From an uncultured delta proteobacterium (GTDB lineage: Bacteria > Myxococcota_A > Polyangia > Polyangiales > Polyangiaceae), in contig CAVOKF010000001.1 of NCBI GenBank assembly GCA_963696385.1, forward strand, positions 1 to 64,000: 64,000 nucleotides of DNA. Reading direction: 5' to 3'. The translations under genes were made by a program, and so were the position numbers. Below the pieces are notes generated by a model. The model made no database searches and was not told the origin of the DNA. It worked only from the letters and a program-made list of their open reading frames with translations. Of the stretch, positions 1 to 64,000 are shown piece after piece; within the stretch, counting starts at the first letter, position 1, and the number at the start of each line of letters is the position of its first letter.

Positions 1-32
1 CTGCAACGGCTGCCCATCGATCAGCAGATACA

Positions 33-1193
33 TCAGGGTTTCCTCACGACGAGCAATGCCACGGCGCACGACGCAGCTTCGAGTCCACTTCTCGGCCCGG
101 CTGGCGTCCGTCGTGAACGAGCCGGGCGCTGCCGTCGCGCACGCCGTAGGCGCTCCACGCGCTCGAACGGCCGCAGCAGCTCGTCAAGGCGAGACTGGTC
201 ATAGATGCGCTGCAACGGCGTCACCGCCGATCGGCCATACGGCACCGTCAGCAGGAAGAGGCCGCCCGGCCGCGCAGACCGATCACCTCGGCGACCACGT
301 CAAAGTCATCGCCGTGGTGCGGCGTCGTTCCGTACCAGTCGAGCCCGACGTGCTCGATGGTGGACAGGCTGACGACCACGTCGAAGCTGGCGTCCTCGAA
401 GGGCAGGTGCGAAATGTCGCCCCGCAACACCTGCAACGACGGATGCTCCAGCGGCAAGTTGCGCAGGTCCACGGCGACGACATCGTAGCCGAAGCAGGCC
501 ATTTCGAGGGAGCTGGTGCTCTCGGCGAGGCCCAGGTCGAGGACGCCCGGCGGCTTGGGCAAGCGGTGTGGATGAACATATGCTCGAGGATGCGTTCCGA
601 GACGCCGACGGGCACGGCCTTGCTGTTCTCGAAGCGCACGACGACCGGCGGATTGAACCACAGGCCAGCCTGGGCCAGCTTGCCGTTGCCGCCGAGTTCC
701 CGATTGAGGACCTCGTCGGTGGAGCCGGCCGCCGGCGGTTCGGCGACCGAGGGATACTCCTGCGGGTCGGTTTTCATCAGACAGGTCATAGAGGACACGG
801 CAGCTTCCTCAAGCTGTTTGTCGAGGGCCGCGAAGCGCGAGATACGAGGCGAGATGCAGTGCTTCCAGGGCCTCGATCAGAATGCGCGTTGCAGCGGGTC
901 TGCATTTCCAGCCAGGGCCGCAGCAGGACGCGGAGGGCGCCGCGGAGAAGGCGGACGATCGGGGCAAACCGGCCGGGTTTCACGGTCGGCGGATGGTTGA
1001 GCAGGTCGCCGCAGTGGAGAAGTTTGCGACGGGTGTCCTTGCGAATGCCGGCGGGGAAATCCTGGCAAGCCGGCGGTTCGGGGGTGAGCCAACGGTGCTC
1101 CAGTCCGTTGCACATGGCTTCGGCCAGGGCCTGCGGTGTGGCCTCGGGGGACTCCAGGGTGGAAAGCTTCCCGCACGACGGAGTGGTGAGCAT
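33..1193 (-). pseudogene. Class I SAM-dependent methyltransferase (DUF268-like), split over several frames
   Basis: Consecutive ORF pieces 786-1193, 283-798, 248-661 and 33-245 contain VLDLG.AES, VVAVDLR, GDISHLPFEDASFDVVVSLSTIEHVG; frameshifts may be sequencing errors. Confidence 0.7.
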
Positions 1194-1502
1194 GACAATG
1201 GCCTCACTTCACGAATGAGAAAGAGACGGATCAGTCGTCGCGGAGCGGACTCAGGGGAGAAGCGAGGTATCCGCCGCACCGAGGCGGGCCGCTCGCAGAA
1301 GCGGGGTCGTGTATAGCAAAAGCGGGAGGCGCTGTCAATTCGGGGCAGCGCCGCGGATGTCCCTCCGAATTTGGGCGAGCCGGATTACCAGATGGTGAAC
1401 CAGACTTCTGGTCTGGGCTTGACCGCGGTCGCCCTCCCTCAACGCATTGAGTTCCAAGGAAATGCGATCCTGATACACAAACCCGGTGCAGGTGTCGCAT
1501 TC

Positions 1503-1564
1503 GGGAGGGCGAGGCTCCTGCCGAGCTTTGCGACCTCGCGGCTCGGCAGGAGCCTCGCCCTCCC
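1503..1564. repeat. Perfect 24-bp inverted repeat (REP-like palindrome)
   Basis: gggagggcgaggctcctgccgagc (1503-1526) / gctcggcaggagcctcgccctccc (1541-1564), intergenic. Confidence 0.85.
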
Positions 1565-1779
1565 AAAAAGAGGGGACCGCATCATCGGGTGCATGTATGA
1601 GAGTCTGTTCCACAAGCGCCAGAAGGGGCGACAGAAAAATTGCCTGGGGTGTCGAACCCCAGGCGTGAGACGGTATCCCCAAGCAATTCCGCCTGGGGTT
1701 CACACCCCACGCTACTCGCTGTCGCCGCTGCCCGAAAAGGTGCTGACCAACGACGCTGACTGGGCCGAGGGAGGCTGGC

Positions 1780-1915
1780 AGCCGATTACCTGGGCTCTCG
1801 GCAATCGGGCTCTCGCCCTGGAAGACGCGGATCGTCGCCGCTAACTGGTTGTCCTCCACGGTCGAGCAGAGCTGCTTTGGCGCTCCGTCGGGATCGTAGT
1901 ATTGCGCAAGAGATA
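1780..1915 (-). pseudogene. Hsp70/DnaK substrate-binding domain remnant
   Basis: Minus strand reads LRNTTIPT then, after a frame break, STVEDNQLAATIRVFQGESPIAE, matching the DnaK NTTIPT...STAxDNQ...VxQGE motif; rest of gene absent. Confidence 0.5.
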
Positions 1916-2481
1916 GCAGGTTCGGCGAGGGTGTGCTGGTGCTGTCGAATCAGGCGATCCTCAGACCGCCTGCTCAGCCACTGCTGCCGTGTCGATGGCC
2001 CCGTTCCCCGTGGCTCTGGAACGTCCTGTTGTTGTCCCTGTAGTGGCTGTCCACTTTTACATTGCACTTCTTGACCACCTTCTCGGCTTCCCGCGTTTCC
2101 TGCTCCCGATGCTCGTGCCAGCCGTCCTCCCTGGACGAACTTGCTCATTCGTACCTTCCGACCAGCTCTTGCTCCGCTTCCAGCCAGAACTGGACGCCGT
2201 CCCCGGTCGGATGTCCAGCGGCCTCCCATTTCTGATAGGCACAAAGCCGAATGTCCTCGTCCGAAACCGACGTTCCCTTGTGGCCTGTCGCCGGAGGCGA
2301 TGGGGGTGTGGGTTGGAGTCGGGTCCAGTCGGACTCGACTGTGCGAGAGTCGCTCGCTTAGTAGTGTGTGTGCATGAGTGCGTTCCTTTGTATCCTTGGG
2401 CCACCTGACAAGGCGAAAAAGATCTCGCTTCGAGCGTACGGAAAGCAGGAAGGAGCGGCGGGGTTTATCTCCGTCGTCTGC

Positions 2482-2512
2482 CCGCCGGGACGGCCCGGCG
2501 GCTCTTTTTCTC
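2482..2512 (+). terminator. GC hairpin followed by pyrimidine tract, possible intrinsic terminator
   Basis: ccgccggg-acgg-cccggcgg-ctctttttctct. Confidence 0.4.
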
Positions 2513-2613
2513 TGAACGCTCTTATCATAATCGGGAGAAGTCGAACTCAGACAGGAAGGAAGGTGCGTCAGCGCACCACCCTTCCCCGCCGACGGCCAAA
2601 ACGCTGTCTTTCC

Positions 2614-2835
2614 CTACAGTGGCTCTGGAGTGCTGGGGAAAGGCCGTCTCCTGTTAGTCCCCTCAGAGAGATCCCCTCCTCCGAACCCGGCTCCCAGGAA
2701 GGACAGAACCGCAAGAATCAGGAAGATCACGAAGACGATCTTCGCCCCTTCCCACGACAAGGCCGCCACTCCTCCGAAGCCGAGGAAAGCAGCGATCAGG
2801 GCGACGACCAGGAACACGACCGCTAAACGTAACAT
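2614..2835 (-). CDS. DUF1328 (UPF0391/YtjA-like) small membrane protein
   Basis: MLRLAVVFLVVALIAAFLGFGGVAALSWEGAKIVFVIFLILAVLSFL; GGAGG RBS upstream. Confidence 0.85.
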   Translation of the reverse strand: MLRLAVVFLVVALIAAFLGFGGVAALSWEGAKIVFVIFLILAVLSFLGAGFGGGDLSEGTNRRRPFPSTPEPL

Positions 2836-3099
2836 GGCCAGTCCTCCATATAACGGTAGGGGGTGACTCGTAAGGAATGACGTGCTGACCGTCAGCATCG
2901 GCTTTCCTTGCGATCAACCCCTTTCCAGAGCTTGGTTGCCTTACAAGCTGCATGGAAACGGAGAGCCTAACTCTATTGCGACTATGTCCTCGCACTTCCC
3001 ATGCCGCATGACAGGGAAGCATGTGGAATGATACACGCCTTACTTCTATCAAGGCATACGGTATGCCACCCTGGTGCCTGCCCGCTGGCGAGACTCGCA

Positions 3100-3848
3100 C
3101 CACGAGGAGTGGCCAACTTGTCGGCCGGGTCCGTCAGCGTCCATTCCCCCAGCCAGCTTCGGGAGGTGAGGCGAACCTGCTTTACAACCTGTGCTGTAGT
3201 TGCCCCAATGCTTGTGACTGCTGTCAGCCGGCCCTGGGTTACCGGGTGGACTTGATAAGCGGCGTCTGTTACCTGGATCTACGCGAGGGACTGGGCATCA
3301 CTGAAAACATCCAGGTCCTTCCGGGTGCGCCGGTCTTCCCTGGTGATAGCATCCGTACCTTCGACCAGTTCGACACGCGCAACCAGTTCCATGGCGGCCA
3401 ACTCGGAGCCCGGGCCGAGGTGGCAAGGGCGCCTGTTCGTCGATGTCACGGGCAAAGTCGCCCTCGGGGACACGCACCAGACGGTCGATATCAACGGCTC
3501 CACGACGATCACGCCGCCCGGGGGGCCAGCCATCGTTCTCCGGGGGGGCTTGCTCGCTCTGCCGACCAACATCGGCCACTATTCGCGTGACCAGTTCTCC
3601 GTCGTCCCGGAAGTGGGTGTCAATGTCGGCTATCAGGTCACGAACTACCTGCGCATCCTGGTCGGCTACACTCTTCTCTACTGGAGCGACGTCGTCGCCC
3701 GGCGACCAGATCGACCTCGGAGTGAACTCCACCGCGCATCCCAACGAGTTTGGTGCCGACCAGCGGGCCCTTGCGGCCGCAGTTTACCTTCCGGGACACG
3801 GACTTCTGGGCCCAGGGCATCAACCTCGGCCTGCAGTTCCGTTACTAA
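3100..3848 (+). pseudogene. BBP7 (DUF1551) Planctomycete outer-membrane beta-barrel, C-terminal part, frameshifted
   Basis: DQFDTRNQFHGGQLG, GKVALG, GGLLALPTNIG, FSVVPEVGVNVGYQVT..LRILVGYTLLYWSDV, PGDQID, DFWAQGINLGLQFRY*; N-terminus not found. Confidence 0.75.
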
Positions 3849-3868
3849 CCCCGACCCTTCTTGCCTGC

Positions 3869-4654
3869 TCAACCGACGAAGACCCCGCCGCTGTAGGCGG
3901 GGTCGAAGGCGTAGAAGGAGGACAGCAGGGCCAGCGTCGCGTCGTCGAAGGTTGCGGCCACCGGGCCGCCTCCTGGTCCGGTCCCGACCAGGACGGCCGG
4001 GTGCCCGAGGGACGTGCTTCCCGACAGGCTAACGCGCACGCCTCCCGTGAACGACGCCGCGAACGCGTCGAAACTCGCCTCCAATTCGCCGCTGGTGCCG
4101 TCGAGGACCGTCACCTGCGGACCGCCGCCCGCGTCGGCGCCGACGATGATGTCGGCATAGCCGTTGCCAAGGAGATCGCCGGCCTCCACGTACACGCCGC
4201 CGGAGAAGCTCGGCGCAAAGGCGTCGAAACTGCGAATGAGCGGGAAGGTCTGGCCGTCGTAGACTTCGACCTGCGGACCGCCGCCGGGCCCGGCCCCGAC
4301 GATGATATCGGTGAAGCCGTCGCCGTTCACGTCGCCCGTGGCCACTCGCACTCCGCCGGTGAAGTTCGGGGTGAAGGGATTGAGCACGGCCTCCAGGACT
4401 CCGGTCTGGGCGTTGTAGACGTTGACCTGGGCGCACGTTCCCGGCCCCGTCCTGACCGCGAAGAGGGGGGAAGCCACGGGGGCCGGTGGGTCGATGGTGT
4501 TGCTATCCAGCGTCACGGCCCCATTCCCGCCAGGGCCCTGCCGCACGAAATGGTTGCCGCGGTATCCAGGGTAATGCTCGTCGACGACGAGGATATTTCC
4601 AGCGAACGTGGTGGTCGTGCCCAGAGTCGCGGAACTTCCGACCTGCCAGTACAC
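3869..4654 (-). pseudogene. Ice-binding (DUF3494) C-terminal fragment fused to FG-GAP-like repeats
   Basis: YWQVGSSATLGTTTTFAGNIL and GAVTLDSNTI, then F.GGVRVA.GDVNGDG..DIIVGAGPGGGPQV repeats; 5' part missing, internal frameshifts. Confidence 0.7.
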
Positions 4655-4947
4655 TGCTCATGCCACATGGCGGCGGAAATCAGGTGGAGTGCCGCAAGCC
4701 ATTATTGTCTCAGGTCTTACACATTTCCCGCCCCTGGTCCCTGCCCGGAGGCCAGCCTGCCCCCCACGAAGAGTGGCTAACGGTGCCGGGTGGAACCGCA
4801 CACCGGATGTCTCCTGTCGGATGGCTCACGGGGAAAAAGAGGTGTCTGGGCAGTCCGCGAGCTGGCCAATGGGTCGGCGGTCTGGCCCAGTACATGGCCA
4901 GCTTCAGCCGTAGAATGACAGAAGGACAACCGGAAGGGAGCCACGTC

Positions 4948-6091
4948 ATGAAATGGTCCTGGAAGCTCGGTCGGCTGGCCGGCATCGACGTGTACGTTCA
5001 TGCCACCTTCCTCCTCCTGATCGGCTGGGTACTGTTCGCCGCGTTCGCCCATCACGGGAACCTCGGTGAAGCCCTGGGCGAGGTGGCGTTCGTCCTGTTG
5101 CTGTTCGGCATCATCGTCTTGCATGAGTTGGGCCACGCCCTGGCCGCACGACGTTACGGCATCCAGACACGCGACATCACGCTCTTGCCAATCGGCGGCC
5201 TGGCTCGGCTCGAGCGCATGCCGACGGACCCACGGCAAGAACTCGTCGTCGCCCTGGCAGGGCCGGCCGTCAATGTTGTGCTCGCTGTCGGGCTCTTCCT
5301 TGTCCTGGCCGCCATATCGGATGTGCAAGAGTTGCACGGCGATGAACTGCTCAGTGGCGATTTCCTGAATCGGCTGATGTGGGTGAACGTCGTTCTGGTC
5401 GCGTTCAACATGCTGCCAGCCTTCCCGATGGATGGGGGCCGGGTGTTGCGCGCCTTGCTGGCCATGCGCATGGACTACGTGCAGGCGACCCAGATCGCCG
5501 CCGGCATTGGTCAGGCGATGGCATTCCTTTTCGGCCTCCTGGGGCTCATCGGCCATAACCCGTTTCTGGTCTTCATTGCTCTGTTCGTGTGGCTCGGCGC
5601 GGCCCAGGAAGGGAGCATGGTCGAGCAGCGGTCGGCCCTCGCCGGGGTGAAGGTGAGCGCCGCCATGATTACCCATTTCGAGACGTTGGCGCCGGACGAT
5701 TCGCTGGCGCGGGCCGTGGAGCACGTCCTTGCGGGTTTCCAGCACGATTTCCCTGTGGTAAGAGAGGGGCAGGTCATCGGCATGCTGCCGCGCCAGGTCT
5801 CTGATCGCCGCCCTGTCCGAAAAGGGGCCGACGACGCCTGTGAGCGCGGTCATGCAGCAGCAGTTCGTGACGACCACTCCCGATGAGCCGGTGGAGGAGT
5901 TGCTGAGGCGGTTGGCGGACGAACGCTCGCCGACGGTGCCAGTGGTGTCCGACGGCCGGCTCCATGGGCTGGTGACGCTCGAAAACATCGGGGAGTTGCT
6001 GTTGTTCCAGTCGGCGCTGCGAACGCGAAACGCGGCGGAGAATGCGTGGCGCGCTGATGCTGCGCGGAGCCAGGATTCGCCTCCGGTCTGA
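4948..6091 (+). CDS. Site-2 protease (M50) with tandem CBS domains, one frameshift near 5800
   Basis: HELGH, AGPAVN, FNMLPAFPMDGGRVLRA; CBS motifs continue in ORF 5840-6091. Confidence 0.9.
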
Positions 6092-6156
6092 CGGTCTCGA
6101 CAGGCCAGTGAAATCAACTAAGAGCTAGCGGACAAAACCTTGGGAACACACCAGAA

Positions 6157-6216
6157 CACCAGCCCGAAGCGCAAGCGAGGGAAGCAGTTACCCATCGCTT
6201 GCGCTCCGGGCTGGTG
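6157..6216. repeat. Imperfect inverted repeat (REP-like)
   Basis: caccagcccgaagcgcaagcgaggg ... cccatcgcttgcgctccgggctggtg between convergent genes. Confidence 0.8.
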
Positions 6217-6433
6217 AGTTTTGTCCGGTAGCTCTAAGGCCCGGACGTCAGGCGGAAAGGCCTCGCGGGTGGCCCTCATCGCCGTGGCCCGGAAAATCCC
6301 CGTGCTCGCCAACGCCCTGGTTCGAGACGGGTGCCGTACAAGGAGGCGGCAAACTGCGTCTGCCAAAAACCCTTGAAAGAGAACAGAGTCACTCCCGGCT
6401 CGCCAACAACTGCCAGGAGCCGGAGCCGCCCAT

Positions 6434-7607
6434 TTACGCCGCTCGCTTCCGTGCCGCGGCTTCGGTGAAGACGTGCAGCAACTGCCGATAGTGCTCCTCG
6501 AAAGTCCACTGCGCCGCCGTCCGCCGCGCTGCCTGAGCGCAGGCCGTGCGCGGCGGCCGGATCGGCAGTCTGGTCCATGCACCACGCCAGGTGCTGATGA
6601 TCGTGCGGATCGACGATCACCAGACCAGCCGGCGGTGTTCCCATGCAGTTCGCTGGCGCCGTTGCAGCGGCTGGTGATGACCGGCAGACCGCACGCCAGC
6701 GCCTCTAGCACCACCAGCGAGCACGGATCGTAAAAGGTCGGATGCACCAGGAAGTCGGCCGCGAAGTAGCACGTGCTGCACGTCGCGCTGCGGGCCGAGG
6801 AAATGCACCGTCTCCGCGATGCCCAGCCGCCGGGCCAGCGTTCGTAGGGCGCCGTCCGCGGGTTGCCCGGCCACCAGCAGATGGAAACGCTCGCGGTCGG
6901 CCATGCGGCCGCCACGGAATTCAGCAGGGGCGCCAGTCCCTTGAGGCGATAGTTCATGGCCACGAACAGGGCGACCGTTTCCTCCGGGCCGATGTCCCGC
7001 TGCTGGCGCCATTCCAGACGCTGACGCAGACGGTCCGGCTCGGCGAAGCGGGCCGGGTCGATCGAACTGGGAATGACGCGCAGATCCTCGCGGCTGAAGT
7101 CGTAATAGTGCTGGAAGTGGTGCCGCACCATCTGGCTGTTGACCACCACCAGCGGCCGCCGACTGCCCAGGTATTGCCGCCGTTCCAGCAGTGAAAACGA
7201 CCAGTGGGCCAGGTCCAGTGCCTTGACCGTCCGCGCCAGCAGCGCATCCAGCGACGGCGATACTTCAGCAGGTTGTGCTCCGCCGACGCCGCATGCAGGC
7301 CACCCTGCGGATAGAGCACGTCCTGGCCCCAGGTCTTGTCGAAGCCCACCGAAACATCGTGGTCGGCCTCATGCAGGGCCGCGCAGACAGGCGGCACCGA
7401 AGCGCCACGGCCGCAGAAATCGCGGCCCGCGCGGCACCGTCAGCGCATGATAGTGCAGGCCGCGGGCAGGGCGTCGGCGTCCCAGCGGCAGGCGTACAGA
7501 TGCACCTCGTGCTCGTCGGCGACGAGGCGGCGCGCCAGATCGGCGATATAGGTTTCACAGCCGCCGCGGGCCGGTAACACGCTCTCGTAACAGAACGCGA
7601 TGTTCAT
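6434..7607 (-). CDS. GT4 glycosyltransferase (WaaG/RfaG-like), multiply frameshifted
   Basis: MNIAFCYESVLPARGGCETYIADL, DVLYPQGGLH, LFVAMNYRLKGL, AADFLVHPTFYDPCSLVVLEALACGLPVITS. Confidence 0.85.
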
Positions 7608-7622
7608 GAGGGATTCTCGTAC

Positions 7623-8538
7623 CTAGCGCGGGGAGAGGCGCCGCCGGTCGCACGGTGGACGCGACGGCATGCGCGGCCGCCCGGGTCGTCGTTTCGCGTT
7701 GTGCCGCTGGTACAACCGCCATTTGAACGTGATGCACCAGCGAAGGAGTTGGCCCAGCCACGTTCGCCGCCGAGGTCCGAGGTAGGCACGCCAGAAGCGC
7801 AGCCGGTCACGGGCCTCGACGCCGACGACATGGGAGGAATACAGCAACTGGGCCACGTCCTTCGCCTGCCACAGCGGCCAGGTCCAGGGATGATGGCCCA
7901 GGCGATGCAGGTCGATCAGGTGGATTCGGCCGCGCCAGTCGGCGGAGCGTGCGCGGTGTCCTCGCCGGCAATGTAGAAGTGGCAGAGGTACAGATCCTTG
8001 TGGAACCAGTGCCGGCCGTGCAGGTCGCGGACCAGGCGGGCCATTTCAGCGATCAGCGTGCGTTTCCAGCAGCGAAAGTGGCAGGATCGAGGGCTTCGGC
8101 AGCGGCGGGGATGGCCTCGTGCAGCGGCAGCATGCCGGCCAGTTCCTCGACGGCCAGGAAGCTCTGCAAACGGCCCCACGGTCCGATGTACTCGGCGGCA
8201 GCCGCCGCCGTCCGGCACCGGCAGGCCCAGCGTCGCGCCCGTTCCAGATGGTGCCATTCCTGCAAGGCCGGCGACCAGCCGCGGCCCGGCCAGAGCGTCG
8301 CCAGCCAGCCGCTGCCACCACGGCAGGCGATAATGGCGCTTCAGATAGACCCCAGACGCCGGCCCTCCTTCCACGATCCAGCGGCCCGTGGAGCGGCCCT
8401 GCTTGGCGTGGAAGCGATCGGTGACGGCCACGTCCATGATGGTGTCCGGGCCAGTCGGTCCCGGCGAAGTTGCCCCAGTCCGGCCGTTCACGCAGCCGGC
8501 GGGTGCCGCGCGTCAGGCGCTGCCAGAACGATGCTCAT
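7623..8538 (-). CDS. Lipopolysaccharide kinase (WaaP/InaA/Kdo family), frameshifted
   Basis: KQGRSTGR, VYLKRHY, QEWHHL, SFLAVEEL, LHGRHWFHKDLYLCHF, LIDLHR, DVAQLLYSS across frames. Confidence 0.8.
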
Positions 8539-8539
8539 C

Positions 8540-9490
8540 CGGCGTTCCTCCCGATGTGCCGGGGCGGGAAAAACCACTGGACGAGGCGAGCGAGGAACGG
8601 GGCCGGCGGCCGCAGGAACCACCGCCGGCCAGGACCGCGTGGCGGCGGGAGCCTGGCTCACCGAAATACGCGAGCAGAAAGCGCAGCACGTCGCGCGGCT
8701 GAAGACCGCCGCGGCAGCGACGCAGCAGGTGGGCCAGGTCCGCGAACGTCCGCCGCTGGCTCGGCCGCCGCCGCGGTTGAGGTCGTCCACGCTGCCCAGC
8801 ACCACGCCGGGCGCCTGGTTCGCGGACGCTCCTGCACTTGCAGGGCCGCATCCGCGAGGTGGTAGCAGCGTGCCTCGTGCATGCGCCGGACCACGCGGGC
8901 CGCCTCACGGATCAGTCGGCCGCGCTGCTTGCGCTGGGCCGACCACAGCGGTTGTTCGGTGCCGGAACTCAGCCAGTCCGCGAAGCCGAACGTGTTCGGC
9001 GGCGTTTCGGTCAGCAGGAACGACTCCGTTCGCCGCGGCGGAAAATGCTTCTGGCCAAAGGCGAGCAGGCGCGGCGTCGCCGACGCCGTAGCGCTGGAGG
9101 CGGAACAGCAGACCGGCCTGATGCAACTCGCGCGACATCAGATGTTTTCCGCGCAGCCAGTTCCAGAACCAGCGCAGCGGCCAGCGGCGCGGCGGCCGCA
9201 CCAGGGTCGCCTGAAAGGGGCCGGACAGCGTCGCCAGCGCCGGTGCCGAGCGACTGCCGGTGTTCGGCAGTGTGGTGCTCGCCGTATTCCCGGCTTGCCG
9301 GCTGAGTGCGGCGTGCAACTCCGGCGTTACGCACAGCGCTTCGCCGTCGAGCCAGATGAGGCGCTGAACGCCGTCGGTCGGACGGAGCTGGCGTTGCTCA
9401 CCGATGTGGCGATGGCGGAGCAACTTTTCCGCCCGTCGCTCCACCTGGCTGACAACAGTGCGCCGGAAACAGCGGAGAACGCGGCCCGGC
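8540..9490 (-). pseudogene. Second LPS-kinase-like protein, C-terminal part, frameshifted and 5'-truncated
   Basis: QRLIWLDGEALCVT, LLFRLQRYGV..PRLLAFGQ, SFLLTE, RRMHEARCY; directly upstream of the WaaP-like gene. Confidence 0.5.
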
Positions 9491-9539
9491 ACGGTGGTGC
9501 AGGTACGCCCGCAGACAGGCGAGGCGCTCGGCGAGGCGC

Positions 9540-9609
9540 GGCGATCGAGGGCCCGCCGCTTGCGCCGTTCGAGCGCCACGAGCATTCCCGTATCGAACGT
9601 GAACGTCAC
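9540..9609 (-). pseudogene. PIN-domain (VapC-like) toxin, only N-terminus present
   Basis: GTG overlapping antitoxin stop; MTFTFDTGMLVALERRKRRA then runs into unrelated sequence. Confidence 0.6.
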
Positions 9610-9872
9610 GCCGCGCGCCGTCGCTTCTTCTTCGCCGGTGCCTCGCCGCGCCATTCGGCTTCGATCCGCCCGATCGCCTTGTCGGTCAACGGCGGCGCAC
9701 CGCATTGTTCGAAGAACGATTCCGCGGCAGCGAAATTCGTCTCGCGGGTGGCGATTTCCGCAAGCAGCGCCGACACATTGCCCTTGTGGCGTCGCGCGGC
9801 GAGCGCCTTCAGGTTCTTGAGCGTCGCCTCATCGAGAGAGAAGCTGGTCGTCTTGGTTCGGCCGGCGCGCAT
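9606..9872 (-). CDS. Ribbon-helix-helix (CopG/VapB-like) antitoxin
   Basis: KTTSFSLDEATLKNLKALAARRHKGNVSALL; coupled to PIN start. Confidence 0.7.
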   Translation of the reverse strand: MRAGRTKTTSFSLDEATLKNLKALAARRHKGNVSALLAEIATRETNFAAAESFFEQCGAPPLTDKAIGRIEAEWRGEAPAKKKRRRAA

Positions 9873-10113
9873 GATCGCACGTAGCATACCCCGGCCGCCG
9901 TCGCCGGTTCGTCATGCGAGGCGAACGTTCGGGCGCGCAACCGCCCTCACACCGGTTCACGAAATCCTAAGCGTCGACGCGCTGCCCAAGTCCAGCGGAC
10001 GGGTCGCAGTCGGTCCTGCGACGGACGGAGACGAGGGCGGGGGAGGCCGACTGCGGCGTCTCCCCGTGGGGATCACCCAACCTTGGACCTGGCGGTCTGT
10101 GCGCCCTGCACCG

Positions 10114-11207
10114 TCACTGAGCAGCCCATTGCAGATACGCCACGGCGACGTCGAACGCCGGAGTGGTACCCGCACTAATCGTATCCTGAAAGTGAATGTT
10201 GTAGATATGCGCAGGATCGAAGGTCAAGACGCCTTCGCCCGACCAGTCTTGGACGGCGAGATCGGAAAACTTGACGTAGATCTGCTTCCAGCAGGTGTCG
10301 AACTCGACTTCGTACCGGAAGCTGTCCGAGCAGGGGCAGTCCTTGGTCCCCGCTTCCGTCGTCGATGCCGAGCAGGTGCCCGAGCTCTTGCAAACGTCAC
10401 AACGTAGCGGCGACGTGGGCGTGGCGCTAACCGGAACCGAATTGCCCCACGGGGCCGTGGATGCGTCGTCGACTTGGACATAAAGCTTGATGCTTTTGCC
10501 CGTGAGCGAGATCGCCCAGAAGGAGAACCCGGCGTATGCGCTCGCATCGAAAGGCTGGGGAATTCCCGTGTTCGTCAGAGTCGGGGTGGTGTTGAAGAGC
10601 ATCGCGCCGTCCGGTAGCCCGGCGACGGGCGGGCACGAGTTGAAGGCCACCGCACTGCCGTCGGGCGGGTAGCTCGTGAAATCCATCCCGAAACCGGCCC
10701 CCCATTCGGGGATGCCGTTGCCGCTGAACTCGCGGTAGCCCGGCGCGACCTCGTCGCCCATGCCCACGCTGGCCGGAAGCGCCGGGACCGCTGGGTTCGT
10801 GATTCCAAACGAGGCAAAGGGAAAGTTTTGTCCCTCCGGCGGAGTCAGCGTTCCGGCATCGTTCGTCAGAATCGGCGGCTCGGAGTTCGGCACGCTTCGC
10901 GACGAGTAGGTATACCAAGAGCCGCCCGTTTCGGACTCGTTGTTGGTCATGTCGTCGAGGATGGGGCCCGCCGTGAAACCGGTCGCGGTCGAGCTCACAC
11001 ACGCGACCGCACCCGCGTCCGAGCTCCCACTCGAGCTTCCGCCCGTGCTCGTGCTCGTGCCGCCCGTTCCCCCGTATTTTGCCCCGTACCCGTTCCAGTC
11101 CCTGTGCCGGTTGGGGTACTGTTGCCGCTGCCAAAACAGGCCCAGGCGGATGCGAGGCTCGTGACGGTGACGAGCGACATACCGAAGCGAAACGTCTTAT
11201 TCTTCAC
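10114..11207 (-). CDS. Putative lipoprotein with carbohydrate-binding-like (beta-sandwich) domain, frameshift in Gly/Thr linker
   Basis: Signal ending SAWAC, TG linker, then WGAGFGMDF, FDASAYAGFSFWA, WKQIYVKFSDL; ORFs 10995-11207 and 10114-10998. Confidence 0.6.
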
Positions 11208-11576
11208 GAGCGCACCTCAATCCGTTCTCGAGTCAGTCGTAGGTTAGGTGTCGGCGGCTATCCGACGAAGATTGTGCTCGTCGTCGCCGAGCGGCCGCGC
11301 ATACTATACCGCAAGCGATGTCGTGTCCTTCACGAACTTCGAGCGTTCTCAAGGCTCCATGCGGCGTCGCCCCCGTAGGGAGCCCCATCGCTCGTGCATC
11401 GCGTTGCCGGTCAAGGCCCGGCAGAGCCGCCGACGAGCGCTTTAGGCCGGAATGCTAAAGCGCAGGCGAGGCGGGACACGGTCAGGCTTCGATTCGAAGC
11501 CGCCGGGACCCGCGAGTTTGGTTCGCTTCCGGCGGCACAGGTGCCGATCACGCCACTGGATCTGGGAGAAAATAGA

Positions 11577-12872
11577 ATGAATTGTCGGAAACTTATCCTA
11601 CGGACCGTGCTCTTGGCCTCGGGGTTGGGCAGTGTTGCCTCGGGCTGCAGCAGCGCGAGTCCCGACTCCCCCGGTCACCCTACAAGTACTTCCAGCAACT
11701 CCAGCACGAGCGGTGCCGGTACCGGGTCATCCAGCCGGGCTTCATCGAGTAGCTCGTCGACGGGCGGTTCCAGCCCCGGCTCGTCCGCCAGCTCGTCCAC
11801 GGCGACCACGGGGTCGACGGCGGGTCTCGTGGGGCCGTACACGACGAGCGGGAACATGATCCTCGACAAGAACGGCCACGAGCACTTCTTGCGCGGCTTG
11901 GTTCGACCTTCGCTCGAGTTCTCCTGCGTCGGCAACATCCAGCAACTCGACTACACGGTGATGAATCAGTGGGGCGCGAACGTCGTGCGCCTTCCGCTCA
12001 ACCAGGACTGCTGGCTCAACGACCCATCCAACCCGAGCTACGACCCGACGTACGAAGGCCGGGTCGACGATCAGGTGCAATGGGCGCAGGGCGCCGGCAT
12101 GGACATCATCCTCGATTTGCATGGGTCGGACCAAGGCAGCTACTCGGTCGGCCAGCAGTGCCTGACCGCCAGCAGCAACTGCGCGCAAGACATGGCCGAC
12201 TCCCACTCGGTCACGTTCTGGCAACAGGTCGCGACCAAGTACGCGAACGTCCCGTATGTCCTCTTCGAGCTCTACAATGAGCCGAAAATCGGCAGCTACC
12301 AGCCTGTCGAGAGCGATTGGACCACATGGCTCTCGGGAGGGACTTCGAGCGGATACACGGTCGTTGGAATGCAGACGCTTTACAACACCGTTCGGAACAC
12401 CGCGAAAGCAAACAACCCCGTGATCATCGGCGGTCTCAATTGGGCCTACGACTTGACGGGGGTTCCGACCCACGCTGTCCAGGGGACGAACATCATTTAC
12501 AATACCCACCCCTATCAGGACAAAGGCGACGCCGCGCCCGACGGCTGGAACACTTCCTTCGGTTTCCTTACGGCCACCTACCCGGTCATGGCGACCGAGT
12601 TCGGCAACATGAGCGCGTCGCAAACCCAGTCGTCGCCTCCCGCCGCCACCGATTGCGACAAGACGTTCGATACGAACCTCATCGCGTACATGGGGCTGCA
12701 GTCCAATTCCCCCCCTTCGCACAGGATGTCGTGGACGGCGTGGGCGTTTTATGACGCGCCCAACGAGTGCACATTTCCGTCGCTCATCTACGACTCGAAC
12801 GACGACCCGAATGCGCCTGGTCTGGTGGTGCAGACGGCACTGACCAGTTTCAGCACGACAGGAAGTCCGTGA
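11577..12872 (+). CDS. Glycoside hydrolase family 5 (cellulase-like) lipoprotein
   Basis: Lipobox ASGC, Ser/Thr linker, WGANVVRLPLN, ILDLH, FELYNEP (acid/base), HPY, ATEFG (nucleophile). Confidence 0.9.
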   Translation: MNCRKLILRTVLLASGLGSVASGCSSASPDSPGHPTSTSSNSSTSGAGTGSSSRASSSSSSTGGSSPGSSASSSTATTGSTAGLVGPYTTSGNMILDKNGHEHFLRGLVRPSLEFSCVGNIQQLDYTVMNQWGANVVRLPLNQDCWLNDPSNPSYDPTYEGRVDDQVQWAQGAGMDIILDLHGSDQGSYSVGQQCLTASSNCAQDMADSHSVTFWQQVATKYANVPYVLFELYNEPKIGSYQPVESDWTTWLSGGTSSGYTVVGMQTLYNTVRNTAKANNPVIIGGLNWAYDLTGVPTHAVQGTNIIYNTHPYQDKGDAAPDGWNTSFGFLTATYPVMATEFGNMSASQTQSSPPAATDCDKTFDTNLIAYMGLQSNSPPSHRMSWTAWAFYDAPNECTFPSLIYDSNDDPNAPGLVVQTALTSFSTTGSP

Positions 12873-12998
12873 GGGCTCGGCGGGCGGGTGCGCGCGCCGG
12901 TGCCACCACGTCGCAGGCGATGTAGCCGCGATCGACATCGTGGCTCGACGGTTACCGGATCTGTGACTTTGGCGATCGTCTATATCTGAGCGTTCGCG

Positions 12999-14793
12999 AT
13001 GAGCCTTCTCTCCAAGCTCTTCGCCCCCGCCACGAAGACCACGAAGACGGAGACTGATTCATCGACGACGACGCCGTCGAGCGCCGGCGACGAGGGGCCA
13101 ACGATGAGACGACCACCGAACGACGGCCGTGCCCCCCCCGCGGAACGACCGAGCTCGGTCACGCAGGAAGCGAAGCCTCCCGCTCCCCCGCCCGGGCGTC
13201 CGGACGCGAGTTCGGGAAAGCCCGGTTCGACGCGAGGGGTGCCTCCGGCGCGGCCTCCAGCGTCGCCGCCCGGTCCGCCTCCGGGATCCACCTCCTCCAA
13301 ACCGGCAGTGGCACCCCCGCCGCCGGCGGCTTCGCCCGCTGTGGTCGTGACGCGCGTGATTGACGTAGGCGGCAATCCGGCGCAACGCTCGCGTCCGCCC
13401 ATGCCTCCGATCGTCATCGGCCCCCCTCCGGTCCCGTCGCCGGCCGGATCGAAGCCTCAACCGGCACCGTCTTCGGCGGAACCGCCCAAAGGCTTCCCCG
13501 CGGATCCGCGGCCCCAAGAATCCGCGGCCCCAAGAAGCGGCCCGGCCGGCCGCTTTGGAGCCGCAGCGGGTCCCGACCGCCGGACTGCCGGGGGCGGCAG
13601 CGGGGGCGTTGGAGACTGCGCGGGCGGCGGTCGCCCCTGGGCCCGCGCGGGCGCCGGTGGCGGAGCCGGCTCGGAGTTCGACGGCGGACTCTCCGCGCGT
13701 CGCCCCTGCCGATCCCGCGCCCAAGCCCTTGCCGGAACCGGCGGGCGGCGCCTCCACGGCGTCGGCCGTTACGCCCCCGTCGACCCGCGACGATCCACCC
13801 GAGTCGTCGTCCAAACCCAACGGCGCGCGCGAGTCCATCGCGGACACGTTCGAGCGTCTGCTCAGCACCGAGGACGTCGAGGCTCGCTTGGACTTGCTCG
13901 AGCAATCTTCGGCTTCCGCCCCGGTGCCCGGGATGGCCCCGACCGATCTGTCGGAGGTGCGATCGCTCTTCGCGGAGCTCGCCGCCAACCACGTCCGCCC
14001 TGTGCGAGATTTCATGATGGACGTGCGGTGGGGCGATGCCACGGTCGACTGGGTCGCGATCTGCGAGCCGGCGTTGCGGTCGCTTGCCCGCGCGGCCGAC
14101 ACGCTCGACCTCGGCGAAGTTCGACTGGCCCTCGATCGCTTCAGCGACGCGCTCGGCTCGGTTCAGTCCGACCCGGCGCGGACCGTGTCCGGCGAGCGGC
14201 GCGAACGACTGCTCGCCCGCTACGAGAACCTCAGTCGCGTGATGCCGCAGGCGTTCGCGCTCGAACTCGACCGGACGCAGCGCGAATCGGTCATTTTGCA
14301 GTCGCTCTTGCTCCAGGTCCCCGGCGTCAAGAAGATCACCATCGACAAGATGGTCGCGGCGGGGCTGTCGACGCTCGAAGCGATGTTTCTGGCGACGCCG
14401 GCGGACATCGTCGCCACGACGGGCATGGATGCATCGCTCGCGCAGCGAATCGTCGATCGGTTTCGTGCGCACAGAGACCAAGTCCAGGCCACGGTTCCGG
14501 ACGCGACACGCGGGCGCGAACGCGATCGGATCGCCGAGCTGACGGCGCGGCTGCGGCGCGAACACGACGAGTACGAGCGTCTGGCGCAGGCGTGGTCCTC
14601 CGACGCGTCCGACCGAAAGCGCCAGATCCGCAAGGCGCGCGCCCAGACGCTGCTCGACATCCAGGTGGGGCTCGCGCGTCTGGGCGAAGTCGATCGGCTC
14701 GCGCGCATCGAGCGCCTGCCGTTCGAAGCCAAGCTCGACGATCTCGAGTCGTTTCTCGAAGAAGCGTCCGACAAATACGCCGTGCAGCCATGA
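12999..14793 (+). CDS. Pro-rich protein with helical/helix-hairpin-helix C-terminal domain, interrupted by a 16-bp duplication
   Basis: N-terminus in ORF 12999, C-terminus in ORF 13555-14793 (LLQVPGV..ITIDKM..AG HhH-like); removing one atccgcggccccaaga copy fuses the frames. Confidence 0.7.
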
Positions 14794-14830
14794 GGCGAAC
14801 ACGACAGCGCAACGCAACGTGGAGTGAGCC

Positions 14831-16033
14831 ATGCCCGAACTGACCGCCGACGTCGTTCTCAAGAAACTCAAGATTGGCGAGAAGGTCGAGCGCGCCGATC
14901 TGCGTGGCCTCGTCTTGTCGCGGGCCTTGCTCGAAGGCGCCAGTTTCCGCCGTTGCGACCTCGATGGCGCGAACCTCGAAGGGGCCCGGCTCGCCCGGGC
15001 GCTCTTCAAGAACGCGAGCTTGCGCGAGGCCTTCCTGGCCGGCGCCGATCTGCGCGAAGCGAATCTCGAGAGCGCCGATCTCGAAGGGGCCAACCTGCAA
15101 GGCGCGAAGCTCAACGGAGCGAACTTGAGCCGCGCGAACCTCGAGGGAGCGAACCTTCAGGGAGCGGACCTGTCGGGCGCCCGACTGACGCACGCCCAGC
15201 TCGAGTCGGCGATGCTCGGCGGTGCTCGCCTGGTGGGCGCGCAGCTGGCGCACGCCGGGTTGAGCGAGACCGACATGACGACGGCGAAGCTCGACGACGC
15301 CGACCTCACGAGCGCCGACCTGTCGGGCGCCACCCTCGAGGAGGCGAGTCTCGCCCGCGCGCAGCTTCGCGAGGCGCAGCTCGACGGGGCGATTCTCACC
15401 CGAGCCGACCTGACGGGTGCGGACTTGCGGCGGGCAAAGCTCGAGGGTGCGCGCCTCGACGGGGCGATCCTGACCGGAGCGCACGTCCATGGCTTGGTGG
15501 GCACGGGCGAGCCGGTCTCCGGCGTTCGCGCCGACTACCTCGACGACAGCGTCGACGCATCCGGCACGGGCAAAGTCACGGGCGACGCCATCTTCGCTCT
15601 GCTCTCCGGCCGTGTGGTCGTGTCGTCGGTGGGCCCCGCCAACAAGCGTTTCTTCGGGCGAGGCGACATCTTGCGCAACGCGCACCTCGAGTTCGACGCA
15701 GGGGCTTCGGTCGAGATTGAGAGCTTGTTCGAGCACTGCACCATCGCGCTCGGCGAGGCGACCGAGCTCGTCGTCGGCAAAGGCGGCGTCCTTTCCGGCT
15801 GCCAGATCATGGGGCCGGGCCGCGTCACGATTCACGGCAAGTTCGTCGAGCAGGAGAGTCCGGGCATCGCGGGGGCGACGCAGCTGGTCGTCACCGCCGG
15901 GGGCTCGCTGGTGGGCGCGGTGGAACAACCGGCCGGCTTGACCCGGTTTGGCTTCGAGCCCGGCTGCGTGCTCCGCGTTAAAATTCAGCCATTCAAGACG
16001 GAAAGACACACGAACAGCGGGAGGCCGCGATGA
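14831..16033 (+). CDS. Pentapeptide-repeat protein with C-terminal bactofilin-like beta-helix
   Basis: Long A(D/N)LxG repeat tract, then VEIESLFEHCTI..GEATELVVGKGGVL..VTIHGKF..LVVTAGGSLVGAV. Confidence 0.85.
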   Translation: MPELTADVVLKKLKIGEKVERADLRGLVLSRALLEGASFRRCDLDGANLEGARLARALFKNASLREAFLAGADLREANLESADLEGANLQGAKLNGANLSRANLEGANLQGADLSGARLTHAQLESAMLGGARLVGAQLAHAGLSETDMTTAKLDDADLTSADLSGATLEEASLARAQLREAQLDGAILTRADLTGADLRRAKLEGARLDGAILTGAHVHGLVGTGEPVSGVRADYLDDSVDASGTGKVTGDAIFALLSGRVVVSSVGPANKRFFGRGDILRNAHLEFDAGASVEIESLFEHCTIALGEATELVVGKGGVLSGCQIMGPGRVTIHGKFVEQESPGIAGATQLVVTAGGSLVGAVEQPAGLTRFGFEPGCVLRVKIQPFKTERHTNSGRPR

Positions 16034-16476
16034 CGGATCCGACAAGCGATCGGAAGACCACGGTGGAAGAAGGGACTCAGTTCAAAGGGTCGCTGTCCTC
16101 GAAATGTCCGGTCGAAGTGAAAGGGCGTATCGAAGGCGATCTGACGGCACCCTCTCTCTTCGTGAGCTCCACGGGGGCGGTGCACGGGCGCGTGAAGGTG
16201 GGCGAAATTCGATCGCAAGGCGAGATCGCGGGCGAGTTCGACGCCAACATCGTGCAGCTCTCCGGGACCGTGAAAGACAACACGATTGTCCGAGCCAAGT
16301 CGCTCGAAGTGAAGTTGTCGTCGCAGGACGGCAAGATGCAGCTCGTCTTCGGTGAATGCAGCCTCGAAATAGGCGCCAATCCGACGCAGCCCGAGGCTGC
16401 AGCGCGTCCGCCCGAGCCGCCGCCGCCGCCCAAAGCGACGAGCGTGCGACCGCCGGCCGGCCCGAACGGCGCGTAG
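16030..16476 (+). CDS. Bactofilin (polymer-forming cytoskeletal protein)
   Basis: TTVEEGTQFKGSL..VEVKGRIEGDL..VSSTGAVHGRV; Pro-rich tail; ATGA overlap with upstream gene. Confidence 0.9.
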   Translation: MTDPTSDRKTTVEEGTQFKGSLSSKCPVEVKGRIEGDLTAPSLFVSSTGAVHGRVKVGEIRSQGEIAGEFDANIVQLSGTVKDNTIVRAKSLEVKLSSQDGKMQLVFGECSLEIGANPTQPEAAARPPEPPPPPKATSVRPPAGPNGA

Positions 16477-16631
16477 TCGCGGTCGGGTGGTCGGGGGCGC
16501 AGCCAGTCTCGCAAGATATTTCCGTGGCGTCGGTGTGGCGGCGCCGCGAGTTTTGCGTTTCGTCGGCGCGATGAAACCGAAATGACATGCGCGGTCGTGC
16601 ATTGTGCGATCCCACTTGGGGCGGAGGTTGG

Positions 16632-19088
16632 GTGGAGACGATCGAGGGCAGAGGACTCGTGCCTGGGACGCTGGTCGCGGGCGCCTATCGCATCGTGCGG
16701 CCGCTCGCCGAGGGCGGGATGGGCGTGGTCTACGAGGTCGAGCAAGTCGCCACGGCCGCCCGCCGCGCGCTCAAGGTGATGCACGGACGATTCGCTGCGG
16801 ACGCGACGCTCCGGGCGCGGTTCGTGCGCGAGGCGCGCCTGGCGGCGTCGATATCGAGCGACCATGTCGCCCAGGTATTGGACGCCGGTCAGGACGAGGC
16901 GAGCGGTGCACTTTTCATCGTGATGGAGCTGCTCGACGGCGTGACGCTGGGTCGCGAAATCCGTGAGAGCGGAGCGTTCGGGTGGACTTCGGCGCTCATG
17001 ATTCTGGGCCAGATCGCCCACGCGCTGGGGGCGGCGCATGCGCGCGGCATCGTCCATCGCGACCTCAAGCCCGGCAACGTGGTCCTCACCCGCTCGCGCC
17101 ACGCGGCGCTGCCGCTGACCGTCAAGCTGCTCGACTTCGGGATCGCCAAGGCGCTGGCCGACGTTTCGGTCGAAGCTACCGGGGTCGTGGTCGGTACCCC
17201 CGCGTGGATGGCTCCGGAGCAGACGATGGCCGGGGCGCCGATCGGCCCCCAGGCGGACGTGTGGTCCTTCGGGCTTCTCACGTTCATGGTTTTGACCGGG
17301 CACCACTACTTTCGGAGCGGCAACGCCAAGCTCGCGGCGACCGTGGCGGTGCTTCGCGAGGTCGTTCTGGATCCGCTCGTGCCGCCCTCGGACCGCGCTC
17401 GAGAGCTTGGCCTGGCCGATCGCTTGCCTGCCGGCTTTGACGGATGGTTCGAGCGGTGCGTCGACCGGTTGCCGGAACGCCGGTATGCCGGCGCGCTCGC
17501 CGCGTACGATGCGCTCGCGCTGTTGCCGGCGCCCGTGCCGTCGGAGCCCATCGCCGCTTGGCAAGACCGTCCGGCACCGCGGGCCATGACGGTCGACGTG
17601 GCCACGGCCGTCGAGGTCCCGTCCCCGTCGCGTCCGCTGGCTCCGTCGGTGCCGACGCATGCGGCGTCGACGCTCAGCGCGCCCCGTCCGTCCGGCGCGC
17701 CCCGGCGTCGAGCGGCCGGTCTTCTGGGCACGATCGCGGTTGCGATGGGGGTCGTCGTCCTGTCGGTCGGGTGGCGCTTGCGGTCGGTCGAGCTGCCGAC
17801 CGTATCGCTGTCGATGCCGTGGACGTTCGACGGGGCCGGTTCTGTCTTGCGGATCCACGGATCGAACACGATCGGCAGCGAGCTCGCGCCAGCGTTGGCC
17901 GAGGCCTTTCTGCAGCGCAAGACGGGCGCCTCCGCGATCGTGCGAAGGCGAACCGCGCCCGACGAGATCGTCGTCGAGGCTCGAAACGGCGATCGCACGA
18001 TCGATGCGGTCGAGATTTCCGCGCATGGAACGGCCACGGCGTTTGCGGACCTCGCCTCGGGCCGGTGCGACATCGGAATGGCGTCGCGCCGCATTCGGCC
18101 CGACGAAGTCGCGGCGCTCGCGCGATGGGGCGACATGACGGCGGCCGCCAGCGAGCACGTCATCGCGCTCGATGGAATCGCGGTGATCGTCAACCCCAAA
18201 AACGTCGTTTCGGCGCTGACCAAGCGGCAGATCGGCGACATTTTCACGGGCGAAATCCGGACTTGGTCCGACGTGGGCGGGAGCGCCGCGCCGATTGCCG
18301 TGCACGCGCGCGACGGCAAGTCCGGCACGTTCGACACCTTCAAGCAGCTGGTCGTCGGCGCGGGCGCTTTGACCGAACGCGCGGTCCGGCACGAATCGAG
18401 CGAGGAGCTGTCGGATGCGGTCGCCGCCGACGAGTGGGCCATCGGTTTCATTGGGCTTCCGTACGTCCGGAGCGCGAAAGCGGTCATGGTGAAAGACGGA
18501 CCTTTGCCGCCCCTCGTCCCGTCGCGCCTGACCGTGTCGACCGAGAGCTATCCGCTGGCCCGGCGGCTCTACCTCTACGTTCCGCTCGCCGCGTCCACGG
18601 TCGCACACGACTTCGTCGACTTTGCTCAATCGGCGGAAGGCCAGCGGATCGCGCAGGCGACCGGGTTCGTCGACCTGCGTCCGACGTGCGACCCGACTCC
18701 GCCCGAGTGCACGTCGTGCCCGCGCGAATATCGCGACTCGGTTCGCGGCGCGTGCCGCGTGTCGTTGGATTTCCGGTTCGATCACGACCACGACCGGCTC
18801 GACGCGCGAGCCCTCGCCGACGTGCAGCGTGTCGTGGCGATGATGGATCACCCCGACCTGGCTGGGCGGTCCGTTCTGCTCTTGGGTTTCGCCGACGCGC
18901 TCCCCGCTCGCACCGACGCGTCCGCGGTGGCGCAAGAGCGTGCCGAGGCGGTCGCTTCTCAGCTGCGCGCGCGCGGGCTTCGCGTGGGCGTCGTGCGCGG
19001 CTTCGGCGCGACGCTCCGTTCTGCCGGCGATCGCAGTCCAAGGGCGGATTCCGATGCGACCGAGCGCGTCGAAGTGTGGATGCAGTGA
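16632..19088 (+). CDS. Ser/Thr kinase fused to PstS-like phosphate-binding domain and OmpA-like domain
   Basis: GGMGVVY, ALK, HRDLKPGN, DFG, APE; TM segment; LRIHGSNTIG, DIGMASR, DGIAVIVN, SGTFDTF, YPLARRLYLY; LDFRF..LLGFAD..RAEAV..RVEVW. Start uncertain (16587 or GTG 16632). Confidence 0.85.
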   Translation: METIEGRGLVPGTLVAGAYRIVRPLAEGGMGVVYEVEQVATAARRALKVMHGRFAADATLRARFVREARLAASISSDHVAQVLDAGQDEASGALFIVMELLDGVTLGREIRESGAFGWTSALMILGQIAHALGAAHARGIVHRDLKPGNVVLTRSRHAALPLTVKLLDFGIAKALADVSVEATGVVVGTPAWMAPEQTMAGAPIGPQADVWSFGLLTFMVLTGHHYFRSGNAKLAATVAVLREVVLDPLVPPSDRARELGLADRLPAGFDGWFERCVDRLPERRYAGALAAYDALALLPAPVPSEPIAAWQDRPAPRAMTVDVATAVEVPSPSRPLAPSVPTHAASTLSAPRPSGAPRRRAAGLLGTIAVAMGVVVLSVGWRLRSVELPTVSLSMPWTFDGAGSVLRIHGSNTIGSELAPALAEAFLQRKTGASAIVRRRTAPDEIVVEARNGDRTIDAVEISAHGTATAFADLASGRCDIGMASRRIRPDEVAALARWGDMTAAASEHVIALDGIAVIVNPKNVVSALTKRQIGDIFTGEIRTWSDVGGSAAPIAVHARDGKSGTFDTFKQLVVGAGALTERAVRHESSEELSDAVAADEWAIGFIGLPYVRSAKAVMVKDGPLPPLVPSRLTVSTESYPLARRLYLYVPLAASTVAHDFVDFAQSAEGQRIAQATGFVDLRPTCDPTPPECTSCPREYRDSVRGACRVSLDFRFDHDHDRLDARALADVQRVVAMMDHPDLAGRSVLLLGFADALPARTDASAVAQERAEAVASQLRARGLRVGVVRGFGATLRSAGDRSPRADSDATERVEVWMQ

Positions 19089-19089
19089 C

Positions 19090-20502
19090 TTACGCGGGCT
19101 CACCCTCGAAGCCGGCGACCGCCACGGCGCGGGCTTGCGCGACGAGCGCGGGGACCGCGGGGGGTCGAACGCTCGCGAGCGGCGCGGACTCAATCCAGCG
19201 TTCGAGATCGCCGAGAGCGCGCGCCGCCAAAGCCTCGTAGCGGTCGCGCTTCTTCACGCGCCGGTCGGGCAAGGGGGGCACCCACGCCCACGTCACGTTC
19301 GAGGGCTGGTACGGGTCGGCCGCCCGCGCGAGATGCGACAGAAGGCCGCCGAGCGCGGTCGTGGGCGGCGGCGGCGTCACGACGTGGCCCCGGAGCGACT
19401 GAGCGAGCATCACGGCGCACACGAAGCCCGACGCGCAACTCTCGACGTATCCCTCGACGCCGGTGATTTGCCCGGCCAAAAATACGCCGGGCCGGGTCCG
19501 GATCTGCATGCGTCGGTCGAGCATGCGCGGAGCGTGGACGAAGGTGTTGCGATGGACGCTGCCGTAGCGCAGAAATTCGGCCGATTCGAGGCCCGGGATC
19601 CCCCGTAGCACCCGAGCCTGCTCGGGCCAGGTCATCCGCGTCTGAAAGCCCACCAAGTTGTACGCGGTCGCCGCGACGTCTTCGGGGCGCAGCTGGACGA
19701 CGGCGAACGGGCGGTGACCGGTGCGAGGGTCGGTCAATCCCACGGGCTTCATGGGCCCGAACGCCAGGGTCATTTCGCCGCGCGATGCCATGACTTCGAT
19801 CGGCAGGCACCCCTCGAAGTACCGGACGTCCTCGAAGCTGCGCGGTTCGACTTTCTGGGCGGTCCCGAGTTCGCGTGCGAACGCGCGGTACTGCGCCTCG
19901 TCCATCGGACAGTTGACGTACGCCTCGTCGGCCCCAGGCTCGACTCCCTTGCCGTACCGCGACTGTTTGAAGACGCGCGTCCAGTCGATCGACTCGGCGC
20001 TCACGATGGGAGCAATCGCGTCGTAATACGCCAGATGCTCGCTGCCGATAGCGCGCGCGAGATCCGCGGCCAGATCGTCGCCGGTGAGCGGTCCGGTCGC
20101 GAGGACCACCGGCGATTCGGTCGGGTCGGGGATCGCATGCACCACCCGCCGATCGATCGCGATGCGTCGATGGGCTTGCAGCCGGCCGGTGATCGTGGCC
20201 GAAAACGCGTCGCGATCGACCGCCAGAGCGCCCCCGGCCGGGACCCGGGTGATGTCGGCGCACGCCAGAACGAGCGATCCGGCGCGCCTGAGCTCCTCTT
20301 TGAGCAGTCCGACCGCGTTCGACAGCGAGGCGCCTCGCAACGAATTGGAGCACACGAGCTCGCAAAACGCGTCGGTCGACTGCGCGGCCGTCCGCGCGTG
20401 CGGCTTCTGCTCGACGAGCCGCACATCGATCCCGCGCTCGGCGAGCTGCCAGGCCGCCTCGCAGCCGGCGAGGCCGGCGCCGACGAGGGTGACCGCGGGC
20501 AT
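19090..20502 (-). CDS. trmFO: FADH2-oxidizing methylenetetrahydrofolate-tRNA-(uracil-54) methyltransferase
   Basis: [65 protein letters not shown]. Confidence 0.97.
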
Positions 20503-20615
20503 ACGAGCCGCCTAGCATGGGGCCGCGACAGGGGCATCGGCTCGGGCGGGCGCTCGATCGGCGCGTCGAGCGTTTCCTGGCCGCGCACACGCGCCGGCCA
20601 TTCGCGCGATCGCCT

Positions 20616-21578
20616 TCAGACGTCGCCGAGGCCGGGGCCGGCGGGGCCGGGCGGTGCGCCGCCGGAGGCCGTCAGCGTCTGCTCCCGAAGCTGCTTGAGC
20701 GAAGCGTGCGGCGCGAATCCGTGCGGCATGGCCGCGATGGCCGCGTCCGCGTCCGCGACTCGCCCTTCGAGGAGAAAGCCGAACGCCAACAGTTGAAGCG
20801 CTTCGGCGCGAAGCGGCGTAGTCTTGGCCCCGAGAGCCACCGGCCGCGCGATCTCGACGATGCGCGTCGCGTTCTTGGCTTCCAGCGCGGCATAGGCCCG
20901 TTCGAGGCCGGCGCGCATCGGTGCGTCGTGCTCGTTGTCGGCGAGATCCTTGAGACCGCGCCAGTTGGTGGCGACAAACGACGTCGCGATCAGGGTCGTC
21001 CACCACGATTGCATGACGAGGGCGAGGCCCACCGCCCCGAGGGCGCACGCGATCGACACGATCCGGGCAGGCCGTTCGCCGCGGCCTGCCGTCAGCGCAT
21101 TGAGCACCTGGGTCAAGACGTTGCCTCCGTCGAGCGGAAGCATCGGAAGCAGATTCAGAATCCCCCATCCGATGTTGATCCAGGTCAAGGTCCCGAAGAC
21201 GAACGCGCCGAACGGTCCCGGAAAGACTCCGTCGACCGACCGGTGGAGCAGCACCACGAACCCGCCCAGCGCGAATCCGGCCGCCGGTCCCGCAAGGCTG
21301 ATCGCGATGCGCTGCGCCGCGGTAAGCGCGCGCGATTTGGCCCACGATGTCGTGCCCCCCATGCCGTGAAGCTGGATGCGCGGTTCGAGTCCGAACGCGA
21401 TACCCATCCCGGCGTGACCGAGCTCGTGCAGGAGCACGGAACCGAGCATGATGGCGATCCACGCGCCCATCCGGGCCGGGTTGAAGTGATCGAGGTCGGG
21501 GCCGAGCAAAACCGCGACGACGAAGAACCAGGGGAGAACGTCAACGGGAATCTTGCCGATCCGGAAATGGAGCACCAT
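20616..21578 (-). CDS. Site-2 protease family (M50) membrane protein
   Basis: SVLLHELGHA, ISLAGPAAG, NLLPMLPLDGG. Confidence 0.9.
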   Translation of the reverse strand: MVLHFRIGKIPVDVLPWFFVVAVLLGPDLDHFNPARMGAWIAIMLGSVLLHELGHAGMGIAFGLEPRIQLHGMGGTTSWAKSRALTAAQRIAISLAGPAAGFALGGFVVLLHRSVDGVFPGPFGAFVFGTLTWINIGWGILNLLPMLPLDGGNVLTQVLNALTAGRGERPARIVSIACALGAVGLALVMQSWWTTLIATSFVATNWRGLKDLADNEHDAPMRAGLERAYAALEAKNATRIVEIARPVALGAKTTPLRAEALQLLAFGFLLEGRVADADAAIAAMPHGFAPHASLKQLREQTLTASGGAPPGPAGPGLGDV

Positions 21579-21685
21579 GAGGTCGGCACCGCTTGCGAGC
21601 GTCTTCGGAGCGTATAGCGTGTCATGACCGGCTCCGGCGCGCGAGGCGTCCCGTGGCCAATCGTGGTAGCTTGCAGGGTCAACCC

Positions 21686-22453
21686 GTGACCCACGATCAC
21701 GATCTCGAACGGTTCCTGGCATTCGTTCGCCGCGAGCTCGGGGCACGAGAAGCGGTCGTGCTCGACGAGGCACCGCGGGAGCCCGCCGCCCTGGTTCGCG
21801 ATCTTTGTTGCGAGCTGCCCGACGGCCGCTTCGTCGTCGCGCGCTTCGACGTCAACGTGCCCGAGCCCGCCGCCAAGCAGCGGCGCCTCGAGATGCTCGC
21901 GAGCACGTTCGGCGACTTGGCCGAAGAAGGCAAGCCGGGTCGTACGTCTCGGCCGCCGGCTGCTCGTTCGCTGCAGGAGGAGCTGAAATCCGTGACCGTT
22001 CGCGCCGGCGCGGTCAACGCACTGGTCATCGACGCCAATTCGCCGGTCCTGTGGGGCGCGGCGCGCCCCGACGGGCTCGGGTCCGAATGGCCGGTGGCCG
22101 GCGGCGAGGGCGAGCTGCCCGATGCCGCGCCCGATGTGGCGCAGGTCGCGCTCGTGTCGCGCGCCGCGCTCAAGAGGGTGCTTGCCGTCGCCGATCTCGC
22201 CGGGTTGAGAAAGGGCAGACACGTTCGGCACGTCGAAAGAGACGGGCCGGAAGCCTTCGCGGCGCATTCGTTCGCGGGCATCTACCTGCTCATCCTGGCC
22301 TTCGAGGCGCCGTTCGACGAGCTGCGCGCCGAGCGAGCCATCGTCGAGTCGCTGCCGCGCATCGAGCAGCTCGTTCTCGCGCTGCCGCCGCTCGACCCTT
22401 CCCCGGTCGCCGGCGCGGCGGTCATCGCCATGCGGCACCGGCGTTCCCGTTAG
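21686..22453 (+). CDS. Hypothetical protein (possible profilin/roadblock-like fold)
   Basis: Clean ORF with high-GC3 codons; GAVNALVIDANSPVLWG and FAGIYLLILAF segments. Confidence 0.65.
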   Translation: MTHDHDLERFLAFVRRELGAREAVVLDEAPREPAALVRDLCCELPDGRFVVARFDVNVPEPAAKQRRLEMLASTFGDLAEEGKPGRTSRPPAARSLQEELKSVTVRAGAVNALVIDANSPVLWGAARPDGLGSEWPVAGGEGELPDAAPDVAQVALVSRAALKRVLAVADLAGLRKGRHVRHVERDGPEAFAAHSFAGIYLLILAFEAPFDELRAERAIVESLPRIEQLVLALPPLDPSPVAGAAVIAMRHRRSR

Positions 22454-22454
22454 C

Positions 22455-22552
22455 GTCGAGGTCGCGGTTAGGTCGCGTCGCGGTCGGGGTCGAGGTCGTC
22501 GAGGTCGCGGTAGTCGAGGTCGCGGTTAGGTCGCGTCGCGGTCGCGGTCGCC
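22455..22552. repeat. Low-complexity (GGTCGN)n-type intergenic repeat
   Basis: gtcgaggtcgcggttaggtcgcgtcgcggtcg present twice plus hexamer units; similar tract at 38772-38817. Confidence 0.7.
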
Positions 22553-22553
22553 T

Positions 22554-23696
22554 TCAAGCCAGCAGGGTACGCGCGATCACCGAACGCTGAATCTCGCTCG
22601 TCCCCTCGTAGATCGTGGTCACGCGCGCGTCGCGCAGGTGCCGCTCGGCCGCGAACTCGCGCATGTAGCCGTAGCCGCCGTGAATCTGAACCGCTTCGTT
22701 GCAGACACGGACCGCGGCCTCGCTCGCAAAGAGCTTCGCCATCGACGCCTCGCGCGTGTAGGGCTGCCCCGCGCGCTTCAGGCACGCGGCGCGCGCCGTC
22801 AGCAGACGGGCGGCGTCGATCTGGGTGCGCATGTCGGAAATCTTGCCCCCGATGGCCTGGTGTTGGCCGATGGGCACGCCAAAGGCGCTCCGTGTTTTTG
22901 CCCACGCGATGCTCTCGTCGAGGGCCGCACCGGCGATTCCGATCGCCTGGGCCGCGATGCCGATCCGGCCGCCGTCAAGGGCCGCCATCGCGATCTTGAA
23001 TCCCCCGTTCAGGTCGCCGAGCAGTGCGTCGCCGGGCACGCGGCACGCGTCGAACTGCAGGGCGACCGTATTGGATGCGCGGATGCCCATCTTGTCCTCC
23101 GCCCGGGCCACCTCGAGACCGGGCGTCGATCCCTCTACGAGAAAGCACGACAGGCCTTTCGCGCCGGTCGCCGTCGGCGCAGTGCGTGCCCAGACGAGCA
23201 GGACGCCGGCATGACCCCCACCGGTGATCCACTGTTTGGATCCGTCGAGGATCCAATCGCCGCCGTCCGGCGTCGCCAGGGTGCGCAGTCCGGCCGGGTC
23301 GCTGCCGGCGTCCGGCTCGCTCAGCGCGAAGCTGCCGAGCCCATGCTCGCCGCTCGCGAGCTTCGGCAGGTGCCGCCTCTTTTGCGCATCGGTTCCGAAG
23401 CGAGCGATCGTCTCGCCCACCATGTTGGTCACGCTCATCATCACCGCGCACGACGCGCACGCACGCGCGATTTGCTCGACCGCGAGCGCGAACGCCACCG
23501 CGCCCGCGTCGGCCCCGCCGTACTCGTGCGGGACGTTGATGCTCATCAGCCCGATCTCCGACAGTCCGCGCAAGACGTCGCTCGGGAAGCGCTCGGTGGC
23601 ATCCAGATCGCTTGCCTTTGGGGCTATCACCCGGTTTGCGAATTCGCGCGCGGTCTGTTGCACGAGCGCTTCGATCTCGCTCGGATCCATGTCCAT
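22554..23696 (-). CDS. Acyl-CoA dehydrogenase
   Basis: FALSEPDAGSD, GSKQWIT, DKMGIRAS, LDGGRIGIAAQ, IYEGTSEIQR. Confidence 0.95.
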   Translation of the reverse strand: MDMDPSEIEALVQQTAREFANRVIAPKASDLDATERFPSDVLRGLSEIGLMSINVPHEYGGADAGAVAFALAVEQIARACASCAVMMSVTNMVGETIARFGTDAQKRRHLPKLASGEHGLGSFALSEPDAGSDPAGLRTLATPDGGDWILDGSKQWITGGGHAGVLLVWARTAPTATGAKGLSCFLVEGSTPGLEVARAEDKMGIRASNTVALQFDACRVPGDALLGDLNGGFKIAMAALDGGRIGIAAQAIGIAGAALDESIAWAKTRSAFGVPIGQHQAIGGKISDMRTQIDAARLLTARAACLKRAGQPYTREASMAKLFASEAAVRVCNEAVQIHGGYGYMREFAAERHLRDARVTTIYEGTSEIQRSVIARTLLA

Positions 23697-23760
23697 GAAC
23701 GACCTCCGTCGAGTCTCCGAGACGCTCCCTTGGACGGCGCTAGACCCCGCGCAGCGTGAG

Positions 23761-24465
23761 TCAGAGGCCGAAGCTGACTTTGGCCGGCCAGCCGCCGGGT
23801 GAAGGGAGGCCTTTCATCTTCTCGAGCACCCGCACCACGCAGTCGGCTTCTTCGTCGCCATCTTTTCCGCTGCCTGCAACGCCCGCTGCGAGGACCTTGC
23901 CGCCCGGTCCGACGTACAGCGTGGCGCGCAAGGCGCCCCCTTCCGTCGTCTTGCATCGACGGATCGCATCGGCATGCCGGGCGATCGCGGCATCCACTTT
24001 GTCGGCATTCCAGTCGGTCGGCGGACGCGTCGATTGGAGCGGCAGCTCCATGCCGTAGTGCACCTCGGCCTCGCCGCCGTCTGGTTTTGGAAACCGTCCC
24101 TCCATCACCGCGTCGATCAAGCACTTCTCGGTCGCCCGATCCCCGAGATCGCTTTCCTCGAGATACGCCCATTTGGGGCTGCCCGCCTCGCTGATGCGGA
24201 CGAAAATTTTTACGTTGCCCGAAATCATTTCGACCCGATCGAGCGCGGCCTTCTGGCATTCGGTGAACGGGTCGGCGAGAGCATGGAACGCGCGCTTGAC
24301 GGCGGCCGGGTCGATGCTTCCGAGTTCACTCTTCATTTGCAGCGCGGGTTTTGGCGCGGAGGCCGTTTCGTGCGTCGGCGCCGGTTCATTCGCCGGCGGT
24401 TTGCCGCCGCACGCAACGAGCACGGTGAGCGTTGCCGCGGGCCATGAGGGCATGGGCTTGTGCAT
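23761..24465 (-). CDS. Lipoprotein with AgmX/PglI-type (TonB-C-like) domains
   Basis: Lipobox LVAC; ISGNVKIFVRISEAG..SDLGDRATEKCL..FPKPDGG; duplicated domain. Confidence 0.7.
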   Translation of the reverse strand: MHKPMPSWPAATLTVLVACGGKPPANEPAPTHETASAPKPALQMKSELGSIDPAAVKRAFHALADPFTECQKAALDRVEMISGNVKIFVRISEAGSPKWAYLEESDLGDRATEKCLIDAVMEGRFPKPDGGEAEVHYGMELPLQSTRPPTDWNADKVDAAIARHADAIRRCKTTEGGALRATLYVGPGGKVLAAGVAGSGKDGDEEADCVVRVLEKMKGLPSPGGWPAKVSFGL

Positions 24466-24497
24466 GAGCCCCACCCTAGTGGGCCACCGGCCGCTTT

Positions 24498-25652
24498 TCA
24501 CGAAGCGCTTCGCGCGTCACGTAACAAACCCGAACTAATCACGATCCGTTGGATTTCGCTCGTGCCCTCGTAAATCTCGGTGATGCGCGCGTCGCGGTAG
24601 TGCCGCTCCAGGGGAAACTCGGTCGAGTAGCCGTAGCCTCCGTGAATCTGAATGGCCTTGTGGGTGACCCGGGTCGCCATCTCGCTCGCGTAGAGCTTCG
24701 CGATCGAGCTTTCCATCGTGTGGCGAACGCCGCGGTCCTTCATCCAAGCCGCCCGCCAAGCGAGCAGACGCGCGGCCTCGATCTGGGTCGCCATGTCGGA
24801 GATCATGAACTGGATCGCTTGGTGCTGCGCGATCGGTACACCGAAGCTCTTGCGCTCCTTGGCGTACGCCACGCTGCGTTCGAATGCCGCGCGCGCGATC
24901 CCGATGGCTTGACAGGCGATGCCGATCCGCCCTCCGTCGAGGGTGGCCATCGCGACTTTGAACCCCTCGTGCACAGGGCCGACCACGTTGATGTCGGGCA
25001 CGACACAGTGGTCGAAGAACACCGTGCACGACTGCGCCGCGTGGATGCCGAGTTTGTGGTCCGGCGGATTCTGGGTGTAGCCGGGAGTGCCCCGCTCGAC
25101 GAGAAACGCCGTGTGACGGGCCCGCGCTGCCCGCTCCGAAATGGCAAAAACGAGAATCCAGTCGGCGTGGGGCCCGTTGGTGATCCAGTTCTTCGCGCCG
25201 TTGAGGACCCAGCCGCCGCTCGTCTTCTCGGCCGTCGTGACCATGGTTTGCGCGTCCGACCCGCTCATCGGCTCGGTCAGACCGAAACAGCCGATCTGAG
25301 TGCCTCGGGCGACGGGGGCGAGCACGCGCGCCTTTTGCTCGTCCGTGCCGAACTTGCCGATCGGGTCGCAGAAGAGCGAGTTGTTGACGCTCATGATGAC
25401 GCCGCAGCTCGCACACGCGGCGCTCACCTCCTCCATCGCCAGCGCGTAGCCGAGCGCGCTCATCCCTGCGCCGCCGTGCTCGACGGGGATGGCTACGCCC
25501 ATCAGGCCGAGTTTGCCCATCTGTTCGATGATTTCGGCGGGCCACCGGCCCGTCTTGTCGAGCTCGGCCGCTTTGGGCGCGATCTCGCGTGAAGCGAAGT
25601 CGCGAGTGGCCTCGCGGATGAGAACCTGATCCTCGGTGAGCGAGAACTCCAT
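24498..25652 (-). CDS. Acyl-CoA dehydrogenase
   Basis: MEFSLTEDQ, GCFGLTEPMSGSD, GAKNWITNG, LDGGRIGIA, IYEGTSEIQR. Confidence 0.95.
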   Translation of the reverse strand: MEFSLTEDQVLIREATRDFASREIAPKAAELDKTGRWPAEIIEQMGKLGLMGVAIPVEHGGAGMSALGYALAMEEVSAACASCGVIMSVNNSLFCDPIGKFGTDEQKARVLAPVARGTQIGCFGLTEPMSGSDAQTMVTTAEKTSGGWVLNGAKNWITNGPHADWILVFAISERAARARHTAFLVERGTPGYTQNPPDHKLGIHAAQSCTVFFDHCVVPDINVVGPVHEGFKVAMATLDGGRIGIACQAIGIARAAFERSVAYAKERKSFGVPIAQHQAIQFMISDMATQIEAARLLAWRAAWMKDRGVRHTMESSIAKLYASEMATRVTHKAIQIHGGYGYSTEFPLERHYRDARITEIYEGTSEIQRIVISSGLLRDARSAS

Positions 25653-25740
25653 GGCTGTACCGCCAGATGGTAGCCTTATCCGCGAATTCATGCGCAAATC
25701 GGCCTTTATGACGGCGTGGGCTGCCGTTGGCGAAAGGACG

Positions 25741-27525
25741 ATGATGAGCGTGACGGCGCGTCTTCTGATCTGGGGCGCTTGGGTGAGCACGCTCTTGGCG
25801 TCGCCCCCCGCGGGCGCCCAGGCGGGCGGCTTCGCGCTCGACCGCTTCAACCCCTCCGAGCGCGGCAGCGATTGGTTCGAGCTCGACTCGCTCGACCTGC
25901 GCGACAACGTCCGCGAAGCCGTAGGCGTCGTCGGCGATTTCGCGTACCTGCCGCTGGTCATCTACAATTCCGATGGGTCGATACGAGACAAACTCGTCCA
26001 GGAGCAGGTTTTCCTGCACGTGGGCGTGAGCATGGTGTTTCTCGACCGAATCCGTCTGGCTCTCAACTTTCCTGTTGCCCTGTACGCGACCGGGCAGTCG
26101 GGCACGCTGGACGGCGTCGCGTACACCGCGCCCGGCCCGTTCGGCGTCGGCGACCTGCGCATCGGTGCCGATCTGCGGCTCGTCGGGGCGTACGGCGACC
26201 CGTTTCGACTCGCGGCGGGGGTCCAGGTCTTTGCGCCCATCGGATCGCGGAGCGATTACGCGAGCGACAGCACCACCCGTGTGCAGCCACGGCTGATGGC
26301 GGCCGGCGACGTGGGCATTTTTGCCTACGCCCTTCAAGCTGGATTTCTCTACAGCTCGCTCACCGATTCGTTCGGAGGTTCGGCGCTCGGCAGCCAACTC
26401 AATTTCGGCGCTTCGATGGGCTTGTTTGCGTTCCATCACGCCTTGCTCATCGGTCCCGAGGTGTACGGGGGCACGACCGTTTCCCAGAGCGAGCTGATCT
26501 TCAAGACGGCCACGACCCCTCTCGAGGGCATTCTTGGAGCGCACGTGCGCGTCGCTCCCGGCTTTCACTTCGGGCTTGGCGGGGGCGCAGGACTGACGCG
26601 GGGATTCGGCTCGCCCGCCGCACGCGCCCTCGCGCTGCTCGAGTGGGCTCCCGACGTGCAGAAACCTCCGCCGGATCGCGACGGCGACGGCATCCCGGAC
26701 GCCCAAGACGCGTGCCCGGACGTCCCGGGGGTCCAGACCGACGACCCCAACACCAACGGCTGCCCGCCGGATCGCGACAAGGACGGCATCCCGGACGCCC
26801 AAGACGCGTGTCCGGACGTCCCGGGGGTCCAGACCGACGACCCCAAGACCAACGGGTGCCCGCCGGATCGCGACAAGGACGGCATCCCGGACGCCCAAGA
26901 CGCGTGTCCGGACGTCCCGGGGGTCAAGACCGACGACCCCAAGACCAACGGCTGCCCGTCGGACCGCGACAAGGACGGCATCCCGGACGCCCAAGACGCG
27001 TGTCCGGACGTCCCGGGGGTCAAGACCGACGACCCCAAGACCAACGGCTGTCCGCCCAATCCCGACCGCGACAAGGACGGCATCCCGAACGCCGACGACG
27101 CGTGTCCGGACGAGCCCGGGCCGAAGAACGCGGACCCGACGAAGAACGGCTGCCCGCAGGCCGTCGTCAAAAACGATCGGATCGTGATCCTCGACCAAGT
27201 GCAGTTCAGGACCGACAGCGCCGAGATCTTGCCCGAGAGCAACTCGGTTCTCGGGTCGGTGCTCAAGATCCTCAATGAGCACACGGACATCCTGAGGGTG
27301 AGCATCGAAGGGCACACCGACAATCGGGGAACGGCCGCTTACAACATGGGACTGAGCGCCCGGCGTGCCGCGAGCGTCGTCGAGTGGCTCGTCCAACACG
27401 GGGTGGACGCCGGCCGGCTGACGAGTATCGGTTACGGCTTGACCCGCCCGCTCGACAGCAACGAAACGGACATCGGACGGCGAAACAACAGGCGGGTCGA
27501 GTTTCATATCGTGCACCCGAACTGA
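25741..27525 (+). CDS. OmpA-family protein: beta-barrel + thrombospondin type-3 repeats + OmpA C-terminal domain (TraB-like architecture)
   Basis: DRDxDGIPDxxDACP repeats; IEGHTD..YNMGLSARRA..GYG..NRRVEF. Confidence 0.92.
   Translation: MMSVTARLLIWGAWVSTLLASPPAGAQAGGFALDRFNPSERGSDWFELDSLDLRDNVREAVGVVGDFAYLPLVIYNSDGSIRDKLVQEQVFLHVGVSMVFLDRIRLALNFPVALYATGQSGTLDGVAYTAPGPFGVGDLRIGADLRLVGAYGDPFRLAAGVQVFAPIGSRSDYASDSTTRVQPRLMAAGDVGIFAYALQAGFLYSSLTDSFGGSALGSQLNFGASMGLFAFHHALLIGPEVYGGTTVSQSELIFKTATTPLEGILGAHVRVAPGFHFGLGGGAGLTRGFGSPAARALALLEWAPDVQKPPPDRDGDGIPDAQDACPDVPGVQTDDPNTNGCPPDRDKDGIPDAQDACPDVPGVQTDDPKTNGCPPDRDKDGIPDAQDACPDVPGVKTDDPKTNGCPSDRDKDGIPDAQDACPDVPGVKTDDPKTNGCPPNPDRDKDGIPNADDACPDEPGPKNADPTKNGCPQAVVKNDRIVILDQVQFRTDSAEILPESNSVLGSVLKILNEHTDILRVSIEGHTDNRGTAAYNMGLSARRAASVVEWLVQHGVDAGRLTSIGYGLTRPLDSNETDIGRRNNRRVEFHIVHPN
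26671..27150 (+). repeat. 96-bp coding tandem repeat, 4 near-identical units plus a diverged fifth
   Basis: Unit PDRDKDGIPDAQDACPDVPGV(Q/K)TDDPKTNGCP starting at 26671, 26767, 26863, 26959. Confidence 0.9.
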
Positions 27526-27538
27526 TTGGGAGCCGAAC

Positions 27539-28723
27539 ATGCCGATTCCCGCCGACAACCCGCGCCTGTTCGACTTTCGAATGACCCGTCCGCCGCACGA
27601 ATCGCCGCAGAGCGAAGTGCTCGACTGGATCGGCCGTCTTCACGCCACCGCCGAGCGAACGCGATCGCCCGATCCCTCCGCCTTCGACGTCGACGCCTTC
27701 CTCGTCCGGCTGCGTAAGCTGCTGTACCGGTATGGCTGCTCACCGGACAAGATCGCGACACGCGGCTACGAGATCACCGACGGCAGCCACACCCGTTGGG
27801 AGGACATGCCCGTTTACGACGTCGTGCGGGACCCCGAGGGTGCGGGCACGCGCGTCCGAACCGAGCTCTACGCAACCATGGCCGCGGCGGCCGTCGACCG
27901 CCTTTACTCCGAAGACGATTCGCCCCCAGGCGACCTGGTCCACGTCACGTGTACCGGATACGCGTCGCCGAGCGCCGCCCAGCGACTCGTGGCGAAGCGC
28001 GGATGGGGCGCGCAAACGCGCGTCACGCACGCGTACCACATGGGCTGCTACGCGTCGCTTCCGGCGATTCGAATCGCCTCGGGCTTTCTCGCGAGCGCAT
28101 CGACGGCCCGCGGGCCGGCGCGCGTGGACATCGTCCACAACGAGATCTGCACCCTTCACCTGCGTCCAGCCGATCACTCGCCCGAACAGTTGGTCGTTCA
28201 AAGTCTGTTCGCCGATGGGCACATTCGCTACTCGGTCGCGGGCGACGACGGCCCGAGCCAGGGTGGCGGGTCGGCTTCGCTCGAAGTGCTTTCGCTGCAC
28301 GAAGTGATTCTCCCCGATTCGGCCGGGGGGATCGTTTGGATGGCGTCGGACCACGGCATGTTCATGTCGCTGTCGCGCGACGTTCCGGCGCGCATCGCCG
28401 CGGGCGCGCAAGACTTCGTGCGGGTCCTGTTTGCTGCCGCCGGTCTCGACTTCGATCGCGAACGGACTCGGGCGGTATTTGCCATTCATCCGGGGGGGCC
28501 CAAAGTCATCGATGTCATGCAGGCCGCCCTCGAACTGACCGCGGCCCAGGTTTCGGTGAGCCGAGATGTTCTCTTGCATCACGGAAACATGTCGTCGGCC
28601 ACCCTGCCGCACATCTGGATGAGGATCGTCCAAGCGGCCGACGTCCCTGTCGGCACGCCCATCGTCAGCCTCGCGTTTGGCCCGGGACTCACCGTGTCGG
28701 GCGGTCTCATGGTGAAACGGTGA
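27539..28723 (+). CDS. Type III polyketide synthase (chalcone synthase-like)
   Basis: Cys-His-Asn triad: HMGCYAS, AIHPGGPKV, GNMSSATLP; LFADG; AFGPGLT. Confidence 0.93.
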   Translation: MPIPADNPRLFDFRMTRPPHESPQSEVLDWIGRLHATAERTRSPDPSAFDVDAFLVRLRKLLYRYGCSPDKIATRGYEITDGSHTRWEDMPVYDVVRDPEGAGTRVRTELYATMAAAAVDRLYSEDDSPPGDLVHVTCTGYASPSAAQRLVAKRGWGAQTRVTHAYHMGCYASLPAIRIASGFLASASTARGPARVDIVHNEICTLHLRPADHSPEQLVVQSLFADGHIRYSVAGDDGPSQGGGSASLEVLSLHEVILPDSAGGIVWMASDHGMFMSLSRDVPARIAAGAQDFVRVLFAAAGLDFDRERTRAVFAIHPGGPKVIDVMQAALELTAAQVSVSRDVLLHHGNMSSATLPHIWMRIVQAADVPVGTPIVSLAFGPGLTVSGGLMVKR

Positions 28724-29223
28724 TGTGGCAATGGGCGCTGCTCGCGCCGCTCTTGGCTCAGGCGAGCGCCATGGCGTTCGACGAGTTCCATTTCCACCGC
28801 CAGAGGGGCCTTGGCTCCTGGGAGCGCATCGGGCATCCCGTCGATACGCTGATGGTGCTGGCGTGCATCGCATGGGCCCTGTTCACGCGCCCCGACGTTC
28901 GCGGCGTGGGGTGTTACGTCGCACTCGCCCTGGCCTCGAGTCTTTCCATCACCAAGGACGAGTGGGTGCACGCTCGCCATTGCGGCCCGGCCGAGCATTG
29001 GCTGCATTCCGTCCTGTTTCTGCTTCACCCGATCGCGCTGGCGAGTGTCGGCGTGCTCTGGGCCGCAGGTCGTGCGTCCGTGGGCGATTTGCCCGACTGG
29101 TGGGCGAGGGCGGCGCCGGTCGCACGGTGGCTGCCCGCGGCGTTCGCGCTGACCGGCGCGTTCTGGCTGTATCAAGTCACGTATTGGATGGTTCGATGGC
29201 CGCGGGACACCCCCAACTCGTAA
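28723..29223 (+). CDS. Membrane protein with His/Glu motifs
   Basis: TGATG coupling to PKS; DEFHFHRQRGL..WERIGHPVDT, TKDEWVH, EHWLHSVLFLLHP; hydrophobic helices. Confidence 0.8.
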   Translation: MWQWALLAPLLAQASAMAFDEFHFHRQRGLGSWERIGHPVDTLMVLACIAWALFTRPDVRGVGCYVALALASSLSITKDEWVHARHCGPAEHWLHSVLFLLHPIALASVGVLWAAGRASVGDLPDWWARAAPVARWLPAAFALTGAFWLYQVTYWMVRWPRDTPNS

Positions 29224-29969
29224 ATAATGCGATCTACGCCGCGCTCGGCGAGCGTTGGTACGATGCGTACGACGATCCGGTCGCGCTGCTTCGGGCCGAG
29301 TCCACCTTTCGGACTCCCTGGATCGCGAAGTCGATCGCTCGCGCCTTCGCCGGGCGGGCGGTTCGAGTGCTCGACCTGGGCTGTGGCGGGGGATTTCTCG
29401 CGAACGCCCTCGTGAAGCATGGCCACGACGTGACGGGGATCGACGCGTCCGAAGAAAGTCTCGCGGTGGCCTGCCGCCACGACGAGACACGCTCGGTGCG
29501 TTACGCCATGGGCGACGCGGCCCGCCTGCCTTTTCCCGACGCGAGCTTCGATGTCGTGTGCGCCATGGACTTTCTCGAGCACGTCGAGGATCCGGCTGCG
29601 GTCGTTGCCCAGGCCGCCCGTGTGCTCGGGGCAGGCGGACTGTTTTTCTTTCATACGTTCAATCGAAATTGGCTCGCCTGGCTGGTGGTGATCAAAGGCG
29701 TCGAATGGTTCGTGAAAAATACCCCACCCGATCTCCACGTGTTGCGCCTGTTCCTCAAGCCGGAAGAAGTTCGCGCCATGTGCAGCGCGCATGACTTGAT
29801 CGTGGGCGAGTTGCACGGGTTCGAGCCGGTCATCGCGTCCACCGCATTCGTGCGCCTCCTGGCGACCGGCACCGTACCCAAGGACTTCGCGTTTCGGTTC
29901 ACCGGCTCCACGCGCATCGCCTACACGGGGTTGGCCGCAAAGCTCGACGCAGGGCGAAACGACGGGTGA
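29196..29969 (+). CDS. UbiG-like SAM-dependent O-methyltransferase
   Basis: VLDLGCGGGFLAN, GIDAS, FDVVCAMDFLEHV, FFFHTFNRN. Confidence 0.88.
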   Translation: MAAGHPQLVNNAIYAALGERWYDAYDDPVALLRAESTFRTPWIAKSIARAFAGRAVRVLDLGCGGGFLANALVKHGHDVTGIDASEESLAVACRHDETRSVRYAMGDAARLPFPDASFDVVCAMDFLEHVEDPAAVVAQAARVLGAGGLFFFHTFNRNWLAWLVVIKGVEWFVKNTPPDLHVLRLFLKPEEVRAMCSAHDLIVGELHGFEPVIASTAFVRLLATGTVPKDFAFRFTGSTRIAYTGLAAKLDAGRNDG

Positions 29970-29987
29970 GAGCGTGAGGCCGTCTTG

Positions 29988-31853
29988 ATGCGCGCCGCGA
30001 GGCTTGCATGCGCCGTGGTCGTCACCCTCGCGTGGGTGGGCGGGGAGACCGGATGTTCGCGGCATCGGGAGCGCGCGCAAGCCATGGCTCGGTCGATCGC
30101 GGGCGGTTCCGGGCAGGACCCGGATCGATCGACCTCCGCCGCCGAGCCCGAGTCGGTGGCCAACGACGCGGGGCGGCAGCATGCGCCTCGATCCGGGCGT
30201 CGACCGCGTCTCGTCAACCGTGTCGCGTACATCCCGCCGCAGTGTTTTACGAATACGCATGCAGCGGGCGGCGGCCTCGCGAAAAACCCCTGCTACGCGT
30301 GCCACACCCGCTCCGAAGCCCCGAACTATGCCAACGACGACGCTCTCCAGCTGAAGCTGTCGATGCCGGCTGCGGCCAGGAAGAATCCCTGGAGCAACCT
30401 GTTCGATCCGCCGATCGCGCATGCCCAGCACTTGAGCGACGGCGAGATCCTCGCGTACGTGCGCCACGGCAACTACTTCGACGACCGGGGCAACATCGCG
30501 CTCGCGCAGACGCTCGGCGCTCTTCCAGCCGCGTGGGACGACAACGGCAACGGCAAGTGGGACGGCTATACGCCCGACGTGTGGTTTCGGTTCGACGACC
30601 ATGGCTTCGACCTCCGGCCCGATGGGTCGCTCTCCGGTTGGCGCGCGTTTGCGTACTATCCGTTTCTCGGAACGTTCTTTCCGACCAACGGTTCGGCCGA
30701 TGACGTCGCCATCCGGCTCGATCCCGCCTTTTGGAAAGACAAGGGCGGACGCTTCGATCGCGCGATCTACGAGCTGAACCTTGCCATCGTCGAAGCGCTC
30801 GTGCGGCGGACCGACATCGCCATCGATCCGGTCGACGAGACCCCCCTCGGCGTCGACATCGACTTGAACGGCCGTCTCGGCTGGGCGACGCGTGTCGCGT
30901 TCGACGCCGCGGCCGACGGAAGCGGCCGAACCCGCATGCACTACGTGGGCCTCGCCCACGAGGCCGAAGGGTCGTCGGCTTTTCCGATCGCTCCCGGCTT
31001 GTTTCCCATGGGGACCGAGTTTTTTCACACCGTCCGGTACCTCGACGTCGGCTCCGACGGCGTCGTCACGATGGGGGCGCGGATGAAGGAAGTGCGGTAC
31101 GCGAAAAAGGTCCGCTGGGCCAGCTACGAGATCGCGCACGCCCACGCAGCTCGCGAGGCGCAAGAGCAAGAAGAGTCGTCGGACGGAACTCACGACATCC
31201 AGTGGGCGAACGAGCTCGGCGTCTTCACGCGAACCTGGGTGCTTCAGGGGTTCATCGAGAACCGCGATGGCTCGCTGCGCCCCCAGACCTTCGAGGAGAC
31301 GGCGTTCTGCGCGGGCTGCCATTCGGGCATCGGGGCGACCACCGACGGGATGTTCGCATTCGCGCGGAAGATCGACGACGCGAGCCGTGCCCGTGGCTGG
31401 TTTCACTGGTCGCAGCACGATCTGCGGGGCATCGTCGAACCGAGGCGCGCGGACGGCGAATACGAATACACCTTTTATTTGCGGCAGGCGGGCGGTGGCG
31501 ACGAGCTACGCGAAAACGCCGAGGTCACACGGCGCTTCTTCGACGATCGCGGCGCGTTGCGTCCCGCCGAAATCTCAGGCTTGCACCGCGATATCGCCAC
31601 GCTGCTCCTGCCGAGCCCCGCGCGTGCGCTCGACCTCGACCGCGCCTACCGGGCGATCGTCGAGGCGCAGAGTTTCGTGAAAGGACGCGATGCCGTCCTT
31701 GCGCCTGCGCGAAATGTCGATGTGGACGTCCCCCTCGGTCAATCGACCGGAGTGAGGCAGGCGATCGTGATGGATCGCCTCGCTCCGCAAACGGGTCGTA
31801 CCGAAAGTGTAACGGAATCGTTACCGGAAGCGGGAGCTGAGCCGCCTAGATAG
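29988..31853 (+). CDS. Putative exported di-heme c-type cytochrome of unknown function
   Basis: Two CxxCH motifs (CYACH, CAGCH); N-terminal signal/lipobox-like segment. Confidence 0.75.
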   Translation: MRAARLACAVVVTLAWVGGETGCSRHRERAQAMARSIAGGSGQDPDRSTSAAEPESVANDAGRQHAPRSGRRPRLVNRVAYIPPQCFTNTHAAGGGLAKNPCYACHTRSEAPNYANDDALQLKLSMPAAARKNPWSNLFDPPIAHAQHLSDGEILAYVRHGNYFDDRGNIALAQTLGALPAAWDDNGNGKWDGYTPDVWFRFDDHGFDLRPDGSLSGWRAFAYYPFLGTFFPTNGSADDVAIRLDPAFWKDKGGRFDRAIYELNLAIVEALVRRTDIAIDPVDETPLGVDIDLNGRLGWATRVAFDAAADGSGRTRMHYVGLAHEAEGSSAFPIAPGLFPMGTEFFHTVRYLDVGSDGVVTMGARMKEVRYAKKVRWASYEIAHAHAAREAQEQEESSDGTHDIQWANELGVFTRTWVLQGFIENRDGSLRPQTFEETAFCAGCHSGIGATTDGMFAFARKIDDASRARGWFHWSQHDLRGIVEPRRADGEYEYTFYLRQAGGGDELRENAEVTRRFFDDRGALRPAEISGLHRDIATLLLPSPARALDLDRAYRAIVEAQSFVKGRDAVLAPARNVDVDVPLGQSTGVRQAIVMDRLAPQTGRTESVTESLPEAGAEPPR

Positions 31854-31871
31854 CGAAGTCGGAGGAACGCG

Positions 31872-33671
31872 ATGCGATCCCTAGTTCGTGGCGCTCTTAT
31901 TCTTCTTCTGCCGGCTGTCGGGTCCCTTGGGACGTTCACGGGATGCAGTTCGAGCACGCCGTCGCCCTCGAGCGATGCAGGAGAGCCGGATGGAACGACA
32001 CCGGCTGACAGCGGCAGCGACGCCACAGGCATCGTGGACGCGCACGCCGACTCGTCACCGGACGCGAGCGACGCGGGCGAGAGCGACGCGGCGGATGCGG
32101 GCGATGCGGGCGAGGGCGGCCCGGCGGACGCCGGCGACGCGGGCGACGCGGGCGAGGGCGGCCCGGCGGACGCCGGCGATGCGGGCGAGGGCGGCTCGCC
32201 CGACGGTGGGGACGGGGGAGCCGAGCTCGCGTCGCTCCAGCACGTCGTCATCATCTATTTGGAAAATCACAGTTTCGATAATCTGTTTGCCAGTTGGCCC
32301 GGTGCGGACGGCCTCGCCGACGCGGGCTTGGCCGTTGCCCAGGTGGGTCCCGACGGCGGTCCTTACGGGACTCTTCCCGAATACGGTCCCTCCGGCGCGG
32401 GCATCGAGTCGCTCGAGGGCGCCTCGATCGCGAACGCCGCGTTCGACCTGACCGCGTACTTCCAGGAGGGCGCGCTCACGAACGATTTGCTCCATCGGTT
32501 CTACCAAGAGCAGGCGCAAATCAACGGCGGCAAGATGGACTCCTACGTGCTCTGGAACGATGAGAGCGCGGGGCAGAGTTTGGGCTACTGGCCGACCAGC
32601 TCGCTGCCGATGCCCCAGTGGATGAGTGCTCATCCCACGTACGTGACCTTGCTCGATCATTTCTTCCATGCCGCATTCGGCGGATCGTTTCTGAACCACT
32701 TCTGGCTCATTGCCGCGCAGAGCCCGACATTCCCGGACGCGCCGGCCGCCATTGTCGCGACGCCCAACGACGCCGGTCAGCTCGTTTCGCCGCTCGACAC
32801 GACGACGTCTCCCCCGAGCGAAGTCTACAACTCGTCCAACGCCGACGGCCAGGTGACGCCCGACGGTTACGCCGTCAACACGACCTATTCGGTCAACGAG
32901 CCGCATCCCCCGGCGTTCGACACCGGATCGAGCAACCCGACGCATCTCTTGCCGCAGCAGACCTTCACGACCATCGCCGATGAGCTCGACGGAGCCGACG
33001 TGAGCTGGGCTTGGTACGCCGGGGGTTGGAACGACGCCCTGGCGTATGCCGGCGTCGCTTCGGTCGGCACGGATGCGGGCAGCGAAACCATCCTGGGTGG
33101 AACGGCGGAGGTGCTCAATATTTTCGAGTACCACCACCAGCCGTTCGTCTACTTCAAGAACTGGGGCGGTACGGCGGCGGACGGTGGCGTGGCCGGTCCC
33201 GGCACAGTCCCCAATGGCAAGTGGGCCGTGAACCATAACCTCCAAGACGAAGAAGACTTCATTGCCGCCGCGGCGGCTGGAAAGCTGCCCGCGGTCTCGT
33301 TCGTCAAGCCGCTCTTTGACGAGCACCCCAACTACACGACGGAGACGGATAGCGAATCGAACACCGTCAGTCTCATCAACGACGTTGTCAACGGGCCGCA
33401 ATGGAGCAGTACGGCCATCATCATTACGTATGACGAAAACGGCGGCTTTTGCGACCACGTTCCGCCGCCGACGACCGACAAGTGGGGTCCGGGCACTCGT
33501 GTTCCGGCCATCGTCATCTCGCCGTTTGCCAAGGGGGGCGTCGACTCGACCCCGTACGACACGACCGCGATCCTCAAGCTCATCGAGAAGCGGTGGAGTT
33601 TGAACGCGCTCGCGACGCGGGATGCCGCCCAAAACGACCTGTCGGCCCACGCGCTGAACTTCGCGCCCTAA
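31872..33671 (+). CDS. Phosphoesterase (AcpA/phospholipase C family) lipoprotein
   Basis: HVVIIYLENHSFDNLF, HRFYQ, GGSFLNH, HHQPF, ITYDENGGFCDHVPPP, WGPGTRVPAIVISPF; DAG linker repeats. Confidence 0.92.
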   Translation: MRSLVRGALILLLPAVGSLGTFTGCSSSTPSPSSDAGEPDGTTPADSGSDATGIVDAHADSSPDASDAGESDAADAGDAGEGGPADAGDAGDAGEGGPADAGDAGEGGSPDGGDGGAELASLQHVVIIYLENHSFDNLFASWPGADGLADAGLAVAQVGPDGGPYGTLPEYGPSGAGIESLEGASIANAAFDLTAYFQEGALTNDLLHRFYQEQAQINGGKMDSYVLWNDESAGQSLGYWPTSSLPMPQWMSAHPTYVTLLDHFFHAAFGGSFLNHFWLIAAQSPTFPDAPAAIVATPNDAGQLVSPLDTTTSPPSEVYNSSNADGQVTPDGYAVNTTYSVNEPHPPAFDTGSSNPTHLLPQQTFTTIADELDGADVSWAWYAGGWNDALAYAGVASVGTDAGSETILGGTAEVLNIFEYHHQPFVYFKNWGGTAADGGVAGPGTVPNGKWAVNHNLQDEEDFIAAAAAGKLPAVSFVKPLFDEHPNYTTETDSESNTVSLINDVVNGPQWSSTAIIITYDENGGFCDHVPPPTTDKWGPGTRVPAIVISPFAKGGVDSTPYDTTAILKLIEKRWSLNALATRDAAQNDLSAHALNFAP

Positions 33672-33778
33672 GTCCACCGCCCCCAGAGCCAGGGGTCAGC
33701 CGGGCGTCGCGAGCGATTCGAGGCAAGGAAGGCCGAGCGACGCAGCGAGGCTGACCGACGCGTCGAACCGCGCAGCAG

Positions 33779-33991
33779 CCTGTTGAGCACGGTCTCAGGC
33801 GCCCCCACCGCCGACTCGCGGCCGGCCCGGATGGCTTCCGCCGTCCGGGTCCGGGGATCTCTCCCGTACGGCCGAGGCGCGCCGCTGCAACAGTGGGCGC
33901 ACGATCGTCGGATGCGCGTGCCAGGCGCGGTCGTCACCGCTGAGGCCGTTCGGGGTCGAATCACACCCGGGGCTCGCCTGCTGGCAACAGG
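33779..33991 (-). ncRNA. Candidate structured non-coding RNA (~210 nt), family unassigned; strand tentative
   Basis: Ends pair (CCUGUUG/CAACAGG, CAGGCG/CGCCUG, CCCC/GGGG) and enclose several hairpins, one with a GGAA tetraloop; no credible CDS. Confidence 0.5.
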
Positions 33992-34305
33992 ACGCGCGGG
34001 TGAGCCCCGGCCGCGCCCCCGGGGCGCGGGCAAGGCGCGGGGCTAATAATGGCCCAAGAGCCCGCCCGAGGCCTGCCGCGGCCTATCGTAGGCGGCGCGT
34101 TTGGGGCGCCTGTGGAGGGCGGCGTCGCCTGCGCGGAAATGGTCCTCCACGGCTCGGCCGGCGGTCGAGCTATCGGACCGTTCCATTTCGGCTGCCCACC
34201 GAATGTACAGGACAGGGCGGCCATCTTCCGATAGTAACGTCGCGACTCGTGCCGAAGTCGCTCCACGCGCAGCGCCTTCGTGCGTGTTCATAAGGAGTAG
34301 AGCAA

Positions 34306-34512
34306 ATGGCAACCGGCACTGTTAAATGGTTCAACGATACGAAAGGCTTCGGATTCATCACGCAGGACGGCGGCGGAGAAGACGTCTTCTGCCATCAGTC
34401 GGCCGTTCAAGCGACGGGCTTTCGCTCGCTGACCGAGGGACAGAAAGTGGAATTCGAGGTGAAGCAAGGCCCGAAGGGCCTTCAGGCGGCGAACGTTCGC
34501 GTCATTGCCTGA
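34306..34512 (+). CDS. cspA: Cold-shock protein
   Basis: [34 protein letters not shown]. Confidence 0.97.
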
Positions 34513-34820
34513 AGCGGGGGAAGTTGGGCTTCGTACGCCCCGGCTGCCGACGGACTGGATGCACTCGTCCGTTGGCACCGGACTCTACCGACGATCGCGC
34601 GGTTGCGTGACTCGCACGATCCGCTGTTGACGGAGTTGTGCGTTGTCTCCTGACGCGAGTTCTGCCGGTCGGACTCCGTGATCTCTCCGATCACGATTTG
34701 GAAACGAACGGCGGCGTCGCGAGGCAAGGCCACGCGCGTCGCACAGACCGGCTCCTCGTCCTGCCGCGCGCATCGCAACGATCGATGCGCGCAGGCCATC
34801 GGGGCCGCAACGATCCCGGA

Positions 34821-35546
34821 TCAGGTCGTGGGAAAAGGCTCTCTCTCGGCCCCCTTCGGGTTGGATGCGTCGGTGCCTTCGGCGAACTCGGTTCCGGCGG
34901 TCGACTCGACGAACGGCCCTCCGCGCTCCTCGGGAACGACCTGGTTGAGGACATCTTCCTCCCGACTCTCGCCGCTCGTCACGGTCTCGACGAACTCCTC
35001 CCCGAACGTCTCGGCCAGGTCGTCGTTCGACCGCGATTTCGTGATGAAGGCGGTTCCCTCATCCTCGTGGCCGCCACTTTTGGCCATGAGCTCCGCGGCA
35101 TACTTCGGATCGATGTGCCCCGAACCATCGCGTCGGCGGACCGCCTGCCGGATCGAAGGGCCCGCGCCGCGCTTCGCCTTCGGAGTCACGGGCTTTGCGC
35201 GAGCCATCGCCTTCGGAGTCACGGGCTTTGATCGAGCCGTCGCCTTCGGACGAGCTCGCGTCTTGACGGGCGCGCGCGTCGTCTTTCGCGTGACGCTCGA
35301 CGGGATCGCTTTGCGCGCGCCGCCAGCCTTTGCCGCCGGGGCCGCTTTCGCCCGAGCGGCCGGCCGTCGGGCCGGGGTCTTCTTCTTGGCGGCCTTCCGG
35401 GCGGCCGGCGGGTTGGGACGCGCCGCACCGCGCTTTTTCGCGGCGATTGCACTCTTCTTGCCCCTCGCCTTGGGCGCTCCCTGAGCGCGGCGGGTGGGGG
35501 TTTTCGACGAGCTCGCTGCACCCCTTCTTGTCTTCTTGGTGGCCAT
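34821..35546 (-). CDS. Protein with Lys/Arg/Ala-rich histone-like N-terminus and acidic C-terminal domain
   Basis: MATKKTRR..AARKAAKKK..KPVTPKA x2; DDLAETFGEEFVETVTSGE. Confidence 0.75.
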   Translation of the reverse strand: MATKKTRRGAASSSKTPTRRAQGAPKARGKKSAIAAKKRGAARPNPPAARKAAKKKTPARRPAARAKAAPAAKAGGARKAIPSSVTRKTTRAPVKTRARPKATARSKPVTPKAMARAKPVTPKAKRGAGPSIRQAVRRRDGSGHIDPKYAAELMAKSGGHEDEGTAFITKSRSNDDLAETFGEEFVETVTSGESREEDVLNQVVPEERGGPFVESTAGTEFAEGTDASNPKGAEREPFPTT

Positions 35547-35782
35547 ACCCGCTATCCTAGCCCCTCTCGGGCGAGGGAGAAGCGCGCCGGTTCGGCGGGG
35601 TTAGGGCCCAAAGACCGCCTTGCACCAATGCCCCATTGCCAAGGGGGCTCGTTTCGTTGGTGTTTCCAGATTGGCCATTCGTGCGGTTTCCCGAATCTTC
35701 GTTGTTCGCCGAATCCCTCGAGCACGTTGGATTCGCGTATCGCTTGCTTCGTCTTGCTGGGTGGTACAAATTTCGGTTCGGC

Positions 35783-36706
35783 ATGGATAGCGCCATTCCG
35801 CAGGGCAAGCGTGAGGTCATCGACGGGCAGCTGCGCGTTCACTATTTCGGATATTGGATCAAGGCCTACGTCGTTCCTGCGGATACGCTTCTCGCCAAAA
35901 AACGCCTCATCGAAGCGCTGACGAGGCGACTCTTCGACCACTGCGAACACGGCATCAACGTCCCCGGCGCGTGCCTCGACCAGGCGCGCCGATCGTTCGA
36001 CGCCGAAACCGATCCGGAGCGACGGCGCGTCAAGGGAGCGATGCTCGCGGGAGCCCTCTTCAACCGGGCGACGGACGTTTTTACCAAGCTCGTCGAGATT
36101 CAGGCGCTCGGCGTGAAGATTGAATACGACAACGCGTTGATGCGCGAGTGCGGAGAGCACCTGCAGGAGGCGCTGTCGCTCGGGAAACTGGTCCTGCATC
36201 GCAGCGGCGAGGAGGGCCTCGACGAGCTGTGGGGAGAGCCGTTCAAAGCGTTCGCCTTTCCGATCGAGGATTTCTACAACAGTCGCTACATCAAGATCGC
36301 GCAGAGCATGCAAGCCATCGACGGCATTCGAGACGAGCTCATCGGGACTTTGTCCAATCTTTCGATGTTCGACGGTTCCGAGTCGCGCATCGACGACTTC
36401 GCCCGGGCCGCAAAGGTCAAGTGCGAAACGCTGCGCACCGACCCCGAAATTTTCGACGTATGGACCTCGTTCGTCGTCGCGGCCGAGCGGCTGGCCCGGT
36501 TCGAGCCGCGGCTTTGCTCCGAGGCGTCGATGCCGGATCAGCGCCAGGCCACGCAGGGCACGCAGCTCATCGCCAAGGGCCGAGACCTCATCTCGTACGT
36601 GACTCGCGCGCGCGTTCCGATGCCCAAGACGGCCGCGGAGTTCGTGGATCGCTGCCGCCAGTTTCGCACCCTGTACGTAGCCCCTCGCGCGCTCAGCGTA
36701 GCCTGA
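35783..36706 (+). CDS. Hypothetical helical protein
   Basis: Clean 307-aa ORF with typical codon usage; no recognised motif. Confidence 0.75.
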   Translation: MDSAIPQGKREVIDGQLRVHYFGYWIKAYVVPADTLLAKKRLIEALTRRLFDHCEHGINVPGACLDQARRSFDAETDPERRRVKGAMLAGALFNRATDVFTKLVEIQALGVKIEYDNALMRECGEHLQEALSLGKLVLHRSGEEGLDELWGEPFKAFAFPIEDFYNSRYIKIAQSMQAIDGIRDELIGTLSNLSMFDGSESRIDDFARAAKVKCETLRTDPEIFDVWTSFVVAAERLARFEPRLCSEASMPDQRQATQGTQLIAKGRDLISYVTRARVPMPKTAAEFVDRCRQFRTLYVAPRALSVA

Positions 36707-36835
36707 TCGGTCTTTGCCCGGTGCGGGCGGGCGAACGGCGCCTTCCTGACGGCCATGGTACGCGGTGGCGATCGGACGCGATGGCGGCTACGCCGCCCAG
36801 CGCGCTCGCGTTGGCGCTCGCGTCCCCGATGCCCC

Positions 36836-38767
36836 ATGATCGACGTCGTTCATCTCGCAAAGTCGTACGGTGCCCGAACCCTCTTCGAGGGCGTATCGCT
36901 CAAGCTCGTGGCCGGATCGCGCTACGGGTTGGTGGGAGCGAACGGTTCGGGAAAAACGACGCTCCTCGAAATCATCGCCGGCGACGAGTCGCCCACCGAC
37001 GGCTCCGTTACCATCGCCAAGTCGGCGCGTACCGGGGTTCTTCGGCAGGATCGCTTCCTGCGTGACGAGGACGCGATCCTCGACATCACGATGGCCGGCG
37101 ACGACATCGTCTGGGGAGCCATGGCCGAGCAGCGACGCATCGTCGCCGAGGACCAGCCGGATGCGGCCCGGCTCGCCGAGCTCGAGGATCGAATCGCGGC
37201 GCACGACGGCTACACGCTCGAAGCGCGCGCGAGCGCCATTTTGGAGGGGCTCGGCATCCCGATCGCATCCCATCGGCGGCCGCTCGCCACACTCTCCGGG
37301 GGCTTCAAGTTGCGCGTGCTTCTGGCTCAGGTGCTTCTCGGCGGGCCCGACGTGCTGCTGCTCGACGAGCCCACCAATCACCTCGACATCCTGTCGATTC
37401 GCTGGCTCGAGCAGTTCTTGGCCGGCTACTCCGGATGCGCCCTGGTCATCTCGCACGACCAGCGGTTTCTGGATACCGTGGCGACCCACATCCTCGACGT
37501 CGATTATGGAACGGTGACGTGTTACCCCGGCAACTACACGGCCTTCTTGGCCGAAAAAGCGGCCGTCCACGAGCGGAAGTCCGCGCAGATCGCGCGTGCC
37601 GAAGCGATCGTCGCGGACAAGCGTGCGTGGGTCGAGCGATTCGGTGCGAAAGCGACCAAAGCGCGGCAAGCCCAGAGCCGGCTCAAGCAAATCGAGAAAA
37701 TCGAAATCGTCAAGCTCGAGCCGACATCGCGGCAGTTTCCTAAGTTCCAGTTCACGCCGTTGCGCCCGAGCGGGCGCGACGTGCTCGCGATCGACGGTCT
37801 CTCGAAATCGTACGGCGACAAGCGCGTCCTCGAGAGCGTGTCGCTCGTGGTCCGCCGCGCCGAACGAGTCGCCATCTTGGGACCCAACGGCTTGGGCAAA
37901 TCGACCCTGCTCAAGATCGCCACCGGCAACCTCAACGCCGACGCGGGATCGGTGACCTGGGGGCACGAGGCTCGTGTCGGCTACTTCCCCCAGGATCATC
38001 GCGAGGTGCTGGCGGACGCCGCGGCCACGCCCATCGACGTCGTCTGGAGCGCGGTACCCACCGAGTCGACGAGCTACGTGCGCGGTCAACTGGGGCGCGT
38101 CCTGTTTTCGGGCGACGACGTCGCAAAGAAGGTGGGGGCGCTTTCGGGAGGCGAGGCGGCGCGGCTCGTGTTCTGCCTCCTCATGGTCGACCGCCCCAAC
38201 GTGCTCGTCCTCGACGAGCCGACCAATCATCTCGATCTCGAGGCCATTCAGGCGCTCGTGCAAGCGCTGCGCAACTTCGAAGGGACGCTCGTGTTCGTGT
38301 CGCACGATCGGGCATTCGTCTCGGCGCTGGCGACGCGAATCCTCGAGGTGACCGAAGACGGATTCCGCGATTTCCCAGGCACCTACGACGAGTACCTGGA
38401 CAAGCTCGGCGACGATCACCTCGATGCCGACGCGGTCGTGTTGCGGGCGAACAAGCGACGAGCGATGGCAGGTCCGTCGAAGCTGGCGCCGCTTTCGCCC
38501 CGCTCGTGGGAAGAGCAAAAGAAACGAAAGAACCGGCAAAAGCAGCTGCCCTCGCTTCGAGACGCAACCGTGAAGTCGATCGAGGTCGCAGAGGCGCGCA
38601 AGGCGTCGATTCATGCGCTCTGGTGCGAGCCGGGCTTCTTCGAGCGGAGCCCGCCCGATGCGGTCGCCGCGCTGCAGGCCGAGGAAGCGAGCCTCGTGCA
38701 GCGCATCGAGGCCCTAGTCGGCCAATGGGAAGCGTTCGAGAAGGAGATCGAAGACACGGCGGACTGA
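36836..38767 (+). CDS. ABC-F family ATPase
   Basis: Two ABC domains (GANGSGKTT, LSGG, LLLDEPTNHLD; GPNGLGKST, LSGGE, LVLDEPTNHLD), no TM. Confidence 0.95.
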   Translation: MIDVVHLAKSYGARTLFEGVSLKLVAGSRYGLVGANGSGKTTLLEIIAGDESPTDGSVTIAKSARTGVLRQDRFLRDEDAILDITMAGDDIVWGAMAEQRRIVAEDQPDAARLAELEDRIAAHDGYTLEARASAILEGLGIPIASHRRPLATLSGGFKLRVLLAQVLLGGPDVLLLDEPTNHLDILSIRWLEQFLAGYSGCALVISHDQRFLDTVATHILDVDYGTVTCYPGNYTAFLAEKAAVHERKSAQIARAEAIVADKRAWVERFGAKATKARQAQSRLKQIEKIEIVKLEPTSRQFPKFQFTPLRPSGRDVLAIDGLSKSYGDKRVLESVSLVVRRAERVAILGPNGLGKSTLLKIATGNLNADAGSVTWGHEARVGYFPQDHREVLADAAATPIDVVWSAVPTESTSYVRGQLGRVLFSGDDVAKKVGALSGGEAARLVFCLLMVDRPNVLVLDEPTNHLDLEAIQALVQALRNFEGTLVFVSHDRAFVSALATRILEVTEDGFRDFPGTYDEYLDKLGDDHLDADAVVLRANKRRAMAGPSKLAPLSPRSWEEQKKRKNRQKQLPSLRDATVKSIEVAEARKASIHALWCEPGFFERSPPDAVAALQAEEASLVQRIEALVGQWEAFEKEIEDTAD

Positions 38768-38822
38768 CGCCCGGGGTCGAGGTCGAGGTCGAGGTCGGGC
38801 TCGGGGTCGGGCTCGGCAGTTC

Positions 38823-40175
38823 GTGGTACCGTCGGTGCTCGTGCCCGCGTTTCGCTCTTGTGTCCGACTGGCGGTGACTCTCTTCAGCGTCGCCGGCGGC
38901 GCGTGCTCTCAAGCGTCTTCGACTGGGCCCGTGAGCGGCGTTGGCGCCTCCTCGTCGTCCAGTTCGGACCACGCGGGCACATCGTCGTCCGCGGGGGGCG
39001 GCGGTTCATCGAGTACCGCGACCGGCTCGTCCGCGACCGGCTCGTCCGCGACCGGCTCGAGCGCGACCGGGTCGACCGGATCGTCCGCGACGAGCTCCTC
39101 CGCGTCGTCGGCCTCCAGCGGGTCGACCTCGAGCGGGTCGACATCGGGAAATGACGCAGGCACGCTTGGAGCATCCGACGGCGGAACGGGCCGCTTTACG
39201 TGCCCCGCCGGGCCCTTTGCCGCCAATCCGATTCCAGCCGGGGCGACGCCGACGAGGATCGCGGGAGTGCCTCCGCCCGACGAGACCGGTGGCACCATTG
39301 ACCAGAACGGGACGGGCTTTTCGACGATCGAGGGCCCGGTATGGATCAACGCCCTGTTCGTCTCGGAGTTTCCCGGAAGCCCGAATCCGCCGCCCTCGCG
39401 GATCATCGAAATCACTGGGGCAGGAACGGTCAGCGTTCCCGGCCCGGCGGGGTGGAACCCCGGATCGAACGGCCTCGCCGTGGATCCGTCGGGAAACCTC
39501 ATCGCCTGCGTACACAAGGACGGGTCCATCTCCCGCATGGACGTGGTCGCGGGCACGGCAACGCCCATCGCCTCGTCCTATATGGGGGCGCGGTTCAATG
39601 CCCCCAACGACTTGGCGATTCGAAGCGATGGCACCATCTACTTCTCGGACCCCGCCGGCTTCCAGTCTCCCACTCCGGCGCCCCAGGCCCAAGAACGCGT
39701 CTACCGGATCGCCCCCGGCACGAATGCGGTCTCGGTGGTGGAGCCTCAGTCGGGCGCGACGCCGCTGACGAACCCCAACGGCGTCTCGCTCTCGATCGAC
39801 GAAAAGACGCTCTACGTCTCGTCGAAAGACGGCGTCTACGCGTATCCCGTGATGGCTGACGGCAGCGTTGGCGCAGCGCCCTCGACGCCATTTTCGGCGC
39901 TGGACATCGACGGCATGACCCTCGATTGTTCCGGCAACATCTACGGAGCGGTCATTGGTACCAAGACCGTGGCCGTCCTGAGCCCCGCGGGAGCGACGAT
40001 TGCCACCATCACCGTCTCCGGCGGATCGTCGACGACCAACACGGCCTTCGGGGGCGCCGATCACCAGACGCTCTACATCACCACGCAGGGGTCCGGCGGT
40101 GGGCAGACCCCGTCGGCCGCAGGCGCCCAGGGCATATTTCAGGTGGCTCTCGCCATTCCGGGATGGCCGTACTGA
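38823..40175 (+). CDS. SMP-30/gluconolactonase family lipoprotein
   Basis: EGPVW, GSNGLA, FNAPNDL..RSDGTIYFSDP, PNGVSLS, DGMTLDCSGNIY, TNTAFGG; start uncertain. Confidence 0.9.
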   Translation: MVPSVLVPAFRSCVRLAVTLFSVAGGACSQASSTGPVSGVGASSSSSSDHAGTSSSAGGGGSSSTATGSSATGSSATGSSATGSTGSSATSSSASSASSGSTSSGSTSGNDAGTLGASDGGTGRFTCPAGPFAANPIPAGATPTRIAGVPPPDETGGTIDQNGTGFSTIEGPVWINALFVSEFPGSPNPPPSRIIEITGAGTVSVPGPAGWNPGSNGLAVDPSGNLIACVHKDGSISRMDVVAGTATPIASSYMGARFNAPNDLAIRSDGTIYFSDPAGFQSPTPAPQAQERVYRIAPGTNAVSVVEPQSGATPLTNPNGVSLSIDEKTLYVSSKDGVYAYPVMADGSVGAAPSTPFSALDIDGMTLDCSGNIYGAVIGTKTVAVLSPAGATIATITVSGGSSTTNTAFGGADHQTLYITTQGSGGGQTPSAAGAQGIFQVALAIPGWPY

Positions 40176-40242
40176 GGATCGCCATCGCGAACGGCCGCCG
40201 GCGCCTTGCGCGCGTGGGCTGACCCGATTAGGCCCATCGCGT

Positions 40243-40456
40243 GATGCGAAGACCCACCTCTCGCGCTGGCCCGCGGCCGGAGGCCGCGGAAATCGTCGTC
40301 ACCCGAAATGGGCGCCCGGTGGCCAAGCTCGTGGCCGCCACGGCCATCCGCGGGCCGCGTACGCTCGGCGTCCTCAAGGGGCGCATCCGGATTCACAAGG
40401 ATCTCGACGTGCCTCTTTCGGACGACGTTCTCGATGCGTTCGAACGCAAGGCGTGA
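40243..40456 (+). CDS. Phd/YefM antitoxin (N-terminus possibly damaged)
   Basis: EIVVTRNGRPVAKLV..RTLGVLKGRIRI..D.PL.DDVLDAF. Confidence 0.75.
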
Positions 40457-40520
40457 GGCTTCTCCTCGACACGCACGCGCTTCTCTGGGCACTGGCCGCT
40501 CCGGCGAACCTTCCGGCGCT
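40453..40520 (+). pseudogene. Truncated VapC/PIN toxin
   Basis: GTGA overlap; MRLLLDTHALLWALAAP then similarity is lost before the next gene at 40610. Confidence 0.7.
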
Positions 40521-40609
40521 TTCGGCGGGGGCCATTTTGCCTTACATCTCGGGTCTCGGTTCCGGGCGAGAAAACTTCCGTCTAGAAGGGGGAAAGAGGA
40601 GAGAGACGC

Positions 40610-41533
40610 ATGAACGAGGTGATTCGCGTGGGAATCGTCGGTGCCGCACTGGCGCTGGCCGGGTGCGTTTCCGAGGGCCAATACGATGCCGCGGTAAAGG
40701 ACCAGCAGCAGGCGCGAGCCGACGCGCAGCGTGCGCATGACGAAGACCAGCAGCGTGCCGCCGATCTGGCCAAAGCCCGTGCTCAGATCGATCAGTTGAA
40801 CGCCTCCATCGAGGACTTGCAGGCGCGCGCCGCCGAGCGCGACAAGGCCTTGGCGAGCGAGCAAGGCAGCGCACGCGAGTTGCGAGCGAAGCTCGACGGC
40901 GCGATCGCCGAGAACGAGCAGCTTCGCAAGGAGCTCGCGCGACTCGGCACGAACGCCGACACGCTGCTCGCCGAGAAAGGCTCGCTGGCGAGCGCGCTCT
41001 CCAATGCGAAGGCGCGTCTCGAGGAGTTGCGCAGGGCCCAAGCGGCGGCGGACGCGCGCGCAGCGCTCTTCAAGCAGCTTGCGCTCAAGTTCCAGAAGAT
41101 GATCGACGCGGGCGAACTGAAGGTTGCGCTTCGCAACGGTCGCATGGTCCTCGAGCTGCCCAACGACGTGTTGTTCGACACCGGACAGACGGCGATCAAG
41201 CCGGCGGGCAAGCAGGCGCTCACGAAAATCGCCGCCGTGCTTCGCACGATCTCGGATCGGCATTTTCAGGTCGCCGGCGACACCGACAACGTCCCCATCG
41301 ACACCCCCCAGTTTCCCTCGAACTGGGAGCTGTCGACCGGGCGCGCGGTGCAGGTCGTGCACTTCCTGCTCGGGCAGGGGATGCGGCCCGATCTGCTCTC
41401 CGCCGCTGGCTACGGTGAGTTCGACCCGGTCGCTTCCAACGAAGCGGCCGATGGACGAGCCCGCAACCGCCGGATCGAAATCACCCTGCAGCCGAACATC
41501 GACGAACTCGTGTCCGTCCCCAAAGGCTCCTGA
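40610..41533 (+). CDS. OmpA/MotB-family lipoprotein with coiled coil
   Basis: LAGC lipobox; LPNDVLFDTG, VAGDTDNVPI, SNWELSTGRA, NRRIEI. Confidence 0.92.
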   Translation: MNEVIRVGIVGAALALAGCVSEGQYDAAVKDQQQARADAQRAHDEDQQRAADLAKARAQIDQLNASIEDLQARAAERDKALASEQGSARELRAKLDGAIAENEQLRKELARLGTNADTLLAEKGSLASALSNAKARLEELRRAQAAADARAALFKQLALKFQKMIDAGELKVALRNGRMVLELPNDVLFDTGQTAIKPAGKQALTKIAAVLRTISDRHFQVAGDTDNVPIDTPQFPSNWELSTGRAVQVVHFLLGQGMRPDLLSAAGYGEFDPVASNEAADGRARNRRIEITLQPNIDELVSVPKGS

Positions 41534-41570
41534 GGGCGGGTTGTTTTCTTAGACTTCGATCACCCGGACC

Positions 41571-41755
41571 ACCCTGAGCGTTCGCGCTGCTTTACGATCA
41601 CCCGCGATACCCTGAGCGTTCGCTCCGCCTCGACTCGCTTCGCTCGCTCGGCTTCGCTCTCGCGGACCCGGCCCGCACGACACGTCGAGGGGAGCGAATG
41701 CCGCTCCCCTCGAGCTCCCCAGCAGGCCCAGCAGGAGACGAGACGGGTACCCGTC
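41571..41755 (+). repeat. REP-like element, copy A (uninterrupted)
   Basis: ccctgagcgttcgctccgcctcgactcgcttcgctcgct..tcgaggggagcg-N5-cgctcccctcga-gctccccagcaggcccagcaggagacgagacgggtacccg; homologous to 43945-44107 and (reversed) 48846-49086. Confidence 0.9.
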
Positions 41756-41896
41756 GAGCGCGAACGAGAGTCCAAAGAGGGAAACCTCGAGAGCCGTTTC
41801 ACCCGCTGCGAGATCCAGGGTGAGCCCCAATCGGTTCGCAGTTCCAGTTACATCGGGGCCAATCGTCCCCAGTCTCAAGCATGCTAACCTCAAGTC

Positions 41897-42157
41897 ATGG
41901 AGAGCGTTGAGATCATCGTCTCCGTGGCGCTTCCGAGTGCCGCTCTCGACCGCGAGCCTCCCGATGCGATCCAACGTCGGTTACGGTTGCTGTGGGCGCT
42001 GGATGAAATTCGGGCGGGGCGTCTCACCCGAGTGCCGGGCGCCCGGTGGCTCGGTCTTTCGCTTGATGACTTGCTGGCGGCGGCGGGTGAGCACGGCCTT
42101 GCCGCGTTCGACTACGAAGCAGACGACTTTCGCTCCGAGCTCGCTTCGCTGACGTGA
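41897..42157 (+). CDS. UPF0175-family antitoxin-like protein
   Basis: GRLT...ARWLGLSLDDLL..AGEHGL..DYEADDFRSEL; coupled to DUF3368-like start. Confidence 0.7.
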   Translation: MESVEIIVSVALPSAALDREPPDAIQRRLRLLWALDEIRAGRLTRVPGARWLGLSLDDLLAAAGEHGLAAFDYEADDFRSELASLT

Positions 42158-42245
42158 TCGTGGTCGCGGACACGACGCCTCTGCTCTATTTGTCGCGCAT
42201 CGGCCGACTGAATATTGCGCAGGCGCTCGACGCGGTTCTGCTGGG
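42154..42245 (+). pseudogene. DUF3368-like PIN toxin cut off at transposon end
   Basis: MIVVADTTPLLYLSRIGRL..; interrupted at 42246 by terminal inverted repeat. Confidence 0.75.
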
Positions 42246-42403
42246 GGGCTTTGCCCATAAAGGCCGCCTCGGCCCGTCTTTTACGGGCAGCGGGCGATCT
42301 TGCCCAGAAAGTCGAGCGATGAACCGAAGCCGCCGATCTGATACGACCATTCTCTATGGCCGAGCCGCTATCGCCGGACAAGGACTGAGCGAGCGGAGTG
42401 CTA

Positions 42404-42769
42404 TCACTTCGACTTACCGGAAGAACTTGGCTGATTTTTCGGCGAAGGAGGCCGGTCGCCGATGATCTCCTCAACTCGGTACAACTCTGACGGAAGGCAC
42501 CGACCGCAGTTGCTCGTTACTGCCGCCTCGCGAGGGAAGCTAACGCCACCTCTATAGAAGTAGGTCGGCTTCGAAAGTCCGAGCACTCGGCCGGTATGGC
42601 TATTGGGGCCAATGGCAAGACACGCTTCTTGCCGTTGCGTACCCGTACCAACGACGACGAGCCACCTATCCGATTGATCCGGATCGCCATCGCGCGCCGG
42701 CATCTTGCGTACAACTATTGCCGGCCGATATTTGTCGGCTTGAACCCAAACGCAATCACCCGGCGCCAA
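42404..42769 (-). CDS. MazF/PemK-like toxin (divergent)
   Basis: PGDCVWVQADKYRPAIVV..WLVVVGT..LGLSKPTYF; TTG start overlapping upstream gene. Confidence 0.55.
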   Translation of the reverse strand: MAPGDCVWVQADKYRPAIVVRKMPARDGDPDQSDRWLVVVGTGTQRQEACLAIGPNSHTGRVLGLSKPTYFYRGGVSFPREAAVTSNCGRCLPSELYRVEEIIGDRPPSPKNQPSSSGKSK

Positions 42770-43514
42770 TGTCCGGGTCACCGAGCGGGGAGTACACATC
42801 CTTGCCGCTGGCGAAGGCTTCGCGGCGCCAGGTCTCGATCTCACCCTGATCGAAAGCGGGCTTCGTTGGTCCCTGCGCAGCCGCAATCAGGTTGGCAAGA
42901 AACTCGTTCACTCCGTCAGCGAGGTGGCGGGCGAGGGCTAGGGCGAGCCACGGTTCGAGCCTCTTCCCCAAGTTGACTGCTCTAAAGACCCCGATGGCTG
43001 CGACGATCGCCTTCGACAGCGCCAACATCGCGCGGCGCATCTCGAGCGGCGCATCGGTGTCGTAAAACATATCAACGGGCGTGTGCGTCGCACGCGCCAT
43101 CTCGCTTGGTGACGCTCGCTGAATCACCGGGACCATGGCCCTCGCAAACGAAGCCATGTGCTCCCACCCTCCGCAAAAAATCTTCATCGGCTCTTCGCCG
43201 AGCGTTCGGCGAAGAGGTGGGCTGAAGCGATCTAAAATCCAGTGACGACGACGCCGCGCCCGCTTGAGGGTCGCTTGGTTGGGCAACGACCTGACCCAGA
43301 ACGACGGGTCGCACGCGACCAGCTCCAATCGCTCCGACAAGTCGTCAACGCTTGACGCCTCCAGAACATTGTCCGCGAACGCATCGAAGTGGCACTGCAA
43401 GGCTCTCGCGGTCGCATTCGCCAAAGCACGGTCGTCCGGTCGCGGCTCGAAGAACCCCAAGAGCAGCGACAGCCCCAAGTTGTCTGCGGCAGCTACAGCG
43501 TTCATCGTCTGCAT
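42756..43514 (-). CDS. Hypothetical 252-aa helical protein, possible antitoxin
   Basis: Long ORF inside element 1, overlapping the MazF-like start. Confidence 0.6.
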   Translation of the reverse strand: MQTMNAVAAADNLGLSLLLGFFEPRPDDRALANATARALQCHFDAFADNVLEASSVDDLSERLELVACDPSFWVRSLPNQATLKRARRRRHWILDRFSPPLRRTLGEEPMKIFCGGWEHMASFARAMVPVIQRASPSEMARATHTPVDMFYDTDAPLEMRRAMLALSKAIVAAIGVFRAVNLGKRLEPWLALALARHLADGVNEFLANLIAAAQGPTKPAFDQGEIETWRREAFASGKDVYSPLGDPDIGAG

Positions 43515-43944
43515 CCGAAGTTCACGTCGTCGTGACCCACCTCAATCATGCGTCCCGCCCGTCGATCGAAGCCGGTGCATGGCGAGCGGAACGACCAGCG
43601 ACGCACTCGTAAATTTTGCCATCGCCATCGCGATTGTCGAGGGCACCGGAACGTACACGCGGTTGGCCGTTGCTATCAAGCGTTACAGAATAGAGCCACT
43701 TTCGCTCAGTGCTACGCCGCGTGCCGCTATATGACCTACGCTTGACGTTACGAATCGGCGCGACGAAAAATGTAAGCCGCAGCGTCCTACACCGCACCGT
43801 GGCGGGAACTCAGCCGGATTTTGTCTACATTGTGGGCGTCCACTAATCATTAGGCTGGACGTCCACTGGTCATACGCCGGTCATACGCGATTTATGGGCA
43901 TCGCATCGATTTTACGGGCAGGTCGCGTTTTATAGGCAAAGCCC

Positions 43945-44107
43945 CCCAGCAGGAGACGAGACGGGTACCCGTGTTGATGCGATCACCCGCGACACCCTGA
44001 GCGTTCGCTCCGCCTCGACTCGCTTCGCTCGCTCCGCTCCGCTCCCGCCGTACCACCGGGGCTCACGTCGAGGGGAGCGAAGGCCGCTCCCCTCGAGCTC
44101 CCCAGCA
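43945..44107 (+). repeat. REP-like element, copy B (tail of one unit + body of next) between the two transposons
   Basis: cccagcaggagacgagacgggtacccg followed by gatcacccgcgacaccctgagcgttcg...gagctccccagca. Confidence 0.9.
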
Positions 44108-44474
44108 GGGCTTTGCCTATAAAACGCGGCCTGCCCAGAAAAGCGGCAAGCTGCCCAGAAAAAGGCGTCGGCCGCGCCGTGTCGATAATCGACAGCAGTA
44201 GCGTGTATTGTCGGACGATGACGCTAAGTGCAACATCGCATCTAGATGTCGGAATAGTTCAATATTTCTGCGGTAAGATGTCGTAGCCATCAATTGCTGC
44301 ACAATTGATCGCCAACTTTCCGCCTACGCGAAATGGCTCAGCTCGGGGTGGTTCGCGAAACCAGGATCACGCGTGGTCATTGGCGATGTTTGAAGCTCCT
44401 GTCGTTCCTGATAGTTGCAGCTCGTCCGATCAAATCTGTGGCGCATGCGTCGATGATAGCTTATTCCATGGACC

Positions 44475-45068
44475 ATGCGATACGAGGTCCTGACAAGAGA
44501 CGGTGTCCGTATAGTGGCGTCGTCTCCAGCCGATGCCGTTGCGTTGGCGAAGGCCGTAGCAGAGGACGAGGCGGCTTCGCAGAAGAAGGCGCGCCGAGCC
44601 GTTAGTGGCTCGGCCAATGGCCACGCGCCGACCGCACCACCGGCTAACCTTTTCGAGAACGAGGACACTGAGGAGTTGAACAGCCTTGGTGCCTCCTCCG
44701 AGGTCAAGCAATACTGGACGAAGCTAAACTTGGCCCAGCGTATGGCGCTGCGTTCGATCATAAGATCTCCGAACGGCGTCGCACTGGAGGAGATTCGTTC
44801 CGCAGCCGACCTTGCGTCTACCCGCGAGACTTCTGTCTTGTTGAGCCAGTGCGCCAGAGTAGCCGGCAAATGTGGGATTAAGCTGGTCCGATCTGGCCAC
44901 GTTCGAGATCCGCGGTGCGCGCGAGCAGCGCACATCCGTCTACTTTCCAGGACCCCTACTTCGCCGGCCGGAGGAAGCACCGACATAGGCCACCAATCCG
45001 CCAGTGGCGGAATTCAGACAAAGAAAAGCCGCGACAACATTAGAGTTTGCGGGCCGGTGGCGAAGTAG
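44475..45068 (+). CDS. Hypothetical protein, possible winged-helix C-terminus
   Basis: YWTKLNLAQRMALRSIIRSPNGVALEEIRSAADL; atypical codon usage. Confidence 0.5.
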   Translation: MRYEVLTRDGVRIVASSPADAVALAKAVAEDEAASQKKARRAVSGSANGHAPTAPPANLFENEDTEELNSLGASSEVKQYWTKLNLAQRMALRSIIRSPNGVALEEIRSAADLASTRETSVLLSQCARVAGKCGIKLVRSGHVRDPRCARAAHIRLLSRTPTSPAGGSTDIGHQSASGGIQTKKSRDNIRVCGPVAK

Positions 45069-45349
45069 GAACGCGTCGGAGCTGCCACTCCGATACGAAT
45101 CGGTGCGATCCCGATCCGGCCCTTTTCACTCAGTTATCGCGGCTTTACGGCCCGGACGGGGTACGGCCGAGACGTTTCGCAGCAGAACGCCTTGTTTCGT
45201 AGCACGCCCTCCGCACGGGCGCTCGAAAACCGCGTGCGTGCGGAGAGGAAAGGTGTGTTGTGCGGTCACATGACCGAACGTTATTACGGATAAGTTGAGA
45301 TCCAAGATGTAATCCGGCCCGGTTCGGCGAAAGCCTTGAGCCGGGCGGT

Positions 45350-45544
45350 TCACTTGTCTGCCTTTCGCTCTGCTTTGGCGGCGCGGATCAGGCGCTCGAC
45401 AGCCCACGCGCTGACAGTGATGCCCGCCGACGAGGCAGCTTCCTTGACGAGCGCGTCTTGGTCCGGCGTCAGCCGAACGCGAAGGAAGACGGTACGCCTT
45501 GCCTCGTCTGGCTTTCGCCGTTCGATCGCCTTGGACTTCGCCAG
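45350..45544 (-). pseudogene. DUF1778/RHH-like DNA-binding protein lacking its start codon
   Basis: (L)AKSKAIERRKPDEARRTVFLRVRLTPDQDALVKEAASSAGITVSAWAVERLIRAAKAE..*; not in the ORF track. Confidence 0.65.
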
Positions 45545-46691
45545 AGCGGCGCGGCTGACGGTTACGTCGTGGACGTCGCGGTCGGCAAGTGCTCATGCCC
45601 CGACCACGAGACGCGGGCGGTCAAGTGCAAGCACCAATGGGCCGTGGAGTTCGTTCAGAAGCAGACGACGATCGAGACGATGACGAACGCGGATGGTACG
45701 TCGACGGTCCGCGAGACGACGCGCGAGGTGCGGGTGAAGTACACCCAGAATTGGCCAGCGTATAACGCAGCCCAGACGACCGAGAAGGAACACGTCGGCC
45801 GGCTTCTGCGCGCGCTTTGTGATGGCATCCAAGAGCCACCGCAGGCGCGTGGTCGCCCTCGTCTGCCGCTCGCCGACGTCGTCCACGCCGCCGCGATGAA
45901 AGTCTACGTTGGCATGTCCGGTCGGCGCGCCTCGACAGACGTCCGGGAATGCGCGGAGAAGGGCTTGATCGCGCACGCCCCGCATTACAACGCCGTGTTT
46001 TCGTATCTCGAACGCGCCGAACTTTTCCCGCTTCTCAAGACGCTAGTGGAAGAGAGCGCGTCGCCGCTCAAAGTGGCAGAGCGGAGCTTCGCCGTCGATT
46101 CGACGGGCTTCGCGACGAGCACGTATGCGCGATGGTTCGATCACAAGTGCGGGCGCGAGATCAAGGAGCAACGCTGGATCAAGTGCCACGCGATGGTCGG
46201 CGTCGCCACGAACGTCGTAACGAGCATTGAAGTGACTGACGGCGCTTCCGCCGATTGCCCGCAGCTGCCGAGGCTCGTCGCCGCGACGGCGCGGAACTTC
46301 ACAATCGCGGAATGTGAGCGCCGACAAAGCGTATCTCGCGCGAGCCAACATCGACGCGATCGAAGCTGTCGGCGCCGTGCCTTACATCCCGTTCAAATCG
46401 AACTCGAAGGGCGACGGTCCCGCAGCGTGGCGCCGAATGTTCGCGCTCTTCACGCTCGAGCGTGAGCGCTTCCTATCGCGCTATCACGCTCGGTCGAACG
46501 TCGAGACGTCGTTCTCAGCGATCAAGCGGCTCTTCGGCGGCGCGGTGCGCGCGAAACTCCCGACGTCGCAGAAGAACGAGGTGCTTCTGAAGTGCCTCGT
46601 GTTCAACCTGACGTGCCTCGTCCACGCGATGCACGAGCTTGGGATCGAACCGACGTTCGGGCCAATCGAGAACGCGAGGTTAGCGTCGTGA
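45542..46691 (+). pseudogene. SWIM zinc-finger + DDE transposase (IS5/IS4-like), 5'-truncated and frameshifted near 46313
   Basis: CSCPDH..CKH SWIM; AVDSTGF, SADKAY, YHARSNVETSFSAIKR; extra T in gcggaaTgtgagc. Confidence 0.88.
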
Positions 46692-46999
46692 GCGACCTGA
46701 CGGAGGATCAGCAGGAGAACGTCCGCGCCGCGCTCCGATTCTTTCGGACGCGATCGGGAAGCTGGGAGCCCATCGGCCGCGCGCTCGGGTTCGGAAAGAT
46801 GACGCTTTCGCTCGTCGCGAGCGGAAACAAGCCCGTCAGCCCGAAGATGGCGTTCCGCGTGGCGAAGCTGGCAGGCGTCGGCGTGGATGACGTGCTCGCC
46901 GGGGAGTTCCCAGCGCCAGGGACGTGCCCGATGTGCGGGTATCACAGAATCAAGGGCGCCGAAGATTTTGGCGGAGCGTTGATCCACGTCGAGACGTAG
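46688..46999 (+). CDS. XRE-like HTH protein with CxxC
   Basis: GTGA coupling to transposase; IGRALGFGKMTLSLVASG..VSPKMAFRVAKLAGVGVDDVL, CPMCG. Confidence 0.75.
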   Translation: MSDLTEDQQENVRAALRFFRTRSGSWEPIGRALGFGKMTLSLVASGNKPVSPKMAFRVAKLAGVGVDDVLAGEFPAPGTCPMCGYHRIKGAEDFGGALIHVET

Positions 47000-47001
47000 C
47001 G

Positions 47002-47544
47002 TTAGTTCGACACCGCACCGCTACCCGGATCAGTGGGCGTGATGGACACGTTTTTAGTGAATTCGCTGATGATTTTGTATTTGCTCTGCAGGCGCCACAA
47101 TGCGATTCGCGCAACCGCATAGTAGCTCGACATGAGAAGGACGCAGAGAACGATGGGCCCAGTAGCCATCGCAAGCACGATCAAGGTCCACGTCCATGGG
47201 GCCAACCGCGAGCACTCCCTCTCGCCGTTGACGGCCGCGCATACCAAGAGCAGGATCAGACCGATCACGCATATGACAGCCAATACGAGACATGTCCGCT
47301 GGCACCACGACGTGCGCCGCTCCAGTTTCGCTGGCACCACTGCAATCTTCGCGGTCTCATTCTGAATGGCCGCCGAGTCGCTCGTGAATCGGTCAAGCAC
47401 GATGGCCCTCAGACCATCGGCCGTGGCGACGAGGGAGGCCCTCACGCGAGCCGTAATAAAGCCTCTATAATGCTCCAAAATTCCGAACGCAAAATTGACC
47501 GCGATACCCGCATCCGCGAGGTGGGTCAGAGATTCGATTCGCAC
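47002..47544 (-). CDS. Membrane protein with two strong TM helices
   Basis: LVLAVICVIGLILLLVCAAV and WTWTLIVLAMATGPIVLCVLLM; lower GC. Confidence 0.7.
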   Translation of the reverse strand: MRIESLTHLADAGIAVNFAFGILEHYRGFITARVRASLVATADGLRAIVLDRFTSDSAAIQNETAKIAVVPAKLERRTSWCQRTCLVLAVICVIGLILLLVCAAVNGERECSRLAPWTWTLIVLAMATGPIVLCVLLMSSYYAVARIALWRLQSKYKIISEFTKNVSITPTDPGSGAVSN

Positions 47545-47591
47545 CCTTCGTCTGCCCCCTCTCGTATGCCAGGGCGTAGCCCGTGCGTGAA

Positions 47592-48197
47592 CTAGATGGC
47601 TCCGGCAACCGGCAGCATAGCTGGATGTGCCATTACAAACGCGCGGTCGAATGTAGAAGCAAGTTCGGACGCCACGCGGGGCTCGTTGAAGTTTGCGATT
47701 GCGGACGTGCTCGAATGATCGGTCTCGAATCTGTACCCGACGCTGTCCATGACAGCGATGTGCTTCGCCGCGTTCGTAGCATATGCGCCACGCGCGAATC
47801 GAACGAGCAAGCCTGTGGATCCGCCATGCAAACTGGTCGCCGCCTTGATTAGCGGGCGCTCCAAGAGATCGGCTAGCGTGTTCTGGATGAGAATCTTCAG
47901 CGTTGCGCCAGGCTTCCTTAGAAATCGCGTGGCCGCCTCAATGAGAAACGGCGCGTTGTACGTGCTTGGCGACAGCGAGCCCGTGAAGATGCGCATGTCA
48001 GATGTTGCGCGTTCGAACATTGCTTCCAGCAGGATGGCCGCATGGATTGGCTTCCCGTTCGGGATGCGTTGGTCGATCTGACCCGTTGCGAGTTTGAAGA
48101 TCAGCTTTCGGTACTCGATGACCTCTGGCGCTTGTAGAGCCTGCGCCATCTCAGCCAGTTCGCGCCGAACCTCCGATGGATCTCGTTCGTGCGCCAT
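47592..48197 (-). CDS. Hypothetical protein with PLD-like/TrmB-sensor-like fold, no canonical HKD
   Basis: FERATSDMRIFTGSL..LKILIQ..HIAVMDSVGYRFE..ANFNEP..A..L...FD; GGGAG RBS. Confidence 0.6.
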   Translation of the reverse strand: MAHERDPSEVRRELAEMAQALQAPEVIEYRKLIFKLATGQIDQRIPNGKPIHAAILLEAMFERATSDMRIFTGSLSPSTYNAPFLIEAATRFLRKPGATLKILIQNTLADLLERPLIKAATSLHGGSTGLLVRFARGAYATNAAKHIAVMDSVGYRFETDHSSTSAIANFNEPRVASELASTFDRAFVMAHPAMLPVAGAI

Positions 48198-48501
48198 TGC
48201 TCCCAATCCTCTCTGCGTCCGCCGATCGCGAACGGTTTGCTTATACCATGCCATACGGCCGTCAAGATGCCCCCAAGAAGGGGGCCCATCGCGCGTAGCA
48301 ATGTTCGAGCGCACTTAGCTGAAAAGGCCAAGTAATTGAACATTTTACGCGCATAGATCGCAATCGCATCCTTCTGGATGCTGAGGCGCCCGGCGCGCCC
48401 GGCCGCGCGAGGTCATCCGGACCAACGGCGCGCCAAAGAAGGCTGGGTAGCGACCCGATCCGCGACGAGGTTCGTGATCGGCCACTTCTGAAATTGCTCA
48501 G

Positions 48502-48699
48502 TCACGGACCTGGAAGGCGACGGTCGATCTCGTCGGCAAACTCCTTCAGCTTGCCCTGGACGATCGGGTTCGTATGGTCATCCTTCATCTTGTCTAGCTG
48601 ACAATGCATCCGCAGCGACATGAAGCCGGCCAGCAGATCGCTCGTCTTGAACGTCCGAGGGTCCCACGCGGATATCGTCTTCTTGTATTCTTCGCTCAT
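48502..48699 (-). CDS. Small hypothetical protein
   Basis: 65-aa ORF inside element 2. Confidence 0.4.
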   Translation of the reverse strand: MSEEYKKTISAWDPRTFKTSDLLAGFMSLRMHCQLDKMKDDHTNPIVQGKLKEFADEIDRRLPGP

Positions 48700-48845
48700 C
48701 GTGCGAGCGTACCCGTGGGAATGATTTCGGCCTCCTCCACCGGCAGCATCTGCCGCGAATCGCTCCTCGGTCGATCAGCCTTTCTGGGCAAAATCGCCCG
48801 CTGCCCGTAAAAGACGGGCGGAGGCGGCCTTTATGGGCAAAGCCC

Positions 48846-49086
48846 CTGCTGGGCCTGCTGGGGAGCTCGAGGGGAGCGGCATTCGCTCCCCTCGACGTGT
48901 AGCGGGCCCCGGTACGGCGGGAGCGGAGCCGAGCGAGCGAAGCGAGTCGAGGCGGAGCGAACGCTCAGGGTGTCGCGGGTGATCGCAAGGCCGTGCGAAC
49001 GCTCAGGGTGTCGCGGGTGATCGCAAGGCCGTGCGAACGCTCAGGGTGTCGCGGGTGATCGCAAGGCCGTGCGAACGCTCAGGGTG
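48846..49086 (-). repeat. REP-like element, copy C (reverse) with 38-bp tandem expansion
   Basis: gcgaacgctcagggtgtcgcgggtgatcgcaaggccgt x3 at 48957, 48995, 49033 plus partial; no spacers. Confidence 0.9.
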
Positions 49087-51109
49087 AGCCGGGTGACCTG
49101 GGACTTAGCGCCACCCCGCGGAAGTATTCCGTGCCGCCCGCGCTGGCGACGGCGACGACGCTCGATGTCCCGTTCCAGGGATTGGACACGCCGTCGTCCG
49201 TGAATACGGCAATTCGGTTGGGAATCTCGGCGGCCGTGGTCGCGATGAGCGTGACCTGCGAGCTGCCGGTCTTCAACCCTGCAAGACCTCGAAAGCCGAC
49301 CGCCGCCGCTCCGCCGTCGGCCGACGGCAGCGTCAGCGTCGCAGTTTGCGTCCACGTCCCTGCGACGAGGGAGAATCGTGCGATCCCCAGGGCCTGACCG
49401 CTGACGAGTGTGTCGTCGGCGACGTACAGGGTGTCCGGCCCTGAGCCGCTTGCCCTCAGGTTGACGAAGACGAATTGCCAGGGGCTCGCCGACGTCGACG
49501 ACACGGTCGGTAGGCCCGGCAGTGTGGCGAGCGCCGGCGAGCCGCCGTCGGGCAAACCCGCACCGACCGAGAACACTTCGCCGGCCGTCGTGTCGCCGCT
49601 GCCGTAGAGCTGACTGTCGTAAATGGTCAGCAGGCGGACCGCGGTCGGGTTGAGCATCATGCCGTCGACGACGCCGAACGGGATGTACCAGATGCCACCG
49701 GTCGTTCCTCCGTCGACCGTGCCACCGAGACCGCCCACCCAGAAAGAAGTCCCGTCGGCCGTGACGGAGCTGCGGATGCTGTTCGCACCGTGGAATGCGG
49801 CACTCGAGAATTGCGTCGAGGTGTCCACGTTTCCGGCCGAGTCGATGCGTGCGACGACGATCGTATCCGCCGAATTGGCGGGATTGGCCGTGCCGAGCGC
49901 GGCGTTGTAGCCGGCCATGGAGAGGTACCGGCCGTCCTGCGATCGGGACAGGCCTGCAATCGCAGCGATTCCAGGCATCGTGAGCAGGTCCTGTCCGGCA
50001 TCGGGGACTCCCGTTGGCAGTGCGACGGGGGCCCCCACGAGTCCGCCATCGGACACGAGGCGCTGCTCGATGAAGACGGGGGCCGCGACGGCCGTCAGGA
50101 CTCCGCCGTCGGTCGCACCGATTCGCACGACGTCGAACGTGAACGGAACGCAGGCTCCGGCGCCGTTGCAGATGTCGCCCGCCCCGCACGACGTTCCCTC
50201 GGCCGTCTCGGCAACGCCGCACAGACCCCCGGTACAGGTCGGGACCGAGCAGATCGTGTCTTGCCCGGGACAGTCCGACGCCACAGCGCACTGGGGCTCG
50301 CAGGCGATCGTGGCGGACAGTGAAGTGAATGCCACACCCGTACACGCACCACTATCGACCAGGCCGATGCTCACGGTCACGGTCACCGTGGTGCCCGGAG
50401 TCGAGCATAGGAACTCCGGCGCCAGGGACGTAGCGCCCGGCCCGCCGTCGACGGGGTTCACGAAGCTGCCGCCGGTCGGCGGAGTCACGCTCCATTCGAC
50501 GGTCGAGGGGGCGCTGGCCAGGACGCCGAGCTGCGCGCCCTGGCCGACCGCGAGTGCGGCCGGATTGATTGAAAAGGAGGCGATGGCGGGGCAGAGGATG
50601 GGGGGCTGGTTCACCAGGATGACGCCGGCGTCGACCGCGAACGAGCCGGTCTGGATGTCGGCGTTGAGGCTGGCGTCGGTCGGAACGGTACAGGTGACGA
50701 GGAGGGCGACGTTCGTGATCTGACCCGCCACGACCCCGAATGGGTTCGAGGATCCCGCGCAAGGATCACCCTCGCTGTCGACGCCGAAAACGGAAATCGT
50801 GTAGCCGGATCCCGCAGCGATGCCTCCGGCGACGAATTCGACCGATTGTGCGTCGCCGATCGGTTCGACTCCGCTGTACGAGTTCGGTCCCGAGATCGTC
50901 CAACCCAGCGACGCCAAGGTGACCTGGGTGCCGATCGTCAAAGTCGCACCGACCGCCCCGGTATCGCCTCCGAGGCCCGGGTGGCCGCTGCCGGTCGTGC
51001 CCGTCGGATTGCCTCGATCCGGGGTCCCTTCGCGTGGGCTCGAACAGGCGAGAAACAACGCCCCTGCCATCATCAGCGAAGCGAAGAAGACCTTGGCGAG
51101 TCGTGTCAT
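49079..51109 (-). CDS. Large lipoprotein with Cys-rich repeat and beta-rich C-terminal domain
   Basis: MTRLAKVFFASLMMAGALFLAC lipobox; C..ASDCP..C..PTC..G.C..GTSC..CNGAGAC. Confidence 0.8.
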   Translation of the reverse strand: MTRLAKVFFASLMMAGALFLACSSPREGTPDRGNPTGTTGSGHPGLGGDTGAVGATLTIGTQVTLASLGWTISGPNSYSGVEPIGDAQSVEFVAGGIAAGSGYTISVFGVDSEGDPCAGSSNPFGVVAGQITNVALLVTCTVPTDASLNADIQTGSFAVDAGVILVNQPPILCPAIASFSINPAALAVGQGAQLGVLASAPSTVEWSVTPPTGGSFVNPVDGGPGATSLAPEFLCSTPGTTVTVTVSIGLVDSGACTGVAFTSLSATIACEPQCAVASDCPGQDTICSVPTCTGGLCGVAETAEGTSCGAGDICNGAGACVPFTFDVVRIGATDGGVLTAVAAPVFIEQRLVSDGGLVGAPVALPTGVPDAGQDLLTMPGIAAIAGLSRSQDGRYLSMAGYNAALGTANPANSADTIVVARIDSAGNVDTSTQFSSAAFHGANSIRSSVTADGTSFWVGGLGGTVDGGTTGGIWYIPFGVVDGMMLNPTAVRLLTIYDSQLYGSGDTTAGEVFSVGAGLPDGGSPALATLPGLPTVSSTSASPWQFVFVNLRASGSGPDTLYVADDTLVSGQALGIARFSLVAGTWTQTATLTLPSADGGAAAVGFRGLAGLKTGSSQVTLIATTAAEIPNRIAVFTDDGVSNPWNGTSSVVAVASAGGTEYFRGVALSPRSPGSP

Positions 51110-51533
51110 CGCGGCTCCAACGATCTGCGCCGCGCCCCCAGGAACGTGGCCGCCCCGCACCAACGCGCAGCTGGTTCGAATTAGCACGAACACCCGTGGC
51201 GTTTTGACGAACTCATCGCGACGATTTGTGTCACCCATCCAAACACGCGGCTCGCGCGCCCGGACGCCCTTCGGGGACACGTCTGCCATCGGTGAACATT
51301 TGCTTCGGAACCGGGTATTTGCCGAATATTTGCCGAGGGAGGCTTCGCGACTCAGACCCTCTCACCGCCAGCCCAATGCCCAAATGCCGGCCGGCCGTGT
51401 GGCGACGCGCAACGGGTGCGCCTGCGTGCATCCTTGTGCGGTCCGGCCGTCCTCGCCTCAGGACGGCGGAGGGGATTCTGCCTGGCGGCGCCGTGTGGGA
51501 TGTTCAGGCACGGCGCGTGCCTGGCGGCCGGTC

Positions 51534-53033
51534 ATGGTCAGCGTTGCGCTTCCGACGGACCCGCAACTCCGGGGCGCTTTCGACGCCCTCGTGGCGCTTC
51601 GGGCCGAGATGATCGCCCGCGAAGACGGCCTTGCCCCCGTTGTCGACCGCATCAAGAGCCGCTGCAACCTGGTCCACTACTTGGTGTTGCGTGGGCGGGA
51701 CATGCGCCCCTTGCAGGAGACCCTGGCGAGGCACGGCCTGTCGTCGCTGGGTCGGTGCGAAGCGCATACCCTTGCGAGTGTCGATGCGGTGCTCCGCATT
51801 CTGGCGCGCCTGCTCGCCGCCGATCTCGTGTTGCCCGAGCACCCTCGGGCGCCCGGCTTCGACGAAGGTCCTCTGCTGCTCGAAGCCAACGCATGCGCTT
51901 TGTTTGGCCCGACTCCGCCGAAGAGAGCCGTCCGGATCATGGTGACGTTGCCCTCCGACGCGGCCTACGACGCGGCGCTCGTCACCGACCTCATCGCGCA
52001 AGGCACCAACGCCGTTCGAATCAACTGCGCTCACGACGACCCGCAAACGTGGGCACGCATGGTCGAGCACGTCCGAACCGCCCGGCGAAGGGCCGACCGG
52101 CCGTGCGCGATCCACTTCGATTTGTGCGGCCCGAAACTGCGTACGGGAGCCGCCGCCCGTCCCATCCCCCTCAAGGCTGGCGATCTCATCGTACTCACCA
52201 AGAGCCCTCAATCCGCGCCGGCAACCGTCACGCCGCCCCGAATCCCATGCACGCTGCCCGCGGCCCTCGAACAAGTCCGATCGGGGGAACGCGTTTGGTT
52301 CGACGACGGCAAGCTCGGCGGCGTGGTGGAGGACGTGTTGCCGGAAGGGGTGTCGGTCCGCATCACCTACGCGCGCAAGGGCCAGCGCAAACTACTGCCC
52401 GATCGAGGGATCAATTTCCCCGAGAGTGCGATCGACATCGACGGCTTCACCGACAAAGATCGCGAGGATCTGGCGTTGGTCGTGCGCTACGCCGACTCGG
52501 TCGGGCTCTCGTTCGCGCAACGCGTCGTCGACGTGGGGGCCCTTCAACGAAGGCTCGCTGAGCTCGGCGCTCCCCGTCTCGGGCTCGTGCTGAAGATCGA
52601 GACCCGTCGCGGCTTCGAGGCCCTGCCCCAGTTGCTGCTCGAGCCGGTGGGCGAGCACCCGCTCGGGGTCATGATCGCGCGCGGCGATCTCGCGCTCGAA
52701 GTGGGCTATGAGCGTCTGGCCGAGGTGCAGGAGGAGGTCCTGTGGCTTTGCGAAGCCGCCCACGTTCCCGTGATCTGGGCGACTCAGGTCCTCGAGAGTG
52801 TGTCCAAGAACGGAATGCCGACCCGCGCCGAGATCACCGACGCGGCCATGTCGCAGCGCGCCGAGTGCGTCATGCTCAACAAAGGCGCTCATGTCGTGAA
52901 GACCGTGCACGTTCTCGACGACATTCTGCAACGTATGGAGGCGCATCAGAGAAAGAAGAGCGCGACACTCCGGCCGCTCCGGGTCTCCTCCGGGTCAAAC
53001 GACGTTTCGTCGGCCGAGGGATTGGCCGAATGA
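51534..53033 (+). CDS. pyk: Pyruvate kinase (lacks usual C-terminal domain, extra N-terminal region)
   Basis: RIMVTLP, RINCAHD, DL.GPKLRTG, LKIET, MIARGDLALE, WATQVLES, PTRAEITDAA, ECVMLNKG. Confidence 0.9.
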   Translation: MVSVALPTDPQLRGAFDALVALRAEMIAREDGLAPVVDRIKSRCNLVHYLVLRGRDMRPLQETLARHGLSSLGRCEAHTLASVDAVLRILARLLAADLVLPEHPRAPGFDEGPLLLEANACALFGPTPPKRAVRIMVTLPSDAAYDAALVTDLIAQGTNAVRINCAHDDPQTWARMVEHVRTARRRADRPCAIHFDLCGPKLRTGAAARPIPLKAGDLIVLTKSPQSAPATVTPPRIPCTLPAALEQVRSGERVWFDDGKLGGVVEDVLPEGVSVRITYARKGQRKLLPDRGINFPESAIDIDGFTDKDREDLALVVRYADSVGLSFAQRVVDVGALQRRLAELGAPRLGLVLKIETRRGFEALPQLLLEPVGEHPLGVMIARGDLALEVGYERLAEVQEEVLWLCEAAHVPVIWATQVLESVSKNGMPTRAEITDAAMSQRAECVMLNKGAHVVKTVHVLDDILQRMEAHQRKKSATLRPLRVSSGSNDVSSAEGLAE

Positions 53034-53062
53034 CGTCCTGACCGGGTAGCCTAATCGGAGAC

Positions 53063-53785
53063 ATGCCCGCGCCTCCTTCCGTCCCGTCGTGGCAGCTCGC
53101 GTTCCACGACCGCGTGGACCCACACCGGCGCGGTTCCTCCCTTTCCGACATCATTCTCGGCGGCCAAGACGCCATCGTGAATATCCTGGGCGTATTGCTC
53201 GGCGTCGCTGCGGCGAGCGACAGCAAGCGCCTTGTGTTCGCCGCCGGACTCGCGACCGCTTTCGCGGAGTCGCTCTCGATGGCCGCCGTCGCCTACACCA
53301 CCAACATCGCGCAGGGCGACGTGTATCGCAGTGAGCGCGAGCGCGAATACCGCCACGTGCGCACGGTACCGGCGGTCGAGCGCGAAGAAGTGCGGCAGCT
53401 CTACGCGCGAAAAGGGTTCGACGGAGAACTGCTCGATCGCATCGTCGATCGCATCACGGCCGATCCGGACGTTTGGGTCGCGGTGATGATGACCGAGGAG
53501 CATCGCCTCACGCCGATCGACCGGCCGCGCGCCTTGCGTTCTGCCGTGGTCGTCGGACTGGCGTCGATCGTCGGGTCTCTCTTGCCCCTGTCGCCGTTCG
53601 TGTTTCTCGGCACGCACGCCGCGGCTTGGGCAACGGTCGTCGTGGCAGCCGGCATGCTCTTCGGCGTGGGCGCGTACAAGGCGCGTGCGACCCTGGGGCG
53701 GCCCTGGAAGTCGGGATTGGAGATGACCGCAATCGGAATGGCCAGTGCCCTCGCGGGCTGGGCTGTGGGGGCGTTGTTCCGGTAA
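53063..53785 (+). CDS. VIT1/CCC1 family Fe/Mn transporter
   Basis: DIILGGQDAIV, AESLSMAA, ERE..EREEVRQLY..KG, MMTEE. Confidence 0.9.
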   Translation: MPAPPSVPSWQLAFHDRVDPHRRGSSLSDIILGGQDAIVNILGVLLGVAAASDSKRLVFAAGLATAFAESLSMAAVAYTTNIAQGDVYRSEREREYRHVRTVPAVEREEVRQLYARKGFDGELLDRIVDRITADPDVWVAVMMTEEHRLTPIDRPRALRSAVVVGLASIVGSLLPLSPFVFLGTHAAAWATVVVAAGMLFGVGAYKARATLGRPWKSGLEMTAIGMASALAGWAVGALFR

Positions 53786-53802
53786 GCCTCGGATCGCCCC
53801 CG

Positions 53803-54627
53803 ATGCGTTCGATCCCCTGCGCCATCGCCTTTGTCGTCGGCCTGAGCCTGGCCGCCGATTCGGCGCAGGCCCAAGACCCCTTCGAGATCGAGGTCTACGA
53901 TGCCACGGCCAACCCCGTGGGCATCGCCGGACTCGAGCTGCACTTGAACGATTGGGTCACCGGTCATCGCTTTCCGACCGGGTCGGAAGCTCCGCTGCAC
54001 GGACAGTTTCACGCGACGTTCGAACCATCGTGGGGAGTCCTGCCGTTCTGGGAAGTGGGGGCGTACGTGCAGTTCGCCGTGAGATCCGACGACGGCGTCG
54101 CGGACTGGGCGGGTGCGAAGCTCCGCTCGAAATTCGTGACGCCGCCGACCTGGGACGCCCACTGGCGCCTCGGGATCAATCTCGAGGTCTCGTACCTTCC
54201 GGCCACCTACGACGCGAACCGCTGGGGCAGCGAAGTGCGGCCCATCGTGGCCTACGAAGACGAGCACTGGCTTTTCGCATTCAATCCCATTTTCGATCAG
54301 GCGCTCGCCCGGCCGGGTGCGTCGGACGGCCCCGTGTTCGATCCCGCGCTCAAAGCCGCGCGCAAGGTCGGGCCGGTCGCGCTGGGCTTCGAGTACTACG
54401 GCGGCATCGGTCCGGTCGCATCGCCGCTGCCTCTGGCCGACCAGACGCACCTGTTGTTCGAAGTGATCGATCTGCTCTCGATCGAGCACGTTGAGCTGAA
54501 TCTCGGCCTGGGCGAAGGCCTGACGCCGTCGAGCGCCGGGACGATCGTCAAGGCCATCCTCGGCTACACGTTCGAAAAGTCGGCGACGCCGCCACCCCCG
54601 CCGGTTCCGCAGAGGATCGCGCGGTAG
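53803..54627 (+). CDS. Exported beta-barrel-like protein
   Basis: Signal peptide ..AQA/QDPFEIEVY; alternating aromatic strands; LGYTF near end. Confidence 0.7.
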   Translation: MRSIPCAIAFVVGLSLAADSAQAQDPFEIEVYDATANPVGIAGLELHLNDWVTGHRFPTGSEAPLHGQFHATFEPSWGVLPFWEVGAYVQFAVRSDDGVADWAGAKLRSKFVTPPTWDAHWRLGINLEVSYLPATYDANRWGSEVRPIVAYEDEHWLFAFNPIFDQALARPGASDGPVFDPALKAARKVGPVALGFEYYGGIGPVASPLPLADQTHLLFEVIDLLSIEHVELNLGLGEGLTPSSAGTIVKAILGYTFEKSATPPPPPVPQRIAR

Positions 54628-54653
54628 GGCTCGGCCCGACCAATCCCGGCCGG

Positions 54654-55910
54654 TCACTTCGGAATCTTCAAGAGCACGCCGTTCGACGACCCCGGGGTGG
54701 TCGGGACGACGAGGTAGGCGCTCGTGTCGTCGATCGCGAGGGCAACCGTCGGTTCGGTCCCCCCGCTATTTCCGCAACCAACGGCGCCGTTCGTGGCGGT
54801 GGTGGCTCCGAGGTTGCCCGCCAGGCGCATCGGTGCGCCGCCGTCGCCGGTGGGGAACTGCCAGAGGCTCTCGTCGGTCGCGACGTACACGGACGACGAG
54901 TCGGCCGCGATTTGAACCGGCTGCTCGGAGGTGACGAGGGTCGCGAGCGTCGTCACGCCGCCGCCGGTCTCGGGAACGCGACTCACCTGAAGCACGCAGG
55001 TACTCGCGTTGTCGTTGCCCATCGTGACGCTGCCGCTCGTGGCCCAGTACACATCCAATCCGTCCGTCGCGATCGCGTTGGGGCAGCCGTTGGCGTTCGG
55101 GGCGATCGTCGTTACCGTCCCGCCCGCGATCGGTGCTCGATCGATCTCGCATGGGCCGTTCGGTAGGGTGACCACCGCGTAGATCCCGTTGGCGTCGACC
55201 GCGAAGCTTGCGTTGGCATTGCCGAAGCTCGCGACGACGGACACGGCGCCGCCGCTCGTCGGTACGCTGCCCACTTGAAAGGTCCCGTTGACGTTCCAGG
55301 ACAGGAAGATCGTGGCTTGAAAAATGACCATGGACGACAACGAGCCGACGTTGCTCGTCGCCGGGAACGTCCCGACGGCGGACGGCGGCGAGGCGCTCGC
55401 GTCGGGCGCATTCGTCGGACTCGCGGCGACGTACCAGCCGCCCGTGCCCGTGAGGTTCTGCGCCAGGTAATAGATGGCGGAGTCGTCGACCGCGAAGGGC
55501 ATGTCGGTCGATCCACCCTGCTGCGACGGCGTGACGGCGGTAACCGGACTGCCCCCGGCTTTCGGGACGTCCTCGATCAGGGGGTTGGCCGACGACCAAA
55601 AGAAGACGTCGTCCGAATTGATCGCGATGGGTCCGGGAACCACGCCGGTCGACAGCGTGAGGGGACTGGTCGTGCACGAGCCGTTTTCGCAGCGTGCGCC
55701 CTGGTCGCATGCCGCTCCGCACATCGAGCAGTTCTGCGGATCGCTCGTGATGTCGGTTTCGCACTGATCCGGGGTCGAGCAGCTCGCAAACCCGACGGTG
55801 CAGGGATAGGGACCGTCGAACGACGGGGTGCACCCCTGCGCGAGGGCGGTCGAGGCCGCAGCCAGAACCGCGCATCCGATCGCCGCGCGCGCCGTCCCTG
55901 TGAGCGGCAT
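54654..55910 (-). CDS. Lipoprotein with Cys-rich motif and beta-propeller-like repeats
   Basis: AQGC lipobox; CETDITSDPQNCSMCGAAC; repeated IA.D...VYW..P..GG. Confidence 0.8.
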   Translation of the reverse strand: MPLTGTARAAIGCAVLAAASTALAQGCTPSFDGPYPCTVGFASCSTPDQCETDITSDPQNCSMCGAACDQGARCENGSCTTSPLTLSTGVVPGPIAINSDDVFFWSSANPLIEDVPKAGGSPVTAVTPSQQGGSTDMPFAVDDSAIYYLAQNLTGTGGWYVAASPTNAPDASASPPSAVGTFPATSNVGSLSSMVIFQATIFLSWNVNGTFQVGSVPTSGGAVSVVASFGNANASFAVDANGIYAVVTLPNGPCEIDRAPIAGGTVTTIAPNANGCPNAIATDGLDVYWATSGSVTMGNDNASTCVLQVSRVPETGGGVTTLATLVTSEQPVQIAADSSSVYVATDESLWQFPTGDGGAPMRLAGNLGATTATNGAVGCGNSGGTEPTVALAIDDTSAYLVVPTTPGSSNGVLLKIPK

Positions 55911-55912
55911 CC

Positions 55913-57637
55913 TCACAGCCCTCCGGTGCGCAGTCCGAAGGGCGTTGCACGTTCCCGCCGGCATCGCGCGTTCGGCTCGTAGAACGCGCCGATCTGGAGT
56001 GTGCCGGCCGGCCCTCCCCCGTTCGCGTCGCTTTGGCCCCACAGGTCGGCGACGACCCGTGCCCCCCAGTCGCAGAGAGGCTGGATGTCGATGGCCGCCC
56101 ACGTGCCGTATGTGGCCTGAACGCGGCCGGTTTGAACGTCTTTGATGTCGAGTTCGATCGTTCCGACCTCGGGGCCCACGTTCAAAGCCACCGCATCGAT
56201 AGGGATTCTCAGCGCGATCCGCACGGTCGACGCATAGGCGGTGACCTGCGCTTGGGCAGGAAGGGCGTAGTTCGTATGGAACGTCGCCCGCTGCATCGTG
56301 CCGGACCCCCAGGCGGTCTGCAGGAACGTTCCGAACCAGCGCGTGATGATCCCACCCGCCAGCGACACGCCGGTCGCTGCGCCCACTCCGCCTCGGTAGG
56401 TTTCGGGCATCTCGTTGGTTCGAAAGCTCGAAGGGTCGAGCATCCAGACGTCGAGGCCGATCCGAAAGCGCCCCGGAGTCCCTTGTGGACCGGCGAAGGC
56501 GAACGGAGCGTCCGACCGAAGCGCACCCGTCAGGTCGACTCCCTTGTCCGGATCCACGACGACGTCGGTTTCGAGCCACGTGCACTCCGGGATGCGGGCG
56601 CGGATCGTATGCCGACCGGCAGCCACGGCGTAGTCCACGTGCTCGACGACGTTATGCCCGAGCGAGTCGCTCCACTTGCGCTTCACGTCCGCTGGCGCGA
56701 GCACGTCGGGGCCGTCGAGATAGAGCACCAACCCGTCTTCGGGGCCTCGCGGCTCCGGCCCGTCACACCCGATCGCCGCGCGGATCTTCGGTTTTTCCGG
56801 CAGGGCGATCCGGTCCAGGACGACGTCGACGGACCGCACCTCGCGGTCCTTGATGACGACCTCGGTCTGAAACGGGCGCATCCCGGGCGCCGTGACTCGG
56901 ATCGCGTGACCGCCGGACGCGACGGCGAGATCGATCATTCCGGTGGCGATCGGCTTGGCGTCGAGCTCGATCGTCGCCCCGGCGGGCGCGCTGACGACGA
57001 GGCGCCCTTCGTGCAACTCCTTGTCGAGCTTCACGTCGAGTTTCACCGTCGCGCTTCCGCCGACCGGCAGCGTCTGCTCGAACGGCCGGAACCCGTCCTT
57101 GACCACACGCAGGTGCCTCTCGCCGATATCGAGGGCCACCGGCCCCGGCAGCGGGGAGACCCCCACGACCGAATCGTCGACGGTGATCTGCGCGCCGTCC
57201 TCGCTCACCTTGAACGTCGCGTCCGTGGTGAACGGCGCCAGGGCCTGGACGAGGTCGCGCGCGTCCTTCTTGTCCTTTTCGGTCAAAGTGCCGGCCCCTT
57301 CGGCCAGGTAGCGATGCAGTGTCGCGATGACCTTCGCGTAGTGCCGCAAATTCTTTTCGCAGAACGCCACGTTCCACAGCAGCCGCACGTCGTGCGATTG
57401 CTCGTAGGCGCTCGAGAACTTGATGAGCGCCCCGGCGAAGTCGCCATCGGACGCCAGCGTTCGGCCGGCCTCGTAGTCGGCCTTGGCCTGACCTGCGAGC
57501 GCTTGCGCCAGGGGCCGCGAGGGCGTCGTGGAGCCGGCGGCCGCCGTCTGCGCGCTCGCGTCCCCCGCGCACGGCAGCCACTGAATCGCGGACACGACGA
57601 CGACGGCCACGCACGGGATGACCGCGCGTTGGGTCAT
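55913..57637 (-). CDS. TPR + PEGA domain protein
   Basis: AKADYEAG..DFAGALIKF..AY..LLWNVA; GAQITVD..VGVSPL..GERHLRVVKDGF. Confidence 0.85.
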   Translation of the reverse strand: MTQRAVIPCVAVVVVSAIQWLPCAGDASAQTAAAGSTTPSRPLAQALAGQAKADYEAGRTLASDGDFAGALIKFSSAYEQSHDVRLLWNVAFCEKNLRHYAKVIATLHRYLAEGAGTLTEKDKKDARDLVQALAPFTTDATFKVSEDGAQITVDDSVVGVSPLPGPVALDIGERHLRVVKDGFRPFEQTLPVGGSATVKLDVKLDKELHEGRLVVSAPAGATIELDAKPIATGMIDLAVASGGHAIRVTAPGMRPFQTEVVIKDREVRSVDVVLDRIALPEKPKIRAAIGCDGPEPRGPEDGLVLYLDGPDVLAPADVKRKWSDSLGHNVVEHVDYAVAAGRHTIRARIPECTWLETDVVVDPDKGVDLTGALRSDAPFAFAGPQGTPGRFRIGLDVWMLDPSSFRTNEMPETYRGGVGAATGVSLAGGIITRWFGTFLQTAWGSGTMQRATFHTNYALPAQAQVTAYASTVRIALRIPIDAVALNVGPEVGTIELDIKDVQTGRVQATYGTWAAIDIQPLCDWGARVVADLWGQSDANGGGPAGTLQIGAFYEPNARCRRERATPFGLRTGGL

Positions 57638-59247
57638 TTCAACTCCATGTGCAGTCCGCCGGTGCTCGTGCTCGCCGGCGGCGGAGCGGCCGGTGCTGTC
57701 GTGGCACGAGCGGCCGTCGCGGGCGCCGGCGCACTGGCGACGGTGTCCTTGGGCGGTGGCGAGTCGATTTCGACCTTCGGCGGCAGGGGTCCGTCCTCGC
57801 CGATCGTGACGTCCGCAGACGCTTGGCGCCGTCCGGCCGACAGGCGGACGCGGTGAACGCTCCCGAGTGGCCCGGTTACCGCCACGACCCCGCCGCGTAC
57901 GGGTGCGTCCGCCCCATCGACCTGGGCTTGCGCGTTCGCCGGAAGCACCACGACGCGCACGGTTCGATCCGGCACCGGCCGTTCCGAGGGCAATGGCGCG
58001 AGCGTTTCGGCGGCCAGGGGCTCCACCCTCGGCACAGGCGCAAGGACCGCTGTCGCCTGGATGGGCTCGCCATGCAATCCGGCCACTCGCCACGCGCCCC
58101 AGGCGAAGACGGCCGCCAGGACCGCTATAACGGGGACGATCCAGGCCGCTCGGGCGGTGCGCGAACGGGCCTTCGGTCGAGTGTGGGTCACTCCCATCAT
58201 CGTGGCGTCGGCCGGCGCCGCCGTTGCGACGACCCGGGGGGCCGGCAGCCCTTCGAACGACGGCGCGGGACTGCGCATTCCGGAAGTCAGCTCGAGCCTC
58301 GGCGCCGCCGAAGCGCAATCCCGGTCCGCCAGGGGCACGAACATCGCCGCCGTGAGCGCGTGTCCGGCCGGCAGCTGCGCGCCGATGGCATCCGCCATCT
58401 CGACCGCGGACGCAAAGCGCTGCGCCGGGTCGAGCGCCAACGCACGATGCACGATGGCGGCCACCTCGGGGGGCACCCAGGGCGCGAGCTCCTGAACATG
58501 GCGAGGAACCGCAGAGCAAATCTGGAGGATGAGTTCCCCGAATGTCTCGACGTGCCCGTGCGGCGTCGAGCCGGTCAACGCCTCGTAAAGCACGACGCCG
58601 AGCGACCAGATGTCGGTGCGATGATCGAGGTCTTTTTTGCCGCGCGCTTGTTCGGGCGACATGTAAATGGGCAATCCGAGCATGGCGCCGGTCTGCGTCA
58701 GCCCGGCCCCTTCGGCCCCCGCGAGCGGGTCTTGGTGGACCTTGGCGATGCCGAAGTCCAAGAGCTTGACGACGATGTCGCCGTCCTCGCGCTTCGCGAG
58801 GAATAGGTTGGCCGGCTTGATGTCCCGATGCACGACGCCCGCCTCGTGCGCCTTGCGCAGCCCGAGGCAGGCTTGCGCGGCGATGCGCAATGCCAGCTCG
58901 GGCGCGACCGCCCCGAGCCTCTCCATCGCCTGCTGCAAGTCCTCGCCGACCAGCAACTCCATCACCGTGTACGGGCCGCCCGTCGCCGGGTCGACGCCCG
59001 TGTCGAGCACCTGCGCGATGTACTGCGACTCGATCGCGCCGCTCGCCATCGCCTCGCGCTGGAATCGGCCGATGACCTCCGGGTTTTGGGTGAGCGACCC
59101 GGTTGCGATGACCTTGACGGCTACGCGCCTGCCGGTCCCGCGGTGGCGGGCTTCGTAGACGGCGCCCATCCCGCCCGCGCCGAGCTGTCGAACGATTTGG
59201 TACTTGCCGTCGAGGATAGCGAGCGGCGGCAGCGCAGCGGATTGCAC
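57634..59247 (-). CDS. Membrane Ser/Thr protein kinase
   Basis: LGAGGMGAVY, VAVK, HRDIKPANLF, DFGIAK, YMSPEQ, DIWSLG. Confidence 0.95.
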   Translation of the reverse strand: MQSAALPPLAILDGKYQIVRQLGAGGMGAVYEARHRGTGRRVAVKVIATGSLTQNPEVIGRFQREAMASGAIESQYIAQVLDTGVDPATGGPYTVMELLVGEDLQQAMERLGAVAPELALRIAAQACLGLRKAHEAGVVHRDIKPANLFLAKREDGDIVVKLLDFGIAKVHQDPLAGAEGAGLTQTGAMLGLPIYMSPEQARGKKDLDHRTDIWSLGVVLYEALTGSTPHGHVETFGELILQICSAVPRHVQELAPWVPPEVAAIVHRALALDPAQRFASAVEMADAIGAQLPAGHALTAAMFVPLADRDCASAAPRLELTSGMRSPAPSFEGLPAPRVVATAAPADATMMGVTHTRPKARSRTARAAWIVPVIAVLAAVFAWGAWRVAGLHGEPIQATAVLAPVPRVEPLAAETLAPLPSERPVPDRTVRVVVLPANAQAQVDGADAPVRGGVVAVTGPLGSVHRVRLSAGRRQASADVTIGEDGPLPPKVEIDSPPPKDTVASAPAPATAARATTAPAAPPPASTSTGGLHMELK

Positions 59248-59452
59248 GAAATGGCCCCTTACTTGCCACGTTACCCGCTCGCACGGGACTGTGAAACCCG
59301 GTTAACCGCTCGAACGACCGCGCCACCTCCCGGAGGGCCGCGGAGGGGGAGGGCGCCTGTCTGCGCCGGCTCACCGCCCGGGTGCGACCCGCACACCCTT
59401 CAGCCCCATGGCGCGGAGCATGCAAGCTTCGAGATCCCAATCGAGGCCACCC

Positions 59453-59605
59453 ATGCTGATGATCATTCTCGTCGTGTGCTTGTTGTTCGCTCTGGGCGCT
59501 GGAGGATGGGGGCATTCTCGTTGGGGCTATACGGGTTGGTCACCGGCGGGGGTGATCGTGGTCGTGCTGGTGGTTCTGTGGGCCACCGGAAACCTGCACA
59601 CGTAG
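59453..59605 (+). CDS. DUF3309-like small membrane protein
   Basis: MLMIILVVCLLFALG..WGHSRWGY..PAGVIVVVLVVL. Confidence 0.7.
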   Translation: MLMIILVVCLLFALGAGGWGHSRWGYTGWSPAGVIVVVLVVLWATGNLHT

Positions 59606-59616
59606 AGCGCCCGCAC

Positions 59617-59709
59617 GACTGGAGCGCCCGTACGAAGGCGACCGGGCGACGGGAGCGCCCGTACGACCGCGGCCGGGCGACTGGAGCGTCCGTACGACCG
59701 CGGCCGGTC
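59617..59709. repeat. 31-bp intergenic tandem repeat x3
   Basis: gactggagcgcccgtacga-(aggcga/ccgcgg)-ccgggc units between convergent genes. Confidence 0.8.
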
Positions 59710-59718
59710 GATGGGGGA

Positions 59719-60216
59719 TTAACGGCCGGGGGGCAAGCCGGCTCCTGCGGCTGGCGGACCGGCTATCGTCTTGACGTTGCGTCCGGTTGGCTCGGTTTCT
59801 CCCTCGGCGTCGAAGACGGCGTGCCCACTGGCCGTGGCGTAGGCCAATGCGGGCGGAGCCGGCAATGGTGCGCCTTTTGCATTTTGCCAAAAGCTGGGCG
59901 CATAGAAGGGTCTGCCGTCCGCGGCTCGAACCAGGACCCAGGGCGCATAGCGGGCGCCGGCGGGCGTTCGAACCCAACGCCCGAGAAGCCAGTACCAGCG
60001 CCCGCGACGCAGCACCCATTCGCCGTTGACCCACGCGTCCGCGCCCGCCGGCCGCGTCGGGATGACTTCGACTCGTCCGGGCGGGGGCCCGAAGGCGACC
60101 GCCGTAAGCGCGGTCGTGGCTTGGGCTGCGTACGGTGGGTGGGGCAGCGACTCGCCGCACGCGCCGCCCGCCACGAGGGGCCAGACGACGAGAAGTCGGG
60201 TCACGCTCCGCCACAT
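59719..60216 (-). CDS. Lipoprotein with YXWGXW-like repeat
   Basis: GGAC lipobox; PPPGRVEVIP..AWVNGEW..GRWYWLLGRW. Confidence 0.7.
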   Translation of the reverse strand: MWRSVTRLLVVWPLVAGGACGESLPHPPYAAQATTALTAVAFGPPPGRVEVIPTRPAGADAWVNGEWVLRRGRWYWLLGRWVRTPAGARYAPWVLVRAADGRPFYAPSFWQNAKGAPLPAPPALAYATASGHAVFDAEGETEPTGRNVKTIAGPPAAGAGLPPGR

Positions 60217-60220
60217 GCCG

Positions 60221-62536
60221 ATGGCTGAAGTACAAGAAGTACAAGAAGTACAAGAGGAACTCGGTCGATTGAAACGGTTCTCGTCAGCTCGGAGGATGCC
60301 GGCGGTGTGGCTTCGTGTCGGAGGCCTCTCGGCTCTGCTCGTTTCGGCCGGAGCGTGCAGTCGCATTCCCCAGGGCCGCTCCGCGGTGGACTCCGTCCGC
60401 ATCTTGAACACCCATGAGCTCGACTCGGCAGCGATCGAAGACAAGATCGCCACGCAGGCTTCGACCCGGTTCCTTTTCCTCTTCCAGGGCATCGCTTACG
60501 ACTATTCGGTCTACGACGAGGCGACGCTCCAGCGCGACATGGCTCGTGTGGAGCGGTTCTATCGATCGAAAGGCTTCTTCGACGCGCACGCGCGCGTGGC
60601 TCACGTGCGGCAAGTGAGCCCCAGTCACGTTCGCATCGAAATCCTCGTCGACGAAGGTCCCCCGACGCGGAATCGAAAAATCACCCTCGCCGGAATCGAC
60701 GCGTTGCCCTCGGATGTCGTCGCCGCGGTGCACAAGGCGGCGCATACCGCGCTGGTCGATGGCGCCCGGTTCGACGAGACCCGTTTCAAGGATTCCGAGG
60801 ACGCCTTGAAGAAGGCGCTCACCGACCTCGGCTACGCGTACGCGACGGTCGAGGCTCAGGCCGAAGTCGACATCGGGACCCATTGCGCCGACTACGGGTT
60901 CAAGATCGTGCCCGGGCCGATGGCCACATTTGGGCCGATCACGTTCGAGGGTCTGGATCGGCCCGGGGCGCCCAAGGATTCGATTCCGAAGGCGCCTCTG
61001 CTGCGAGCCATCGACATTGCGCCCGGAGCGACGTACTCGACGGCGCAAATCGGCGAAGCGACCCAGGCGCTTTTGGACTTGGGCGTGTTCGCCTCCGTTC
61101 AGATCGTTCCGACGCTCGACCGACCGCCGCCGGATCCTCCGAGCGTGCCGCTCACCGTCAAAGTCGAGCCCGCCCGGCTACGGCAAATTACGCTGGGGGG
61201 CGGGTTCGAAATCGACGAGATCAAGACCGAGATCCACGGGATTGCGCGATGGGAAGATCGAAATTTCCTGGGCGGCTTGCGCGACTTCAGTGCGACGTTC
61301 CAGCCGGGTGTGGTCCTGTATCCCTATCGCATCAATTACTTGAAAGGGACGCTGCAGTCGCTGCCCGAAGAGCGGCTGAGAATGGAACTGCGCCAGCCCG
61401 GCTTCATCGAGGCGAGGACGACCGGTTTTGTCCGGCCCGAGTTCAACATCTTCCCGATGCTCGTTGAAGTCGTGTCGACGCCCACGCCCCCGAGCGGTCC
61501 CGTGCCCGGCTTCTTCGAAGTGAAACTGCCGATCGGAGTCGAGCGGACGTTCTGGAAAAGGCTCTACGTCGCCCTCGGCTACACGTTCCAGATCGAGGCT
61601 CCCTTTTCGTACGTCGACAGCCTCGATCCGGGTCTCCGGACGGTCACGTTCTCATTCCCGGAGCTCGATACGCATGTGGATCTTCGCGACAGCGCAACGC
61701 ACCCCCACGCCGGGATCTACCTCGGCAATGCGCTTCAGGTTGCCGGCGGCATCTTCGGTGGGACGGCGACCGACGTACGCGTGCAGCCGGAGGTTCGAAC
61801 GTACCTTCCGATCGCGCGTGGCGTGACGTTTGCGACGCGGGCTTCGGTGGGCTTTCTCTGGTCGTCGAACTACGGCAAAGGGTGGAATAGCGAGCTCGAG
61901 AACTCGGCGACAACCGTGGCGAACAGTATCTCCGTGCCGCCGCCGACCGCGACGCAGGAAGCGGCGCGGGCGACGCTCGAGCACGACGTGGAGACGATGT
62001 ACTTTCGCGGTTTCTTTTCGGGCGGCCCGACGACCAACCGCGGCTTTCCCCTGCTCGGCGTCAGCCCCCACGGCGTCATCCCGTTTCTCAATCCGGGGAC
62101 GGCCTCGCAACAAGTCAGTTCCAACTGCAACACCAACGCGCACATGACGCAAACGCCCCAGCAATACGCTGCGACGTTGGAAGAGAATTGCTTTTTGCCC
62201 GTCGGCGGCTTCACGCTGTGGGAATTTCAAAACGAATTGCGCGCCGAGATCGCGGGGCCGCTTTCGGGTGCCGTGTTCTGCGACATGGGCGATGTGTCGC
62301 CTCAGGAAGGCGATATCCGTCTCGGTCACCTCCACCTTTCGTGCGGCATCGGCGCCGCCTACGACACGCCGGTCGGTCCCATTCGGCTCGACCTCGGTTA
62401 CCGCGTGCAGCCGTTGCAAGTGCTGGGGTTCAGAAGCGAAACGGCCGCATCGACCGCCGATCCGGTCAACGGCGCCCCGCCCACGATTTTCAAGATCCCG
62501 GTCGCGCTGGCTGTCGGCATCGGGCAAGCCTTCTAG
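60221..62536 (+). CDS. BamA/TamA (Omp85) family outer-membrane protein
   Basis: POTRA-like FYRSKGFFDA, VDEGP, LGYAYA; FSGG..NRGF, YDTPVGPIRLDLGYR, terminal IGQAF; start uncertain. Confidence 0.9.
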   Translation: MAEVQEVQEVQEELGRLKRFSSARRMPAVWLRVGGLSALLVSAGACSRIPQGRSAVDSVRILNTHELDSAAIEDKIATQASTRFLFLFQGIAYDYSVYDEATLQRDMARVERFYRSKGFFDAHARVAHVRQVSPSHVRIEILVDEGPPTRNRKITLAGIDALPSDVVAAVHKAAHTALVDGARFDETRFKDSEDALKKALTDLGYAYATVEAQAEVDIGTHCADYGFKIVPGPMATFGPITFEGLDRPGAPKDSIPKAPLLRAIDIAPGATYSTAQIGEATQALLDLGVFASVQIVPTLDRPPPDPPSVPLTVKVEPARLRQITLGGGFEIDEIKTEIHGIARWEDRNFLGGLRDFSATFQPGVVLYPYRINYLKGTLQSLPEERLRMELRQPGFIEARTTGFVRPEFNIFPMLVEVVSTPTPPSGPVPGFFEVKLPIGVERTFWKRLYVALGYTFQIEAPFSYVDSLDPGLRTVTFSFPELDTHVDLRDSATHPHAGIYLGNALQVAGGIFGGTATDVRVQPEVRTYLPIARGVTFATRASVGFLWSSNYGKGWNSELENSATTVANSISVPPPTATQEAARATLEHDVETMYFRGFFSGGPTTNRGFPLLGVSPHGVIPFLNPGTASQQVSSNCNTNAHMTQTPQQYAATLEENCFLPVGGFTLWEFQNELRAEIAGPLSGAVFCDMGDVSPQEGDIRLGHLHLSCGIGAAYDTPVGPIRLDLGYRVQPLQVLGFRSETAASTADPVNGAPPTIFKIPVALAVGIGQAF

Positions 62537-64000
62537 TGGCCGAGCATCCGACGCCGGGGCCCTTGGCAGGGGCTGAGCTCCACGATCGATCCGATCGGCG
62601 CGCCGCCGAACCGCGCAGGCCGACCCGCATCCTGCCGCTCGTCGCTCGGGCGACGGGGGTCGTGCTGACCTTCGTCGTCAGCGCCGTCCTCGGCGCGATC
62701 GTTCATCTGGACACCCCGCGCGTTCGCGTGTGGTCCGCGGAGTTGGTCAACGGGATCTTGGCGCCTCTGTTTCAGGGACAGATTCACATCGACCGCATCG
62801 GCGCGCTCGGGCCGTTCGGCGTATCGGACGCGGACGTCACGATCGACGACGCGACCGGACGCCCCGTCATCGTCGCTCGGGGCGTTCGATCGAGCATCCG
62901 AACGCTCGCGCTCGTCCGTTCGGCGCTGCTCGCGCGGGGGGCGCCGCTCACGATCGATCTGTTCGACGTGTCGATCGACCAGGGCGACGTGCGGCTGGAC
63001 ACCGACGCCCAAGGTCGGCTCGACCTCGTCGGCACCTTCGATCCGAGGACGCCGAGCGCGTCCTCGAGTGCGAAGGATCGCGGGGTGCGGTTGGCCATTC
63101 GCGGCATCGCGGTGGGACACGTCCGCGTGCACGGTCGGATCGCCGGCGCCCCGGCGATCGATGTCGATCTGAACGACATCGCGGGCGCGTTCGCGTACTC
63201 GCCCGACGCGATCGAGGGCGACGTCGTCCGGGCGTCGATCTTCGCTCATCGGATCGCGAACGGCGCGGATGTCGTCGGGTCGCTCCGAGGGCACGTCCGA
63301 GGGCCCTTCGATCCGAAGGCGAAGATCGCCGGGCACATCGACTGGCAAGGGATCGTCGGAGGGATCGCCCATTCGGTCCAACTCACGATCGACCGCGACC
63401 GGGTCGATGGGACGGCCGACGCCCCTCGCATCGATCCGGTCGCCCTGCGGTCGCTCGGGATCGACTTGCCGATCCATCGACCGGCCGCGCTTCGCGTCGA
63501 AGCGCGCGGCACGCTGCCCGATCTGCACTTCGATGCGAATGCCGCGTTGGGCGATGCCGGCTTGCATGCGGCCGGTTTGCTGTCCCTGGGCGCCGACCGG
63601 CACGCCCGCGTCTCGTTCGAATCGCACGGCGTCGACATCCGCGAGCTCCTCGGGTCCGGCCCCGCTTCGCGCCTCGGCGTCAACGGCGACGTGGCGGCCG
63701 CGATCCAGGCGGACGGCGCCGTCACCGCGGATGCGACCCTGCGCCTCGGCGGCACCGTCGGATCCTACGAAATCCCGGCGGCATCGATCCGCGCCACGGT
63801 CGGGCGTTCGCACACGAGTCCGCTGACCGGGCGCGCCGACGTCGTGATCGACGAGCCTTCCGCACCGACGCGCCTTTACGTGACCGTCGGGCCCAAGAGC
63901 CTGTCCACCCTCGACTTTGCCCTGACGTCGGATGCCGTCGATCTCGATCGGATTCCCCAAATCCACCGCGCGGCGCAAGGCCGAGCGCACCTTCAGGTCG
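62536..64000 (+). CDS. TamB-like protein, N-terminal part (runs off window)
   Basis: GTG overlapping TamA stop; TM anchor VLTFVVSAVLGAIVHLDTP; beta-rich open frame, absent from ORF track because it has no stop. Confidence 0.7.
   Translation, partial: MAEHPTPGPLAGAELHDRSDRRAAEPRRPTRILPLVARATGVVLTFVVSAVLGAIVHLDTPRVRVWSAELVNGILAPLFQGQIHIDRIGALGPFGVSDADVTIDDATGRPVIVARGVRSSIRTLALVRSALLARGAPLTIDLFDVSIDQGDVRLDTDAQGRLDLVGTFDPRTPSASSSAKDRGVRLAIRGIAVGHVRVHGRIAGAPAIDVDLNDIAGAFAYSPDAIEGDVVRASIFAHRIANGADVVGSLRGHVRGPFDPKAKIAGHIDWQGIVGGIAHSVQLTIDRDRVDGTADAPRIDPVALRSLGIDLPIHRPAALRVEARGTLPDLHFDANAALGDAGLHAAGLLSLGADRHARVSFESHGVDIRELLGSGPASRLGVNGDVAAAIQADGAVTADATLRLGGTVGSYEIPAASIRATVGRSHTSPLTGRADVVIDEPSAPTRLYVTVGPKSLSTLDFALTSDAVDLDRIPQIHRAAQGRAHLQV

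Follow-up and report, generated by a model that had tools for sequence, protein, structure and literature searches.

We favour, with moderate confidence, a reading of this locus in which two IS903-like cargo transposons inserted separately into neighbouring copies of a host hairpin repeat, after which a flip between their inverted ends crossed the target duplications. The locus lies in a window of 64,000 nucleotides (the whole stretch of DNA analysed) from contig CAVOKF010000001.1 of an uncultured delta proteobacterium; its features are collected in Table 1.

Element ends and crossed duplications

The original prediction of two elements with common ends in the order L-R / R-L was borne out: all four ends were located, and GGGCTTTGCCYATAAA has no further exact match in the 6.9-Mb genome. 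The flanking octamers that it listed are present at the coordinates given, and the sequence that it quoted as the uninterrupted site is found in repeat copy A. Its end register, GGGCTTTG, was wrong: across 58 complete relatives the terminus is GGCTTTG and starts with GG; only 12 have a third G at both ends, 20 have it at one end, and 26 lack it altogether. Because family ends begin with GG, the element limits are those in Table 1, and the junction described as one G short (44101-44107) is not short. Duplications in the same 58 relatives measure 9 bp in 41 and 10 bp in 17, with 8 bp in none; GGG ends combined with an 8-bp duplication were ruled out by these lengths and by the GG ends of the relatives. 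The two elements have ends in common and interiors without any shared sequence. L1 and L2 are identical at 58/60 positions, and R1 and R2 are identical over the first 20 bases and at 44/60 overall, a match no better than that to the end of an element in another genome (44-45/60).

The own flanks of each element are reverse complements; aligned as direct repeats of 8-11 bp, they agree at no more than four positions. At present, neither element is therefore framed by a normal duplication. This inverted state was missed in the original prediction. Cross-pairing of the flanks gives 9/9 matches for L1 with R2 and 9/10 for R1 with L2, the sole mismatch being the base adjoining R1, and the four junctions represent only two events. 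Joining the copy D side to the tail 3' of R1 reconstitutes the uninterrupted site of copy A. Both insertions cut one base before CCCAGCAG, which in copy D is the second of two tandem octamers. The spacer reads, in order, duplication copy 43944-43953, repeat tail, copy C body and duplication copy 44100-44108.

The octamer CCCAGCAG belongs to the host. It forms the 3' tip of a hairpin repeat with a 12-bp stem that occurs in 38 copies in the genome, is intergenic, and lies in tandem and inverted clusters, as REP/BIME palindromes do; matches to the family were found in 24/31 genus genomes. The octamer was ruled out as part of the element end because most host repeat copies terminate in it and the relatives' ends lack it. 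No match to the Y1 transposase RAYT (PF01797) was found in the genome, which is 96% complete, nor near the repeats, and we therefore use the label 'REP-like' only. Copy C is closest to copy D among the 38 (score 114; next 99), and the layout reconstructed for this site, in which two tandem minus copies face a single plus copy, recurs at two other places in the genome (C8, 65523 with 66219/66413 and 281008 with 281855/281981).

Table 1. Features at and around the two elements (window coordinates)
Feature	Coordinates	Strand	Remarks
OmpA-domain gene, left host boundary	40610..41533	+	G003 orthologue, then empty site
Hairpin repeat copy A, uninterrupted, doubled 9-bp tip	41557..41755	+	hairpin 41685-41713
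UPF0175 antitoxin-like gene	41897..42157	+	E 5e-6, just below cut-off
PIN/DUF3368 toxin-like gene, first ~30 codons	42154..42243	+	intact 163-aa homologues in G008, G015
Duplication copy, 9 bp, CCCCAGCAG on minus strand	42238..42246	-	partner 44100-44108
Element 1, 1697 bp, without transposase	42247..43943	.	L end 42247-42311, R end ~43885-43943
PemK/MazF-like toxin candidate (lead only)	42407..42778	-	feature score 0.92
252-aa gene, no known family, overlaps PemK-like gene	42756..43514	-	4 homologues, best 80%
Spacer, 165 bp	43944..44108	+	inverted relative to outer flanks
Element 2, 4736 bp	44109..48844	+	R end from 44109, L end 48780-48844
Orphan ORF	44475..45068	+	probable extra base 44883
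tRNA-like gene, irregular anticodon loop	45051..45123	+	RF00005, 44 bits, cut-off 29
NikA-like ribbon-helix-helix gene	45350..45530	-	E 1e-7; start lost at fusion to transposase gene
SWIM-DDE transposase pseudogene	45536..46691	+	~27 N-terminal codons missing; frameshift near 46313
Small HTH-like gene	46688..46999	+	weak HigA match
Membrane-protein cargo	47002..47544	-	no family above cut-off
DUF7931 cargo gene	47592..48314	-	E 3.6e-9
Duplication copy, 10 bp	48845..48854	-	9/10 match to 43944-43953
Repeat copy D body and 38-bp tandem units	48845..49096	-	ancestral copy, present at G003 empty site

Probable inversion and competing explanations

In the close relative G003 the orthologous locus is empty, with a single repeat copy, on the minus strand, separating ompA from the next gene, a state that the ancestor presumably shared. 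From there the site may have expanded until it contained one plus copy and two tandem minus copies together with a toxin-antitoxin pair, and the SWIM-DDE transposase, either intact at that time or supplied in trans, would have placed one element in each minus copy with staggers of 9 bp and 10 bp, cutting one base before the octamer on both occasions. Recombination at the inverted L ends or at the identical first 20 bases of the R ends would then have flipped the spacer against the outer flanks, and an inversion of this kind after two insertions is probably what crossed the duplications. The PIN gene has been cut short, and the transposase gene lacks its start and contains a frameshift, so that the locus is now a relic, an ordinary rearrangement scar. 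Against this history, a further deletion must be assumed because the L1 flank enters the PIN gene and not a repeat tail; next to the other ends, the rest of the PIN gene was not seen. L1 and L2 could also be nearly identical through duplication instead of separate arrival, another point against it. The suggested search for empty REP alleles yielded the empty locus of G003, but no one-element allele and no strain in the unflipped state were found.

Near-identical L ends would also be expected if one element in copy D had hopped replicatively into copy C on the same molecule, duplicating itself and inverting the spacer in one step, with one interior and R end later swapped for those of another family member. 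Such a flank pattern is what He et al. 2015 (PMC4471558) describe for intramolecular transposition in trans, and the accessible text of that paper cites such activity for IS903B too. However, because the interiors are unrelated and the R ends agree at only 44/60, this route needs an extra double exchange with ~20 bp of homology on one side, and we regard it as unlikely. A second alternative, which narrows the original idea to one lineage and takes CCCAGCAG as a target read by this transposase lineage alone, draws on the placement of both cuts before an octamer although copy D offered two in tandem. The nearest intact relatives (~70% identical protein) nevertheless used CCGCGCCGT and CCTCCGCGG, the genome contains 304 copies of the octamer, of which only those at this locus adjoin transposon ends, a weaker fifth end in the genome has a different flank, and two adjacent events are few and not independent; a lineage-specific octamer is thus quite improbable.

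Separate insertion and inversion are also preferred over movement of the whole L1-L2 block into copy D as a composite transposon with GGG ends and an 8-bp duplication, which we consider very improbable. The GGG register does give a perfect direct 8-mer outside and a perfect direct 9-mer inside, but with GG ends the outer flanks match at 4/9 or 8/10, 8-bp duplications are absent from all 58 relatives, and the spacer was not imported, since it is most closely related to the local copies D and A.

Short-read contigs from four soil runs of one study, possibly of the source sample, span L1 completely (42041-42594) and pass R1, R2 and L2 without gaps by 20, 27 and 19 bases, which is under our bridging threshold of 31 bases. 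In them, each of the four ends has its present flank; an alternative joint, empty allele or unflipped allele was not seen in the contigs of these four runs, which cannot prove absence. The window likely carries one surplus base at 44883, missing from the contigs of 3/4 runs, and the 3' frame of the ORF at 44475..45068 is therefore unsafe. Misassembly across the inverted repeats could draw on at least this one probable error and on the three junctions bridged by fewer than 31 bases, but 19-27 bases suffice to discriminate the states and the contigs agree with the present one, which makes it the least probable explanation of all.

Transposase, cargo and target choice of the family

The prediction had the transposase mobilise autonomous as well as non-autonomous units; the gene carries a 5' deletion and a frameshift, both covered gap-free by short-read contigs; no second copy was found in the genome, and with its transposase broken the locus does not hold an active transposon. 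PF01609 matches both pieces, and the D-D-E residues and a YHxRSxVET motif align at 30% identity with ISGNB1-1, in agreement with an IS5-type DDE enzyme. ISGNB1-1 is recorded only as IS5-like, and we take it to belong to the IS903 group. The best NCBIfam model for three intact relatives is NF033579, at 139.9, 120.6 and 107.6 bits against a cut-off of 140. The GGCTTTG start of the inverted repeats and the 9-bp duplication (41/58) are those of the IS903 group; a length of ~1.05 kb with the transposase gene alone is not, as elements in relatives range from 1.1 to 9.5 kb (median 4366 bp) and carry passengers. Judged by its sequences, the family would work like IS903 yet is not filed here as a member of that group. 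Plasmid and phage collections gave only ordinary IS5-family matches (~29% identity, each covering less than 80% of the query), and no description of a GGCTTTG cargo family was found in the literature searched; the family is broad and apparently unnamed. A 16-mer scan of a genome collection, covering 7 of its 64 parts, returned 120 loci, mostly chance matches, and only seven units with paired ends and a duplication.

Mobilization of cargo and of transposase-less units by a SWIM-DDE family, as predicted, agrees with the passengers and with the 1.7-kb unit that lacks a transposase, although the transposase here is broken. The family has IS-like ends, one transposase, passengers and a flanking duplication, which are the features of a transporter IS (tIS). 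Restriction-type cargo is common among relatives, 9/58 carry tRNA genes, and the small HTH-like gene is conserved 3' of the transposase in myxobacterial relatives. In element 1, the PemK-like call derives from PF02452 on 29% of that feature's cluster, the gene gave no PADLOC match, and the longer reading of its frame gave no PemK match in Pfam; the 252-aa gene is possibly its antitoxin partner. This cargo was found in 0/220 family genomes. The 'defence-like island' of the prediction accords with family cargo elsewhere, but no PADLOC match under E 0.03 was obtained at the locus. A promoter and terminator scan gave results at chance level.

An 8-bp target CCCAGCAG was not sustained: 0/58 relatives have a duplication within one mismatch of it, and the octamer with GGCTTTG gave seven other matches in 70 related genomes, none with end structure. 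Another genome, G017, shares the repeat family, yet its element lies elsewhere. A (GGGGTC)n run borders the weaker fifth end of this 6.9-Mb genome; for the C8 end, no partner end was found within 28 kb. The notion of 'REP safe sites' survives only as a bias of ~2.4-fold: 16/49 targets are in hairpins or repeats against 6.8 expected, and a second set, assembled later, gave 8/24 against 3.1, with an intergenic control that uses a crude ORF caller and with hosts that are partly related. All or most copies of a REP-targeting IS would sit at one REP point, which is not the pattern here, and the bias could arise without targeting, through survival of harmless insertions. No symmetric consensus emerged from 55 sites. 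Complementarity between left and right flanks is 3.38 of 10 against 2.62 in shuffled pairs (p 0.0005), a slight excess due to a few hairpin sites, and whole-site folding gave no general signal (median percentile 0.50; 4/29 in the top 5%). Multi-copy targets were confirmed for three elements, which were chosen for their repeated look and are not taken as a test. The family probably chooses its targets loosely, with a bias to repeated, palindromic or protein-bound non-coding DNA and no 8-base code.

Stacking on one duplication occurs in 3/58 relatives, and related elements in two genomes both adjoin the motif CTGTGGAAAA 3' of hflX with differing duplications. Because two elements here also cut the same repeat base, we tentatively raise the idea, itself doubtful, that one SWIM-finger transposase of a widespread IS903-like family finds and re-uses host landmarks, be they hairpin repeats, protein-bound non-coding motifs or points of earlier insertion, so that different defence-cargo elements accumulate in arrays where they do no harm; this locus would be one such array after inversion. 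Tn7-like elements do likewise, with several proteins.

Comparison with known systems

The octamer idea can be dropped and a false lead is avoided. What remains is a broad single-transposase family with restriction, toxin-antitoxin and tRNA passengers that favours repeats and re-used sites to a measurable degree. If this preference reflects targeting rather than survival, it would offer a compact route to defence-island formation, with the SWIM finger as the obvious candidate part behind it; intact members exist (for example G007 and L131), and the family is thus testable.

With the IS903 group of the IS5 family, these elements share the terminal GGCT(T/C)TG. They differ in an extra N-terminal region of ~90 residues with the SWIM finger, in a median length of 4.4 kb against ~1.05 kb with passenger genes, and in ends of ~60-65 bp with internal repeats and 10-bp duplications in 17/58; the accessible part of PMC3281130 tabulates 9-bp duplications for IS903-group elements of Paracoccus. 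Like tIS and mobile insertion cassettes (MIC; defined in the TnCentral preprint and, in the part available, PMC3281130), the family combines one transposase and passengers between IS-type ends with transposase-less units bearing the same ends. The TnCentral text limits tIS to the IS1595 and IS66 families, to which PMC10132070 adds three IS1202 cases, whereas in the IS5-like lineage here passengers appear to be the rule.

As in IS26-type intramolecular inversion (PMC4471558, accessible text), inverted elements lie between inverted duplication copies; the flanking elements here are different, however, and not copies of one another. Conversion alongside recombination between 23-bp ends is described in the available portion of PMC3004938. 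REP-targeting IS (IS1397, ISKpn1, IS621, ISPsy8, ISPpu9/10, ISRm22) likewise enter a palindromic intergenic repeat at one fixed position, and for ISRm22 swapped flanks were attributed to recombination, in the accessible section of PMC1525189. In the source passages available, every copy of ISPsy8, ISPpu9/10 and ISRm22 lies in REPs, against about one-third of sites in any repeat or hairpin for the family here, and the one IS5-family case tabulated, ISNm1106, shows partial REP association.

Element ends, family and cargo

The four shared ends of the two elements (L1 and R1 of element 1, R2 and L2 of element 2, in the order L1-R1/R2-L2) are present as originally predicted, are the only exact matches to the end sequence GGGCTTTGCCYATAAA in this genome (G000), and have the flanking sequences that had been quoted. 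Transposase relatives were found in 7/61 close genomes, 17/401 genomes of the order and 8/401 of the phylum (each count including G000), in 9/351 and 22/301 genomes of two other classes and, outside these genome sets, at 79 metagenome loci and on one viral contig. Two unpublished genomes, G010 and G027, count toward these genome totals and support no positive claim. Among 108 transposase-match loci, 33 carry mismatch-free GGCTTTG at both ends and a direct repeat, the duplication, right next to them. Removal of two duplicates gave a first set of 31 elements, two further pairs lacking such ends being left out; a second set, in which one end mismatch was tolerated, contributed 27 elements from 40 loci for a total of 58, and many of the loci that yielded no complete element are short contigs. 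The duplications measure 9 bp in 41 elements and 10 bp in 17, and all differ in sequence. These lengths, the distance of every duplication from the octamer CCCAGCAG and the presence of a third G at both ends in only 12/58 elements establish GGCTTTG as the family end and give the element boundaries listed below. Four miniature units of 88-202 bp (L001, L072, L107 and L113) have these ends and 9-bp duplications, which suggests that transposase-less derivatives move; L001 and L072 are the same unit, found at two places in a single genome. A weaker fifth end in G000, an orphan of R type, lies beside a (GGGGTC)n run, is joined directly to an HTH remnant and has no partner within 28 kb.

In short-read contigs from four soil runs of a single study, which may be the source sample and so check the assembly only, L1 is fully bridged, coverage at R1, R2 and L2 amounts to 20, 27 and 19 bases, the present flank is found at each end, and no alternative joint was seen.

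The element 2 transposase has SWIM and DDE_Tnp_1 domains and is damaged: it is frameshifted, has lost about 27 N-terminal codons and has fused with a divergent NikA-like gene. Both breaks are spanned gap-free by short-read contigs, and no other transposase copy was found in G000. PADLOC gave no match below E 0.03 for seven window proteins. Among the relatives, a scan covering 103/172 ORFs of the first 31 elements found DNA methyltransferase domains in eight elements and, more rarely, Mrr, Fic + Panacea, HNH and NYN in one element each. ARAGORN placed tRNA-like genes in 9/58 relatives (L174, L175, L189, L279, L282, L285, L291, L302 and L252), and Rfam added one in L187; eight of the nine are encoded on the same strand as the transposase, their ends lying 132-346 bases upstream of it, and the anticodons are varied and sometimes mismatched.

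Features of the window and of other contigs of G000 (C5, C6, C8); element boundaries as set by the family end
Feature	Contig	Position	Remark
Element 1	window	42247-43943	candidate PemK-like gene (lead), overlapping 252-aa orphan; no transposase
Element 2	window	44109-48844	transposase, HTH-like gene, DUF7931 gene, membrane protein, tRNA-like gene
tRNA-like gene	window	45051-45123	element 2
Transposase frameshift	window	near 46313	element 2
Probable one-base assembly insertion	window	44883	base absent in contigs of 3/4 soil runs
Segment absent from G003	window	41534-48853	
Small genes between inverted repeat copies	window	41557-42243	UPF0175-PIN pair
Small genes between inverted repeat copies	C8	65523-66413	
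Small genes between inverted repeat copies	C8	281008-281981	
Small genes between inverted repeat copies	C5	454771-455715	
Doubled 9-bp repeat tip	window	41717-41735	seen in copies A and D
Doubled 9-bp repeat tip	C5	1001586	also listed
Doubled 9-bp repeat tip	C8	281008	also listed
Orphan R-type end	C8	702177	with HTH remnant
Second HTH remnant	C6	236021	

The octamer and the host repeat

The original prediction took CCCAGCAG for an 8-bp insertion target. This octamer forms the 3' tip of a ~120-bp host repeat that contains a 12-bp hairpin and occurs 38 times in G000; 24 of the 92 CCCCAGCAG sites in this genome come after the repeat hairpin. None of the 58 relatives' duplications fell within one mismatch of the octamer, a search for CCCAGCAG plus GGCTTTG in 70 related genomes returned seven other matches, all without end structure, and the fifth end adjoins its (GGGGTC)n run instead. 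The feature is real, and its reading as a target is not supported. A search of G000 found no Y1 transposase for the repeat, which we therefore grade as REP-like only.

In G003, a close relative with an empty locus (flanking genes ~90% identical), ompA is followed by 57 bp and a single minus-strand repeat copy most like copy D, the window copy beyond L2. With the repeat present and the segment containing the elements missing, the repeat is the older of the two. Inverted repeat copies also flank short stretches of small genes, hinting that the repeat itself may carry cargo. The doubled tip in copy D and in the uninterrupted copy A might be the footprint of an old excision, and other copies show looser tip doublings.

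Crossed flanks at the four junctions

Compared as direct repeats, the two flanks of each element match at no more than four positions. The L1 flank matches the reverse complement of the R2 flank at 9/9 positions, and the R1 flank that of the L2 flank at 9/10. The uninterrupted site of copy A equals the D side joined to the tail beyond R1, and the closest relative of copy C, in the spacer between the R ends, is copy D. If either this spacer or everything between the L ends were turned around, both elements would sit in tandem minus-strand repeat copies that face plus-strand copy A, and a plus copy facing tandem minus copies occurs twice on C8. Over 60 positions L1 and L2 are identical at 58 and R1 and R2 at 44, for which reason we consider the L-L route slightly likelier than the R-R route.

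The PIN/DUF3368 gene beside the L1 flank is cut at about codon 30. Its homologues have VLIP or VLVP in place of the window's VLLG, so the run of G's at the L1 junction is repeat-derived and this junction is not an independent hit. The four junctions are two insertion events. Replicative intramolecular transposition could also have produced the crossed flanks, and one report (PMC4471558) describes the same pattern for it; such transposition should leave one element in two copies, whereas elements 1 and 2 have only their ends in common. We lean, with some reserve, toward a relic of two insertions with a probable inversion.

Target choice and relation to known systems

Of the 58 relatives' sites, 49 were testable, three stacked and six short-flank sites being left out. 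By a statistic that uses a crude gene caller and partly related hosts, 16/49 sites fall within a stem of 7 bp or longer or within a repeated 14-mer, where 6.8 would be expected of intergenic positions (p 0.0004). On its own, the second set gave 8/24 against 3.1 (p 0.006), and hairpins alone were marginal at 9 against 4.9 (p 0.05). Folding of whole target sites gave no general signal. Selection against gene-breaking insertions could contribute, and we regard the site bias of the family as moderate; it may reflect either targeting or survival. Three of the 58 elements (L281, L283 and L313) each have a different sister element as neighbour, with one identical 9-mer between the two; in the L313 pair the ends are 98% and the shared core 89% identical. 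Related elements of different genomes, L282 (near 11228) and L285 (near 10684), each immediately precede a CTGTGGAAAA motif that lies downstream of hflX in both genomes, and their duplications differ. The motif resembles a DnaA box.

Guidance by host proteins is reported for IS903, with 19/32 insertions in H-NS-bound DNA (bioRxiv 10.1101/2024.02.16.580519), and for the IS1202 family, which inserts beside XerC sites (PMC10132070). Several REP-targeting IS have all copies in REPs (PMC1525189), unlike the elements studied here. A search of titles and abstracts that covered few subscription journals and not ISfinder found no description of SWIM-fused IS5-like cargo elements. The family resembles the IS903 group in its ends, 9-bp stagger and DDE core but departs from it in size and in the gene content characteristic of that group, and it fits the definition of a transporter IS.
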